Below, piece after piece: positions 1 through 64,000 of a stretch of DNA of 64,000 nt (its first letter is position 1; each line of letters opens with the position of its first letter). The DNA is from a virus. The stretch lies in IMG/VR virus record IMGVR_UViG_3300027659_000014, positions 42,181 through 106,180 of that record; one strand, 5' to 3'. A program made the position numbers and the translations under genes. The notes below the pieces were generated by a model. That model had not been told where the DNA came from, made no database searches, and saw only the letters and a program-made list of their open reading frames with translations.

Positions 1-91
1 CAAATGGTTCAACATAAGTTTCAATGTTTTTTGGAATAAATGGTACAATCCATTTACCAATTCGAGCTTTTCCTCCGATGTAAGATATCAT
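1..91 (-). CDS. DNA adenine methyltransferase (Dam/D12 class), 5' fragment running off the window edge; not in the ORF track
   Basis: Manual translation MISYIGGKARIGKWIVPFIPKNIETYVEPF gives the YxGGK...YVEPF N-terminus typical of D12-class N6-adenine MTases. Confidence 0.85.
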   Translation of the reverse strand, partial: MISYIGGKARIGKWIVPFIPKNIETYVEPF

Positions 92-109
92 ATATATATG
101 TTTTATATA

Positions 110-138
110 AAAATAATAATTTTATATTTATTTGTCAA
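110..138 (-). promoter_or_regulatory. Putative -35/-10 promoter for the MTase
   Basis: TTGACA-N17-TATTTT on the minus strand upstream of the ATG at 91. Confidence 0.45.
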
Positions 139-171
139 ATATGTAACACTATATTTATTAAAAAAGAAAGT

Positions 172-327
172 ATGAAAACTGAAGCAACACAAGTAACCGG
201 ATGTAAAAAATGTGGACAATCGCCAAGTAAAACACAAAAATTTGTTTTTATTACTGGAGCAATAATGTTTTTATTGACAATATATGGTTTAGTTTCTTTA
301 ATATATGATATTAAATCACTATTTTAA
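172..327 (+). CDS. Small membrane protein with CxxC (start revised from 40 to 172)
   Basis: MKTEATQVTGCKKCG followed by one TM helix; TATTTAT motif at 152-158 upstream; the longer version overlaps the MTase. Confidence 0.6.
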   Translation: MKTEATQVTGCKKCGQSPSKTQKFVFITGAIMFLLTIYGLVSLIYDIKSLF

Positions 328-1250
328 CTTCTATTGTATTTAATATATTGATTTATTAATAAATCACCATTATGTTGGTTTTTATACCCTTTTCCTTTAA
401 CTCTTAATGGTGTTGATGTATCAACATTATTTGGGAATTTAACATTTATTTTTCCATCTGGATGTGGAACATCAAATGATCCTCTTTTTAAATCATCAAG
501 ATTTAAAAAAGCACTATATATAAGATTTGTTCCTAATTTTTCAAAGTTACCCTCATTAGTTGTTTTAACTCTAATAACCAAATTACCATATCCCCCGTTT
601 CTATAATCACCAAGTCCTTGTAATCTTAAAAACTGACCATCATCAATTCCATGTGGTAGTTGGATCTCGATTGTTTTAATCTCATTTTTTGTTCCTTGTC
701 CCCCACAAGCATAGCAAGCTGCTGTTGTTATTTTACCAACACCATTACAAGTATTACACGCTACTTGGACTATCTGTATAAACATTCCTGAACCCATTTG
801 TTTTACAACAAATCCTTTTCCATTACAAACATTACATGGTTTTTTCTCTCCCCCATTTCCATTACATGGAGGACATTTATCTTTTCTGTTATATGTTATA
901 CTTTTTTTACCCGCTAAGTATGATTCCAATACACCAATATTTATATCAATTATGGTGTCGTGAACTCTATTTTGTGAATTACGACCACCAAACATATTAT
1001 TCATAATGTCATTCATTGATTGACCTCCAAAACCGTTCATGTTAGAAAATGGGTTATTTCGTTGGTTGTTGTATTGTGATCTTTTATTTTCGTCTCCAAT
1101 AGTATCATATGCAGTTGAGATTTTTTTAAACTTTTCCTCATCCCCACCTTTATCGGGGTGATTTTCTTTAACTAAATTCCTATAAGCTTTTTTAATTTCG
1201 TCTTGAGTTGCACTTTCTGTAACTCCTAACACATTATAATAATCTTCCAT
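324..1250 (-). CDS. dnaJ: DnaJ/Hsp40 co-chaperone
   Basis: J domain with HPD (NHPDKGGD), four CxxCxGxG zinc-finger repeats, C-terminal LRVKGKG domain. Confidence 0.95.
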   Translation of the reverse strand: MEDYYNVLGVTESATQDEIKKAYRNLVKENHPDKGGDEEKFKKISTAYDTIGDENKRSQYNNQRNNPFSNMNGFGGQSMNDIMNNMFGGRNSQNRVHDTIIDINIGVLESYLAGKKSITYNRKDKCPPCNGNGGEKKPCNVCNGKGFVVKQMGSGMFIQIVQVACNTCNGVGKITTAACYACGGQGTKNEIKTIEIQLPHGIDDGQFLRLQGLGDYRNGGYGNLVIRVKTTNEGNFEKLGTNLIYSAFLNLDDLKRGSFDVPHPDGKINVKFPNNVDTSTPLRVKGKGYKNQHNGDLLINQYIKYNRS

Positions 1251-1300
1251 ATTTATTTTTACTAATTTATAATTATACTTAACAAATATATCATAACCAA

Positions 1301-1939
1301 ATGAGTAACTTTATAATTGTTTTATTTAAAAATAAGATAAAAAAGAAAATAATAAAGAAATTTAAAACTTATAATAACGCAAAAAAATTTTATGATAAAA
1401 TTTTAAGTGAAAGTAATACAGTTATTTTTAATATGGAGACAGAAAATGGTAAGTATTGTGAATATGAACTTGGGTTTTTAGAAAGAGGTGTTGCTCACAG
1501 ACCTTATTTTGTTCGAGATAAATACGGAAGACAAATAAGGGTTGACCTTGAGGATCCTGATTTTAATTTAAAAATACTTAATGACTATAAAAAAGAAGAA
1601 TTATTATTTGATATAACAAAATCTAAAAGAATTACAGTTTTAACAATGATAAAAGAATATCTTCCAAAAGTAGGAATAAAAATGATTTCTAAACTGAATA
1701 ATAAAATTATTATTCAAAATAACGAAAAAATACATTTGTTTTCATTAAAGACTGAAGAGGATTCAAATAGACTAATAGACACTCTATCAGAATACATGAT
1801 TAACCAACAAAGGATTGATTGTATATTAATTAAAGATGGGTCAAAAGAACAAAAAAAGTACATGTATGATCTTTTAAATAAGAATGGTTATGATAAATCA
1901 ATTCTTTACCGTAAGTTTACCACTTATAAAAGATTTTAA
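1301..1939 (+). CDS. Hypothetical protein
   Basis: 212-aa ORF divergent from dnaJ; no motif recognised. Confidence 0.75.
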   Translation: MSNFIIVLFKNKIKKKIIKKFKTYNNAKKFYDKILSESNTVIFNMETENGKYCEYELGFLERGVAHRPYFVRDKYGRQIRVDLEDPDFNLKILNDYKKEELLFDITKSKRITVLTMIKEYLPKVGIKMISKLNNKIIIQNNEKIHLFSLKTEEDSNRLIDTLSEYMINQQRIDCILIKDGSKEQKKYMYDLLNKNGYDKSILYRKFTTYKRF

Positions 1940-2206
1940 TTTACCAAAAATACTAATTTTTACAGGTTCTTCTATTTTAATTGTATTTTCTAAAATAAAA
2001 ACAACTTCAATTCCCGATAAATCAATTTTAAACTGATTAAATCCACTATCTATATGTCTAAAATTAGATTGTACTTTTTTAAAATCTTCATAATTTAATT
2101 CAAAAACAATAAACGATTTTCCATTTGGGAATAATGTTTGAATTCCATCGGTTATCAATGCCAATTTTTCTATTACCCCATCAACACTTTTTTGATTTTT
2201 TCCCAT
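1898..2206 (-). CDS. Hypothetical protein
   Basis: 102-aa ORF in a tightly overlapping minus-strand run. Confidence 0.7.
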   Translation of the reverse strand: MGKNQKSVDGVIEKLALITDGIQTLFPNGKSFIVFELNYEDFKKVQSNFRHIDSGFNQFKIDLSGIEVVFILENTIKIEEPVKISIFGKLKSFISGKLTVKN

Positions 2207-2379
2207 AATGTTAATTTTATTTCTTTTTGGTTTAAGACAATATCTTCTTTTTTTATTTTTTTAATCTGTTCAATAAACCGATTTTTTTCATGTTTTAAAT
2301 TAAGAATATCTTTTTCAATTTCATTATTTAACCACTGTTGGGTTTTCTCCGGATGGCTTAATAGTTTCTTCTTTGTCAT
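2173..2379 (-). CDS. Hypothetical protein
   Basis: 68-aa ORF overlapping both neighbours. Confidence 0.6.
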   Translation of the reverse strand: MTKKKLLSHPEKTQQWLNNEIEKDILNLKHEKNRFIEQIKKIKKEDIVLNQKEIKLTLWEKIKKVLMG

Positions 2380-2761
2380 CTAATTCAATTTTATTTTCAG
2401 TAATTTCAAATTTTAATGCTTGTAAATTATTTAAATTTTCTTTTTCAAACATTTTTTTTAACTCATCAACTTTTATTTGGAATAATCTTTCTTTTTCTTC
2501 TCTTTCTTTATTATATGCAATAATATTTTTTATGTTAAAGATTGTTTCATCCACTAACTTTTCACTAAACTCAGAAACAAATGAAAAGGATCTATGTCCT
2601 GTGTTTGATTTCTGATTTTCAATTACTTTTTCTTCGTTAACAAATTTTTTGGGTAATTTCCATGTATCCGGAAACTCAATATCAAAAGATAAATATGATT
2701 TTAGTTTCCTAACTGATTGTAGATACGGAAAAAGTATTGTAAATTCTTTATATATGCTCAT
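2324..2761 (-). CDS. Hypothetical protein (coiled coil)
   Basis: 145-aa ORF abutting the upstream gene. Confidence 0.75.
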   Translation of the reverse strand: MSIYKEFTILFPYLQSVRKLKSYLSFDIEFPDTWKLPKKFVNEEKVIENQKSNTGHRSFSFVSEFSEKLVDETIFNIKNIIAYNKEREEKERLFQIKVDELKKMFEKENLNNLQALKFEITENKIELDDKEETIKPSGENPTVVK

Positions 2762-2950
2762 TTATACTTGTATTAAATACGTTATTAAATAACTTAATGA
2801 TAAACCATTGAATAAAATTTCCCTATTACTTAAAACCATTTTTTCTGGTTTTGTTTGTAATAGGGAAATAATAAATTTTAATGCTGTTCTCACCAATAAA
2901 ATTGTTGAGAATATAAAAACAAATAAATATATTGTTTCTATATTAGTCAT
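2762..2950 (-). CDS. Small two-TM membrane protein
   Basis: Two hydrophobic helices; start overlaps the stop of the Hc1-like gene. Confidence 0.7.
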   Translation of the reverse strand: MTNIETIYLFVFIFSTILLVRTALKFIISLLQTKPEKMVLSNREILFNGLSLSYLITYLIQV

Positions 2951-3116
2951 TTTTTTTTGTCTCTAAAATTTCTCCACGAAGAATTTGTAATAATGCCTTT
3001 AATTCTTGTGATGTTTTTCTAGCTCTTGTTCCAGCGCTTTTATTTCCACCAAAAAATTTAGTTACATTAAGATTTAGTTCTTCAGTTAGAGAATTGATTT
3101 TTTCTAAAGTTTTCAT
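2943..3116 (-). CDS. Histone H1-like (Hc1 family) nucleoid protein, 57 aa; not in the ORF track
   Basis: Manual translation MKTLEKINSLTEELNLNVTKFFGGNKSAGTRARKTSQELKALLQILRGEILETKKND contains the GNKxAGTRARKxS signature of Bacteroidota/Chlamydia Hc1-type proteins. Confidence 0.85.
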   Translation of the reverse strand: MKTLEKINSLTEELNLNVTKFFGGNKSAGTRARKTSQELKALLQILRGEILETKKND

Positions 3117-3183
3117 TTTTTAAATTAATAATAGTTTATTTTTATATATTTAAGTTTAATAAAAAAAATGTTGTTTGTAAATA

Positions 3184-3651
3184 CTACAGGACCATATTTT
3201 TATCTAATGACTTATAAATGTTTAATATTATATCTAAATCAGATTTGGTAAACGATTTTTTTTTATTAAATACATCATTAAAAAATGTTTCAATTGTTTT
3301 TCTCATTTTATCTTCTTTTTGATTATAAAACGTGTCTATAAAAAATTGATTAAAATAATCATAATGTTCTCCTTTATCTTTGAAGACTATGTTTTCTTTA
3401 TTGAAATTATTAATGGTTTTATCCCAACACCAATCAAAGTGTTTTTGTTTGTCTTCATTTGACATAACAATTTTAGTTTCATTTATATTATCATCTTCCC
3501 CCAAATAAGTTTCAAGTATTAAATAATATAAAGAAAATGAAAAGTCATAATATAATTCCATTTTTTCAGAAATTATATTATTTATCCTGAACCAGATGTC
3601 TACATCTTCAGGTTTAATTGGTTGGGTTATGTAGTTAAAAAAATTGTCCAT
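3184..3651 (-). CDS. Hypothetical protein
   Basis: 155-aa ORF. Confidence 0.75.
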   Translation of the reverse strand: MDNFFNYITQPIKPEDVDIWFRINNIISEKMELYYDFSFSLYYLILETYLGEDDNINETKIVMSNEDKQKHFDWCWDKTINNFNKENIVFKDKGEHYDYFNQFFIDTFYNQKEDKMRKTIETFFNDVFNKKKSFTKSDLDIILNIYKSLDKNMVL

Positions 3652-3671
3652 AGATTAATACCTATGGACAA
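3637..3671 (-). terminator. Intrinsic terminator-like hairpin that contains the next gene's ATG
   Basis: Perfect 10-bp inverted repeat TTGTCCATAG-N8-CTATGGACAA followed by a T7 run on the minus strand. Confidence 0.6.
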
Positions 3672-3699
3672 ATAATAATATAGATTATTTATATGTAAA

Positions 3700-4914
3700 T
3701 TATTGAGTCTTTTCTTTGTATCCCATTAACGATTTCATTCTGTCAAACTCCTCTTTCAATTTACTTTTACCACCTTTTTTATTTTTTAATGGTATTTCAT
3801 CATATACTGGAGAAGGTACTCTTCCGTATGATTCATCTTTCCATTTTGCCAATTGGTCATCTTCAAAATATTTTGAAAATTTATCGTTAACTCCAGTATT
3901 TTCAGCATTTGCCCATTCTTGGTTGTTACCATTAGTAGAACTTCCTTTTATTTGTTTTTCAATTGTTTCTTTTTTAGGTGGTTTTCCGTCGTAATCAGGA
4001 ATATTCTGTCCCGCAACTTCCACATTAAAGTCAGTTCCTTCATCATCAATTTCATAAGCCATTTTATCCATTTTAGCCAATTGACCGTTACCTTTTGGAA
4101 AATGTTTTGGCTTGGTATTAAATTTCTCTTTAGATCCACTTTTAGTATAATCTAACATTTTTTTAGAAAATTCTTTCATGTAATTTTCATTTTCTTTACC
4201 AGATCCTTTATGTGCTTTTTCATAAGCTTCCAAACCTGCTGGTGTTTTTCCTTTTTTTATATTACTTTTTTCTTTTTCTTCAATAATAATATTTTCTATC
4301 AGATTAATAATCTCGTTCTCTGTAAACAATTCAGACCCATGACCAGAATTTAACCTATATAAAACATTATTATTTTCTTCCAAGGAAGAATTATCAGTAT
4401 ATTCTTTATTACCAAGTTTGAATTTTCCACCTTTTGGTGTTTGTCTTAATTTATTCGTGAATGAATTTCCTTCCGCAGTTTCATCTTCTTCCATGTAAGA
4501 TTTATCACCACACTCCATACATTCACCTTTATTCTCTTTTGTCTCTCTTTTCTTTCTTAAGAGTGTAAAATCTTCTTTATCAATTCTATTATTTTTATTT
4601 TTATCTATATTTTTTTGTTTACCAAATAATCTTTCGGTTATTTCTTCAATATCAGAATCACTTAATTTATTATTATTTCTATAACTCTTACGAGTTTCTA
4701 AAACCTCACTATTTTCTTTATATCCACATGATTCACACGCTTCTCCTTCTCTAATTTCTCCACCGCATGATTCACACATTTCTCCTTCAACATAGTCAAA
4801 TGAAGTTCCAGGTTTATTAAATTTTAATTTTTCCATTACTTCTTTTGCTTTATCCTCTAAAGTTTCATTAAGAATTTTTTTTAATAAAACATTATAATAA
4901 TTGTTATTTTTCAT
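3700..4914 (-). CDS. Charged putative head/internal virion protein
   Basis: K/E-rich; N-terminal LKKILNE and C-terminal LKEEFDRMKSLMGY helices; three CxxCG motifs; EF-hand-like DKNKNNRIDKEDF; TATTTATA upstream. Confidence 0.6.
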   Translation of the reverse strand: MKNNNYYNVLLKKILNETLEDKAKEVMEKLKFNKPGTSFDYVEGEMCESCGGEIREGEACESCGYKENSEVLETRKSYRNNNKLSDSDIEEITERLFGKQKNIDKNKNNRIDKEDFTLLRKKRETKENKGECMECGDKSYMEEDETAEGNSFTNKLRQTPKGGKFKLGNKEYTDNSSLEENNNVLYRLNSGHGSELFTENEIINLIENIIIEEKEKSNIKKGKTPAGLEAYEKAHKGSGKENENYMKEFSKKMLDYTKSGSKEKFNTKPKHFPKGNGQLAKMDKMAYEIDDEGTDFNVEVAGQNIPDYDGKPPKKETIEKQIKGSSTNGNNQEWANAENTGVNDKFSKYFEDDQLAKWKDESYGRVPSPVYDEIPLKNKKGGKSKLKEEFDRMKSLMGYKEKTQ

Positions 4915-4935
4915 TTTCTTGTTTATATATAAATA

Positions 4936-5703
4936 TCAATGTTTATTCAATTTTTCCATTTCTAAATAAATTATATTTCTAACATAGTTTTCTGTTATTC
5001 CATAAGACTCACTTATATTTGTTATAACTCTTTTTAATCCTTTGTTTTCAAAAATTTTAAGTGCGTTAATATCCCCTTGATTACAATAAGGAAACTTTTT
5101 ACATTTTTTCTTAACTTGGACAAATTTACCTCCAGGAATTTGAGTGTTACGGCTTGGTCCCCAATCTTTTTTGTTGGTTGACTTTGCCCATATCGAGGGT
5201 CCTGAGTATTGACCTGATGATACGGTACTTGCGCCTTCTTTTGTTTCAAACTTTTTAGGTCTATTACAAGTACAATCTTTTTCTATGTTTTTACATTTTT
5301 CACAATATTTCTTTTCTTTAATTTCTTGAGATGAAAAAAGTGCTCCACCTGAATATGCTCCGGCAGATACCGATCCAGTTTCTTTAGTTTCTTCTTTTTT
5401 ACTTTTAGTTATTTCTAATAATGAATGTAGAAAATCGTTAATATCTTCAGGATTTTCTAACATTTTTTTTAATTCAGTTCTTGTTTTACTTACTGACATT
5501 TTGTTTTTAACTAATGTTAGTATGTCATTTAAATTAGTTTTTTTATCTTTTAAATAATCTTGTGGTTTTGTTTTTTTCTTTTTTTCTTTTTCTTCTTCCA
5601 TTGGTTGGAAGTTTTTTCTTTGTTTGGACAAGTCAACCCCATTTACCCCCAATCCGTTTGCGGCATTATTATATTCTTTATTAAACATGTTAATCATATC
5701 CAT
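4936..5703 (-). CDS. Hypothetical protein, probably head-associated
   Basis: Repeated ETKE-(T/G)-x-S...S-x-G-x-YSG segments; KCKKFPYCNQG motif. Confidence 0.6.
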   Translation of the reverse strand: MDMINMFNKEYNNAANGLGVNGVDLSKQRKNFQPMEEEKEKKKKTKPQDYLKDKKTNLNDILTLVKNKMSVSKTRTELKKMLENPEDINDFLHSLLEITKSKKEETKETGSVSAGAYSGGALFSSQEIKEKKYCEKCKNIEKDCTCNRPKKFETKEGASTVSSGQYSGPSIWAKSTNKKDWGPSRNTQIPGGKFVQVKKKCKKFPYCNQGDINALKIFENKGLKRVITNISESYGITENYVRNIIYLEMEKLNKH

Positions 5704-5948
5704 TATGAACTTTTAAATTTAGATTCCCAAAAATTTCTTTGTTGGTACATTATAGTATAAAACTCCCTAAACGATTTAATTATTAATTCTTTAACATCTT
5801 TCTCTAATTTACCTCGTTTCATCTCTTTAGAAATTCTTTCTAATAATTTATCTTCAAATTGTTTAGCTGTTGCCGACCCTAAAAAGTCTTTTATTTCTTT
5901 TTTTATTAATGATTCAATTTCTCTTTTATCCGATTGTGTTAGTGCCAT
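5703..5948 (-). CDS. Hypothetical helical protein
   Basis: 81-aa ORF; stop overlaps the next start. Confidence 0.7.
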   Translation of the reverse strand: MALTQSDKREIESLIKKEIKDFLGSATAKQFEDKLLERISKEMKRGKLEKDVKELIIKSFREFYTIMYQQRNFWESKFKSS

Positions 5949-5949
5949 T

Positions 5950-6363
5950 TTATTTTACTATTATCCCATATGTTAATCCTCCTATAATAGCTGAGGAAAT
6001 AATCTGAATTATTGTATTTTTTCTTTTTAATTTTCTATTGTCTGATGTAAGATCTTTATTAATATTATCAACAATTTGAAATTTATCATTTGTTTTTTGA
6101 ATAATTATTTCACTTGTTTTAAACTTTTCTTCCATTGTTATAATAATAGATTGTTGTACCTCAATTTTTTTATTTAACTCAACAACCTCATTTTTGGTTA
6201 ATTTTAAAATCGCGGAAGTAGAATCCAATTTATTTAGATCCATCATGATCTGTTTTCCTACTTTATAAGGAATACATATTTCAGTAGTATCTTCTTTTTT
6301 TGTTGTTTGGGATAAAATAGAAACCCCAAAAAACACAAATAATATTAGTATTAAATTTTTCAT
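5950..6363 (-). CDS. Signal peptide + coiled coil + C-terminal TM; spanin-like candidate
   Basis: MKNLILILFVFFGVSILS/Q signal peptide, heptad region, C-terminal IIQIISSAIIGGLTYGII. Confidence 0.5.
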   Translation of the reverse strand: MKNLILILFVFFGVSILSQTTKKEDTTEICIPYKVGKQIMMDLNKLDSTSAILKLTKNEVVELNKKIEVQQSIIITMEEKFKTSEIIIQKTNDKFQIVDNINKDLTSDNRKLKRKNTIIQIISSAIIGGLTYGIIVK

Positions 6364-6366
6364 GTT

Positions 6367-6720
6367 TTAAAAATTATATCTTAATCGTAATAAACTATCA
6401 ATTTGTTTAGGGTTTGAGTTTTTAATTTCATTACCTTTTTGTTGGTAATAGTTATTAACAACTTCTTTTTTGATTTTAATATTAGATATTGTTGAATCAA
6501 TTTTATGTATATCTTCATTATATTTTGTTATTTTTTCATCTAATTTTTTTTGATAGTTAATCATACTATCAATATCTTTATTAAGTTGTTCAATTTGTTT
6601 TTTATCCTCTTTTGACATTCCATTATCAACTTTTGTCATATCGTAAATAATTAAACCAATTAATATAATAACAAATGTTAATATAATGTATTTGAAGTTT
6701 TCATTTAAAAAATTTTTCAT
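6367..6720 (-). CDS. N-terminal TM + coiled coil; i-spanin-like candidate
   Basis: Single N-terminal TM, long coiled coil, close to the amidase-fold gene. Confidence 0.5.
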   Translation of the reverse strand: MKNFLNENFKYIILTFVIILIGLIIYDMTKVDNGMSKEDKKQIEQLNKDIDSMINYQKKLDEKITKYNEDIHKIDSTISNIKIKKEVVNNYYQQKGNEIKNSNPKQIDSLLRLRYNF

Positions 6721-7346
6721 GTCTCACTTGTTTTTTTTCTTGATGAAACAATTTTAGACCATTTGGTTTTAAATTTTTCATAATATGTTTTTAATTTTAA
6801 CGACATTTCACTAAATTCATCATCAAGTTTGGTCATAGTTCCATTTATATATACCCCATTTGTTTCTCCAATTGAAAAGAAAAAATCTAAATCTAATTCA
6901 GTTATTTTTCCTGACCATTCAACATTTGTTGGATATAAATTTAATTTATTAAAGTCAACGATTTCGGTAACATCTTGTTTAAACTCATCCATACTTTCTT
7001 GAAATGCGGACTTATCATCAGTTGTTAATTGTAAATCTGTTGTGTTTTTACTATGAATAACTAAAATCCCCCCCGATATTCTATATGCCTTTTTTTTATC
7101 TGATTTAACTTTATCAAATTCTTTATCTTCATCTTCATCTTTTTCCGCAGTTTCATACTTATCGTTTTGTATTTTATCCTCAATATCTGTCATTACATCT
7201 ATTTTATTGTCAGGATCTTCAACAGGTTGTTCAATTAATAAACCATAATTTTTTTTAATACTCTTAATATCCTCAGTTAATTGGTTACCCCCAAGTAATT
7301 TTCTTGATGCTGATAATAATTTTTTTATTTCTTCGTAATTAGTCAT
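6717..7346 (-). CDS. Hypothetical protein, possibly virion-associated
   Basis: N-terminal YEEIKKLL...LLIEQ segment and acidic linker. Confidence 0.7.
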   Translation of the reverse strand: MTNYEEIKKLLSASRKLLGGNQLTEDIKSIKKNYGLLIEQPVEDPDNKIDVMTDIEDKIQNDKYETAEKDEDEDKEFDKVKSDKKKAYRISGGILVIHSKNTTDLQLTTDDKSAFQESMDEFKQDVTEIVDFNKLNLYPTNVEWSGKITELDLDFFFSIGETNGVYINGTMTKLDDEFSEMSLKLKTYYEKFKTKWSKIVSSRKKTSET

Positions 7347-7938
7347 TTTTTAAATATTTATTAAAAATTTCAAAATTAAAGGCCGGACTAACATCAGTAA
7401 AATCACTATCAAAATTACTTTTAGTTACAATACCTTCAAATTTTTCTATACCGTTTATTTTTGTATTATGTTCCACACTTTTTAATGGGATATTAGTTTC
7501 TTTGGTTAACTTAACACACAATTTTGAGGTTAAAATAATTTGTTCCTCAGGATATGGTTGCCAAAAAAAATAATCTCTCCATGTTTTATTAAAAACCTTT
7601 TGTTTATAAATATCACCAATCCAATTAATGTGATAATTTTTTAATGGTTCTTTTTCTAACCAACCTAAATTTTCCAAACAAACAATTACAGAGTTTCTGT
7701 TTATAGATGATGTTGTGTTATAATTAGTATATTCATCATTGTCCAATAACTGAAGAACTTTACCATCTCTTGTTACAATATAGTTAGGAATTTTATCATA
7801 TTTACCATTATGTCTATATTTTAATGATTGTAAAAAATCATTTATGTTTCTAGACGTATTAGTGAGTATAATTTGTGTTTTGTTTTTATTTTTTTTCTCT
7901 GATCTAAAATTTCCGTATTTTATTATTTCATCAATCAT
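7339..7938 (-). CDS. N-acetylmuramoyl-L-alanine amidase (Amidase_2/PGRP) fold protein, Zn ligands apparently degenerate
   Basis: QIILTNT, NYIVTRDGKVLQLL, NRNSVIVCLEN, YPEEQI, TDVSPAF follow the Amidase_2 layout. Confidence 0.75.
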   Translation of the reverse strand: MIDEIIKYGNFRSEKKNKNKTQIILTNTSRNINDFLQSLKYRHNGKYDKIPNYIVTRDGKVLQLLDNDEYTNYNTTSSINRNSVIVCLENLGWLEKEPLKNYHINWIGDIYKQKVFNKTWRDYFFWQPYPEEQIILTSKLCVKLTKETNIPLKSVEHNTKINGIEKFEGIVTKSNFDSDFTDVSPAFNFEIFNKYLKND

Positions 7939-9028
7939 TTGTTTTAGTATATCTTAAAACTTTATTTTGTGTGGTTGTATTTACGGTGGTTAGTCCTGTA
8001 CTACCATATTCTATATTTGATAATTCAATAATTTCAGGTTCGACTTGGGGGGTGACTTGGGGGGTATAATGCGTGGTATGATGTGTTAAATAACTTTCAG
8101 GAATCTCAATCTCATCATGTATGGTATCATGTATGGTATCTTCTTTGTGAGGGACACCAGTGTCCCCCTCTAAATTTTCTGTGAATTTTAACAGAGGGAC
8201 ATCCGTGTCCCCCTGTGAATCTTCGTCTTTTCTTTTTCCTTTAAATGCTTGGTTTGTTGCAATAACTAACGTAATTGCTAATGGATCAAAAACAAAGATC
8301 AAAATTAAAATAAAAAGATTTGCGGTTCGTTTAATATCCCAATCAAGTAGTTCACTAACATACTTTAAAGCTCCCAACTCACTTCCCGAAATTTCTTTTG
8401 ATTCCATGTTTAAGATATTAATATCAAGTTGGGTGATACTATCATTCATACTATCAATTCTTTTTGCTATTGTGTCTCTCCTTACTTGTGCTTGTGATAG
8501 TTGAGATTCAAATAATTTTCTATTACCGTCGTTGGCTCTTGTAATTACCTGTCCAGTTCTTCTATCCACAGATTGTGTTGTTGTATTATTAGATACCCCG
8601 TCTCTTAACTTAGTAATGTCTCCGTCTAAAATGTTTTTTTCTTTTGTTAATTCGTCTTTAACTTCTTCAAACCTTTTCTTTTTTACCTCAATATTTTTGA
8701 CTTGTTTTTCGTTAATTTCAAGTTTTGCAATATTCCCTTGAAATCCTGTACTTAAAAGTCCGTATATTCCAAGTGAAGTTATTAAAGAAAGGGTCACAAG
8801 AGCAATGGACATATAAATTTTTAAAATTCCATATGTTTCTTTCCATTTGTCGTGAAGATATGTTGCAATTGCAATTTTAGATATCTCAAGAAATGATCCC
8901 ATAATAATAACGGGTAATGCCACACCAACAAATACGATTGATAAACCAACAACACTATAATATGCTGCGGTTCCTGACAAACCCAAAGCACAAAATAATA
9001 AAAACCAAGGTAAAAATTTTTCTTTCAT
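7931..9028 (-). CDS. Multi-TM membrane protein with a long coiled coil and a low-complexity tail
   Basis: Three N-terminal TMs, coiled coil, TM with FVFDPLAI. Confidence 0.8.
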   Translation of the reverse strand: MKEKFLPWFLLFCALGLSGTAAYYSVVGLSIVFVGVALPVIIMGSFLEISKIAIATYLHDKWKETYGILKIYMSIALVTLSLITSLGIYGLLSTGFQGNIAKLEINEKQVKNIEVKKKRFEEVKDELTKEKNILDGDITKLRDGVSNNTTTQSVDRRTGQVITRANDGNRKLFESQLSQAQVRRDTIAKRIDSMNDSITQLDINILNMESKEISGSELGALKYVSELLDWDIKRTANLFILILIFVFDPLAITLVIATNQAFKGKRKDEDSQGDTDVPLLKFTENLEGDTGVPHKEDTIHDTIHDEIEIPESYLTHHTTHYTPQVTPQVEPEIIELSNIEYGSTGLTTVNTTTQNKVLRYTKTND

Positions 9029-9041
9029 AATAATTCTAATA

Positions 9042-9072
9042 TATTTATAAATACTAATATAAGGTATTTATA
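9042..9072. promoter_or_regulatory. Divergent TATTTATA motifs between 9028(-) and 9078(+)
   Basis: Palindrome TATTTATAAATA at 9042-9053 and TATTTATA at 9065-9072. Confidence 0.5.
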
Positions 9073-9077
9073 TAATT

Positions 9078-9497
9078 ATGTCACTACTTAGAGAAACAAT
9101 ACGTAAAGTTTTAATCTTAGAAAAGAAGATTGCTGAGATCCAAGCAAAACTTACTGTTACCATGAATTTAAGATACCAACAGGTAAATGTACCTGGAATG
9201 AAGACCCACGCTGAAATACGAAAAAAAAGAGATTTTTCAAAAAGTGGTGATATAATTAGAGATTATGATATCTTAAATTCAGTAAAAAAAGTAAAGGATG
9301 ATATAGTACAATATATTGTCATTGGTGAGTTATATGATGGTGTTGAGTTTGTAATTAAAGATGAATCAAGCTTACTTAGTATTGCAATTAGAATAGAAGA
9401 AGTTAATCCTTACGAATTTAATCTTTTTATTAAAACCGTTATGAGGGATGCTAATTTTTATGTTGGTAGAAATCAACTAGTTATTACCGCAAAATAA
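9078..9497 (+). CDS. Hypothetical protein; N-terminal LRETIRKVLILE leader plus possible BECR/DUF4258-like RNase domain
   Basis: THAEIRKKR ... DILNSV ... FVIKD ... FIKTVMR pattern. Confidence 0.55.
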   Translation: MSLLRETIRKVLILEKKIAEIQAKLTVTMNLRYQQVNVPGMKTHAEIRKKRDFSKSGDIIRDYDILNSVKKVKDDIVQYIVIGELYDGVEFVIKDESSLLSIAIRIEEVNPYEFNLFIKTVMRDANFYVGRNQLVITAK

Positions 9498-9520
9498 ACC
9501 CCCACTGGTACCAATGGGGG
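9493..9520 (-). terminator. Intrinsic terminator between convergent units
   Basis: CCCCCATTGG-TA-CCAGTGGGGG followed by TTTATTTT on the minus strand. Confidence 0.8.
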
Positions 9521-9623
9521 AGTGTAATTTCATCTTACATCACGAGTAAGATTGAGGATTTTCACCTAGAGAACATCGTGTCTCATTCCGCCGAGTTGTA
9601 AGGGTAATCTCGGTTCAACCCTT
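9521..9623 (-). ncRNA. Candidate structured RNA of unknown family (pseudoknot, T-loop, loop-loop pairing)
   Basis: GC-rich island. H-type knot AAGGGU/ACCCUU + CCGAG/CUCGG; hairpins GAGA/UCUC, AGG-UGAAAAU-CCU and AUCUUAC/GUAAGAU; loops CACGA and UCGUG are complementary. Confidence 0.6.
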
Positions 9624-9630
9624 TTTGTAA

Positions 9631-10077
9631 TTAACGATCCTCTATTGTAAATCCTTGAGAATCAACCTCAGGTCCATTATCAATTAACATTTCAACTTTG
9701 ATTTCTCCATCAACAAATCTTGACACAGAACAGAATTCAATTTCAACATCCTCATTAAGATTCATTTTAAACTCGTTATACTGTTCCTCAGTTTCAAATG
9801 ACCCAACTTGACTTGCCGGTGATTGGTAAACTTTTAGACGATACGAACCAAATGGATTTTTAAGTTCAGAAACTTCCATAATAAGATTATCAAACTTATA
9901 ATTATCAGTACCATCTTCGGTTACAAATTTCCCATCATTATCCCTTTTTAATGTTTGAGAATAATGGTACCCACAATTACCACAATTTATATAATCTTCA
10001 CCTGTTTTGTAATAGAAATCGCTAAACGCTTCTTGTTTACAATTTGGACATTCAATATAATCAATTACACTTCCCAT
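9631..10077 (-). CDS. Zinc-ribbon protein
   Basis: CPNC...CGNC at the N-terminus; own Bacteroidota-type promoter. Confidence 0.8.
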   Translation of the reverse strand: MGSVIDYIECPNCKQEAFSDFYYKTGEDYINCGNCGYHYSQTLKRDNDGKFVTEDGTDNYKFDNLIMEVSELKNPFGSYRLKVYQSPASQVGSFETEEQYNEFKMNLNEDVEIEFCSVSRFVDGEIKVEMLIDNGPEVDSQGFTIEDR

Positions 10078-10092
10078 TTTTTTATTTTTTTA

Positions 10093-10124
10093 CAAAGATA
10101 TATAACTTATTTTAATTTGCCAAA
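10093..10124 (-). promoter_or_regulatory. Bacteroidota housekeeping-type promoter (-33/-7)
   Basis: TTTG-N20-TATCTTTG matches TTTG-N19-21-TAnnTTTG. Confidence 0.7.
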
Positions 10125-10130
10125 TTTTTA

Positions 10131-10931
10131 TTATAAATAGTCAAATAATTCTGAACTATCGTTTCTTAATCTTCTTAACGCCTTTTCTTTTATTTGTCTA
10201 ACTCTTTCTTTTGTTAATCCAAAATCACTCCCAATATCTTCCAAAGTTCTTGGTGTTCCTGTGATCCCAAAATAATCGCCAATAATTGATTTTTCACGAT
10301 CATCTAAATTATTTAATAAATTTAACATTTTTTCTTTTAAAATATCGTTTGTATTAAAAATGGCATCAGGAGCTTCAGCCTCTTGATTAACAATCATATC
10401 AATAAGGGTATCACCGTCTTCATTTATTTTCATGTCTAAATCAACAATAGATGGTAATCCAGTAAACTTATCATCCATTTTATTTCCAGATTGTTCAACT
10501 TCTTTTTTCGCCCTATGTAAATCTTGTACAACATTAACTGGTAATCTTATTGTTCTCGAATTATCATTTAATGATTGTAAAATTGATTGTTTAACCCACC
10601 ATACTGCGTATGAAATAAATCTAAGATCTTTATTCCAATCAAAATTTTTAATTGCTTTCAGTAAACCATGATTACCCTCAGCAATTAGATCTTGTAAATC
10701 TAATCCTTGGTTTTGATATTGTTTTGCAACTGTTATAACAAACCTTAAGTTACCCACAAGTAATTCTTCTTCAATTTGTTTTTTTTCAATTTCAGAAATA
10801 TTATCTGATTTCATTTTTATCGCCAAAGTTTTTTCCCTTTCTGGTGACATAACTTTAATTTTTCTAATATCTTTAAGATAGTAATATACTTCTTCTTGAT
10901 TAATTGGGATTCCTAAATTTTTACTTTTCAT
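10131..10931 (-). CDS. RNA polymerase sigma-70 factor, RpoD-like, Bacteroidota type without region 1.1
   Basis: NLRFVITVAKQYQNQGLDLQDLIAEGN, FISYAVWWVKQSI, RTIRLPVN, TLEDIGSDFGLTKERVRQIKEKALRRL. Confidence 0.95.
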   Translation of the reverse strand: MKSKNLGIPINQEEVYYYLKDIRKIKVMSPEREKTLAIKMKSDNISEIEKKQIEEELLVGNLRFVITVAKQYQNQGLDLQDLIAEGNHGLLKAIKNFDWNKDLRFISYAVWWVKQSILQSLNDNSRTIRLPVNVVQDLHRAKKEVEQSGNKMDDKFTGLPSIVDLDMKINEDGDTLIDMIVNQEAEAPDAIFNTNDILKEKMLNLLNNLDDREKSIIGDYFGITGTPRTLEDIGSDFGLTKERVRQIKEKALRRLRNDSSELFDYL

Positions 10932-10937
10932 TTTTTT

Positions 10938-11435
10938 TTAATTTAATTGTGAATATTCGTCTAATTTTTGTTTTTCTAAATCTGTTAAAGATTCTAAACC
11001 ACTATCTATAATTTTATCCAACAATTCATCTAATGTTAGATTACAACGTTGATTAAAGTTCTTAATTAAATTAAGAAAATCAAATGGGTCATTGTCAAAA
11101 AAATTAAGTTCTTTTTTTTGTTTTGGTTTTCTTGTTTTTTTCAAAGATAAAAGATAATCAAGATGCTCTTTTGGTATATTAGAAGAGGTTTTATTTGGTT
11201 TTGGTATTAAAAAATATTGAGTACTGCCCAAGTTGATAAAAATAAAATTAACCCATTCTGACACATATTCAATATGTAAGTCTGATGAAAAATGGATAAT
11301 TGCATTTTTTTCACCAGAAATTAATTTGGCTTCGTTTGATGTCATTTCTTTTGATACTTCAAATGCGATCTCTTTTGTTTTTTCTTCTGAGTTTTCTATG
11401 GTTTCATCGTAGAAAATAAAAAGTAAGTAATTCAT
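10938..11435 (-). CDS. Hypothetical protein with C-terminal DUF6576-like domain (start revised from 11489 to 11435)
   Basis: LDELLDKIIDSGLESLTDLEKQKL; a promoter occupies the listed N-terminal extension. Confidence 0.65.
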   Translation of the reverse strand: MNYLLFIFYDETIENSEEKTKEIAFEVSKEMTSNEAKLISGEKNAIIHFSSDLHIEYVSEWVNFIFINLGSTQYFLIPKPNKTSSNIPKEHLDYLLSLKKTRKPKQKKELNFFDNDPFDFLNLIKNFNQRCNLTLDELLDKIIDSGLESLTDLEKQKLDEYSQLN

Positions 11436-11458
11436 ATGTGTGTTTTTAATTGTTTTTA

Positions 11459-11492
11459 CAAATATAGGAATAAAATTATAATAAATCACAAA
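11459..11492 (-). promoter_or_regulatory. Bacteroidota-type promoter
   Basis: TTTG-N22-TATATTTG (spacer slightly long). Confidence 0.5.
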
Positions 11493-13858
11493 ACTTTTGA
11501 AAAATTATTTTCTTTTTTAATTTTAACCACATGATCCCCCCATGTACCCACAATACTATTGTGACTAATAACAAAAATCTTTTCAAAGTAATCCTTGATC
11601 TTTGTAAAGAACTCATATACCATCTCTAAGTTGTCATTGGCAATTTTTCCAAACACCTCATCTAAAACCACAAGATTTGGTTTTGGTAAACTTGAGATCT
11701 TGGTAAGAACAGATCTTAAAGCTAAAGATGAAATTGTCTTTTCAAATCCTGAACCTGAAGTCATTAATTTTTCAATACCCGTTTCATTATCGGTCATAAT
11801 AAACTCGACTTCATTTTTATCGTTGATTCGAACTTCCAATTTAAAGTAACAAGAATCTTCCATTAATCTTTGTAGTTCAGAGTTTATTAGTGGCATCATG
11901 GTTTTCATAATCATTTTAGATATACCATTCTTACCATAAATTTCTAAGTAAATCTTATATATTTTATCTTTTTTCTCTTCTTCTTTTATTGTTTCAATTT
12001 TATTTTTATTAAGATCAATTTTTTCTTCAAGTGATTTAATTGATGATTCACTTGTAGTAATTGAATTACTAATTGTTCTTCTTTGGATTTCCAAATCATC
12101 TAATCTAATGTCAGCTTTTATTAATAATGAATCAATCTTTTGGTTTTCTTGAATTTTATCTTGTATCTCTTCCCACCTTTTAATCTTATCGTTTAATGAT
12201 TCAATTTTTAAATCACAACTTTCAATACTTAATTCATACTTTTCTTTAATGAGTTTGTTTTTTTCATACTCATCAAATTCTTTTTTAAGTTGTACAAAAC
12301 TTTGTTCTTTGCTTGATAAAACATGCATAAGTGTCGTTTTTGTGTTTTTTTGCACAATTAACCCATCAAGTTCTGTAATTTTTGCGTTGGTGATCGATGC
12401 GTTCATTAACTCAATTCCACAATGAGAACATTTAATTCCTCCCTCTACTTCTGATTTTAATTTAGTTATTGATTCAATTTCAGTGTCAAGTTTAATTGTC
12501 TCTTTATAAACTTCATTATATTGTTCTTTAACCTCGTCATGTTTATTTTCATAATAAAACTCAGATGGTTCAACAACTTTGATTTCGGATATTTTTAATA
12601 AAAAACCATTCTTATCTCTTTCAATTTCTTGTATCTCAACTCTTGTTTTATCAGGTTTTAACAAACTTAACTCATGATTAATATTTGTATGTTTTTTCTT
12701 TAACATATCATCACGATATGATTTACCCTTTGTAATTGCATCATTAACATTAAACAAACTTTGTTCATTAGTTTTAATTTGAACCTTTAATTCTAAAATT
12801 GATTCTTGATGTGTTTCAATCTCACTTTTTAATTGTTCTGAAGAATAAATGTTTGATATCTTTTGTTTTGAGAAATCCCCATATATTTCTTTGGCAACTT
12901 CTTCTTTTCTTTTTAAAAATTCAAGACCCATAAATCTTGACAATACTTGTCCTCTTGATGTTGGTTTTGCTTCTAACAAATCTTCAAGATTTGATCCTGT
13001 TGTTAGAATTGTAGTTAAAAAATCTTCTTTTGTTCCAATTGAGTTTTTAATAAAAGATTCAGTTTCTCTTCTTTGTTCTCCAGTAAAGTTTAATAATGTT
13101 CCATCTGATAATTTTTTAAAAAAATCCAACTCTGTTTTAACATTCGATTCATTTTTTTTGGATATTTTTCTTTCAATGTTTCTAACAATAACATAATCCT
13201 CACCGTCAATTGTAATTTCACCTTTAACATGAACCTTGTCTTTGTTTGAATACCTGTTAAATATTTCTTCGGCTTTTGTGGTCTTGGTTGTTTCATTAAA
13301 AAACAAGAACATTAATAAATCTACAGTAAGAACTGTTTTACCACCAAAATTTGGTGGATCAGACTCAACAACCACAATACCATTTAATTTATCAAAATCT
13401 AATTTTTGATTTTCACCATATGATAAAAAGTTTGAAAATTCAATGTTTCTAATATACCACTTTTTAAATTGAGATTGATTTTCTTCATCACCAGACATTT
13501 TGTTTTCAACCATATTATTAATTGATAACACATCTTCTGTCATATGATTATAATCTTTTGAAACAAGAAAGTTTTTTATAAGATCCAACTGATAGTTTTT
13601 ATCAGTAATATTAACGGAAACGTCAATACTTTGTGTTATATCAGTTTCAAATATTTTTGATTTAGTCAGGACATTAACATTAGTTGTGTTATATTTTTTT
13701 TGAAAGTAATATTTAACACTTTTGATCTTGTCTTGTGTAAAGTTTTCTGGTAAATCCTCCCAAACAACTTGAACTGTTGGGTTTTCAAATACAGAAAAGT
13801 CTAAATTTTTTATCATTATATTATAATTAAATAATTTTGGGGGATTAAATAAATCCAC
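11486..13858 (-). CDS. SbcC/Rad50/gp46-like recombination ATPase with N-terminal extension
   Basis: IEFSNFLSYGE, Walker A NFGGKT, coiled coils, Zn hook CSHC, signature SGSGFEK, Walker B VVLDEVFG, H-loop VISH. Confidence 0.93.
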   Translation of the reverse strand: MDLFNPPKLFNYNIMIKNLDFSVFENPTVQVVWEDLPENFTQDKIKSVKYYFQKKYNTTNVNVLTKSKIFETDITQSIDVSVNITDKNYQLDLIKNFLVSKDYNHMTEDVLSINNMVENKMSGDEENQSQFKKWYIRNIEFSNFLSYGENQKLDFDKLNGIVVVESDPPNFGGKTVLTVDLLMFLFFNETTKTTKAEEIFNRYSNKDKVHVKGEITIDGEDYVIVRNIERKISKKNESNVKTELDFFKKLSDGTLLNFTGEQRRETESFIKNSIGTKEDFLTTILTTGSNLEDLLEAKPTSRGQVLSRFMGLEFLKRKEEVAKEIYGDFSKQKISNIYSSEQLKSEIETHQESILELKVQIKTNEQSLFNVNDAITKGKSYRDDMLKKKHTNINHELSLLKPDKTRVEIQEIERDKNGFLLKISEIKVVEPSEFYYENKHDEVKEQYNEVYKETIKLDTEIESITKLKSEVEGGIKCSHCGIELMNASITNAKITELDGLIVQKNTKTTLMHVLSSKEQSFVQLKKEFDEYEKNKLIKEKYELSIESCDLKIESLNDKIKRWEEIQDKIQENQKIDSLLIKADIRLDDLEIQRRTISNSITTSESSIKSLEEKIDLNKNKIETIKEEEKKDKIYKIYLEIYGKNGISKMIMKTMMPLINSELQRLMEDSCYFKLEVRINDKNEVEFIMTDNETGIEKLMTSGSGFEKTISSLALRSVLTKISSLPKPNLVVLDEVFGKIANDNLEMVYEFFTKIKDYFEKIFVISHNSIVGTWGDHVVKIKKENNFSKVL

Positions 13859-13862
13859 TTTT

Positions 13863-14099
13863 TTATTTTTCTATGTTAATATTTTTTTCGTCTATAACTA
13901 TATTATTTTTTACCTCTTCAACAACTTCAAAACCTAAATCTTGACCATTCAATTCAACATTTAAGTTTTTAGTTTCTGACATCATTTTTTGAGCCTCAAA
14001 CATTTTTTCAATTGCCTTTTTCATTGCGTATTTTTCTACTGTAATTTTTTGGTTTCTTTTTTCTACTTTTGCTCTATGAGCTTTTGACGACTTTCCCAT
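13863..14099 (-). CDS. Hypothetical protein
   Basis: 78-aa ORF with basic N-terminus. Confidence 0.7.
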   Translation of the reverse strand: MGKSSKAHRAKVEKRNQKITVEKYAMKKAIEKMFEAQKMMSETKNLNVELNGQDLGFEVVEEVKNNIVIDEKNINIEK

Positions 14100-14122
14100 T
14101 TTTATTTATTTTATTTTATTTA

Positions 14123-14485
14123 TTACTCTTCAATGTTGGTGTTTGGTCTATTTTCTTCAAACCATTCAATTATTGCGTTAATCCCCCAAACTGATCCAGC
14201 GGATAACATTCCATCAAAAAATACGGAATAATATTGGTTAAGTCCAATAAAATGTGAAATAGGTGAAAAAAAACATAAGGATAAGAAAAAACCAACCCAT
14301 GTGCTTGTACACAATATACATTTTATTAATTCAGACACAAAAGAAAACACAGGTGTAAATAAAACCCACCCAGTGTTTGGTTGTGCGTTTTTGTGTATCC
14401 ATTTTCTCAACCCATTAAAGATTGACCCGTAAACAAGTATTGTTGTCATACCATATGCAACAATCATAAAAATTAAAACTTCCAT
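14123..14485 (-). CDS. DUF1360-like membrane protein
   Basis: TM helices with ELIKCILCTSTWVG (CxxCxSxW). Confidence 0.6.
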   Translation of the reverse strand: MEVLIFMIVAYGMTTILVYGSIFNGLRKWIHKNAQPNTGWVLFTPVFSFVSELIKCILCTSTWVGFFLSLCFFSPISHFIGLNQYYSVFFDGMLSAGSVWGINAIIEWFEENRPNTNIEE

Positions 14486-15138
14486 TATATTCTATTATTT
14501 AAATTTGATCCCCTAAGATAAACAGCTCCTTTATTTGAACTGAGATTCTCAAGATCTCGGTTTATTTTTTCTAATTCTTTTATTCTTTCGTTTTTTGTTT
14601 GAAGTTCTTTCCTGAGAGATATTAATGTTTCTTGTAACATTTCCACCCTATCATTTGGTTTCTCAACTTCTTTGATGACTTCAACTATTTTTTCCACCTC
14701 TTTGATTATTTCAACTGGTGGTTCGTCTAAAGTAATGTCTAAAATAATGTCTAAATTACGTCTAAGTTCGTCTAATTTTTCATCCTTTTTAGACATTTCT
14801 TCTTCCAACTGTTTGATTTTTAATAACAGTTCATTTTCACCACTTTTGTCACAAATGTATTCTATTTTTGTGACAATTTTCTCAACCTCCCTTATAACTT
14901 CAACGGGTACTTCCACCCGTATTTCCTCAATCTCACCTGTTTTTAAGTCTTTTTCTCCTTCATTAAGTGTTTCCCCCAAAAGGCCAAACTTCTTAATGTC
15001 AAAACCTTGTTTGAAACAAAGGTAGATAAAATTGTCTTTATCCTCAATATTGTTTGCATCACAAAATGAAGACACCGACTGCATTATTGTTTTATTAAAT
15101 ATTTTGGAGTCTTTCTGTTCCATTCTCAATATCTTCAA
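14485..15138 (-). CDS. Coiled-coil protein with EV(P/E)(V/K)(E/I)V repeats
   Basis: EVPVEVIREVEKIV and VEIIKEVEKIVEVIKEVEK. Confidence 0.75.
   Translation of the reverse strand: MKILRMEQKDSKIFNKTIMQSVSSFCDANNIEDKDNFIYLCFKQGFDIKKFGLLGETLNEGEKDLKTGEIEEIRVEVPVEVIREVEKIVTKIEYICDKSGENELLLKIKQLEEEMSKKDEKLDELRRNLDIILDITLDEPPVEIIKEVEKIVEVIKEVEKPNDRVEMLQETLISLRKELQTKNERIKELEKINRDLENLSSNKGAVYLRGSNLNNRI
14725..14794. repeat. Five GTCTAA hexamers at 10-12 bp spacing plus one inverted copy
   Basis: GTCTAA at 14725, 14737, 14749, 14760, 14770; TTAGAC at 14789. Confidence 0.6.
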
Positions 15139-15874
15139 ATGATTTTATGGTGAACTTTAAAAATGGTTTTGGATTTGGTAGATCAACATAATCATAACCT
15201 TTTGTCACAACATCGTATATACCATATCCGTGTTTACCAATACTTTCACCAATATTTTGTTGTATTGGACTTCCAATCATATAACCTTTACCCGTCTTAA
15301 ACTTAAATTCTTGTCTTTTATGAATGTCCCCACATAATACGGATTCAAGTCCATTAAACTTTTCTACGTCATAAGCCTCCTCACCAAAATCAAATCCAAG
15401 ATCCGTTTTCATTCCTTGAATTGGACCGTGAAACAACCCAATTCTTTTTCCTTTAGCATCTGTTAAATCAGGAGGAATATTTCCTTGATACTGTGAATAC
15501 ACACACCAACTAATGTTTTCATCTTCGTAAACACCTCTATCTTTATAGTAAACAATATTATTACTATTTAAAGAATTTATAATCGGAGATAGTGCGTCTA
15601 ACCTTTCTGTATTATTTACTAAAAAATCATGATTTCCAGGAATTATAATTATTTTACAAATGTTAGAACATTCAGTTAATAACCATGAAACAATATCTAT
15701 TAGTTCCGGTGTGAGTTGATTTTTAGAATGAACAAGGTCACCCGTAAAAATAATCCTATCAGGTTTTAATTCTTTCCATTGATCAATCGCCGTTTCTAAT
15801 ATTGATCGATACAAATCGTGGTCTTTGAAAAGACGGATGTGTAAGTCAGAAAAGTGTACTAAAGTTTTAATCAT
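15095..15874 (-). CDS. SbcD/Mre11/gp47-like metallophosphoesterase nuclease (start revised to 15874)
   Basis: FSDLH, FTGDLVH, PGNHD, LFHG, GDIH, GSPIQQN motifs. Confidence 0.92.
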   Translation of the reverse strand: MIKTLVHFSDLHIRLFKDHDLYRSILETAIDQWKELKPDRIIFTGDLVHSKNQLTPELIDIVSWLLTECSNICKIIIIPGNHDFLVNNTERLDALSPIINSLNSNNIVYYKDRGVYEDENISWCVYSQYQGNIPPDLTDAKGKRIGLFHGPIQGMKTDLGFDFGEEAYDVEKFNGLESVLCGDIHKRQEFKFKTGKGYMIGSPIQQNIGESIGKHGYGIYDVVTKGYDYVDLPNPKPFLKFTIKSFEDIENGTERLQNI

Positions 15875-16049
15875 TTTTACTTCTATTAAATGGTTCTTTC
15901 TTAAAGAAATATCCGGAGATATCAACATACCTTAATAGTTCAATATTACCTTCAACAGTTGTTGTTCCTTTTGATGATTTAAGCATTGCAATTTTGTATC
16001 CAAATCGGTTCGATAACCATTTAATAAATAATGCGGGGTATCTTTTCAT
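15867..16049 (-). CDS. Small hypothetical protein
   Basis: 60-aa ORF whose stop overlaps the sbcD-like start. Confidence 0.55.
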   Translation of the reverse strand: MKRYPALFIKWLSNRFGYKIAMLKSSKGTTTVEGNIELLRYVDISGYFFKKEPFNRSKND

Positions 16050-16161
16050 ATTTTATATTGTTTTATTTTTATATCTTCAACACACAAAAAAAATTTTGGT
16101 TATCTAAGTTTTCTTAAAATATATTTTAATAATTTGTATCTTAATTTATATATCATATTAT

Positions 16162-16611
16162 TTAATTGTTCGGTTTAACCGTTATCGTATATTTTCTAGT
16201 ATAACTAGAATCCTCATTTTTTACTAACACACCTAACACAGGTGTAAACCCATCTGGGTCATACATAACTGGCGTAATAACAACATTTATGTTAGAGTTT
16301 TCTAATTGGGTTTTAATTTGTTGGGTTATTAACATCTCATTAATTTCTGTAATTACATACTTATCCTTTAACGGTGGTTTGTAACCATATTCCGTTTCTT
16401 GTCTCCGCTTCAACCAATTGTTTGCGGTCAAGTATAAACTTTTATAATTAGTATTCTTTTTAAAATTTTCGATGTTATTTAGAATGTCGTCAATTTGTTG
16501 TTTAGAATATTCCAACCTTAATTTATTAAATTCATCGACGCTTAAACTTAAATGTGCGAATGCCCTATATGTATTTTCTTTATTATTCTTGTTTGTTGTT
16601 ATTTTTTTCAT
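16162..16611 (-). CDS. Hypothetical protein; N-half resembles phage replication-initiator C-terminal domains
   Basis: [49 protein letters not shown]. Confidence 0.5.
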
Positions 16612-16629
16612 TTTTAATTATTTGTTTGT

Positions 16630-16962
16630 TTATTCTATTATTTTTTCAACATAAGTTGATGTCTCACCTTCAGTAAATCCTTTTTCAATTAATAATGGTA
16701 ATGAACCTGGTTTACACCAAGCATATACTGTATACCCACTATAACGAGTTTTAACATATTCCCATCTAGTATCCCATAACTTTCTAAAAATACCTTTTAG
16801 TCTATGTTCCTCATGTACCCAAGCATCTAAGAATTTTATTTTATTACTCTCTTCTCGTTCCATATATATGTGTCCCACAATCTCACCATTTAACATGGCA
16901 ATCCATGTTTCAAGTTGTTGAGCATTACTCTTAAGATGAATAATTTTAATATCTTCAATCAT
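16630..16962 (-). CDS. GNAT-family N-acetyltransferase
   Basis: WVHEEHRLKGIFRKL (motif A) and LLIEKGF (motif B). Confidence 0.85.
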   Translation of the reverse strand: MIEDIKIIHLKSNAQQLETWIAMLNGEIVGHIYMEREESNKIKFLDAWVHEEHRLKGIFRKLWDTRWEYVKTRYSGYTVYAWCKPGSLPLLIEKGFTEGETSTYVEKIIE

Positions 16963-16964
16963 AA

Positions 16965-17183
16965 CTACATTACTATTTTTGGTGGATATCCCAAATCATT
17001 ATCTATTGGGAATGGATTAATAGGTATTGGTATTGACCTATATGGTTCCGCAATACCAAATTTACTTTCTTCTTTTACTTGACCCATTTTTTCAACAATA
17101 GGTAAAATTTCTATGTGTTTGTTTTCAAGTTTACCATAAAGATAACCTTCTAACCAAATATAAAATTCTTTGTGTGTTAACAT
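16965..17183 (-). CDS. Hypothetical protein
   Basis: 72-aa ORF with FYIWLEGYL. Confidence 0.65.
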   Translation of the reverse strand: MLTHKEFYIWLEGYLYGKLENKHIEILPIVEKMGQVKEESKFGIAEPYRSIPIPINPFPIDNDLGYPPKIVM

Positions 17184-17323
17184 AATTCTCTACTATAAAG
17201 ATTTACTAAAATAATTCTTGCAAACTTAAAATCTTTTGCTCTGTTTAATTTTAAACCATACGCCAACGCCACACTATTAAGGTGTGGATATGCTTCAGTT
17301 AATGTCATTTTACCAATTTCCAT
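17177..17323 (-). CDS. Small hypothetical protein, 48 aa; not in the ORF track
   Basis: MEIGKMTLTEAYPHLNSVALAYGLKLNRAKDFKFARIILVNLYSRELC fills the gap with start/stop overlaps on both sides. Confidence 0.65.
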   Translation of the reverse strand: MEIGKMTLTEAYPHLNSVALAYGLKLNRAKDFKFARIILVNLYSRELC

Positions 17324-17541
17324 TATTCAAAAATTAAAAATTCTTCATTTACAAATCCACAACTATTACACATATATGTAGGAAACGGAACAATTGTATC
17401 TTCGTGACTTCCTGTTAATAATTTAGGTACTTTTTTTAACATACTTACTTCTTTAAAAAACTTTGAACCACACTCTTCACAGATTATAGTTGGTTGTATT
17501 CTAAGATCAATTTTAGGTTTTATACTGTTATCTTCTCCCAT
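17323..17541 (-). CDS. Small zinc-ribbon protein
   Basis: CEEC...CNSC. Confidence 0.75.
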   Translation of the reverse strand: MGEDNSIKPKIDLRIQPTIICEECGSKFFKEVSMLKKVPKLLTGSHEDTIVPFPTYMCNSCGFVNEEFLIFE

Positions 17542-17627
17542 TTTATAATATAATTTATATTTATTTTAATTGTTGTATTGTCCCAACTTGTGTTGGTGAA
17601 CCAAACTGGTGTAATTATAGTTTTCAT
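17520..17627 (-). CDS. Possible 35-aa peptide; not in the ORF track
   Basis: MKTIITPVWFTNTSWDNTTIKININYIIKWEKITV directly after a -35/-10 promoter. Confidence 0.3.
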   Translation of the reverse strand: MKTIITPVWFTNTSWDNTTIKININYIIKWEKITV

Positions 17628-17632
17628 ACTCA

Positions 17633-17661
17633 ATAATAGTTTATTTTTATTATTTTGTCAA
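17633..17661 (-). promoter_or_regulatory. Putative -35/-10 promoter
   Basis: TTGACA-N17-TATTAT. Confidence 0.55.
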
Positions 17662-18504
17662 ATACTTTTTCATATCCATTTCAAGAATTGTGTTAATCGT
17701 TTTCTTTAAGACTCTATGTTCAACATATTCTCTTTCTTCCGTTAATAAAACAACAATACAACCCATCAATTTAATGTTCTCATATTTCGTACCCTCTAAC
17801 ATCTTCAATAATAACTTACCGTAAAATGGTAATTGAGTGTTGTAGTGACCAAGAGCGTTATCAGGTAAATCTTCAAATGGTTTCTTCATTGGTTTTGTAA
17901 ACTTATTCTTTTCAAAGTTTTTAGGTTTGTTTGTTTTCCAATCCGTAATTAAAATACCAAGATCACCATTTGTACCAATAATTAACCATACCTTATCGGG
18001 TTGCCCTGTATAACCCAATTCAGGGTGACCCAAAACCATTTCCGTATCAAGTAAAATACAATTACGTTCTTTAAGTAAATCAATGTATTGTTTACCCGCA
18101 ACAACCATAGTATCTCCTTTTACAATCTGTTCGGCATCACATTCATAAATTGGTTGTCTAACTTCTTTACTAATACCAAATTCTTCTAAGGTATGTTTTT
18201 CTAATAAGAAGTGAACACGAGAACCCATGTTTGTGGAATATGTTCCAGCGGCAGCCCATTCCTCCAATAATCGTTGTTGTTCATAAGGATCACCATTCGC
18301 CTTTCTAAATGAAATTCCTTCAGAATCAAATTCCGTATAGAAATATTTCATCAATTTAGAAACAGAAGGGAAATCGTCTCTTAATTTACCACTAACATCC
18401 AACATTGTGTACTTGTGAGCATCTTCTTCAAATGTTAATTGAAACTCTTTTTGTTTTTCTGATATAATTTCTCTGATCTCTTCAGATATTTTTTTTAAAT
18501 CCAT
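17650..18504 (-). CDS. PD-(D/E)xK exonuclease (RecB/Cas4-like superfamily)
   Basis: FPSVS, GSRVH, GQPDKV, ITDWKTNK, HYNTQLxxY; -7 element TATCTTTG at 18525-18532. Confidence 0.85.
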   Translation of the reverse strand: MDLKKISEEIREIISEKQKEFQLTFEEDAHKYTMLDVSGKLRDDFPSVSKLMKYFYTEFDSEGISFRKANGDPYEQQRLLEEWAAAGTYSTNMGSRVHFLLEKHTLEEFGISKEVRQPIYECDAEQIVKGDTMVVAGKQYIDLLKERNCILLDTEMVLGHPELGYTGQPDKVWLIIGTNGDLGILITDWKTNKPKNFEKNKFTKPMKKPFEDLPDNALGHYNTQLPFYGKLLLKMLEGTKYENIKLMGCIVVLLTEEREYVEHRVLKKTINTILEMDMKKYLTK

Positions 18505-18546
18505 GTTTTTTTTGTTTTATTTTACAAAGATAATACTTTTTTTTTA

Positions 18547-19446
18547 TTAATCCCTAATTTTTACAAAAAAATCTTCAATGTTTCCTTTTAAGTCACAAAC
18601 ATCTTGATCCATAGGTAATCTAACAATTTTTATTCTATCATATAGTTCACCCCCATTTAACTCTCGATATAATTTAACCGCATTATTAAAAGCGTCACCA
18701 TCAAGGGATATAATTATATCTCTTTTAGCTTTATTATATATTTTTTCAAATAAAAGTTCTGACATATGTTTACCTAACATTGGAATTGAGTTGTCCAAGA
18801 AAAACCCATCAAAAACCCCTTCGACTAAGTAAATGTCTTTTTCCCAATCTATTAATCTTTCGTTAAATATAATCTTATCTTTTTCTTCCTCAGGGTTTTT
18901 ATATTTAAATTTACTTTTTGTGTCCCAACTGCGAGCAACATAGTAATTTAATTCCCCATTAATATTATATGATGGGACCACAATACGTCCTATATGACTA
19001 CCACGATCACAAAAACCAATATTATATTTGGTAATGATTTCATCCGTTATTCCCCTACTTTTTAAATAATTATACGCTTGTCTTCTTACTGGGTATACCG
19101 GACTTGAATCCGTAAATAAAGTGAAACCCTCAGGAAGTGTTAATTTTTTTGTTCGTTTTTGTTTTGGCTGTACCGTCTCAGGTTTTAAGATATTATATAA
19201 TTTCTTTAATTTTTTGTTTCCGTACTTATCAAAAAGTTTTCCCAAAGATCCGTGAGTTCCATTAGTGTCCCCACACGACCAACATTTGTACACATTATTT
19301 ATATAGTTAATCTCTAAATTGTGTTTATTTTTATCGTCATCACAAACCGGACAATTAAATGAAATTTGACCACGATTATGGTAATGTAATCCGTGATCCC
19401 CTAAAAGTCCCTCTAATAATTCAACAATTGCATCACTTTCTTCCAT
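18547..19446 (-). CDS. DNA primase (CHC2-like Zn finger + TOPRIM; start revised to 19446)
   Basis: CPVC...CWSC, YLKSRGI, RIVVPS, YLVEGVFD, LDGDA, DVCDL. Confidence 0.92.
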   Translation of the reverse strand: MEESDAIVELLEGLLGDHGLHYHNRGQISFNCPVCDDDKNKHNLEINYINNVYKCWSCGDTNGTHGSLGKLFDKYGNKKLKKLYNILKPETVQPKQKRTKKLTLPEGFTLFTDSSPVYPVRRQAYNYLKSRGITDEIITKYNIGFCDRGSHIGRIVVPSYNINGELNYYVARSWDTKSKFKYKNPEEEKDKIIFNERLIDWEKDIYLVEGVFDGFFLDNSIPMLGKHMSELLFEKIYNKAKRDIIISLDGDAFNNAVKLYRELNGGELYDRIKIVRLPMDQDVCDLKGNIEDFFVKIRD

Positions 19447-19521
19447 TGTTTTAAAAATATAAATAAAATAAAAGAACATATCAACTACACAAGTTTTTAA
19501 TAAGTTCTATATTTATAAGAT

Positions 19522-19767
19522 ATGCCAACAAATATAACAATTAATAACGTTACGGGAGCACAACCATTTGATATCTATGTTTGTGATTCACCAATTACTA
19601 CTTGTATTTATGTCTCAACTATTAATACGGTTGACACCTCCAGTCCCTATTATCAGACCCTACCATATAGTTTTGATATTCCTTTAGTTTATTCAAGTTT
19701 AACTGAATTTGTTGTTAAAGTGGTTGATAATAATGATTGTATCGTTACAGATACTTTAAATATATAA
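19522..19767 (+). CDS. Small beta-rich Cys-containing putative virion protein
   Basis: GAQPFDIYVC...VKVVDNNDC resembles one SprB-like unit; TATTTATA at 19510-19517. Confidence 0.7.
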   Translation: MPTNITINNVTGAQPFDIYVCDSPITTCIYVSTINTVDTSSPYYQTLPYSFDIPLVYSSLTEFVVKVVDNNDCIVTDTLNI

Positions 19768-19768
19768 T

Positions 19769-21379
19769 ATGAGTTGTAGTACAGATATTTGTGTTGTTAA
19801 TTCCGGAATATATAATGATAATTATACATTCAGTGGTCAATATGGTGGTATAGATTATTTTGAAAATTCAACCTCATCATATTACATTTTTTATTCTCAA
19901 ACAGAATTAAGGTGGTGTTTATCGTCATACATAGGGGATCCGTGTATTTTATTTGGTCCAACAAATTCCGTTGATCCATGTCCTGATTTTTATTCTGGAA
20001 TAATAGTTAACGGTTTATGTCCAACCCCAACTCCTACCCCAACATTAGCTTGTGCTATTGATTTTGACGCAATGTTTGATTGTGATGTATTTGTAACTCC
20101 AACTCCAACTCCAACTAAAACAAAAACCCCAACACCAACACCAACACCAACAGTAACTAATGTTTGTGGGGGTGTTTCTTTATCTGTTACAGGAAACACA
20201 TATTCACCAACACCAACTACAACACCAACTTTAACTCCAACACCTTCAATTCCAATTGATAGACCATGTAATTTTGATGGTATTGCCAAATTTAATAGTG
20301 TTGATGGGTTTATTGTATGTGCAACCAGTAAAAAATTTGAGGATTGTTTTACTGGTATAGAATACTATACAACACAAACATTATTTGATTCTTTAGGTAA
20401 TTTATTAGTTGTTGGTGACGTTTATGGTGGAACAATAAACAGAATATCTTCATGTTTTATTTTTCAAACAATTGTAGATAACATAAGTGGTGGTGACAAA
20501 GTTGTTATTACCACAGAATATGGACCTTCTAGTCAAGGTAGTTGTTTAAATTGTTTCCCAATTAGTAATACTCCTACATTAACACCTACTATAACACCAA
20601 CCCCAACAACACCTTGTTTATGTTTGTCATATAGAATTTCAAATATAACTGGAAATCCCAACAGTGGTGGTATAGAATTTATGAGTTGTGATAATAAAGA
20701 TGTTTTATTAAGACCTGGTTCTATGGGTTGGGATGATTGGTTAAATCATGTTCTAATTATTTGTTCTAAAGATATACCGACACTTAATTCAGGATCTGCA
20801 ACTATTACAAATATTGGTGATTGTTGTAATGGAAATTGTATTCAATACTTATTATTTAATACATCCACAACAGTTCAATCATATGTTTATACAAATTTAT
20901 TAGGTGTTGTTATAAACCAAACATTAAATTCTAACACAAGTATTTTAATTAATTCATTTTCAACACCATATTCTATATATGGTGGAATAAATGTAAACCC
21001 CACAGGAAGAGATTGTTTTTCAACACCGGGATTGACTCCTACCCCAACTAATACACCAACAAAAACTCCAACGCCAACTCCAACGCCAGCTAATCTTCCT
21101 TATATAAGTAGTCTTTATTTTCCTATGAATACCGGTATTATGGTAAATATCTGCATAAATATTAATAACGATGGTGGAAGCCCAATAACACAATGTGGTG
21201 TGGTTTACAATACAACAGGAAACCCAACAACAGCAGATAATATAATTCCATATAATATTCAAATAGGGATTCAATGTCAGAATTTTATTAGACCAATACT
21301 AAACCAACCATATTATTTTAGTGCGTTTGCTACAAATTCTGTAGGAACATTTTATCGTATTTACCCAAATCCAGTATAG
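19769..21379 (+). CDS. Cys-rich putative virion surface protein with five (TP)n linkers and a C-terminal FN3-like domain
   Basis: TP tracts separate Cys-rich modules; DGGSPITQCGVVY...YYFSAFATNSVGT resembles the FN3 variant of Bacteroidota surface proteins. Confidence 0.75.
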   Translation: MSCSTDICVVNSGIYNDNYTFSGQYGGIDYFENSTSSYYIFYSQTELRWCLSSYIGDPCILFGPTNSVDPCPDFYSGIIVNGLCPTPTPTPTLACAIDFDAMFDCDVFVTPTPTPTKTKTPTPTPTPTVTNVCGGVSLSVTGNTYSPTPTTTPTLTPTPSIPIDRPCNFDGIAKFNSVDGFIVCATSKKFEDCFTGIEYYTTQTLFDSLGNLLVVGDVYGGTINRISSCFIFQTIVDNISGGDKVVITTEYGPSSQGSCLNCFPISNTPTLTPTITPTPTTPCLCLSYRISNITGNPNSGGIEFMSCDNKDVLLRPGSMGWDDWLNHVLIICSKDIPTLNSGSATITNIGDCCNGNCIQYLLFNTSTTVQSYVYTNLLGVVINQTLNSNTSILINSFSTPYSIYGGINVNPTGRDCFSTPGLTPTPTNTPTKTPTPTPTPANLPYISSLYFPMNTGIMVNICININNDGGSPITQCGVVYNTTGNPTTADNIIPYNIQIGIQCQNFIRPILNQPYYFSAFATNSVGTFYRIYPNPV

Positions 21380-21444
21380 CGGTATTACTAAATTATTTAG
21401 TCCTTCAACAGTTTTATGTGTATTTGTAATTAAAAATATAAGAC

Positions 21445-21477
21445 AAAAAAAAATATCACCTAAAAAGACGATATTTT
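21445..21477 (-). terminator. Intrinsic terminator after the ruvC-like gene
   Basis: AATATCGTCT-TTTT-AGGTGATATT followed by a T run (minus strand, with G-U pairs). Confidence 0.6.
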
Positions 21478-21501
21478 CAATTATCGGTTATTTAGACGAT
21501 A

Positions 21502-22110
21502 TTAATCCCAAATTTTTTTACTTCTCATATAACCTAAAACACAAGCATAAGCATCTGTTTGGTCAAAATTTTCTTTCTTTAAAGTATTGTTTTTAGTGTA
21601 ATGCCATTGTATTTGTGGTTCTTTTTTTGCAACTAAATCCCAAATAATCATTTTTTTGTCTATATCTTTAGGAAGTCCTCCAAATAAAACATGTTTTTTT
21701 TTATCGTTTTCTTTTACTAATTCAGGAAACGCAAATTTTCTTGAGTTATATGTAGATATGAATTCAGGAACAATACCTATCATATCATAAATTGTTTTAC
21801 ATATTAATGTATTAAATCTTAGTAAAGTTTGGATAGTATAAACATTGTTTGAATTTAATAGTGGTTCTTCAATTATAACACTAACAATCCCTAAATTTTT
21901 ATATCCTTCCAATTTAGTTTTAAATACTTCAGATTTTAATATTAATTCTAACATTTTATTTTCTTCCGTATCTTTATTTTTTGGTCTCGGGGATACATGA
22001 GTTAATTCTAGTAATTCTTGTGATTTAATATCAAAAAGTGCCCAACCTATTGTTTTAGTGGAAATGTCTAACCCTAAGACTTTAGGTGAATTTTTAATTG
22101 ATGTTCGCAT
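21502..22110 (-). CDS. RuvC-like Holliday junction resolvase
   Basis: VLGLDISTKTIGWA, IIEEP, DQTDAY acidic catalytic set. Confidence 0.85.
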   Translation of the reverse strand: MRTSIKNSPKVLGLDISTKTIGWALFDIKSQELLELTHVSPRPKNKDTEENKMLELILKSEVFKTKLEGYKNLGIVSVIIEEPLLNSNNVYTIQTLLRFNTLICKTIYDMIGIVPEFISTYNSRKFAFPELVKENDKKKHVLFGGLPKDIDKKMIIWDLVAKKEPQIQWHYTKNNTLKKENFDQTDAYACVLGYMRSKKIWD

Positions 22111-22163
22111 AAACTTATTTTTAATTATAATATAACTATATCGTTGTAAAACTAAAGTTTTTG

Positions 22164-24731
22164 TTATAAATCAAACTTAACTAAGAATTGTTGAATTCCT
22201 TGTCTTAAAACAGGAGATTGTAACTTTGAGACAACTAATACGTCTTTTTTATCATCTAACAACGCTATTTCAGTAATATAAGAATTAGTTCCTGATTTCC
22301 AAGTTGGATTTGATGTTTTTTGAAATTCAGTATAATTTAAATTAATCTTATACATCATTTCATATATTGTTGCTTGTATATCAGTTTCAATACCTCCGTA
22401 GAAATAATATTCATCACCAAAATTTAATTTTGGTCCAACATTACCAATAGGGGTTAAATCAATATATTGGTTTAAATCGTAAAATGGTGCGGAATTATAT
22501 AAGGATTCGGTAACAATAAATGTAGTTCCTGTTAATGAATCTTCAGTAATATAACCATTTATTGTTTGTCCACTTATATTATTAGTAAAATCAATTAATT
22601 TCCATTTTGAGGAATCTGGTCTTGTTCCTGTAGGTACTTTTTGTGCTAACACTTCAAATTTAGTCCCATAAAATCCATTTGGAATATCACATGTAGGACA
22701 TAGTGTTGTAGTTGTTGTAACAATAGGATTAAGTGTTGTAGTTGTTGTAACAATAGGATTAAGTGTTGTAGTTGTTGTAATAATAGGATTAAGTGTTGTA
22801 GTTGTTGTTGTTGGGTTATACCCAGGAACAACCAAACACCCAAATTCACCCGCAAATCTTATTGCAACATTTTTAGATGTATCAGGAAAACAATCATTAT
22901 TATTACCCACAATTTTAACGTAATAATTACAATGTAATGAATTTGTAAATCCATAATCATTACTAATTCTATATGTAATATACATAGTCTCATTGTTTCC
23001 TGTTAATATACCATTAATTGTTGATGAGGTTGTATCACAAATATTTGGAGTTATTAAAGAAACTTGTGGTGCAGGTAATGTCCAATTTCTATTTGATTTA
23101 TAAGATAACGCAGCAACAATTTCTTCATCATCAATAATAATTGTTTGACTATCCGGAAATACTTTACCAATTCGACTTGGTAATCCATTATTATTTGGGT
23201 GTGTATCCCATAAATGATAGTATCTTAATCCAGGATTATTCATATTATTATTTTGGTTTGATTCCATATAATGAACTTCAAATAAGTTTTCATTGTCAAA
23301 TCCAGGTGGGTCAACCCAAAAGGTAGATCCAAAGCAACATTGTGGATTTTTATGCCACATAATCCATGGTATATATAATTTAAAATTTCTAGCTTGACCT
23401 GTTGTATTATTAGTATTAACCGGATCATATGGTTCTAATGCAAATTTTTCACCATAAAAGAAATCAATTGTTTGGTTTGTATAATGAATAATTGCAATTG
23501 TTTTTTGTTCTTCAGGTTCAACCTTAATAACCTCATCAAATGAATTATAATAATAAGTGTCAGTAGTTTCAGCACTTAATACTGAATTTACGTAAAATGT
23601 CTGTCCTAAATTTGAATTATAACCAAAATACTCTTTACTCCCAATATAATTAACAGACCCAAAATAAGTATAATCTTCATATTGTGTTGGTAATAATCCA
23701 GCGGGATTTTCGGTCCAAGGAATATTCATGTTCCAAATTTTAACGTCAAAGTTATCAACATCACATAATGTTTCATAATTAATAACACCATCACCCCAAT
23801 GTGGACTTGGTGTTACACTATCATATAGTTCTGTCATACTTTTAGGATAAACTAAAGCTCTAAAACAACATTTATTATTTATTAATCCAAAATCTGGTGT
23901 TGTTCTATCTAACGTTATTTTATTTTCACAAATTCCAATAATTCTATAAGTTAAAATTGGGTAACAACTATATAATGACATCAAACAAACGGGTTCAGGT
24001 GGTGCGGGACACTGTCTACTTGGTGTTGGCGTTAAACATTCTGTTTTTGTAGGGGTTGGCGTTGGGGTTGGACTTACACAATTAATATGACCACTACTTA
24101 CTGATGGTGTGAGTGTAGGTGTAGGTGTGGTTCCTTGTGATGTTGTTGGTGTTGGTGTTGGTAAATTGGTGCATGAACAATTTTCACATCCTAAACCATC
24201 AAAATAAATAGTAATAAAATCACCAACCTCGTAACCTCCAAATGAAGATGTGTTACATCCTGAATAAATTAAAGTTATTTCATTAGTACCATTTAATGAT
24301 AATGGATTTACCAAATAATTAGAAGTTTTAACATAATTATTACTTGTTAACGCACTCCAATTAATTGTACTTGCGGTTGTGTTACCACTAAAAAATCCCC
24401 TTAAAGGAGCCCGATTAAATACAGACTCAACTGTTGAGTCCATGTATGGGATTCCGTACGTATTTTTCCCAATATTATCCACATAATACGGGTATTTAAC
24501 ATTTTGTTTATTTGATTGTGGTATTCCGTCACTATTTTGACTTCCAAACGGTGGAGTTAAGACAAAACTATTAACTTGATTATAATTAACAGAAACTTTA
24601 TCATAAGAAACTTCACTATCCCCTACCTGAAAATAACTTACATTAAAATTTCCTTGTGACATCTTTAACCTACCAGTATCCGTTATTCTGGTGTTAATAA
24701 GTCCTGATGTATTTTTTATTATATATGACAT
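22164..24731 (-). CDS. Tail/baseplate-associated protein with TP and poly-Thr linkers
   Basis: N-terminal ITDTGRLKM...FQVGDSE and C-terminal YITEIALLDD...VSKLQSPV resemble tail-fibre attachment domains; mucin-like inserts. Confidence 0.7.
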   Translation of the reverse strand: MSYIIKNTSGLINTRITDTGRLKMSQGNFNVSYFQVGDSEVSYDKVSVNYNQVNSFVLTPPFGSQNSDGIPQSNKQNVKYPYYVDNIGKNTYGIPYMDSTVESVFNRAPLRGFFSGNTTASTINWSALTSNNYVKTSNYLVNPLSLNGTNEITLIYSGCNTSSFGGYEVGDFITIYFDGLGCENCSCTNLPTPTPTTSQGTTPTPTLTPSVSSGHINCVSPTPTPTPTKTECLTPTPSRQCPAPPEPVCLMSLYSCYPILTYRIIGICENKITLDRTTPDFGLINNKCCFRALVYPKSMTELYDSVTPSPHWGDGVINYETLCDVDNFDVKIWNMNIPWTENPAGLLPTQYEDYTYFGSVNYIGSKEYFGYNSNLGQTFYVNSVLSAETTDTYYYNSFDEVIKVEPEEQKTIAIIHYTNQTIDFFYGEKFALEPYDPVNTNNTTGQARNFKLYIPWIMWHKNPQCCFGSTFWVDPPGFDNENLFEVHYMESNQNNNMNNPGLRYYHLWDTHPNNNGLPSRIGKVFPDSQTIIIDDEEIVAALSYKSNRNWTLPAPQVSLITPNICDTTSSTINGILTGNNETMYITYRISNDYGFTNSLHCNYYVKIVGNNNDCFPDTSKNVAIRFAGEFGCLVVPGYNPTTTTTTLNPIITTTTTLNPIVTTTTTLNPIVTTTTTLCPTCDIPNGFYGTKFEVLAQKVPTGTRPDSSKWKLIDFTNNISGQTINGYITEDSLTGTTFIVTESLYNSAPFYDLNQYIDLTPIGNVGPKLNFGDEYYFYGGIETDIQATIYEMMYKINLNYTEFQKTSNPTWKSGTNSYITEIALLDDKKDVLVVSKLQSPVLRQGIQQFLVKFDL
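22702..22808. repeat. 30-bp tandem repeat, about 3.5 copies, encoding NPI(I/V)TTTTTL
   Basis: AGTGTTGTAGTTGTTGTAA(C/T)AATAGGATTA at 22702, 22732, 22762, partial at 22792. Confidence 0.95.
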
Positions 24732-24754
24732 TTTATGTATAAATATTTATTTAT

Positions 24755-34407: not shown

Positions 34408-35580
34408 TCATTGTTTTTCAACATTAAAAAATCCATACCCGTATTTTTCTAAATCTCCCACATTATCAACTTCCCCAAGTCTTTCTATACTTTCTAATCC
34501 CGAATTTTTACCTCTCTCAATATACACATCAGTTTGTATTTCTGGTTGGTCAATTACATTAAGTAACGCTTCATTTTTTGTTATTGCAGATAAAATTAAA
34601 TCGTTTTGTGTAAATCCTGACGACTCAATAATGTATAATGTGGTACCATCATTATAATCATAGTAAAGAATATCATTAATTGTATATGCTGTATATGTGT
34701 TTGTTGGATCCGGTCCCCAATAAGTTCCAACAGATTCTGATGTTCCGGTAACTTGTATCCCTATTTTAAATTTACCACCATATAAATTATATGTTGGACC
34801 ATATGATGTTAAATCATTTACATTTGATTGTGTGTATCCTGTTATGATAAATGGTACAGTAGTATAATTTGAACTTATATAATCATTTATGTTGGTATTT
34901 GAATCACCAGTAAAAATATAATCATAATTAAATGATGTATTTGCCCAACTACCTCCCGCAGGGGTGAATGTTGCAACGCCATTAGGATTAAAAATAACCA
35001 CATTAGTAAATGGAACGGTAACAGTTTTTGTTATGATTGATATTCCCCATGGTGATATAGATTTAAGGGTAATTGTGTATGTTTGATTAACAACAGGATA
35101 AACATGGGTATATTGAATTGGTGAAGTTACTGTTTGAATTGGGGATCCATCCCCCCAATCAACAGTATAAGTTGATACGGATAAAAACTTTTTGAATTCA
35201 GTGTCTGAAGTATTATAGAAATAAAAAGTATATGGATTACCTGTTGTTGCGGAAAATAAAAAGTTAGTAATAACTTCTTTTTGTATTATTGCCCCGTCAA
35301 ATATAGAGTAATAACCAATATCGGTAGCCACTTCTGTTAATAGAATTGGTACCGTTAGTCCTGTTAATAATGAAAATCCATTTGTTCCTCCTGACAATAT
35401 TTGTGACATACCTGAGTACACACCAGTAAATCCAGTTAATGTTGTTGGAGTTACTGAGGTAATTGAACAACACGGATCAGTAAAATAAGAGTATTCAGTA
35501 TTACCCAAGTAGGTAATACCAACGATATCCCTCTTAATATTTTCGGGAGATATTTTAAAATAATATTTTTGTTCTTCCAT
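34408..35580 (-). CDS. Putative structural protein with PKD-like domain
   Basis: YTVDWGDGSP...THVY...YTITL. Confidence 0.7.
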   Translation of the reverse strand: MEEQKYYFKISPENIKRDIVGITYLGNTEYSYFTDPCCSITSVTPTTLTGFTGVYSGMSQILSGGTNGFSLLTGLTVPILLTEVATDIGYYSIFDGAIIQKEVITNFLFSATTGNPYTFYFYNTSDTEFKKFLSVSTYTVDWGDGSPIQTVTSPIQYTHVYPVVNQTYTITLKSISPWGISIITKTVTVPFTNVVIFNPNGVATFTPAGGSWANTSFNYDYIFTGDSNTNINDYISSNYTTVPFIITGYTQSNVNDLTSYGPTYNLYGGKFKIGIQVTGTSESVGTYWGPDPTNTYTAYTINDILYYDYNDGTTLYIIESSGFTQNDLILSAITKNEALLNVIDQPEIQTDVYIERGKNSGLESIERLGEVDNVGDLEKYGYGFFNVEKQ

Positions 35581-35581
35581 A

Positions 35582-36403
35582 TTAAGGGTTTACATATTCA
35601 TACCATTGAATTGGAAATCCGTCTATTCCAACTCTTTGTGTTAAATTTGAAGTTGCATAAACTTCATAAGTTTTATTTGTGTAATCTAACTTAAGTTTAT
35701 AATAAAAATAATCATTTGGATTAAAAGTAAATTTATTTCCGATGTTTGGTTGTGAGGTATTTGTCATTTTAACGTAAACCCCCAATCTTGCATCAAAAAA
35801 TTTAGCTCCCATATAAAAATCAGAAATATTAATATAATCTTGTTTTCTTAACCAATATATATGAAAACCTTCTTTATCTCCAATATAATCTAAACTAAAT
35901 TTTGGAATTTTAATATCAACATTTGATAATAATGTTGATAGTGTTGCCGGTTGGGTAAACCCTTGTTGTACAGGCAATATTATTGTTAAATAAAGATTTT
36001 GAGTTTTTTCGTCGGTAGTGTCATATAAATCCAATTTAAAAAATGATTTAGTAAATGGTTTTTGGTAAAAATAAATTTCGTCCACAGTAAACCCTTCGTC
36101 TAAATAACTATTACTCCAATTGGTATTATTTACTACCGGTGATGTTATTGGTAAAACATTGTCATAAAAATAAAAATCATAGTTTATATTTGTTTTTATA
36201 AAATTTAAATTATCAACATATTCATTGTGAGAAAATCTTAAAATCTCAAAATCATTTACCCCACCAATAACTTCTTTAACCATTTTTTCCTGATACTCAT
36301 CAATACTATCGTCCCTACCAATAAAATCCCAATTCATTTCTAATGGAATATTTAAATGCTGATCATTTTCAGGTAAAACTATTTTATATTTATTCACACT
36401 CAT
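35582..36403 (-). CDS. Putative structural protein
   Basis: 273-aa ORF in the baseplate operon. Confidence 0.7.
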   Translation of the reverse strand: MSVNKYKIVLPENDQHLNIPLEMNWDFIGRDDSIDEYQEKMVKEVIGGVNDFEILRFSHNEYVDNLNFIKTNINYDFYFYDNVLPITSPVVNNTNWSNSYLDEGFTVDEIYFYQKPFTKSFFKLDLYDTTDEKTQNLYLTIILPVQQGFTQPATLSTLLSNVDIKIPKFSLDYIGDKEGFHIYWLRKQDYINISDFYMGAKFFDARLGVYVKMTNTSQPNIGNKFTFNPNDYFYYKLKLDYTNKTYEVYATSNLTQRVGIDGFPIQWYEYVNP

Positions 36404-38159
36404 CTGTAGTTGGTTCTGCTATTACTGTTATGTTCTGAACTCCAATATTACTTCCTTCTGGTGTTATTCTAAAAACGGTATTTACAAAAGGATAGTGTTT
36501 TCCATTTATAAACGGATAATCAACCCCCACCCCATCATTATCAATAAAACCATACGGATATAAATCTCTCCATCTAAAACTATTTGATAAATTAGAATAA
36601 AATGAATAGTCAGGAATGTTAGATACTTTTAATGGATCTCCCTCTTCAACATATGTTGAATATTTTCTTAAAACAATTGGGTTATGTGGTTTGTAAAAAT
36701 AACCAAATTGATTCGTTTGTGGTGCATTAGTGTCTATACTAAAATAAGATTGGTTGAAGGTTATTTTATGGTTGTACCTGGCAATCACTCTTTCAGTTTG
36801 TTCATAATCATTCCATTCACAATGATCACCATCAATTAAATCTTCAGATTTAAGATTTTCATTATATAAAAACGGACCCACTATTGGTGTTGTTAAACTA
36901 TTATATGTGTTAGTTAAAATTGAAGTATTCGATAAAGGATTAAAAAAATCCCACCAAGAATTTGGTAGTGAGTTATTTAAATATAAATTAAAGTCCCAAC
37001 CTTGTTTTAATGATTTTGTCCACCCAAAATACCCTTTCCATATAGTTGTAAAAAATAATTCACTTACTGGTCTATTTTGATTATCTCTTAAAGGGTTAAT
37101 ATCTATATCAACATTAAAGGATAATGAATACGACTGACTTCCTTCTAAAATTGATGTTCTTGAAACATTGTTTGGTGTTAACACCGCATTTTCAAATTTA
37201 CTTTTTGCGTTATATATATTTTGTTCAAACCCAGCTTTAACCATTACAGCATCTTCTGAATTTGTTAATATTTTATGAACCCTAACATAATATTTTGAAG
37301 TAGTTTCAATTTCATTACTTTTATTTATTACTCTTTTAAATGTTCCTGTATTTCCGTTATTAAATGTTGTACCAACATAACCAATATTATAAATGTTAAA
37401 TATAAATTCTTCACTACCAAAAGCGTTGTCTCCTAAACTATTAATTTGGAATATGTTTGTTCCATTGTATGTTAACGATAATTTTACAAACTCCCCAACA
37501 TTTAACCCATGTTTCATAGGACATCTAAATTCAATGTTTGGTCCAAAATTATTATTACCAACATTAATTATAAATGGAATTCCATCTGAAACCATCCAAG
37601 CCCAACTTGCTGTTGTTTTTGTATCAATAGCATACATTTGTTTAGTATAGTTATTTTTATAACCATAACTAACATAATGTGTCCAATTATATGTACTAGC
37701 ACTTTTATTTACAAAATTAATATGGTTATTTGGTGGAGAAGTATATCCAACATTATTATTATCCGTTCTAATAAAATCAAATTCAAAGTATTGTGGACAC
37801 CCCTCCCAAGGAACATTTGGTGTAGGAATTGATCCTGGTTGGTTTCCACCTGGAAATGTTAATATAGTATTTTCTATAGAGTTAGTGTAATATAAATTAT
37901 TTTTAAATGGACTATAATTTGTTTTCCCTATATAACCATTTTTAAAAATAATAGAATATTTTGTTACAGGTCTAAAAATTGTACTTGATTCTCTTTCATC
38001 AATAAAAACTTGTTGTAAACCTAAGTCCACATTTCTATCAAATTCAATAATTTCTTTTTCATTTTGATTTAAATCAACATTTACCGATAATACGGAATTT
38101 GGTGAAGACTTATATCTTAACGAACCTAAAACTATTTTTGTTGTGTCATTTACTCCCAT
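36390..38159 (-). CDS. Putative structural protein
   Basis: 589 aa; KHGLNVGEFV beta-barrel motif common in phage tail proteins. Confidence 0.7.
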   Translation of the reverse strand: MGVNDTTKIVLGSLRYKSSPNSVLSVNVDLNQNEKEIIEFDRNVDLGLQQVFIDERESSTIFRPVTKYSIIFKNGYIGKTNYSPFKNNLYYTNSIENTILTFPGGNQPGSIPTPNVPWEGCPQYFEFDFIRTDNNNVGYTSPPNNHINFVNKSASTYNWTHYVSYGYKNNYTKQMYAIDTKTTASWAWMVSDGIPFIINVGNNNFGPNIEFRCPMKHGLNVGEFVKLSLTYNGTNIFQINSLGDNAFGSEEFIFNIYNIGYVGTTFNNGNTGTFKRVINKSNEIETTSKYYVRVHKILTNSEDAVMVKAGFEQNIYNAKSKFENAVLTPNNVSRTSILEGSQSYSLSFNVDIDINPLRDNQNRPVSELFFTTIWKGYFGWTKSLKQGWDFNLYLNNSLPNSWWDFFNPLSNTSILTNTYNSLTTPIVGPFLYNENLKSEDLIDGDHCEWNDYEQTERVIARYNHKITFNQSYFSIDTNAPQTNQFGYFYKPHNPIVLRKYSTYVEEGDPLKVSNIPDYSFYSNLSNSFRWRDLYPYGFIDNDGVGVDYPFINGKHYPFVNTVFRITPEGSNIGVQNITVIAEPTTDECE

Positions 38160-41100
38160 TATATATCAGTAAAATTAACATATTTTTTTATGAATCTATT
38201 CAATGCGGTATTTCCATTATTTAACCCAAAATAAAAATGACTAGGTGCTCCAACCAAATAAAGATTACCGTTTACCGCAAGGGGTTGACCAGGTATTGTT
38301 GGTGACGGAAGTCCTGTTGACGCATTAAAATTAGTTATAAACCCTTGGGGTAATAGTGGTAAATTATTTCCAGGTATTAATGAAGGTGTTGTAAAATACG
38401 GATCAACACTATAATCTAAATCTTGGTATCCTTTCTTAAAGAATCCTACCCCACCACTTTGATTAGGGGTTGTGTGCCAATTGTTTTGTTCCGAACCAAA
38501 AATTACACTAGATGATCGTAAATTCCATTTATAATGGGGTACCACTTGGGTTTTAGGATACCCATAAGCATCTTGTAATAAAGGTGAAATATTGTAAAGA
38601 TCAATACCAGGTGTTAATTTTCTTCTGTAAGAATAATCAATTGGTGCTGATCTATAAAATATACCAAAAACAGATCTGCTTGGTGAGGGAGCCTGACCAT
38701 CATCACCAATAAAAATATCTGAATTACCATAATTTTCATCAATAAATGGATTAATTTTATGTTCTGAATTAATTGATAATGCTTGAGCAAAATCACCGTC
38801 AATTCTATCACCACCACGCCCACTATTAAAAAACTGACTTATACCTTGACCTTCAGAATCATTTGAATCAGTACTAATAGGTATTAGTGCTTGTCTAAAA
38901 TTTTCGTTTAGTATTCTAGATAAAAAACCTATTTGTATAATGTCACCACCTTCATTATAACTTGTTGATTTAAACTGATCACCCATATATCCCTTAAAAT
39001 TATCACTATTACAAATTTCACTTATATATGAATCCCTTGGCCCCATATCTAATATTGTGGTTGGAAACATTATATTTTTTTGGTTATATCCTGCATTAAC
39101 ACCAAAAATATTCCAACTTGCTGGTTGTGATATTTCTTTACCAATAAATTCTTGTGAAATATCGTTCCATGGAGAACTTCTATAAAAGAAATTATTATTA
39201 TTATTGTTATAAACAACAATATCTTTACAATAAACATAAGTAGGTGATACTATATTAGTAAGGTTGTTTGTTGGGTATAACGATCTTTTGTTAAAACTTG
39301 GCATGTATAGTGTACCATTTATCCAGTTATTTTGAAAAGTTTGAGCAAATACCCCCCTACAAATAGCAAACACTAATGTCATTCTTGTTTTCCATTCCAT
39401 AAACAATCTACGATCGTCTCTAAACGCATTTCTTATTAAATAATAATGTTTATTATTATCACTATTATCTTTATTTAATAAACAATAACAACCTTTAGTT
39501 ACTCTATTTTCAGGAATAGAACATTGGTTAGCAGGGATTACCCCTACATTAGTACCACTACCCGAATAACAATCTAAAGCAACCAATCCATCACAAGTAA
39601 GTGTTTGAGTTAATCCAGTATTACCACTATATTGATCTAAAAATTCAGAAACATCATAAATACTAGCAAATGATGATGTCTGTTGACTATTAACACCGTT
39701 AGTTTTATAATAACAGAACTTATTGTTTTGGTGTAAAGCATATCCAGTTCTATCTCCAGGTGCGGGATCAATACAAGTGGATGTAGGTAATCTGTCACTT
39801 CTCATAACAATATTAGCTGAGTTACTAAAATCAACACCTAACAAGGAAGTGTCTTTAAAATAAGCTGGTGAATATAACGCAAAATAATTGTTTACATTGG
39901 TTGGCCAACCATAGTCCTCTTTTTCACTAACTTCACCCACAAAAACTCCATTTATAGAGTACGAATAATTAAAAGACGCAGCAATAAAAGGACCTCCACC
40001 TATATAGTCTGTTTGATTTCTAGGTAAAGTATAATTACTAATTGGTGATAATAAATAAGGATTTATATCTAAAGCTTGTTTTGTTTGAAATCCTGATACT
40101 GGAACATATGTGTTTACAAATGACGATGTCTCATCTGTTGATAAATAGTAATACGGTAATGTAGACGTGAAACCTGTATAATTATTAGGATTAACCGAAG
40201 GTGGCGTAATTGTAAACGTAAATGAAGGGAAATATAAATTGGTGAACGTATTTGTTGGTGTATTATGTGTCAATGGTGTTTGACCAACAGGTTTTATTGG
40301 TTGATTTAAATAATATTTACCTCTTATTTTTAAATTTGCTTGTGGTGTTGTATATCCTAATATTTTTGATATATCATATTCTATTGTTTGTTTTTCGGTA
40401 TGTGGATCAACACCTCTAACAAACATTAATACCTCATAATTTGCCGAATTAGATAATGAATCAAGACAATCATAATCATTTGCCCGTATAGAAGCCACCC
40501 CACTTTCATTATTATAAGTTTGTCCATTAACAAAAGGGGGTGGGGTAATAGGGCTGGAGTTATTAAAACTATTAAAGACCCCGAAAAGAAACGGTACAAA
40601 ATAAGTTAATTCACAAGGATCGGTAATAACATATTGAATTTGGTGTCTTAAATATTTTTTTGGAAATAAATTTAGATTTGTAGTATTAGCTAATAAATTA
40701 AAATTAGAAATGGAAATTCCTGTTATTACTTGAAAATATTCAACATCTGTTGGATATTTTAAATAATCATCTTTACTTAGATCAGTTATTGTGTCACCAG
40801 TTTGAAGTATGTTGATAGTTGAAAAAAGTGGCATACTTGGGTTGGTTGGGTTAGCATATGTAATAGTTGTTGAGATTGGAGCAATATTAGATGTAGTATT
40901 TGGTGCTGCAGATAATGATGTTGTTCCTGTTACCGAGTTATTACCAAATGCGTTTTCCGTTGCACCAGTTAAATTTATATTTCTTGGGATTAGTTGTCCA
41001 TTGTTAAAATTATTATCCTGAAATGTTACAAGTTCTCCAATCCCTAAAGTTTGTGCTGTTCCGGCATTTGCCAAAACAACAATTATTTGATCTGTAAATG

Positions 41101-43879
41101 AGTCCTGAGTCCCTAAATTATAAGGCGCCACCTCCAACTGAGGGTTTACCGTAGTGGTTATTATATTTGGTCCTCCACCGGGACCAGTAGTATCAAAATA
41201 TTTATCTCTAGTGTTAAACTCATTTAATTTTTGTGGGTAGGTTTCTTTTGTTGGGTATCCAAACCATCTTTGGTCATTATTTCCACCCCCAGAAATTCTT
41301 TCAGCAGCAAATAAGAATGGTTGTGGTGCGTGGTATTTTTTAAAATCCAAAGTTCCTGGTGTTATTATATCAGTACCTGAAAATAATCTTCTAAAATCAA
41401 TTACCGCATTTATAACAACATCACCATCTATCTGTTGATCCACAACTCGATTTATTAATGATTTATATTGGCACTGTCCTAAACCAAAACCAATACTTGT
41501 TGGGCAATAAAAATATCCCTTAGAATTTGCATCCGAGTCTTCCTCCGGAAAGTTGTCAAAATTTGGGTGTGGTACGTTATATGACGCCGATAAATTTACA
41601 GGAGCAATAAATGATGATGACTGTGCATATGTTATTCCACTATCATCTAACCCACTTTGTTGTGCAGCAATATCAGCATTAACAGAGTTGGCATCAATAT
41701 CATCATCAATTTCTGCGTTTCCACAATCACAATCACAACTTGTACATTCTGGATAAGACAACATTGGTAATCCAAATCTTGGGAAATCTGTTATTCTTAT
41801 TAAATAAATTAGAGTAAATGCTGCAAAAGATAACCCTAACGCTAGTTTAAAAAGAAGTTTTGCATAATACAAAGCAATTTGTAATATGTCACCCGCACTA
41901 AATACAGGTCCTCCAGGAACGGCAACAGTGGAAGTCGATGAAATAATCCAATTTGTTAATTGAATCCCATCCGATATCGCTTCATAAGCAAAATAAAGTC
42001 CTAAAACAATTAATAAATATTTTAAAACAGGCCAAATAAATGCAATAAAATGCATAAGCCATAATATGATTATAAAAGGTATTGCCAATATATTGATTAA
42101 TAGATTAAATATAAAAAACAAACTATCAAAATTTTTAATTATATCATTAACCGGAAATGTGTTAGTTGTGGACTTACATTGTCTATCATCAATTTCTTTA
42201 ATTCCTAAGTGTTTTGCTCTTCCAACTCCTCTTTTATACCTATCCAAAAACATTGATGTGGTATAAACTTTATTATAATTAAATTCATAGAACTTATCTT
42301 CACAATTAATCGCGTCTTGTATTATTTGTTGACCTGCGGTTGTAGTATTATCTCCATAATCATTCCAATCCACACTAAAAGCATAAGACCTTAAAGCATC
42401 AAAAGTTGGTTGTTGGTAAAACGTATAATTAATTTGGGTTAGGGTTCCAGGATTTATAGGAACTACATTTATTATTATAATTGTATTAATAACGGTAATT
42501 GGAATACTTTCTAAATCACCAAAATATAGGACATTATTTAATAAAATTGAAAAACTTTCAACGTTAGTTTTAAAATCTAAAGCTAAACCACCTGTTGATG
42601 TATTATTTAGAGGATATGTAAAAGTAACCGTACCATTTGGTATTGTAATTAGATGTGGCGTAGTTGGGAAATTTATCAATGGGTCAAAGTTTGATAATAT
42701 CCATCCGTGTTCTTTAATATTTGGAACAAGAAAATGTCCTCTTTGAAATGGATTTTGCAAACCTTGTTCATTTTGCCATTTAAATTTAAATCTATATTTT
42801 CCTTTTGTTGGTAGACCTTTATTAGGGTCATCAGATAAAACTTGTTCCCCAAATTCATTGGTTATAATATAATTTAAATTCATTGGGACATTTACTAAAA
42901 ATGTACCATCCGAATCAATAACTTTTCCTCCTTCAATTAACGAATAAGATTCAAGAATTGGTCTACCAACTGTATCAAGATTAATGGTTTGTCTAATCGC
43001 AACTATTTCTCCGGGTCCTGCAACTAATTCACATAAATTTCCAGTATTATTTCTTGGTGAGCAACTAACTCTAACCGCATCATCGTTTGTAGTCGAAATT
43101 AATGACCCCATAAATACTGCTGTTGGTTGTATATTAATATTTAGATTTGCCGTCAAATCAAAGTCAGATCTAGTTATTCCTAATAAACAAATTTCAGGTT
43201 CACCCCATAATGGTGATACCTCAATAATTTTATTTAAACTAACAATTTGTGGTAACTCATTTAAATTTGTTGATTTTTTAAATCTAGACCCATCAACCTG
43301 TGAATCAACAGCAATACCAATATCTAATAAATCTTGTGGTGATAACGAAAAACAACCAATATCAGATAAATCAACGTCCATTAATATTGTTTGAGTACCT
43401 GTTGGTACTCCAAATATCATGTAATCACCACTTTCATTTGTTCTTACTGAGAATTTATAGTATTTATCGTATACCTCAACATATGATTGATCTGTAAGGA
43501 TTTCTGTTTTTGATGGAAAATTTCCTGTTGCACTGTGTCCATTATATGATGGTTCTTTCGGTAATAGGTTATATCTATACCCATCTTCATTTATGTCAGA
43601 AATTGTTTTATAAGGGTATAATTCAGAAATTATTGGGTTTTCTAAATCTAAATCACTAATAGGAATAAAAACAGATACCCGAGCATTTGGGACTCCAAAT
43701 CCATTATTAACAATAACTCTACCAACAACTACCCCATAATCGGAGCACATTCTATTATAGATTTCGCCTTGGTTAATTTTTAAAGATAATATCTCTAAAA
43801 ACTCAAAGTCCTGTTCTAATTGAATGTTGATAGTTTTTTCACTACCAGGGGTAGTTCGTATTCTATATGATTTTGGCAT
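38159..43879 (-). CDS. 1906-aa putative virion protein with N-terminal carboxypeptidase-regulatory-like domain and central TM segments
   Basis: VVGRVIVNNGFGVPNARVSVF...TNESGDYMIFGVPTG; long hydrophobic block near aa 585-700. Confidence 0.7.
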   Translation of the reverse strand: MPKSYRIRTTPGSEKTINIQLEQDFEFLEILSLKINQGEIYNRMCSDYGVVVGRVIVNNGFGVPNARVSVFIPISDLDLENPIISELYPYKTISDINEDGYRYNLLPKEPSYNGHSATGNFPSKTEILTDQSYVEVYDKYYKFSVRTNESGDYMIFGVPTGTQTILMDVDLSDIGCFSLSPQDLLDIGIAVDSQVDGSRFKKSTNLNELPQIVSLNKIIEVSPLWGEPEICLLGITRSDFDLTANLNINIQPTAVFMGSLISTTNDDAVRVSCSPRNNTGNLCELVAGPGEIVAIRQTINLDTVGRPILESYSLIEGGKVIDSDGTFLVNVPMNLNYIITNEFGEQVLSDDPNKGLPTKGKYRFKFKWQNEQGLQNPFQRGHFLVPNIKEHGWILSNFDPLINFPTTPHLITIPNGTVTFTYPLNNTSTGGLALDFKTNVESFSILLNNVLYFGDLESIPITVINTIIIINVVPINPGTLTQINYTFYQQPTFDALRSYAFSVDWNDYGDNTTTAGQQIIQDAINCEDKFYEFNYNKVYTTSMFLDRYKRGVGRAKHLGIKEIDDRQCKSTTNTFPVNDIIKNFDSLFFIFNLLINILAIPFIIILWLMHFIAFIWPVLKYLLIVLGLYFAYEAISDGIQLTNWIISSTSTVAVPGGPVFSAGDILQIALYYAKLLFKLALGLSFAAFTLIYLIRITDFPRFGLPMLSYPECTSCDCDCGNAEIDDDIDANSVNADIAAQQSGLDDSGITYAQSSSFIAPVNLSASYNVPHPNFDNFPEEDSDANSKGYFYCPTSIGFGLGQCQYKSLINRVVDQQIDGDVVINAVIDFRRLFSGTDIITPGTLDFKKYHAPQPFLFAAERISGGGNNDQRWFGYPTKETYPQKLNEFNTRDKYFDTTGPGGGPNIITTTVNPQLEVAPYNLGTQDSFTDQIIVVLANAGTAQTLGIGELVTFQDNNFNNGQLIPRNINLTGATENAFGNNSVTGTTSLSAAPNTTSNIAPISTTITYANPTNPSMPLFSTINILQTGDTITDLSKDDYLKYPTDVEYFQVITGISISNFNLLANTTNLNLFPKKYLRHQIQYVITDPCELTYFVPFLFGVFNSFNNSSPITPPPFVNGQTYNNESGVASIRANDYDCLDSLSNSANYEVLMFVRGVDPHTEKQTIEYDISKILGYTTPQANLKIRGKYYLNQPIKPVGQTPLTHNTPTNTFTNLYFPSFTFTITPPSVNPNNYTGFTSTLPYYYLSTDETSSFVNTYVPVSGFQTKQALDINPYLLSPISNYTLPRNQTDYIGGGPFIAASFNYSYSINGVFVGEVSEKEDYGWPTNVNNYFALYSPAYFKDTSLLGVDFSNSANIVMRSDRLPTSTCIDPAPGDRTGYALHQNNKFCYYKTNGVNSQQTSSFASIYDVSEFLDQYSGNTGLTQTLTCDGLVALDCYSGSGTNVGVIPANQCSIPENRVTKGCYCLLNKDNSDNNKHYYLIRNAFRDDRRLFMEWKTRMTLVFAICRGVFAQTFQNNWINGTLYMPSFNKRSLYPTNNLTNIVSPTYVYCKDIVVYNNNNNNFFYRSSPWNDISQEFIGKEISQPASWNIFGVNAGYNQKNIMFPTTILDMGPRDSYISEICNSDNFKGYMGDQFKSTSYNEGGDIIQIGFLSRILNENFRQALIPISTDSNDSEGQGISQFFNSGRGGDRIDGDFAQALSINSEHKINPFIDENYGNSDIFIGDDGQAPSPSRSVFGIFYRSAPIDYSYRRKLTPGIDLYNISPLLQDAYGYPKTQVVPHYKWNLRSSSVIFGSEQNNWHTTPNQSGGVGFFKKGYQDLDYSVDPYFTTPSLIPGNNLPLLPQGFITNFNASTGLPSPTIPGQPLAVNGNLYLVGAPSHFYFGLNNGNTALNRFIKKYVNFTDI

Positions 43880-43952
43880 TAATTACTCTTTTTTGATAAA
43901 TAGTTTATTTCCTATTTTCAAAAAATAATTCTTTTATTCAAAAAATAAATTA

Positions 43953-45791
43953 TCAAGAGAAATTAATTGTTTTTAAATTAAGAACATTAACGGTAATGTC
44001 TTTGTTTGGATACCTAATTTGATATATTTGAGTTGGTTCTGCAAATATTGTATCGGCAATTAATTTAATCATATTTGTTGATGGATCTTCATATGCTTGT
44101 GAAGTTTGGGAAGATGAATATTGTCCCCCAACTTTATTATAAATGAATATTCCCGAAACAGAAATAATACCATTTTCACTCTGTATTAATCTTCTAATTT
44201 CAGAAACATAAACATTTTGACCTAACCCCCTAACAGTTGGACTAAAATATTGTGTAACAATATTAATAATTTTAGCAACAACTGACCCTTGATTTTGACT
44301 TGAGTCTAAAACAACATCTACATCAACACTTAAATCTATTACATTAGCCGTCTCAACGGATATGTAATCGTTTATCATCCTATAATTTGATAGATAGTTT
44401 GCAACATTACTTTTAAGTGTGTTAGAAATAACTTCTGTTAGATTACCATTAGTGTCGTAGGATAACATTTTAATTTTTATTTTATTATTTTCTTCAACAA
44501 TAGATACTTTACCCGGTGCACCAAATTGAGACGGCATAGTTCTTAATACCGACTCATAATCATTTATTGTAACCGCTCTGTTTTGTGCGGAAAAATTATA
44601 AGATACATATTGCCTTACTTCCTCAGTTGTTGGTGGATTAGCTCCCCCAATTGCTGCGGTAACATTATTAACTCTAAGTGAATTAACTACCGTTGAGTTA
44701 ATTGATTCTGAGGGTCCGTTAACAAAAAACGAAACTGTTCCAATCTGTGTAATAATGTTAACACCTAAATTGGTTGATTGTCCTCCCCCAACACGATATT
44801 GTATAAATAATGTTGAATTTGGCTTTAATGTACTACCTAAAGCTAAATTATTAACATATTTGTTAAGATCAAATCCAACACCGTCTCTTGCAAATTCTCT
44901 CAATTGTTCATCAGCTGAAACATTTCCACCACCAAAAGTCATTTTAGTATAACCTTCTGGAGTATACTCACTAATAAATTTAGTATTTGTAACAATGTAT
45001 TTACCAACTTTAATTCCAGGTTGATCTGATGGTTTTGTCGGGTCTTCAACAAAAACTCTGTCTTCCGCCAATGCCTTTACTTCATACCATCTATTTAATA
45101 ACGACATAAATTCTTGTGTTTCCGGTGGAGAAGTATATTGTGTCCCGTCTTTAAGTAAGACACTGGTTATACCTAAAACATTTTTTTCAGGTAAAAATAA
45201 TTCAAAAAATGGTTTTACATCATTTGGTGTAATAACTCTTTTAAAAACTTTTGTTATACCATTAACAATAACCTCTCTTTTTGTTATTGTGTAATTAGTA
45301 ATATTATTATTTGCGTCAAAATTTGGAATTTTTAATCTGTTTGGTGATCCTTCGGCATTTGTTGGTGATGAAAAATCAATATCATATACTGTTTCAAATG
45401 GTTGTCCAGCTCCATTAACCTGAGACCCTCTTCTTAAAACTCCACAATATCTTAAATCTTCTCTATCTCCAAAAGCTGGAACTGTTATTGAAAAGTCTAC
45501 TAATGCAACCGAAGGTCTTGATCCAGGTATTTTTAAACCATAAGTTTTGGCAATATTATAAATAGATGACTTTTGTTGTGCGTATTGTAATACTGTTTCT
45601 TGTATACTTCTATCAATCTGAAATTGTAAGTTATCAGTTACCGCAGCGTTTAAATCCAATAATACCGAAAATACTCCAGCATCATTAAAATTTTGTACTA
45701 AGTCGGGATAATAAGATCTTGTAAAGTTTATTAATTCAGTTCTTATTCCTGCGAAGTCTCTAGTTGTGTAAGATATTTTTTTATTTGCCAT
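43953..45791 (-). CDS. Baseplate wedge protein (T4 gp6 / baseplate J-like)
   Basis: YTTRDFAGIRTELINF, IAKTYGLK, AAIGGANP, QNRAVTINDYE. Confidence 0.9.
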   Translation of the reverse strand: MANKKISYTTRDFAGIRTELINFTRSYYPDLVQNFNDAGVFSVLLDLNAAVTDNLQFQIDRSIQETVLQYAQQKSSIYNIAKTYGLKIPGSRPSVALVDFSITVPAFGDREDLRYCGVLRRGSQVNGAGQPFETVYDIDFSSPTNAEGSPNRLKIPNFDANNNITNYTITKREVIVNGITKVFKRVITPNDVKPFFELFLPEKNVLGITSVLLKDGTQYTSPPETQEFMSLLNRWYEVKALAEDRVFVEDPTKPSDQPGIKVGKYIVTNTKFISEYTPEGYTKMTFGGGNVSADEQLREFARDGVGFDLNKYVNNLALGSTLKPNSTLFIQYRVGGGQSTNLGVNIITQIGTVSFFVNGPSESINSTVVNSLRVNNVTAAIGGANPPTTEEVRQYVSYNFSAQNRAVTINDYESVLRTMPSQFGAPGKVSIVEENNKIKIKMLSYDTNGNLTEVISNTLKSNVANYLSNYRMINDYISVETANVIDLSVDVDVVLDSSQNQGSVVAKIINIVTQYFSPTVRGLGQNVYVSEIRRLIQSENGIISVSGIFIYNKVGGQYSSSQTSQAYEDPSTNMIKLIADTIFAEPTQIYQIRYPNKDITVNVLNLKTINFS

Positions 45792-45797
45792 ATACTA

Positions 45798-46256
45798 TTA
45801 AATATTAATAATTAAAAAATCACTTGAGTTAAATGCATTATTAGTATTTTTGTAATCAATTCTAACTTTTGCGGTATGTTCTAACTGTGATATATTTGGT
45901 ACCGTAAATTCTTTTTCCCCATATTGATTTACATATGTTCCTTGATTTTGGTCTTCTTTTGATGCATCTGTTATCTTAATGTTTGTTATTAAGATCCCTG
46001 GCATATATTTACTAACAGAATCCCTTATTTCATTTTCAATTTCACTAAATGTTGGTCCGTCTAAAGGTTCAAAAAGATATTCGTATAATCTAGATCCAAA
46101 ATCAGGTAAAAAATATCTTGTTCCCTTTTTACTTAATAATAAGTGTACAAGATTACTTCTTATTTCTTCATCACTATCATTAGAGGTATCTAAATATCTA
46201 CCAACGAACGAATCCCTAAACGGGAAACTTAAACCATATGTTATTCCATTTGCCAT
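45798..46256 (-). CDS. Baseplate protein, gp25/GPW family
   Basis: IRSNLVHLLLSKKGTRYFLPDFGSRLYEYLFEP. Confidence 0.92.
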   Translation of the reverse strand: MANGITYGLSFPFRDSFVGRYLDTSNDSDEEIRSNLVHLLLSKKGTRYFLPDFGSRLYEYLFEPLDGPTFSEIENEIRDSVSKYMPGILITNIKITDASKEDQNQGTYVNQYGEKEFTVPNISQLEHTAKVRIDYKNTNNAFNSSDFLIINI

Positions 46257-46304
46257 ATCTAATAAATATAAGGTTAAGAATTTTTGATTAAATAGATATA
46301 AAAT

Positions 46305-46336
46305 AAAAAATCACGACTTTTGCCGTGATTTTTTTA
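46305..46336. terminator. Intrinsic terminator after nrdA
   Basis: AAAAAATCACGAC-TTTT-GCCGTGATTTTTT, flanked by A and T runs. Confidence 0.75.
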
Positions 46337-46350
46337 AATAGTGATTTATT

Positions 46351-48780
46351 TTAAGATGAACAACCAAAACATTCAAACTCTGAACTATCCGGTTTTAATG
46401 GTAAACCTTCATTTACATGTTCAAATTTTGGTACTTCTGAGTTAAAATTTATTTTTTCTTTTTTACTTGTGTCCAACGCCAAATGTTTAGCCCCCGTTGA
46501 GATTGCCTTTGTTCTTACATAATAACAAAGGGTTTTTAAACCTTTTTCCCAAGAATGGAAATGTGATGAGGTAATTTTAGATAATGTAGGACTTGACATA
46601 TAAATGTTCATTGATTGTGATTGATCAATAAATGGGGCTCTATCTGCCGCCATATTAATTAATTCTTTTTGTGATATCTCCCAAATTGTTTTGTATTTAG
46701 GTATTAAATGTTCAATTCTTTTAACTTTTTTATTATAATTTTTGTCATCAGGATCTAAATAGTTATTAAAATTAATATTTTTAATTGATCCTTCATTCAT
46801 AATAATTTCATTTTTTAAATCTTCAGACCATATCCCAATTTTTTCAAAATCAGTAATTAAGTATTTGTTTACAATCATTATTTCACCACCAACAACTCGT
46901 CGATTAAATAATGCCGAATGTGCGGGTTCTGTCATTTCAAATGAACCTGTAATCTTAGCTGAAGACGCTACAGGCATTTGTGCGGTAAATAATGAATTAC
47001 ATACACCATACTGTTTTACATCATCTTTTAATGTGTTCCAATCCCAATATCCTGATAAATTATCATCAGTTAATCCCCACATGTCAAATTGAAATATTCT
47101 TTTCGACATTGGTGATCCTTTAAAGAATTTATATGGTTTATATTTATTTTTTTTACATAAATCATTACTCTCGTATATTGCACCATAATATATCGTTTCA
47201 AAAATTTGTTTGTTTAATAATTTTGCCTCTTCTTCAGTAAAAATCAAATCAAGTAAATAAAAAACATCTGCCAAACCTTGTGTTCCAATAGCAATTGATC
47301 TTTGTTCTAACCCCCCTTTTAATCCTTTTTTAGTTGAGTAACTATTTATATCGATAACTTTGTTTAAAGTTCTCACAACTTTTCTAACTTCATTAAATAA
47401 TAATTGAAAATCAAATTTATTTCCAATAATAAAGTTTTTAAGTACAATAGACGATAGGGTACAAATTGCAGTAGTTTCTTCATCCGTATACTGATATATC
47501 TCATTACAAAGATTAGATTGTTTAATTACTCCAATATTTTGATGATTAGTTTTTCTGTTTGCATTATCTTTGGAACATAGATAAGGAATTCCAGTTTCAA
47601 TTTGTGATTCAATTATTTTAGACCATATATCTTGTGCCTTAACTTTCTTACCTAACCCTAAAGAAACAGCTTTATTATAATTTTCCTCATATTCATTACC
47701 AAATGATTCTTGTAATGGTTTAATCCCCGCTTTAATTATATCGTTAGGACATAACAAATACCAATCTTCATTATTTTTAACTGATCTCATAAAGTTGTCA
47801 GGAATCCAAAGTGCCGTAAATAAATCACGAGCTCTTAATTCTTCAGCACCAGTATTTTTTTTAATTTCCAATAAGTCTATAATATCTTTATGCCAAGGTT
47901 CCAAATAAATTGCTGCGGATCCAGGTCTACGACCTTGTTGGTTAAAAAACCTTAATGATTCGTTAACAATTTTTAAATACTTCAACAACCCACCAGAGTG
48001 TCCACCTGATGTAGATATTCTACTTTCCTTACTTCTAATGTTAGACATAGATAATCCAATTCCCGCAGCATCTGAAGAGTAAGTTGAAATATCGTTTAAT
48101 GTGTCCAATAATCCTTGTCTTGAATCCGAATTATTATAATGTAAAACACAAGAAGCCAATTGAGGTACTTTTGTACCAGAATTAATCATTATTGGTGTTG
48201 CTTTAGAAATAAGTTGATTTGATAATGATTTATAATATTCAATTGCATCTTCAAAAGTATCTGTAACCCATAAGGCAACCCTCATATACATATGCTGTGG
48301 TCTTTCAATTACTTTTCCTTGTGGTGTTTTTAGTAAATACATCTCTTGTAATGATCTCCAAGCAAAATAGTCAAAATTATAATCGTTATTATGGTTTATA
48401 ATTTCATCAATATTTTTTTCTCCGTATTTTTGAATTGTTTCCACTAACACATCATTAATAATTCCATGTGAATGTAACTCTGACATTGTTTCTGAAAAAC
48501 TTGGGTTAGTTTCTTTATGGTATGAAGAAATTGCAATTGAAGATGCTAATCTTGAGTAATCATGATGACTTCCAGTGTAAGACGCAGCTATCTCATAAAT
48601 TAATTTATCTAATTCTTTTGTTGTTATATCACCTTCAGTTGGTACTGAAGTGATAACCTTGATAAAAATCTCATCTGAATTGACACTCAAACCTTTTGCG
48701 GATTTTTTAACACGATTGTAAATTTTTTGTGGGTTAAATGTTACATTATCCCCATCTCTTTTTATTATTTTAAGTGACAT
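46351..48780 (-). CDS. nrdA: Ribonucleotide reductase class Ia alpha subunit with ATP cone
   Basis: IIKRDG ATP cone, ERPQHMYMRVA, QLASC, SNLCNEI, MPVASSA, GLKTLCYYVRT, C-terminal CFGC. Confidence 0.97.
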   Translation of the reverse strand: MSLKIIKRDGDNVTFNPQKIYNRVKKSAKGLSVNSDEIFIKVITSVPTEGDITTKELDKLIYEIAASYTGSHHDYSRLASSIAISSYHKETNPSFSETMSELHSHGIINDVLVETIQKYGEKNIDEIINHNNDYNFDYFAWRSLQEMYLLKTPQGKVIERPQHMYMRVALWVTDTFEDAIEYYKSLSNQLISKATPIMINSGTKVPQLASCVLHYNNSDSRQGLLDTLNDISTYSSDAAGIGLSMSNIRSKESRISTSGGHSGGLLKYLKIVNESLRFFNQQGRRPGSAAIYLEPWHKDIIDLLEIKKNTGAEELRARDLFTALWIPDNFMRSVKNNEDWYLLCPNDIIKAGIKPLQESFGNEYEENYNKAVSLGLGKKVKAQDIWSKIIESQIETGIPYLCSKDNANRKTNHQNIGVIKQSNLCNEIYQYTDEETTAICTLSSIVLKNFIIGNKFDFQLLFNEVRKVVRTLNKVIDINSYSTKKGLKGGLEQRSIAIGTQGLADVFYLLDLIFTEEEAKLLNKQIFETIYYGAIYESNDLCKKNKYKPYKFFKGSPMSKRIFQFDMWGLTDDNLSGYWDWNTLKDDVKQYGVCNSLFTAQMPVASSAKITGSFEMTEPAHSALFNRRVVGGEIMIVNKYLITDFEKIGIWSEDLKNEIIMNEGSIKNINFNNYLDPDDKNYNKKVKRIEHLIPKYKTIWEISQKELINMAADRAPFIDQSQSMNIYMSSPTLSKITSSHFHSWEKGLKTLCYYVRTKAISTGAKHLALDTSKKEKINFNSEVPKFEHVNEGLPLKPDSSEFECFGCSS

Positions 48781-48796
48781 AGTATTTTTTTAATTT

Positions 48797-49744
48797 TTAA
48801 AAATCTTCTTCAAACGTAATTTTTTCATTTAATTTTGCTTTTTGATATTCCATTGTTCTTGACTCAAAGAAATTACCTTTTGTTTCAACAGCAATTTGTT
48901 CCATAAATTTAAATGGTTGGTCAACATTAAATTCTTTATTACAACCAAATTTTACCAAAAGACCATCTACAACAAATTCCAAATATTGTTTCATTAAATT
49001 TGAGTTCATTCCAATCAATGAAACTGGTAAGGATTCGGTAATAAATTCTTTTTCAATCTCAAGTGCGGATAATAAAATTTCTTTAATTCTTTTTTCTGAT
49101 GGTTTATTTTCACAATGGTTATTTAACAAATGAATTGCAAAATCACAATGTAGATTTTCATCTTTAAAAATTAGAGAATTAGCGTTACATAGTCCTTGCA
49201 TAATTCCTCTTGACTTTAACCAAAAAATAGAACAGAATGAACCTGAAAAGAATATTCCTTCAACTGCCGCAAAAGCAATTAACCTTTCTTGGAAAGATGA
49301 ATTATCAATCCAGTTTAATGCCCATTTTGCCTTCTTCTGTACCGCAGGTAGTCTATCAATCGCATTAAAACATTCGTCTTTTTCTTTAGTATCACTAATA
49401 TATGTGTCAATCAATAATGAATACATCAATGAGTGAATGTTTTCCATTGCTAATTGGAATCCGTAAAAGAATTTTGCTTCAGGATATTGTACCTCACGAT
49501 AAAAATTTTCCGCTAAGTTTTCATTAACAATACCATCAGATGCTGCGAAAAATGATAATAAATTTTTAACAAAGTATTTTTCATTATCCGTTAGTTTTTC
49601 CCAATCACGAATATCATTTGTTAAATCTACCTCTTCTGCCGTCCAAAATGCTGCTTGATGTTGTTTATAAAATTCCCATATGTCATTATGTTCAATTGGG
49701 AATATGACGAATCTTGAGGGGTTTTCAATTAATATTTTTTCCAT
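48797..49744 (-). CDS. nrdB: Ribonucleotide reductase class Ia beta subunit
   Basis: [50 protein letters not shown]. Confidence 0.97.
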
Positions 49745-49760
49745 TTTATTTAATTATTTT

Positions 49761-51146
49761 TTAATTTTTTTGTTTTTCTTGTCTTTCTTGTCTTTTTTCT
49801 AACAATTCTGTTACTCTTTGTCTTTGTCTTTCTTCTTGTTTTTCTTCTAAACCTAAGAAAGTCATAGAACTCTCGGTGTCAATGTCTAACATTGCATTAT
49901 CAAATTTACAATTTTCAAATATTACACCGTCATCTCCAACCCTTGATTTTGTAATTGCTATTGTCGCTAATTTCATCTCTTTCTGTTGAAGTGTTTTTGC
50001 AACCGTAATAATAACGTGACCAACTTGTGCCTTTTTAATTGACCCACCCATTTGATCAGTTGTTACAACCTCAGAAGAAATAGAACTTCTATTACCTTGT
50101 GTTGCAGTCCAACCAACTAAATTAAGTTCATGACACATAGCTTCAAACCCTCTCATAACAGAACCTTCGCTTTTCCATTCATCACCCAAATTTTTTTCAG
50201 GAACAACACAGTCAATATAATCTAATAATACCATATCAATCTTTGTTCCTTCAGCAACCATTTTTCTAATTTGATTTTTAATTTGTAAAATAGTTACAGT
50301 GTCAGAAGGTAATTTATTCATTATTAACTTATTTGGCATTGACTCTTCGATAGTTTTAACTTTTTCTATTACCTCATCCCTTTTTTCAGATAATTCGTCA
50401 GGATGAATTTTTGTCCAAAGAGTAAAATGTTTTCTTTGAATTACCTTTGGGTTATCTTCAAAAAAGATCTGAAGTACGTTGTTTCCTAAGTTAAATGCGT
50501 GGTTAGCAATTTTAGTTAAGATTGTAGATTTACCCACTCCTGTTGGAGCTAAAATAACTCCAATTTCACCTCTAGCTAAACCACCTTTTAATAGTTTATC
50601 GATACCTGGAATTCCCATTGGTATTGGATGTCTGTAATCATCATCAAGTACTTGATAAATATTAGAAAAAACATCCATAGCATTAGTATTTTTTTCTCCT
50701 ACTTGTAATGCTCCTCTAACTAACTCTTCAAGAGTGTCATAATTTTCAAATTCACCTCCATCAATTATTTTTTGAGCTTTAGTCATGACTTTTTGAAGTT
50801 CTTGTTGTTTACAGAATTTCAAAGCCTTTTCTTGTACAAAATTAACACCGTCAATAGGTGAATCCTTAATTTTTTTAATTGTGTCCAAAACTATTTTAGA
50901 TGCAATTTCTTGTTGTAATTCAGATTTAGTAATCTGTTCCAATGTTTCAAATGATGGGGTATGTTCGTATTTTACATAATACTCCTTAATCATTTGAACA
51001 ATTATTTTAAAGTATTTATTTTCAAAATAATTGTTTTCTATTACATCAATAATTGACTGTGAAAAGTCTTTATCTAATATGATTTGGTTTAATAATTGTA
51101 GTTGAAATACATTACCTAAGTACTCAAAGTTTTTGTTTGTCGCCAT
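49761..51146 (-). CDS. Replicative DnaB-like (T4 gp41-like) helicase
   Basis: APTGVGKS Walker A, LLDYID, TATQGNR, ITKSR. Confidence 0.92.
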   Translation of the reverse strand: MATNKNFEYLGNVFQLQLLNQIILDKDFSQSIIDVIENNYFENKYFKIIVQMIKEYYVKYEHTPSFETLEQITKSELQQEIASKIVLDTIKKIKDSPIDGVNFVQEKALKFCKQQELQKVMTKAQKIIDGGEFENYDTLEELVRGALQVGEKNTNAMDVFSNIYQVLDDDYRHPIPMGIPGIDKLLKGGLARGEIGVILAPTGVGKSTILTKIANHAFNLGNNVLQIFFEDNPKVIQRKHFTLWTKIHPDELSEKRDEVIEKVKTIEESMPNKLIMNKLPSDTVTILQIKNQIRKMVAEGTKIDMVLLDYIDCVVPEKNLGDEWKSEGSVMRGFEAMCHELNLVGWTATQGNRSSISSEVVTTDQMGGSIKKAQVGHVIITVAKTLQQKEMKLATIAITKSRVGDDGVIFENCKFDNAMLDIDTESSMTFLGLEEKQEERQRQRVTELLEKRQERQEKQKN

Positions 51147-51176
51147 GTTTTTTTGTTTTGTTAGTAATGATAAATA

Positions 51177-51629
51177 CTATTGGTTTTGATTAAAATTCGG
51201 GTAATAATAATTAAAATTTTTACCTGAAAAAATGTCAGTAAGATCGTTAAGTACACTTTTTAATTGTGGTCGTAGATCTACTGTATACCTTATTTTTGGC
51301 GGGTAATGTTTTGCGTTAAATGTTCTCTGACATATTGTCATATCACCAATTTTAACATAAACATTAAAATTTTCAGGTCCATCAGTAATTGATGTGTTTA
51401 ACATATCAGGATTTACACCTATTTCGTATTGGTTATCTAACATATAGATAACACTCCTCATTTTTAAATTATTTTTTAATTTATCCGTAAATAAACGAAA
51501 ATAATCATAAAATTCAACTGATTTGTGAGAGTTTTTGTTTAAACCTTTCACATTAAAAAATCTTTGTACGACAATATTGTCATTACACATTAATAAAAAT
51601 TCTACTTTTGTTACATCTTGATCTTTCAT
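51177..51629 (-). CDS. Hypothetical protein
   Basis: 150-aa ORF in the replication operon. Confidence 0.75.
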   Translation of the reverse strand: MKDQDVTKVEFLLMCNDNIVVQRFFNVKGLNKNSHKSVEFYDYFRLFTDKLKNNLKMRSVIYMLDNQYEIGVNPDMLNTSITDGPENFNVYVKIGDMTICQRTFNAKHYPPKIRYTVDLRPQLKSVLNDLTDIFSGKNFNYYYPNFNQNQ

Positions 51630-51638
51630 ACTTTTTTT

Positions 51639-52649
51639 TTAATTTTTGTTTCTAAATTTTGTTTTTTCTTTTCTTGATAATTTTAAAAATGGTTTTAAAA
51701 AATTAATCCACACATCATCTCCTTTTGGGAGGTACTTGAAGAACCCGTCGGTCATCATCATTCTAATTAGGTTTCTATGTCCTCTTCCATCAGGATCCAT
51801 TGACTCAGAGTAATATTCTCTAACCATTTTTTTACCATCTTCATCAATTAAAGGTTCTGATAAATCTACGAGTTTTTTATTGATTCTAAAAAAATCATCA
51901 CCCATAATACCTTCTTTTGTTTTTCCAATGATTAAATTTCCTAAAACAACATTTTTTTGTTGTTCTTTTAATAGTTGTTCACCTTTTGTTAAAATATCGG
52001 TTAAATATATCTTTGAATCAAGTATTTCAGGAAAAAATTTAATTAAAGTTTTCTCACCCATTAAACTTATTCCATCAATATTATCCGAAGTATCACCAGC
52101 AAGGATCTTAAATGTCATAACATTATAATGAGGAATCGAACAATTTTTAAATTTAATGTTGTCACCAAATTTATAATACGACTTTAAGTTTGGTGAATAA
52201 ATTAATACCTTTTCTGAAATTAATTGAGTTAAGTCTTTATCACTTGAGAATATCGTTTTCTCTTCATCTAAAGAGATTTGACAGTAATACGCAATAAGAT
52301 CATCGGCTTCCGAATTTTCAATCTCTAATTGTCTAATAAACATCTCTTCAAGATATTGTTTAACTCTTGTTTTTTGTTTGTTAAATGAATCTGTCTTCTC
52401 CACATCATTAGGAGAAGATTTACGATTCATCTTATATTTTGGATATATTAATTTTCTTTGAGATGAGTTTGTGTCACTATCCCAAAAGACCATAACTTTA
52501 TTAAAATTGGTTTCTTCTAAGAATTTACGAATTGTGTTAATAAAATGCCAAGTTCCACCAATGTGTTCCCCATTATTATAAAAATCTTTAACTCCGTGAA
52601 ATCCTATTTTTAATAAATTGTTACCATCAACAATTAATGTTTTGACCAT
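51639..52649 (-). CDS. 5'-3' exonuclease / flap endonuclease (PolI N-terminal, T4 RNase H-like)
   Basis: LIVDGNNL, YPKYKMNR, EADDLIA, SSDKDLTQL, LAGDTSDNIDG. Confidence 0.95.
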   Translation of the reverse strand: MVKTLIVDGNNLLKIGFHGVKDFYNNGEHIGGTWHFINTIRKFLEETNFNKVMVFWDSDTNSSQRKLIYPKYKMNRKSSPNDVEKTDSFNKQKTRVKQYLEEMFIRQLEIENSEADDLIAYYCQISLDEEKTIFSSDKDLTQLISEKVLIYSPNLKSYYKFGDNIKFKNCSIPHYNVMTFKILAGDTSDNIDGISLMGEKTLIKFFPEILDSKIYLTDILTKGEQLLKEQQKNVVLGNLIIGKTKEGIMGDDFFRINKKLVDLSEPLIDEDGKKMVREYYSESMDPDGRGHRNLIRMMMTDGFFKYLPKGDDVWINFLKPFLKLSRKEKTKFRNKN

Positions 52650-52680
52650 TTAAATTTTTTAAGTCGTTTGAAAATACTTT

Positions 52681-53664
52681 TTACTCGTCAGAGTCATCAT
52701 CAGATTCGGCTAAAGAATAATCAGAATATCCTAATTTTGTTTCCCAATAATCAGAATAGTCTTTCTTATAATTATCCAAAGATTCTTTTGTGTCTGCAAT
52801 ATAACCTTGTGGTACTGCAATTATCTTACCATCTTTATACCCAAGACCATTAACGTGATTCTTTAATATCGAAATCTTAGTTCTAATTGCAAAAGACACT
52901 TTTCTACCATTCTTAGTTGCATCAATGTGACTAATACCTGCCTTTTTCTGATTACCAAATAAAAACACTAATGATGATGCCAACCATACCGCTTCGCCAC
53001 CTTTGGCCTTGATTTCAGGTTGTCCAAATGGATTATCAGGAAGTAACACCCAAGGTTGATTTAAGATCACTAAAGTATTGTAATATGGGTAGTCTTCTTT
53101 TTTAGATTTTGAGATTCTTGAATGAATTCCCATACCAATTTTATCCGCTAATACTTTTGCGTTGTGCATTCCACCACCTTTACCATCAAAAGTCATCTGA
53201 CAAGGTATACTTCCAATACTGTCCCACAAAAATAATAAACTATAAGGAATATCTCCCTTTTCTTGAGCGTCAAGAATGTTATTAATAAATTCAGTTGCTT
53301 GTTCAATTACATCAAATGAATCGTTAAAAATAAACATACCATCATACTCACCAAGTTCGTTTTTTTCCGCCTGTAATCCCAATTCAATAGCATGTTCCCA
53401 AGACCATTTTTTCTCAGTAATAATAAGAATAGGTAAATGACCTTTTTTCTGAGCGTCAGCTGCTGCAAGGATCATTGCCGTTGTTTTTGAGGTATTTGAA
53501 TGTCCTAAAAACATATTTATACCACCCATAATAGGGCCAGGTAATCCACATGATCCCATAAAAGCTTCTCCACAATTATAGAAACTTTCTGGTTTGTATT
53601 TTGTTTTTGTCGAATATTTACCTTTAATTGTTTCTAAAGATATTTCTCTTTTTCTTATCGCCAT
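52681..53664 (-). CDS. RecA/UvsX-like recombinase
   Basis: GHSNTSKTT P-loop variant, FLWDSIG, ILNQ, KGGEA, ILKNH. Confidence 0.85.
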   Translation of the reverse strand: MAIRKREISLETIKGKYSTKTKYKPESFYNCGEAFMGSCGLPGPIMGGINMFLGHSNTSKTTAMILAAADAQKKGHLPILIITEKKWSWEHAIELGLQAEKNELGEYDGMFIFNDSFDVIEQATEFINNILDAQEKGDIPYSLLFLWDSIGSIPCQMTFDGKGGGMHNAKVLADKIGMGIHSRISKSKKEDYPYYNTLVILNQPWVLLPDNPFGQPEIKAKGGEAVWLASSLVFLFGNQKKAGISHIDATKNGRKVSFAIRTKISILKNHVNGLGYKDGKIIAVPQGYIADTKESLDNYKKDYSDYWETKLGYSDYSLAESDDDSDE

Positions 53665-53668
53665 TTTA

Positions 53669-53896
53669 TTATAAAATTTCTGAATTATATTTACGAATTT
53701 TTTCTAATGACTCAAGTTTATCTTGTGCGTTTGCGAATTTTTCAACTAACTTATCCATTTCTTCTAAATGTTGTGGATGTTCACCAATACCAACAGATGA
53801 AGTTAAATAAACTAATAACGTCGCTTCTGATTCTGCCATTTCACTGCGATATTTTAAGGACAATGCCTCATACATTTTTTCTGCTATTTTACTCAT
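53669..53896 (-). CDS. Small helical phage protein
   Basis: VGIGEHPQHLEEMDKL. Confidence 0.75.
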   Translation of the reverse strand: MSKIAEKMYEALSLKYRSEMAESEATLLVYLTSSVGIGEHPQHLEEMDKLVEKFANAQDKLESLEKIRKYNSEIL

Positions 53897-53919
53897 TTTT
53901 TTTGATTTTTTTTGATTTT

Positions 53920-53957
53920 AAAAAATATGGACACTCAGTATTTCCAAGTGCCCATGT
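53920..53957 (-). terminator. Intrinsic terminator after the SSB gene
   Basis: ATGGGCACTT...GAGTGTCCAT followed by ATTTTTT on the minus strand. Confidence 0.7.
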
Positions 53958-53967
53958 CGAACTTTAA

Positions 53968-54828
53968 TTAGAATGGTAATTCCTCATCAACGTTATTATT
54001 TGTTTGAGGGTCTTCAACTTGATTAATTGATTTTGATCCACCCAAAGAAATTTCAGATACACTACTGTTGGAATAAATGTATTTTCCCGCATCAGTATCC
54101 CATCTTGGGGTTTCTCCTTTAGCAATTGATTCAAGATACTCAACAGGTTTTTTGGAATATACATCCTCCCAAGTTAACTCATTATTAATCCAATCATTAG
54201 ATGTATCAGTATCAGTATGTGTTGGTGATGGATCATCATACATAACCGTTTGAATTACGGTATATGTTGCTCCTTTTGGAGTCTTTGCCTTTGTAAGTTC
54301 AAGGATTAAGTCACGACCATTATCAGAGTCGGTAACATCACCTTTTGCCTTCCAAATTGGAATAATTTTATCAAGTATTCCTTCTTGTTTGTAATTGTGT
54401 TTAAATCTCCAAAATTTAACACCGTCAGATTCGTTATCACGATCAATTACTTTAACAATATAAAACTTACGTGATTTGTATTGTGTTGCTAATTGTTTGT
54501 CGGATTCACGACCTGTTGAAATCAACTCTTCATAAACCTCATTTAAAGGTGAACGTTCGTTGTCATTTTTTCCTGGATCATAGAACTTTTGCCATTTACC
54601 ATCAACATTAATTTCGTGGAACCATACCTCTTTAAAAGGTGATGACCCATCTGTTGTAGGTAAAATACGGATTATTCTCTGACCTTGTTTTTCGGTATCC
54701 TTAAGGATTGCTGCGAAATACTTTTTCATTCTTTCTTCTTGTGTAAATTTTGAAGTGGAAGAAGAACCACTTTGTTTTGAACTCTCATACTGAGCCAAAA
54801 CCGCATCAAAGGAATTGTTTGTCGCCAT
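53968..54828 (-). CDS. Single-stranded DNA-binding protein, T4 gp32-like
   Basis: IIRILP...PFKEVWFH, YIVKVIDR, GVKFWRF, GRDLILE; acidic tail DEELPF. Confidence 0.85.
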   Translation of the reverse strand: MATNNSFDAVLAQYESSKQSGSSSTSKFTQEERMKKYFAAILKDTEKQGQRIIRILPTTDGSSPFKEVWFHEINVDGKWQKFYDPGKNDNERSPLNEVYEELISTGRESDKQLATQYKSRKFYIVKVIDRDNESDGVKFWRFKHNYKQEGILDKIIPIWKAKGDVTDSDNGRDLILELTKAKTPKGATYTVIQTVMYDDPSPTHTDTDTSNDWINNELTWEDVYSKKPVEYLESIAKGETPRWDTDAGKYIYSNSSVSEISLGGSKSINQVEDPQTNNNVDEELPF

Positions 54829-54861
54829 TGTTTGTATATTTTTTAAAAGTTTATAATAGAA

Positions 54862-54890
54862 AGTATAAGTTAAATAAAAATAGTAGTCAA
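54862..54890 (-). promoter_or_regulatory. Putative -35/-10 promoter for the replication operon
   Basis: TTGACT-N17-TATACT. Confidence 0.6.
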
Positions 54891-54937
54891 TAAGGTAAGT
54901 AAAAATATATAGAGATTTTTATTAAATAATTAATATA

Positions 54938-55600
54938 TTACATCATTTCATCTTGGTCTTCGTAGTCATTAAAACTACCTTTAATTTCATTTGGGGAAAA
55001 TTCTTCAACATCATTAGTTGTTAAAACATATTCATTTTTTCCAGATTTTTCCATTTCTCCCATTTTGTCATCAAAAAAATCACTTAATTTTTGATTAAAC
55101 GGTCCAGAATCTAAACTTCTTAATTCCAATTTTTCTTCAGGAGTTTTTGGTCTTATTTTTTCAATTTTTGATTCCAAACTATTTACCGTATTAACTAAAT
55201 TATCCATTTCACCTAATTTAGTCTCAAGAGTATTTAATTGATTAAATAAATTATTGAAATATTCTTCTTGTTTGTCAGCAAATGTTTTTTGTGTATCAAT
55301 TAAATCGGTAATATCAAGTTCTTCGGTTTCATTTCCAACTTCTTCCACATCAGGATCATTTTTAATATCAACTGGCTGAGGTGTTGGTTCGGTTGGAGGT
55401 GGAGGAGCAACCTCTCCACCCGGAGGTGGTGGTAATTCTCCACCCGGAGGTGGTGGTAATTCTCCTCCCGGAGGTGGTGGTAATTCTCCACCCGGAAGTG
55501 GAGGTAATTCTCCACCCGGAGGTGTTTCTTGTTCTAAGATATATTTATTGATATTTTTATATCTTCTAATTTCTTCTAATATTTTTTTATCTATTGACAT
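54938..55600 (-). CDS. Putative head-associated protein with polyproline repeat
   Basis: N-terminal KKILEEIRRYKNINKYILEQ, (PPGGELPP)n, acidic region, coiled coil. Confidence 0.7.
   Translation of the reverse strand: MSIDKKILEEIRRYKNINKYILEQETPPGGELPPLPGGELPPPPGGELPPPPGGELPPPPGGEVAPPPPTEPTPQPVDIKNDPDVEEVGNETEELDITDLIDTQKTFADKQEEYFNNLFNQLNTLETKLGEMDNLVNTVNSLESKIEKIRPKTPEEKLELRSLDSGPFNQKLSDFFDDKMGEMEKSGKNEYVLTTNDVEEFSPNEIKGSFNDYEDQDEMM
55413..55524. repeat. 24-bp GC-rich tandem repeat, about 4.7 copies, encoding PPGGELPP
   Basis: TCTCCACCCGGAGGTGGTGGTAAT units at 55413, 55437, 55461, 55485, partial at 55509. Confidence 0.95.
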
Positions 55601-55601
55601 A

Positions 55602-55826
55602 TTAACCGTTTAATAATTGTTTTATTCCAGATTTTGTTTCAACTTGGATTTTTTTATGTGTATTTAATGTATTGTCCACACGTTCAATCAGTCCATCCTT
55701 CATTCTTATTGTGTAACAATCTCCGGTATCTAAATCACACACCTCTTTAAATCCATTACCATTATCTTTTTCTGTTACTCTTGTGTTTTTACCAAGATAG
55801 TTATCTAAAATTAATTTTGTGTTCAT
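55602..55826 (-). CDS. Small hypothetical protein
   Basis: 74 aa, CDLDTGDC; TATTTATA at 55838-55845. Confidence 0.75.
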   Translation of the reverse strand: MNTKLILDNYLGKNTRVTEKDNGNGFKEVCDLDTGDCYTIRMKDGLIERVDNTLNTHKKIQVETKSGIKQLLNG

Positions 55827-55868
55827 AGTTTTTTTATTATAAATATCTAATAAAACAAAAAAAACATT

Positions 55869-58800
55869 TTAAGGTATTGATTTAACAATATTAAATGACT
55901 CTCTAAATTTATTTTCAATTGTTTTTTTATTTTGTTCAGTCATTTTATCATAAACACTGTCAGGTTGGTTAACCGGCCATCTTAATATAAATGCTTTACT
56001 AAGAGCTGTTATTTGTTCGTCAGTAGTTGTTAATGGTTGATTTGAAATAAATGATAGTTTTTCTTTAAATTTACTTATTACAAATTTTACGAAGAACTCA
56101 TCGCTCCTAAATATTGCAAGTGGTATATTTTGTGTTGATCCTTGGTTTACACAATAATATTTGTTTTCCATCAAAAATGATGACCCCCCATAAGCAACAT
56201 CTAACCTTATTGATCCATAATTATGACCATATGCCTCAAATTTATCAGATTTATAAGAATTGATATACATCACAGAAAATATAAATGCCAACATTAAAGT
56301 TTGATTTTCTGTCGTGATGTTAGCACTTATCATTTCCTTTTTAATTAATTCAATAGAATTTTTTAATGTTATTTTAGTAATAGTAGGGGTTTCAATTGTA
56401 TAGTTTGTATAAGAACTATTTAAATTATCCGAACAATTTTGATTTGGGGTTAAAGAACCATTACCATTATTTGTATTGTTAATAATATCATTTTGTTCTT
56501 GTAATATATTTTCGGGAGAATCTAGTTTAGCGGTTTCATCTTTTTCTATTTGTTCTTTAATTGATAATAATATTGTGGTACTTAACGATTGTAAAAATTT
56601 ATCTATTGCCGGAATACTATAAAATGGTTGTCTTTGTCCTTCAAACTCAGTATCAAAACCATTGTCACTTATTCTATGACTAACTTTCGTAATCATATAT
56701 GGACCACTAAACATAGGTACGTTTCTTAAGTTAAAATACATCATTGGTTGAATCATTGCATTACCTAACATATCAATACTACACTTATAACTTCTATTTC
56801 TATATAAGTTATAAAGAGATACGCTCTGTGTTGATTCACTTCTGTTTCTATTTAAATTAGCCATCTGATTTAATACTTCTAAACTTTCTGTTGTTGGAAG
56901 TCCAGGGTCTTGACTTATATCAAATTGTTTGAATATTTGTTGATTTTGAGGTCCAATATCAACATTAAAACCAACAACCTTATTTGATTTATCCCAATCT
57001 GTTTTTCCGTTTAAATTGTCAAGTAATGGATTATCACTTGATCTTCTTAAATCAAAAGCATCATCTCTAAAACGATAATCCACATTATCATTTAATGCTA
57101 AATGTTCACTAGGTTTATTGGCATATAAACATAAAAATTTTGATGTTGTATCCCGATAATCTAATGTTAAAAATGTTCCAAATAAGGAATTTGCAAACTC
57201 TAATGTCCCTTCCGGATTTGGTGTTGGGTTTTTACTAACGTTTTGTACATTATAAAAATTAGCGTACGCCGGCATAGTAAAGTATGTAAAATTATTTTGA
57301 GTTAAAATAGTTGTTACCGTATCCACCATTTTATTACCATGGTCACCATATTCTATTAATTCTTTTACTTTAAAAATGTCGGCATATATTTTTTGACCAA
57401 CATCTCTACTTGCTCTATCGAACAATAAAATGTCTTCAAATAGTGTTTTTGTTTTATAGTCATTACCTGAAATAAATTTGTCATTTATAGATTTAAATGT
57501 GTCCCATATTTCATATCTTGTTTGTTCTCCCTGTAAATTAGATTTAACACTATTTCTATCAGGAGTAACTATTACGTTTGGTAATTTATTTCTTAATCTT
57601 GTTAATTCTAAATCAAGTACTGTATCAATATAATCTTCATTTTTGTTTAAATAATCATTCATTAAAGTATAAAACTCAATTTTAGTTATATTATTTTTTT
57701 TAAGTTTCTGTGTTGCATAAATTTTTATTATCGGAGCAAACTGAATAACATTTTTTTCATTAAATTGAACATCTAAATCAATAAAAAAATCTGTAATATA
57801 TGATCCATTATTTTTATATTTTAATTCGGGTATTTCTGAAAACCCAACATAAGTCTCTAAAGCTTTCCAAGTAACCGGATTATTTGTTTTTGATTGTAAT
57901 AAAGTAACAGGACTTAATAATCCATTTGGTAAAGTGTTTGGTGATGATTGTTTATATCCTTGATATGTATATGGATTCTCAATATATTTATTTGAAAAAG
58001 TATAAAATAATTTTTTATCAAAGTTTGACGGGTTACCATATTTCATCACAACCTCATAATCCATAAATTTAGTTAAATAAGATTTAAATGCGGTAATTTG
58101 ACTATTTTGTATTTCTGAAACAATGGAGTCACCATTTGTTGCTGTTGGTACCGGAATTTTCATCATTGTTCTCATTAACAATTGGAAATTTTTACACATT
58201 TTTTCACTTTCTGTCTCTTCATCTGTTACAGATGTAATTAATGTGTCATAATCATATACCGATCTACCAAAATTTAAAAACTCTATCTCTAAAATGTCCA
58301 AAATATTTTTATCAAACGATGTAAACATTTCATCCAATTTAGAGTAATCACCTATATCCCCATTTATTGAAAAATTTTGTTGTGTTGTACCACTATTATA
58401 AATTTCTTTTAAATAACTGTCAGGACTTGGGGGAACGACTTTATTATTATTGAAATACCCATAATTTGGTGCTTTCCAAAATAATCTTACAGAACCATTA
58501 TACATTGAATTATTACCTGAAACCTCTGTTTTAATAGTTCCATTTATTCTAAAACACTCATCTTTAGTTTGATTTATTATTCCCCCAAATGAAGGAAGGG
58601 GATAAATAGAAGTTTGATCTGTTGTTTTTACATAACAAGACCAAGGTGTTAATGTTAATGAACGTGTAACATTAGGAAAATCAAACCCATTAGATTTATT
58701 AATTAAAGAACCAGTTGTTTTAACCATTCCTAAGTTTGTATTTAAGGCAGATTGTATTTCCGAACTAACATATCCAACAGAATTAACATTACTCAAATTA

Positions 58801-61800
58801 AAATTAAATGTTGGACCAAAAAGACCTACAGTAATTGTTGTACCATTTGGTAATTGATTAGGGGTTATTATATATCTACCAACACCGCCAGTTGTTCCAC
58901 TTATCTGAGAAACTATTGTTGTACCATATTGTAATGAAGCACCAGATAGTGTCATTCCACTAATAATTTCGTTTCCGTTTATTGTTAATACTTCTAATTG
59001 ATTATCATTAACTATTGCACAAGTACCCCCAATTGGTATTACACTATCAAAAACAACTTTTCCTTGATAAAAAACATTAAAATCATCTATTGTTTTTGGG
59101 TAAAAACCATTATTAATAATTGTTTTTACATAATTGATTCCAAGAACATTTGTTGTTATATTACCCTCTAATATAATTTCTTGTGGTGAACCATCAATAG
59201 TAACGTTATAAGATTTTGTTGTTGCACTATTAACGGGGTCGTAATTATATGAATAATTAAAATTGTTCCAAACTTCGGTTAAAATATCATTTCCAGTTTC
59301 AACCCAAGTTTTGTATCTATGCCAAAGTGATCCATATTTTAAAATCCAAGCGTGTGGTAATCTATGTATTGCACCAAATTTTTTAATTGTTGATATAATA
59401 TAACTTAATTCATTTGTGGAATTATTAGTATCATCAAGTAATTTGTATTTTTCTTTTAATGTTGCTAAAGGTAAACTATTTAAAAATAGATAAGCCGCCA
59501 ATTTATATGGGGAAGAATCTCCACTATTATATCTAAAATTATAAACTCCTTTTTGAATTGCATTTATAAAATAGGGGGTGTTCAACATTGAAGTTGTTTG
59601 TTCGTCTATTAAATTGTCAGTATAATTTTTATAAAAAACATTTCCTTCTGTTATATATTGATTTTTAATTTGTCTATTTTTATAAAATAGTTTTAAATTA
59701 CCATTTATAATTGATTGATTAAAAATGTCATCAGTATAATTAAAATTAGTTATTGGTTTTATAATTTTATTTTCAGTAAAATTAACAATTGATTTATTAT
59801 TTAAATCATATTTTAAAACATCAGAAGTCTTATATACTAATTCTGTATTTTTTATTGTCGTACCGTTTGCTAAATAATTGTTGTCCCAAGATAAATTAGT
59901 TATTGGGTACAAATCACATATGTCATATTTTTCAATTACATTGTCAATCCCAACATATTTTTCAACTAATTCCGTATTTTCTATTCCAACATTTGGTTGG
60001 GATATTTCATTAATTAATATCTTAGCATCTAAAAGATTGAATGAGCTTAATGTTTCATTTTTAATATATGGTGTATTAAATTCTCCTCTAATAAAATTTT
60101 GCCAAGATATTCCCTCTCCTTGATTTGAGATATGTCTTAAAAATCCTCCATAGACTCCTGAATTAATATTATATTCTTTTAATTTTTTAGTTAGATATGG
60201 GTTGTCATCACCTAACGCTTTTATAATGTTAATAACTTCTGACTCGGCAGAATAAAACTCCATATTATATAATTTTGAAGAGTCTCTAGACATTAAACTA
60301 TAAAATGAATTTAACATTAATCTTTCATATATTTCATAAAAAAATTTTACTTCTTCTGTATTTTGAAATACTTGATTATTAATTGGAAATTCAATAGCAT
60401 TAAAACTTAATCTTTCAGGTTTTGTTAATCCATTATTAATATATTCAGGATCCGGAATTGGGGTTTCTCTTTCTGTATATGCCTTTATAAATTCTTCAAC
60501 AAACTCGACTTCAGGCCATATTTCAGGTATAAAAGCGTTTATTTTTCCCGATAAAACCGGATCACCAGGATATTTTAATTCATATTTTTCCCCACCATCG
60601 TTTTTTGTATTTTCAACAATTAATTGTGGCCAAGGATATATTGGGGTATTTTCTTCACCATCGTTTTTTACGTCAACACTAGGGACCGTTGAATTACTAC
60701 CAAATACGGCATCTTTTCTATATTTATCTTCCCTTAAATTCCAAGCCTTTGTATGTACATCATCCATCAGACGTAAAAAAGCTTCCCCTTGAGCAAAAAA
60801 TACTGCTAAAATATTCCTCATTGTTGGTTCAAAACCAATACCAGTTGACGTATTACTCATTTGATCCGCTAATTGTGCGGTTAAAGATTCTTCAATTTTT
60901 TGTCTGTTTATTTGATATTTTTGTTGCATTACTTTTGTTTGATTTAAAAAGTAACCTTTACCATCAAATTGAAAATTTTTATTTTTCTGAAATTCGATTT
61001 CTAATGTTTTTGTAAAAGCGGAAACTTCGGATGGAATTCCGGGTAATTCTTTATTTGTTCTTAACAAATATGTTTTATTAATGTTAACATCAATAAACTT
61101 TGATTTAGTGTAACAAGTATTTAATTCAATTTTGTTCGGAATATAATTTGGTTGATTTAAACCTAATGTTTTATTCTTTTCAAGTGCAAGATTAAATTTT
61201 TTGATTATTCCATCAAGTTCATTTAGTGGCGCGGATTGTTTTGTAATATCGTCCCTGTATTCTTTTTTCCATTGGTATATTATTTCTTCACTATCTTTAA
61301 GTACAAAAATATTATTCACATCTAAATATTGTTTTACCCAAGAATCAGGAGTATAATAAAAAACATACCCATCATATTCGGTTAGTTGGGTTGTGTAATC
61401 TGTTAAATCATTTAAAACATTTAAGTTAGTTTTTTTAAAACTATCTATTATATTTTTAATAAACCTATCTAACCTATACTTTAATTGTTGTATTGTTATT
61501 TCAGGGAAATTATCATTAATTAATCCTTTTGATTTATATTCAGAATATAATTCTTTCATTTTTTGATATCCCTCACTTGCAAATGTTTTTTTAACGGGTA
61601 TTGAATTATTAGTACTATTATTTGGTTGGATTTGTTTTGTTGTAACAATTGACTTGTACATTAATGGTGTTCCCATCATGGCTCCAAAAGTAACATGAGA
61701 CATAATTGTGTATTTATATGTTTTCAGTTCTAATTTTACCCTAAAGTTACCAGAACTTGGATCAAATGAAGATCCAAATTTTTCTAACATTAATGGTATT

Positions 61801-62414
61801 CTAATTGCTTTACCCAAATATCCTTTTATGGTTAAATGAAAAAGTGGGTATGGGAATTGAAAAAATGCTGCGTATGGAGAATTATTACCACCTTCAAACA
61901 ACGATCTTCCTTTTACGTCTTCAAGAGTAATATCGATCGTAGGTACAAAATCTAAACCACAACTATAATTTATTTGTGTTATACCTAATAATCCATTATC
62001 AACAGCGCCAGGTACCCCATTTGATATTAAACTTTGACTATAATAAAAGTCTTCTGAATTATCAGGATTTACACTAACCGATTTTTTTGGTTGGTTAACA
62101 CCTTTTCCAGTTAAAGTATTTTTTCCTGTTATTTCATCTGACCATCCATTGTCTAAAAATTTTTTAAACCCTGGATTTAAAAAATTAATTTTACCAACAG
62201 ATATAGTTTTAACTGATTCGTTTAGTGAAACACCTAAAGCTAATTTAGTTCTTGGTAATACAGAACATTCTAAATTAGCGTAGAACACAAGATTTTCGTG
62301 ATCTATAAGTCTTTCTTTTGGTCTACCTTCTTCATCAATTATTTTATTTGGGTCAATTACTGATATGTTTTGGTAATCAAATTCTACTAATATATTTTCT
62401 CCGTTATTTACCAT
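55869..62414 (-). CDS. 2181-aa baseplate hub-like protein (gp27/GpD-like ends with large inserts)
   Basis: N-terminal GITQINY...IDITLEDVKG; C-terminal CSIDMLGNAMIQPMMYF...SGPYMITKVSHRI...FDTEFEG typical of hub proteins. Confidence 0.65.
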   Translation of the reverse strand: MVNNGENILVEFDYQNISVIDPNKIIDEEGRPKERLIDHENLVFYANLECSVLPRTKLALGVSLNESVKTISVGKINFLNPGFKKFLDNGWSDEITGKNTLTGKGVNQPKKSVSVNPDNSEDFYYSQSLISNGVPGAVDNGLLGITQINYSCGLDFVPTIDITLEDVKGRSLFEGGNNSPYAAFFQFPYPLFHLTIKGYLGKAIRIPLMLEKFGSSFDPSSGNFRVKLELKTYKYTIMSHVTFGAMMGTPLMYKSIVTTKQIQPNNSTNNSIPVKKTFASEGYQKMKELYSEYKSKGLINDNFPEITIQQLKYRLDRFIKNIIDSFKKTNLNVLNDLTDYTTQLTEYDGYVFYYTPDSWVKQYLDVNNIFVLKDSEEIIYQWKKEYRDDITKQSAPLNELDGIIKKFNLALEKNKTLGLNQPNYIPNKIELNTCYTKSKFIDVNINKTYLLRTNKELPGIPSEVSAFTKTLEIEFQKNKNFQFDGKGYFLNQTKVMQQKYQINRQKIEESLTAQLADQMSNTSTGIGFEPTMRNILAVFFAQGEAFLRLMDDVHTKAWNLREDKYRKDAVFGSNSTVPSVDVKNDGEENTPIYPWPQLIVENTKNDGGEKYELKYPGDPVLSGKINAFIPEIWPEVEFVEEFIKAYTERETPIPDPEYINNGLTKPERLSFNAIEFPINNQVFQNTEEVKFFYEIYERLMLNSFYSLMSRDSSKLYNMEFYSAESEVINIIKALGDDNPYLTKKLKEYNINSGVYGGFLRHISNQGEGISWQNFIRGEFNTPYIKNETLSSFNLLDAKILINEISQPNVGIENTELVEKYVGIDNVIEKYDICDLYPITNLSWDNNYLANGTTIKNTELVYKTSDVLKYDLNNKSIVNFTENKIIKPITNFNYTDDIFNQSIINGNLKLFYKNRQIKNQYITEGNVFYKNYTDNLIDEQTTSMLNTPYFINAIQKGVYNFRYNSGDSSPYKLAAYLFLNSLPLATLKEKYKLLDDTNNSTNELSYIISTIKKFGAIHRLPHAWILKYGSLWHRYKTWVETGNDILTEVWNNFNYSYNYDPVNSATTKSYNVTIDGSPQEIILEGNITTNVLGINYVKTIINNGFYPKTIDDFNVFYQGKVVFDSVIPIGGTCAIVNDNQLEVLTINGNEIISGMTLSGASLQYGTTIVSQISGTTGGVGRYIITPNQLPNGTTITVGLFGPTFNFNLSNVNSVGYVSSEIQSALNTNLGMVKTTGSLINKSNGFDFPNVTRSLTLTPWSCYVKTTDQTSIYPLPSFGGIINQTKDECFRINGTIKTEVSGNNSMYNGSVRLFWKAPNYGYFNNNKVVPPSPDSYLKEIYNSGTTQQNFSINGDIGDYSKLDEMFTSFDKNILDILEIEFLNFGRSVYDYDTLITSVTDEETESEKMCKNFQLLMRTMMKIPVPTATNGDSIVSEIQNSQITAFKSYLTKFMDYEVVMKYGNPSNFDKKLFYTFSNKYIENPYTYQGYKQSSPNTLPNGLLSPVTLLQSKTNNPVTWKALETYVGFSEIPELKYKNNGSYITDFFIDLDVQFNEKNVIQFAPIIKIYATQKLKKNNITKIEFYTLMNDYLNKNEDYIDTVLDLELTRLRNKLPNVIVTPDRNSVKSNLQGEQTRYEIWDTFKSINDKFISGNDYKTKTLFEDILLFDRASRDVGQKIYADIFKVKELIEYGDHGNKMVDTVTTILTQNNFTYFTMPAYANFYNVQNVSKNPTPNPEGTLEFANSLFGTFLTLDYRDTTSKFLCLYANKPSEHLALNDNVDYRFRDDAFDLRRSSDNPLLDNLNGKTDWDKSNKVVGFNVDIGPQNQQIFKQFDISQDPGLPTTESLEVLNQMANLNRNRSESTQSVSLYNLYRNRSYKCSIDMLGNAMIQPMMYFNLRNVPMFSGPYMITKVSHRISDNGFDTEFEGQRQPFYSIPAIDKFLQSLSTTILLSIKEQIEKDETAKLDSPENILQEQNDIINNTNNGNGSLTPNQNCSDNLNSSYTNYTIETPTITKITLKNSIELIKKEMISANITTENQTLMLAFIFSVMYINSYKSDKFEAYGHNYGSIRLDVAYGGSSFLMENKYYCVNQGSTQNIPLAIFRSDEFFVKFVISKFKEKLSFISNQPLTTTDEQITALSKAFILRWPVNQPDSVYDKMTEQNKKTIENKFRESFNIVKSIP

Positions 62415-62727
62415 AATAGAATATGTGATTATCTAATTCGTTTTTATAATCCTGTAATGAAGTTAACAACGGATATGGAATTGTCAATACCGCACCATCA
62501 GGAATATTAAATTCAAGTCCAGTATATTGTGGGTTTGATTGTAAAATTAACCAACCAAAAAATGGTGAATTGTAATGTTGTTGAGACACTTTATCTAATC
62601 TAGACGTACCAACCTTATAAATATATCTTTTATCTGATGATTTTGACGGCAAATTAATATACGGAACAACGGTTTGTTTTCCGTTAAGTAAAAATGAATT
62701 ATATCTATTATAATACTGTAACTGCAT
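62404..62727 (-). CDS. LysM/Tail-X/gp53-like baseplate protein
   Basis: RLDKVSQQHYNSPFFGWLILQSNP...IPDGAVLTIP. Confidence 0.8.
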   Translation of the reverse strand: MQLQYYNRYNSFLLNGKQTVVPYINLPSKSSDKRYIYKVGTSRLDKVSQQHYNSPFFGWLILQSNPQYTGLEFNIPDGAVLTIPYPLLTSLQDYKNELDNHIFYYGK

Positions 62728-62728
62728 A

Positions 62729-64000
62729 TTAATTAAATTTTATTTTACCATTATATTTATCATTAGTATTTAAGTTTTGTTTACTATATAGGTCCGATAT
62801 TCTTTTTTCATACATTGAGTAATTTGGGTCATTTTTGTCTGTAGTATACCCTACTTTAACATCAAAAGGGGGTATTTCAAAATTTTGAAACTTTTCATAT
62901 TCAGGACTTTTTTCATAATCATTAAATATTGTATTTTCATTTTCTTTTTCTGTTTTACATTGTTTTCTATAGTCGTCAAATCTATTTTTTAAATCAGATA
63001 CTAATTTTGGGTTAGATTTTATTTTTTCTAATGAGGTTAAACTTTCTATAAAAGAAGTATATTTGTTATCATCTAACATTACATCAGACATTACCATATA
63101 AAATCTTTTTTCTTCATCATTTCCAAATGGTCTAAATCCTGGAACAGAATTTGGAAAGTTCATTACGTTAATACTTTCACTATATATGGGCGAATCTATT
63201 ATATATCTATTTAACATAACACCAAAAAATTCGGTGATTCCTGATGCAACATTAGTCTTATATACATTAAGTATTGAATCAGATACAGTTGTTGCACTAG
63301 ATCCTGTAAAAATATAAACTTTTGGTTTACCAGTCTCTAATAATATTCCATCAATTTTTGATATAACCACATCAGTTTTTCTAAAAGTATAGTTTAAATT
63401 TTCTTGATAACTTGTGAGTTCATTAATTGACCCAATAACAAAATTGTTTATTTCACCTTCTCTATTTTTTAAAATATCCTCTAATTTGTTTTTGACTTGT
63501 CTTTGTGCAGCATTAGTGTATTCAGTATCGTTAACAATATCTTTAATAACGGGAGATAAGTCATTTTTACAATCGTTTACCGCATTGTCAACAAGATTTT
63601 TTATTAATTTTTCAACATCATCAGGTTTACCATAAATTTTTAATGGAGCCGGGCTTCCAAATTCACTAATGTTTCCATCAAAATATTTTCTTTTAAAATT
63701 AACAAGTTGTAATATTCCGTAATTAGAAATGTCATTGATACTTTTTAACTTGTTATATATTGTTGAAAAGAAATCTTTAGTTGATGTTGATAACTCACTA
63801 ATAAGTCCACTATAATCTAATTCACCCGTCTCTATAGTACCATCATCGTTGGAACTTGCTCCAAGTATTTTTCCAATTGTTTCTCCTCCTTTTTGAGGTA
63901 TATTGTTTGGTATGTCACCAACAGTTGGAGGAGAGGATGAATTAGGGACAAGTTTACCAACAATAGCGTTATCCCTTTCCGATGTGTCTTCTGTTGCAAC
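62729..64000 (-). CDS. Large putative structural protein, 3' part; starts beyond the window
   Basis: The frame is open from 64000 (VATEDTSERDNAIVGK...) into the listed 62729..63370 ORF, so the listed GTG start is internal. Confidence 0.8.
   Translation of the reverse strand, partial: VATEDTSERDNAIVGKLVPNSSSPPTVGDIPNNIPQKGGETIGKILGASSNDDGTIETGELDYSGLISELSTSTKDFFSTIYNKLKSINDISNYGILQLVNFKRKYFDGNISEFGSPAPLKIYGKPDDVEKLIKNLVDNAVNDCKNDLSPVIKDIVNDTEYTNAAQRQVKNKLEDILKNREGEINNFVIGSINELTSYQENLNYTFRKTDVVISKIDGILLETGKPKVYIFTGSSATTVSDSILNVYKTNVASGITEFFGVMLNRYIIDSPIYSESINVMNFPNSVPGFRPFGNDEEKRFYMVMSDVMLDDNKYTSFIESLTSLEKIKSNPKLVSDLKNRFDDYRKQCKTEKENENTIFNDYEKSPEYEKFQNFEIPPFDVKVGYTTDKNDPNYSMYEKRISDLYSKQNLNTNDKYNGKIKFN

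What the first reader, a model, noticed from the sequence alone, without database searches (positions are those of the whole stretch)
9493..9623. Unannotated compact RNA with an H-type pseudoknot, T-loop and kissing loops
Seen on the minus strand: 5'-AAGGGU UGAA CCGAG AUU ACCCUU ACAA CUCGG (H-type pseudoknot, 6 + 5 bp), then CGGAAU, then hairpin GAGA-CACGAUGU-UCUC, then AGG-UGAAAAU-CCU (same geometry as a tRNA T-arm AGG-UUCGAAU-CCU), then AUCUUAC-UCGUGAU-GUAAGAU, then a strong terminator. The loops CACGA and UCGUG are exactly complementary, giving a second tertiary contact. It is a markedly GC-rich intergenic stretch in a window whose spacers are otherwise nearly pure A/T. Inference: a functional ncRNA (new motif, ribozyme, nuclease-resistant element or protein decoy). 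I could not match it to tRNA, hammerhead, HDV-like or riboswitch consensus by eye.
Basis: partly seen in the sequence, partly recalled or inferred. Interest (0 to 1): 0.78.

Follow-up and report, generated by a model that had tools for sequence, protein, structure and literature searches.

The report
Knotted phage small RNA facing RNase gene
The flagged stretch is a real, uncatalogued, pseudoknotted small RNA of large freshwater Bacteroidetes phages that repeatedly sits tail-to-tail with a gene for a probable RelE-like RNA-cutting enzyme, so it is most likely an RNA partner (antidote or decoy) of that enzyme, which would be a new kind of RNA-protein pairing.

Summary
The RNA is real. About 135 nt on the minus strand (9625-9491) form an H-type pseudoknot, three hairpins and an intrinsic terminator. 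I found 57 distinct homologues in lake-phage contigs, and more in metagenomes. Every helix, including both pseudoknot stems, keeps its pairing through compensatory changes. The proposed CACGA/UCGUG kissing loop occurs only in the window's closest relatives and is not conserved. The T-loop likeness fits the sequence but is untested.

Rfam 15 and ARAGORN find nothing. The RNA is not a leader or 3'UTR element, because some copies have their own Bacteroidetes-type promoter and face all their neighbours.

About half the copies (27 of 55) abut, tail to tail, a ~140-aa gene (window 9078-9497). Its model weakly but consistently resembles RelE/ParE/HigB/RegB RNases. This pair recurs in at least three unrelated genomic contexts. 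That gene family nearly always faces some small RNA. The RNA, in contrast, often stands alone, even in a 93%-complete genome with no such gene.

Best reading, at about 0.45: a trans-acting RNA antagonist of the RNase, kept as an orphan "immunity" RNA in many phages. Function is inferred, not shown.

The scan had already noted this family on other DNA with a similar reading. I tested those claims here.

The parts
9491..9625 (-). Whole small RNA ('R1'): pseudoknot, three hairpins, linker and terminator
   Evidence: Covariance model R1 scores it at 159 bits. 57 distinct homologues were aligned.
9618..9623 (-). P1 5' strand, AAGGGU
   Evidence: GGG/CCC is invariant. The flanking pair is A-U in 30 sequences and U-A in 19.
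9600..9605 (-). P1 3' strand, ACCCUU
9609..9613 (-). P2 5' strand, CCGAG (it lies in the P1 loop, giving the pseudoknot)
   Evidence: Eight strand combinations, all 5/5 paired. RNAalifold also predicts this helix.
9591..9595 (-). P2 3' strand, CUCGG
9569..9584 (-). P3 hairpin, GAGAC-ACGAU-G(U)UCUC
   Evidence: Three to five pairs show changes on both sides, for example GAGA/UCUC versus GGUG/CACC.
9555..9567 (-). P4 hairpin, AGG-UGAAAAU-CCU (T-loop-like). A similar hairpin occurs in other small RNAs that face the same protein family.
   Evidence: The outer pair is AU, GU or GC. The motif is present in 31 of 32 R1 regions and 15 of 32 other partner regions, against 4.4% of control windows.
9532..9552 (-). 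P5 hairpin, AUCUUAC-loop-GUAAGAU
   Evidence: Six of seven pairs show changes on both sides. The loop sequence is variable.
9521..9531 (-). Conserved single-stranded linker, GAAAUUACACU
   Evidence: U-GAAA is invariant in the 39-sequence alignments and nearly so among all 57.
9491..9520 (-). Intrinsic terminator (stem 9520-9499, U-tract 9498-9491)
   Evidence: It is the only terminator-like site found in 8900-10250. The stem covaries.
9078..9497 (+). Convergent 139-aa gene, a probable RelE/ParE-like (BECR-fold) RNase. Its stop codon overlaps the RNA's U-tract.
   Evidence: AF2 models have pLDDT 77 and 81. VIA-align Z is 4-6 to RelE, ParE, HigB, YoeB and RegB. The Foldseek top 10 are all RelE/ParE-type, at E 0.13-0.3. 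The gene sits next to R1 in 27 of 55 distinct R1 loci.
9631..10077 (-). 148-aa Zn-ribbon (weakly Lar-like) ORF lying between sigma and the RNA. It is a variable insert, absent in most relatives.
10093..10124 (-). Bacteroidetes-type promoter, TTTG-N20-TATCTTTG, that would drive the Zn-ribbon ORF together with the RNA
   Evidence: Read directly from the sequence. The same promoter type lies directly upstream of R1 in 11 of 39 relatives.
10131..10931 (-). Phage sigma-70-family gene. In most relatives the RNA starts about 12 nt after its stop codon.

Best explanation
R1 is a stand-alone, trans-acting structured small RNA of large freshwater Bacteroidetes phages. Depending on the phage, it is transcribed from its own TTTG/TAnnTTTG promoter or as the tail of the upstream message, and it ends at a strong terminator. 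Its folded core is an H-type pseudoknot plus three hairpins.

Most likely it is the RNA partner of the ~140-aa RelE/ParE-like RNase encoded tail-to-tail with it. It would bind that enzyme and hold it inactive or redirect it, acting as an RNA antidote or decoy. Phages that have lost the RNase gene keep the RNA as an orphan 'immunity' RNA against the same enzyme brought in by related phages.

Shown here: the RNA family, its structure, its independence from flanking genes, and the conserved RNA-RNase gene pair. Inferred: RNase activity, binding, neutralisation and the immunity role.
For: (1) The RNA is real and under selection for structure. There are 57 distinct sequences, all five core helices and the terminator carry compensatory changes, and every P2 pseudoknot position covaries.

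(2) It is a stand-alone gene. 11 of 39 copies have their own TTTG-N19-TATATTTG promoter about 12 nt upstream. In L145 and L141 the RNA gene is the only feature on its strand. It follows at least three different upstream genes.

(3) The RNA and the RNase gene travel as a unit. 27 of 55 distinct R1 copies abut the convergent gene. This includes all 6 divergent-clade copies, which lie in contexts without sigma or p365. The orientation relative to neighbours flips, but the tail-to-tail pair is kept.

(4) There is a dependency asymmetry of the kind seen with toxins and antidotes. Among 56 distinct sigma-p365 intervals, R1 stands alone in 20, R1 plus the gene occurs in 13-14, another small RNA plus the gene in 6, and the gene without any small RNA in 0-1. 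About 85% of 72 distinct family proteins face R1 or a motif-bearing small RNA.

(5) No protein antidote candidate is present. In the window only 49 nt separate the gene from a divergent ORF.

(6) The partner protein looks like an RNase toxin. Two models, searched with VIA-align (first model) and Foldseek (both), put RelE, ParE, HigB, YoeB, YafQ, BrnT and T4 RegB at the top. One member hits DUF4258 weakly.

(7) Different partner RNA classes share a P4-like hairpin: 31 of 32 and 15 of 32, against 4.4% of controls.
Against: - The fold assignment is weak: Foldseek E > 0.1, Z <= 6.1, and no significant sequence match in Pfam, PADLOC or PDB.
- Nothing here shows binding, cleavage or toxicity.
- A lytic phage's RNase need not be neutralised. 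T4 RegB is not (my own knowledge).
- Orphan R1 copies are clearly under selection. A whole clade of about 15 distinct sequences has compensatory changes and no RNase gene. A 93%-complete 272-kb genome has R1 but no family member. So R1 must do something without a cis-encoded partner.
- Closely related proteins switch between R1 and quite different small RNAs at least 5 times on the tree. That is awkward for a tight, specific RNA-protein lock.
- The invariably convergent, abutting arrangement could instead reflect antisense or termination coupling.
Confidence: 0.45

Rival explanations
1. R1 has its own function unrelated to the RNase, such as sponging or mimicking a host RNA-binding factor during takeover. 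The small RNase gene is a mobile 'moron' that tends to land beside small-RNA terminators in a recombination hot spot.
For: About half of R1 copies lack the gene, and these orphans keep their structure through compensatory changes. A 93%-complete genome has R1 but no RNase homologue. The sigma-p365 interval is a hot spot with variable inserts. The protein switches RNA partner repeatedly.
Against: The R1-gene pair recurs outside the hot spot in at least two other contexts, with the same abutting tail-to-tail geometry. The gene almost never occurs without a small RNA. A random landing site would not give that asymmetry.
Confidence: 0.25
2. R1 acts as a type I-like cis-antisense or transcriptional-interference control. 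R1 and the RNase mRNA are transcribed convergently and share the terminator region, so RNA duplex formation or polymerase collision limits RNase expression.
For: The convergent arrangement is strictly conserved, with the stop codon inside the RNA's U-tract. On the RNase strand the shared hairpin is not followed by a U-run, and only a minus-strand terminator is called. Read-through into R1 is therefore plausible.
Against: An elaborate, sequence-invariant pseudoknot is not needed for antisense action. R1 lies wholly outside the coding region. Orphan copies are maintained. The partner RNAs of other classes carry repeated loop motifs, which suggests binding in trans.
Confidence: 0.1
3. R1 is a substrate or cofactor of the RNase rather than its inhibitor. 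The enzyme would process R1 into an active form, or R1 would target or activate the enzyme.
For: The gene linkage is the same as for the main explanation. Other partner RNAs display a repeated loop motif, ACGAUUNAGAUAC, that could be a recognition or cleavage site.
Against: R1 of the window type lacks that motif. Orphan R1 copies persist without the enzyme. Nothing here distinguishes a substrate from an inhibitor.
Confidence: 0.1
4. R1 is a cis-regulatory element: a riboswitch-like leader of the downstream ~400-aa gene, or a 3'UTR stabiliser or terminator module of the sigma operon.
For: In about 20 relatives R1 plus its terminator lies 39-65 nt upstream of the co-oriented ~400-aa gene and directly after sigma. 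The pattern of an invariant core with variable stems is riboswitch-like.
Against: In L145 and L141 R1 has its own promoter and no co-oriented downstream gene. A convergent gene separates it from the ~400-aa gene in half the loci. It follows three different upstream genes. No conserved antiterminator alternative was found: the GGGUUG/CAACUC alternative shows no covariation. No riboswitch model matches.
Confidence: 0.05

Closest known systems
Type III toxin-antitoxin systems (ToxIN, CptIN, TenpIN; reviews PMC5086642, PMC3401426)
   Same: An RNase gene is paired with a non-coding, pseudoknot-forming RNA that is the only conserved neighbour. The toxin is never without its RNA. The setting is phage and defence.
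   Different: - The protein has a RelE/ParE-like fold, not ToxN/AbiQ-like, and there is no PADLOC hit.
- The RNA is a single ~135-nt multi-helix molecule, not a tandem array of short repeats.
- The genes are convergent, not RNA-upstream on the same strand.
- It is carried by lytic-type jumbo phages, and the RNA often occurs alone.
Convergent type I toxin-antitoxin pairs of Bacillus (txpA/RatA, bsrG/SR4; from my own knowledge)
   Same: Tail-to-tail genes whose 3' ends meet or overlap. The RNA partner has its own promoter and terminator.
   Different: The toxin here is a 139-aa soluble RNase-like protein, not a small membrane peptide. The visible overlap is only the U-tract and terminator. The RNA's conserved pseudoknot lies outside any overlap.
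Phage T4 RegB endoribonuclease (PDB 2HX6)
   Same: A phage-encoded small RNase with a RelE-like fold. It appears among the structural matches (Z 4.6; Foldseek rank 21).
   Different: RegB has no known RNA partner. Similarity here is at fold level only and is weak.
Orphan immunity genes of colicin, CDI and other polymorphic toxin systems (concept; from my own knowledge)
   Same: The toxin always comes with immunity, and immunity is often kept alone. This is the pattern seen for the RNase gene and R1.
   Different: Immunity there is a protein. Here it would be an RNA, and the role is inferred only.

Membership tests
H-type RNA pseudoknot | Two helices in which the loop of the first pairs with sequence 3' of it | tested here: met
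   The P2 5' strand lies inside the P1 loop. P1's flanking pair is AU in 30 sequences and UA in 19. Eight P2 variants are all 5/5 paired.
Any Rfam 15 family (riboswitches, ribozymes, tRNA-like, sRNAs) | Match to a covariance model at gathering score | tested here: not met
   No hit in the whole window. In 9400-9720 the best score is 19.5 bits against cut-offs of 39-55.
tRNA / T-arm | Cloverleaf recognised by a tRNA finder | tested here: not met
   ARAGORN finds no gene in the window and there is no RF00005 hit.
T-loop motif | A 5-nt U-turn-like loop with a U1-A5 reverse-Hoogsteen pair, closed by a G-C pair and with an intercalated base | not testable with these tools
   The sequence is compatible: U1 and A5 are kept in 56 of 57 copies and the G-C closing pair is invariant or nearly so. 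L141 has GCGGAAG instead. The three-dimensional fold is not assessable.
   48% of cells pair, and 3 of 5 pairs depart only by unpaired cells.
Intrinsic (Rho-independent) terminator | G+C-rich hairpin followed by a U-tract | tested here: met
   A 9-bp stem with 6 GC pairs, followed by TTTATTTT. The stem covaries.
Type III toxin-antitoxin | Antitoxin is a tandem array of short direct repeats | tested here: not met
   No tandem repeat in 9491-9625. There is a single R1 copy in the 106-kb record.
Type III toxin-antitoxin | Toxin of the ToxN/AbiQ, CptN or TenpN families | tested here: not met
   No PADLOC hit for 12 members. Structural matches are to RelE/ParE-type proteins.
Type III toxin-antitoxin | RNA gene upstream of the toxin on the same strand, separated by a terminator | tested here: not met
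   The genes are convergent in all 27 R1-gene loci.
Type III toxin-antitoxin | RNA binds and inhibits the toxin protein | not testable with these tools
   No RNA-protein docking or assay is available here.
Type I toxin-antitoxin (convergent class) | Small hydrophobic toxin peptide, with extended antisense overlap | tested here: not met
   The partner is a 139-aa alpha/beta protein. The annotated overlap is about 7 nt of U-tract. The mRNA 3' end is unknown.
RelE/ParE (BECR-fold) RNase superfamily (partner protein) | Shared fold and catalytic site | tested here: inconclusive
   Z is 4-6 to RelE, ParE, HigB, YoeB, BrnT and RegB. The Foldseek top 10 are all RelE/ParE-type but at E 0.13-0.3. One of 12 members hits DUF4258 at E 0.0011. 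PDB profile searches show nothing. Invariant E15, H44, R48, T120 and Q133 are unassigned.

The most novel reading that the evidence does not exclude
R1 and the convergent gene are the founding pair of a new class of RNA-protein toxin-immunity modules carried by phages. In this class a RelE/BECR-fold RNase is neutralised by a single-copy, complex pseudoknotted RNA rather than by a protein or a repeat array. Interchangeable RNA 'immunity' classes (R1 and the ACGAUUNAGAUAC-loop RNAs), together with widespread orphan immunity RNAs, would be used in phage-versus-phage conflict.
Probability: 0.3. Interest if true: 0.85.

Novelty: new variant of a known kind. Interest (0 to 1): 0.68.

Why it matters
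All known RNA antidotes of protein toxins (type III systems) are repeat arrays that pair with ToxN-like enzymes. RelE/ParE-type toxins are known only with protein antitoxins. A single-copy pseudoknotted RNA that pairs with a RelE-like RNase, in phages rather than hosts, would widen both categories. It would also give a compact natural RNA inhibitor of an RNase fold that is very common in bacterial conflict systems.

Independently of function, R1 is a well-supported new structured RNA family. It has more than 100 occurrences in lake metagenomes, a pseudoknot proven by covariation and no Rfam entry. It comes from a poorly known group of ~270-320-kb freshwater Bacteroidetes phages.

Tried and rejected
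- **Rfam** at gathering and at permissive thresholds gave nothing. Eight related loci searched at gathering score gave only tRNAs.
- **ARAGORN** found nothing.
- **blastn** of the locus and of the RNA against 50,697 phage records gave no match.
- **Kissing loop:** rejected as a conserved feature.
- **Alternative helix GGGUUG/CAACUC:** 95% paired but with zero compensatory change and a score equal to shuffles.
- **RNAalifold's alternative closing helix** (GGUU with the 3' GAAAC tail) excludes P1. It has no two-sided changes and fails in the divergent clade, so I kept P1.
- **MAFFT alignment A5** misplaces the divergent clade's P2 3' strand by 3 nt. Its 5 'unpaired' P2 rows are alignment artefacts; the register was checked.
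- **Profile searches** of the partner protein against PDB sequences, Pfam, PHROGs and PADLOC gave nothing significant.
- **Homologue search:** 168 proteins, all unnamed.
- **ESM Atlas:** only viral hypothetical clusters, with a distant DUF4258 cluster.
- **Prokaryotic genome scan:** one real R1, on a 5.4-kb contig binned in a lake Bacteroidetes MAG. The other 18 pattern hits are chance.
- **Near-matches to the ACGAUUNAGAUAC motif** in the window: the two I read (15996-16007 and 55726-55737) lie in stretches that look like small ORFs rather than RNA genes, and I judged them chance.
- **Fremin et al. 2023 catalogue** of phage structured RNAs (PMC10690425) may contain this motif, but no supplement is held, so I could not check.

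Full report
**What is there.** On the minus strand, 9625-9491, lies a ~135-nt non-coding stretch. It sits between the stop of a 148-aa Zn-ribbon ORF (9631-10077, minus) and the stop of a convergent 139-aa ORF (9078-9497, plus). It is richer in G+C (0.41-0.46) than the neighbouring spacers at 0.15-0.30. It ends in the only terminator-like site of the region: stem 9520-9499 followed by TTTATTTT. The window is part of a 106-kb IMG/VR virus record estimated to be 36% complete. Upstream on the same strand are a sigma-70-family gene and an SbcC-like gene. Promoters in the locus are of the Bacteroidetes type, TTTG-N19/20-TAnnTTTG. The only copy found in 185,579 species genomes is on a small contig binned with a lake Bacteroidetes MAG. 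The host phylum is therefore probably Bacteroidota. This is an inference.

**Is the structure real?** Searching with the two upstream proteins, a DNA pattern and a covariance model gave 57 distinct homologues in viral contigs.

- On the 57-sequence alignment, 95.9% of cells pair, and 14 of 25 pairs show changes on both sides. The covariation score is 0.361, against 0.170 for shuffles (0 of 500 as high) and 0.05-0.12 for slid partners.
- P3, P4, P5 and the terminator covary strongly.
- P1 has an invariant GGG/CCC core and a flanking pair that is A-U in 30 sequences and U-A in 19.
- P2 is the pseudoknot stem. It is invariant in the main clade, but a divergent clade and metagenomic copies show CCGGG/CUCGG, UUGGU/ACCGA, UCGGU/AUCGA, UUGGU/ACCAA, UUGGU/AUCAA, CCAAG/CUUGG and CCGAG/CUUGG. 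Each is fully paired, so every P2 position has changed with pairing kept.

The H-type pseudoknot is thus confirmed.

The CACGA/UCGUG kissing loop is exact only in the window's near relatives; 48% of cells pair overall. The P4 loop (UGAAAAU, closed by G-C) is compatible with a T-loop, but this cannot be tested here. Three U-GAA(A) elements are the most invariant unpaired parts: in L1, in the P4 loop and after P5.

**What it is not.**
- There is no Rfam 15 family, even at E <= 10, and no tRNA or tmRNA.
- It contains no tandem repeats and no ORF of 30 aa or more.
- It is not a leader or 3'UTR element. 11 of 39 copies have their own promoter about 12 nt upstream. In L145 and L141 it is the only feature on its strand, with promoter and terminator. 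It follows three different upstream genes.
- Two competing helices lack covariation support: GGGUUG/CAACUC and a GGUU/AAAC closing helix.

**The clue from context.** The ancestral-looking order is SbcC, a 174-aa ORF, sigma, R1, a ~400-aa ORF, then amidase. In 27 of 55 distinct R1 loci, a 135-159-aa gene homologous to window 9078-9497 is inserted tail-to-tail, with its stop codon at the RNA's U-tract. All six divergent-clade R1 copies also have it. These lie in contexts without sigma or the ~400-aa gene. There the protein gene runs with its neighbours and the RNA gene is the one reversed. So the unit that is conserved is the pair.

Conversely, of 72 distinct proteins of this family, 30 face R1 and 31 face other promoter-bearing small RNAs carrying 1-3 copies of the loop motif ACGAUUNAGAUAC. 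Of the remaining 11, some face still other short promoter-and-terminator RNAs, and several face a coding gene or an unassigned sequence instead. Among 56 distinct sigma-to-~400-aa intervals, the counts are:

| Content of the interval | Number |
|---|---|
| R1 alone | 20 |
| R1 plus the gene | 13-14 |
| Other small RNA plus the gene | 6 |
| Neither | 14 |
| The gene without any small RNA | 0-1 |

A P4-like hairpin (stem, NGAAA-N1-3-AU, stem) is shared by 31 of 32 R1 regions and 15 of 32 other partner regions, against 4.4% of control windows. The divergent R1 terminator loop (UCAGAAUAC) resembles the other classes' loop motif.

**The partner protein.** It has no significant sequence match to any named family. 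Two AlphaFold models (pLDDT 77 and 81) give weak but consistent fold matches.
- VIA-align Z is 4-6.1, and most of the top 30 rows are RelE, ParE, HigB, YoeB, YafQ, BrnT, CdiA-CT or T4 RegB.
- The ten best Foldseek rows for the better model are all RelE/ParE-type toxins, at E 0.13-0.3.
- One member touches DUF4258. This family has been placed in the RelE/ParE or colicin-like BECR RNases (preprint 10.64898/2026.08.28.747851).

I regard a BECR/RelE-like RNase fold as probable, not established. No upstream protein antitoxin is present.

**Most likely mechanism.** The gene that looks like a toxin is almost never without a small RNA, whereas the RNA is often alone. That asymmetry, the co-transfer of the pair between contexts, and the lack of a protein antidote together point to R1 as the RNA partner of the RNase. 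Most simply, it would be a direct-binding antagonist.

The orphan copies are not decaying. A clade of about 15 distinct orphan sequences keeps every helix through compensatory changes. A 93%-complete 272-kb genome carries R1 but no family member. The model therefore needs R1 to be useful alone. I propose immunity against the same RNase delivered by related co-infecting phages, by analogy with orphan immunity genes. That step is speculative.

The main weaknesses are these:
- The fold call is weak.
- There is no binding evidence.
- The protein switches between R1 and other RNAs at least 5 times on its tree.
- The strict convergent geometry could instead mean antisense or termination coupling.

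Rival readings are listed with odds in the Rival explanations section: an independent function with a hitch-hiking gene, antisense control, a substrate or cofactor role, and a cis-regulator.

**Relation to known systems.** Functionally the closest are type III toxin-antitoxin systems, but three defining features were tested and not met: repeat-array RNA, a ToxN-type toxin and same-strand order. It works perhaps like one but is not a member. The geometry recalls the convergent type I pairs of Bacillus, but the toxin type differs.

Earlier notes of this scan on other genomes had reached a similar reading (RNA antidote of a RelE-like RNase, about half of copies orphan). I used them as leads and re-derived each point here.

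**Verdict.** This is a genuine new structured RNA family with a covariation-proven pseudoknot. Its function is probably tied to a phage RelE-like RNase, with about 0.65 that they are functionally linked and about 0.45 for the antidote/decoy mechanism. Expression data could not be obtained.

Noticed in passing
L151:2905-3110, L203:2908-3110, L169:2905-3110 (minus strand of each locus) and similar: This is a second class of small RNAs facing homologues of the 139-aa gene. They have their own TAnnTTTG promoter, 2-3 hairpins whose loops repeat ACGAUU(C/U/A)AGAUAC, and often a middle hairpin like R1's P4. They have no Rfam match at gathering score.
   Followed up: partly
L148:2866-3070, L152, L167, L194/L199 (minus strand): A third partner RNA class occupies the sigma site. 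It shares R1's promoter and leader (TATCTTTGTAAGACAAAC) but has a different body: GGGUUAAAAGUCACC..., one ACGAUUCAGAUAC loop, and a long-range GGGUUAAGUAG/CUGCUUAAUC pairing. It has no obvious U-tract before the protein's stop codon.
   Followed up: no
L096 and L266, downstream of the RelE-like gene: Two loci carry a short (~70-nt) promoter-plus-terminator RNA. In L266 GUCAGAAUAC occurs in both hairpin loops. This resembles the terminator loop of the divergent R1 clade (UCAGAAUAC).
   Followed up: no
L169:200-4120: One RelE-like gene and small-RNA pair sits inside a phage cluster of at least 14 tRNA genes. BECR-fold toxins of the colicin type cut tRNAs, so the location may be meaningful.
   Followed up: no
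window 9029-10130, and the sigma-to-~400-aa interval in L049-L128: The interval after the sigma gene is a hot spot, 100 to 3,400 nt long in relatives. It holds variable ORFs: a Zn-ribbon/Lar-like ORF, and others of 81, 134, 184 and 305 aa. One locus carries both R1 and an ACGAUUNAGAUAC motif.
   Followed up: partly
window 7931-9028 (minus): The conserved ~365-450-aa gene downstream of R1 has a well-conserved N-terminal ~270 aa and a variable C-terminus. It has no Pfam or PHROG match and is followed by an Amidase_2 (endolysin-like) gene.
   Followed up: no
window 10107-10146: An imperfect 21-nt tandem (1.9 copies) overlaps the sigma stop and the -33 region of the promoter for the Zn-ribbon ORF. 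It is probably trivial.
   Followed up: no
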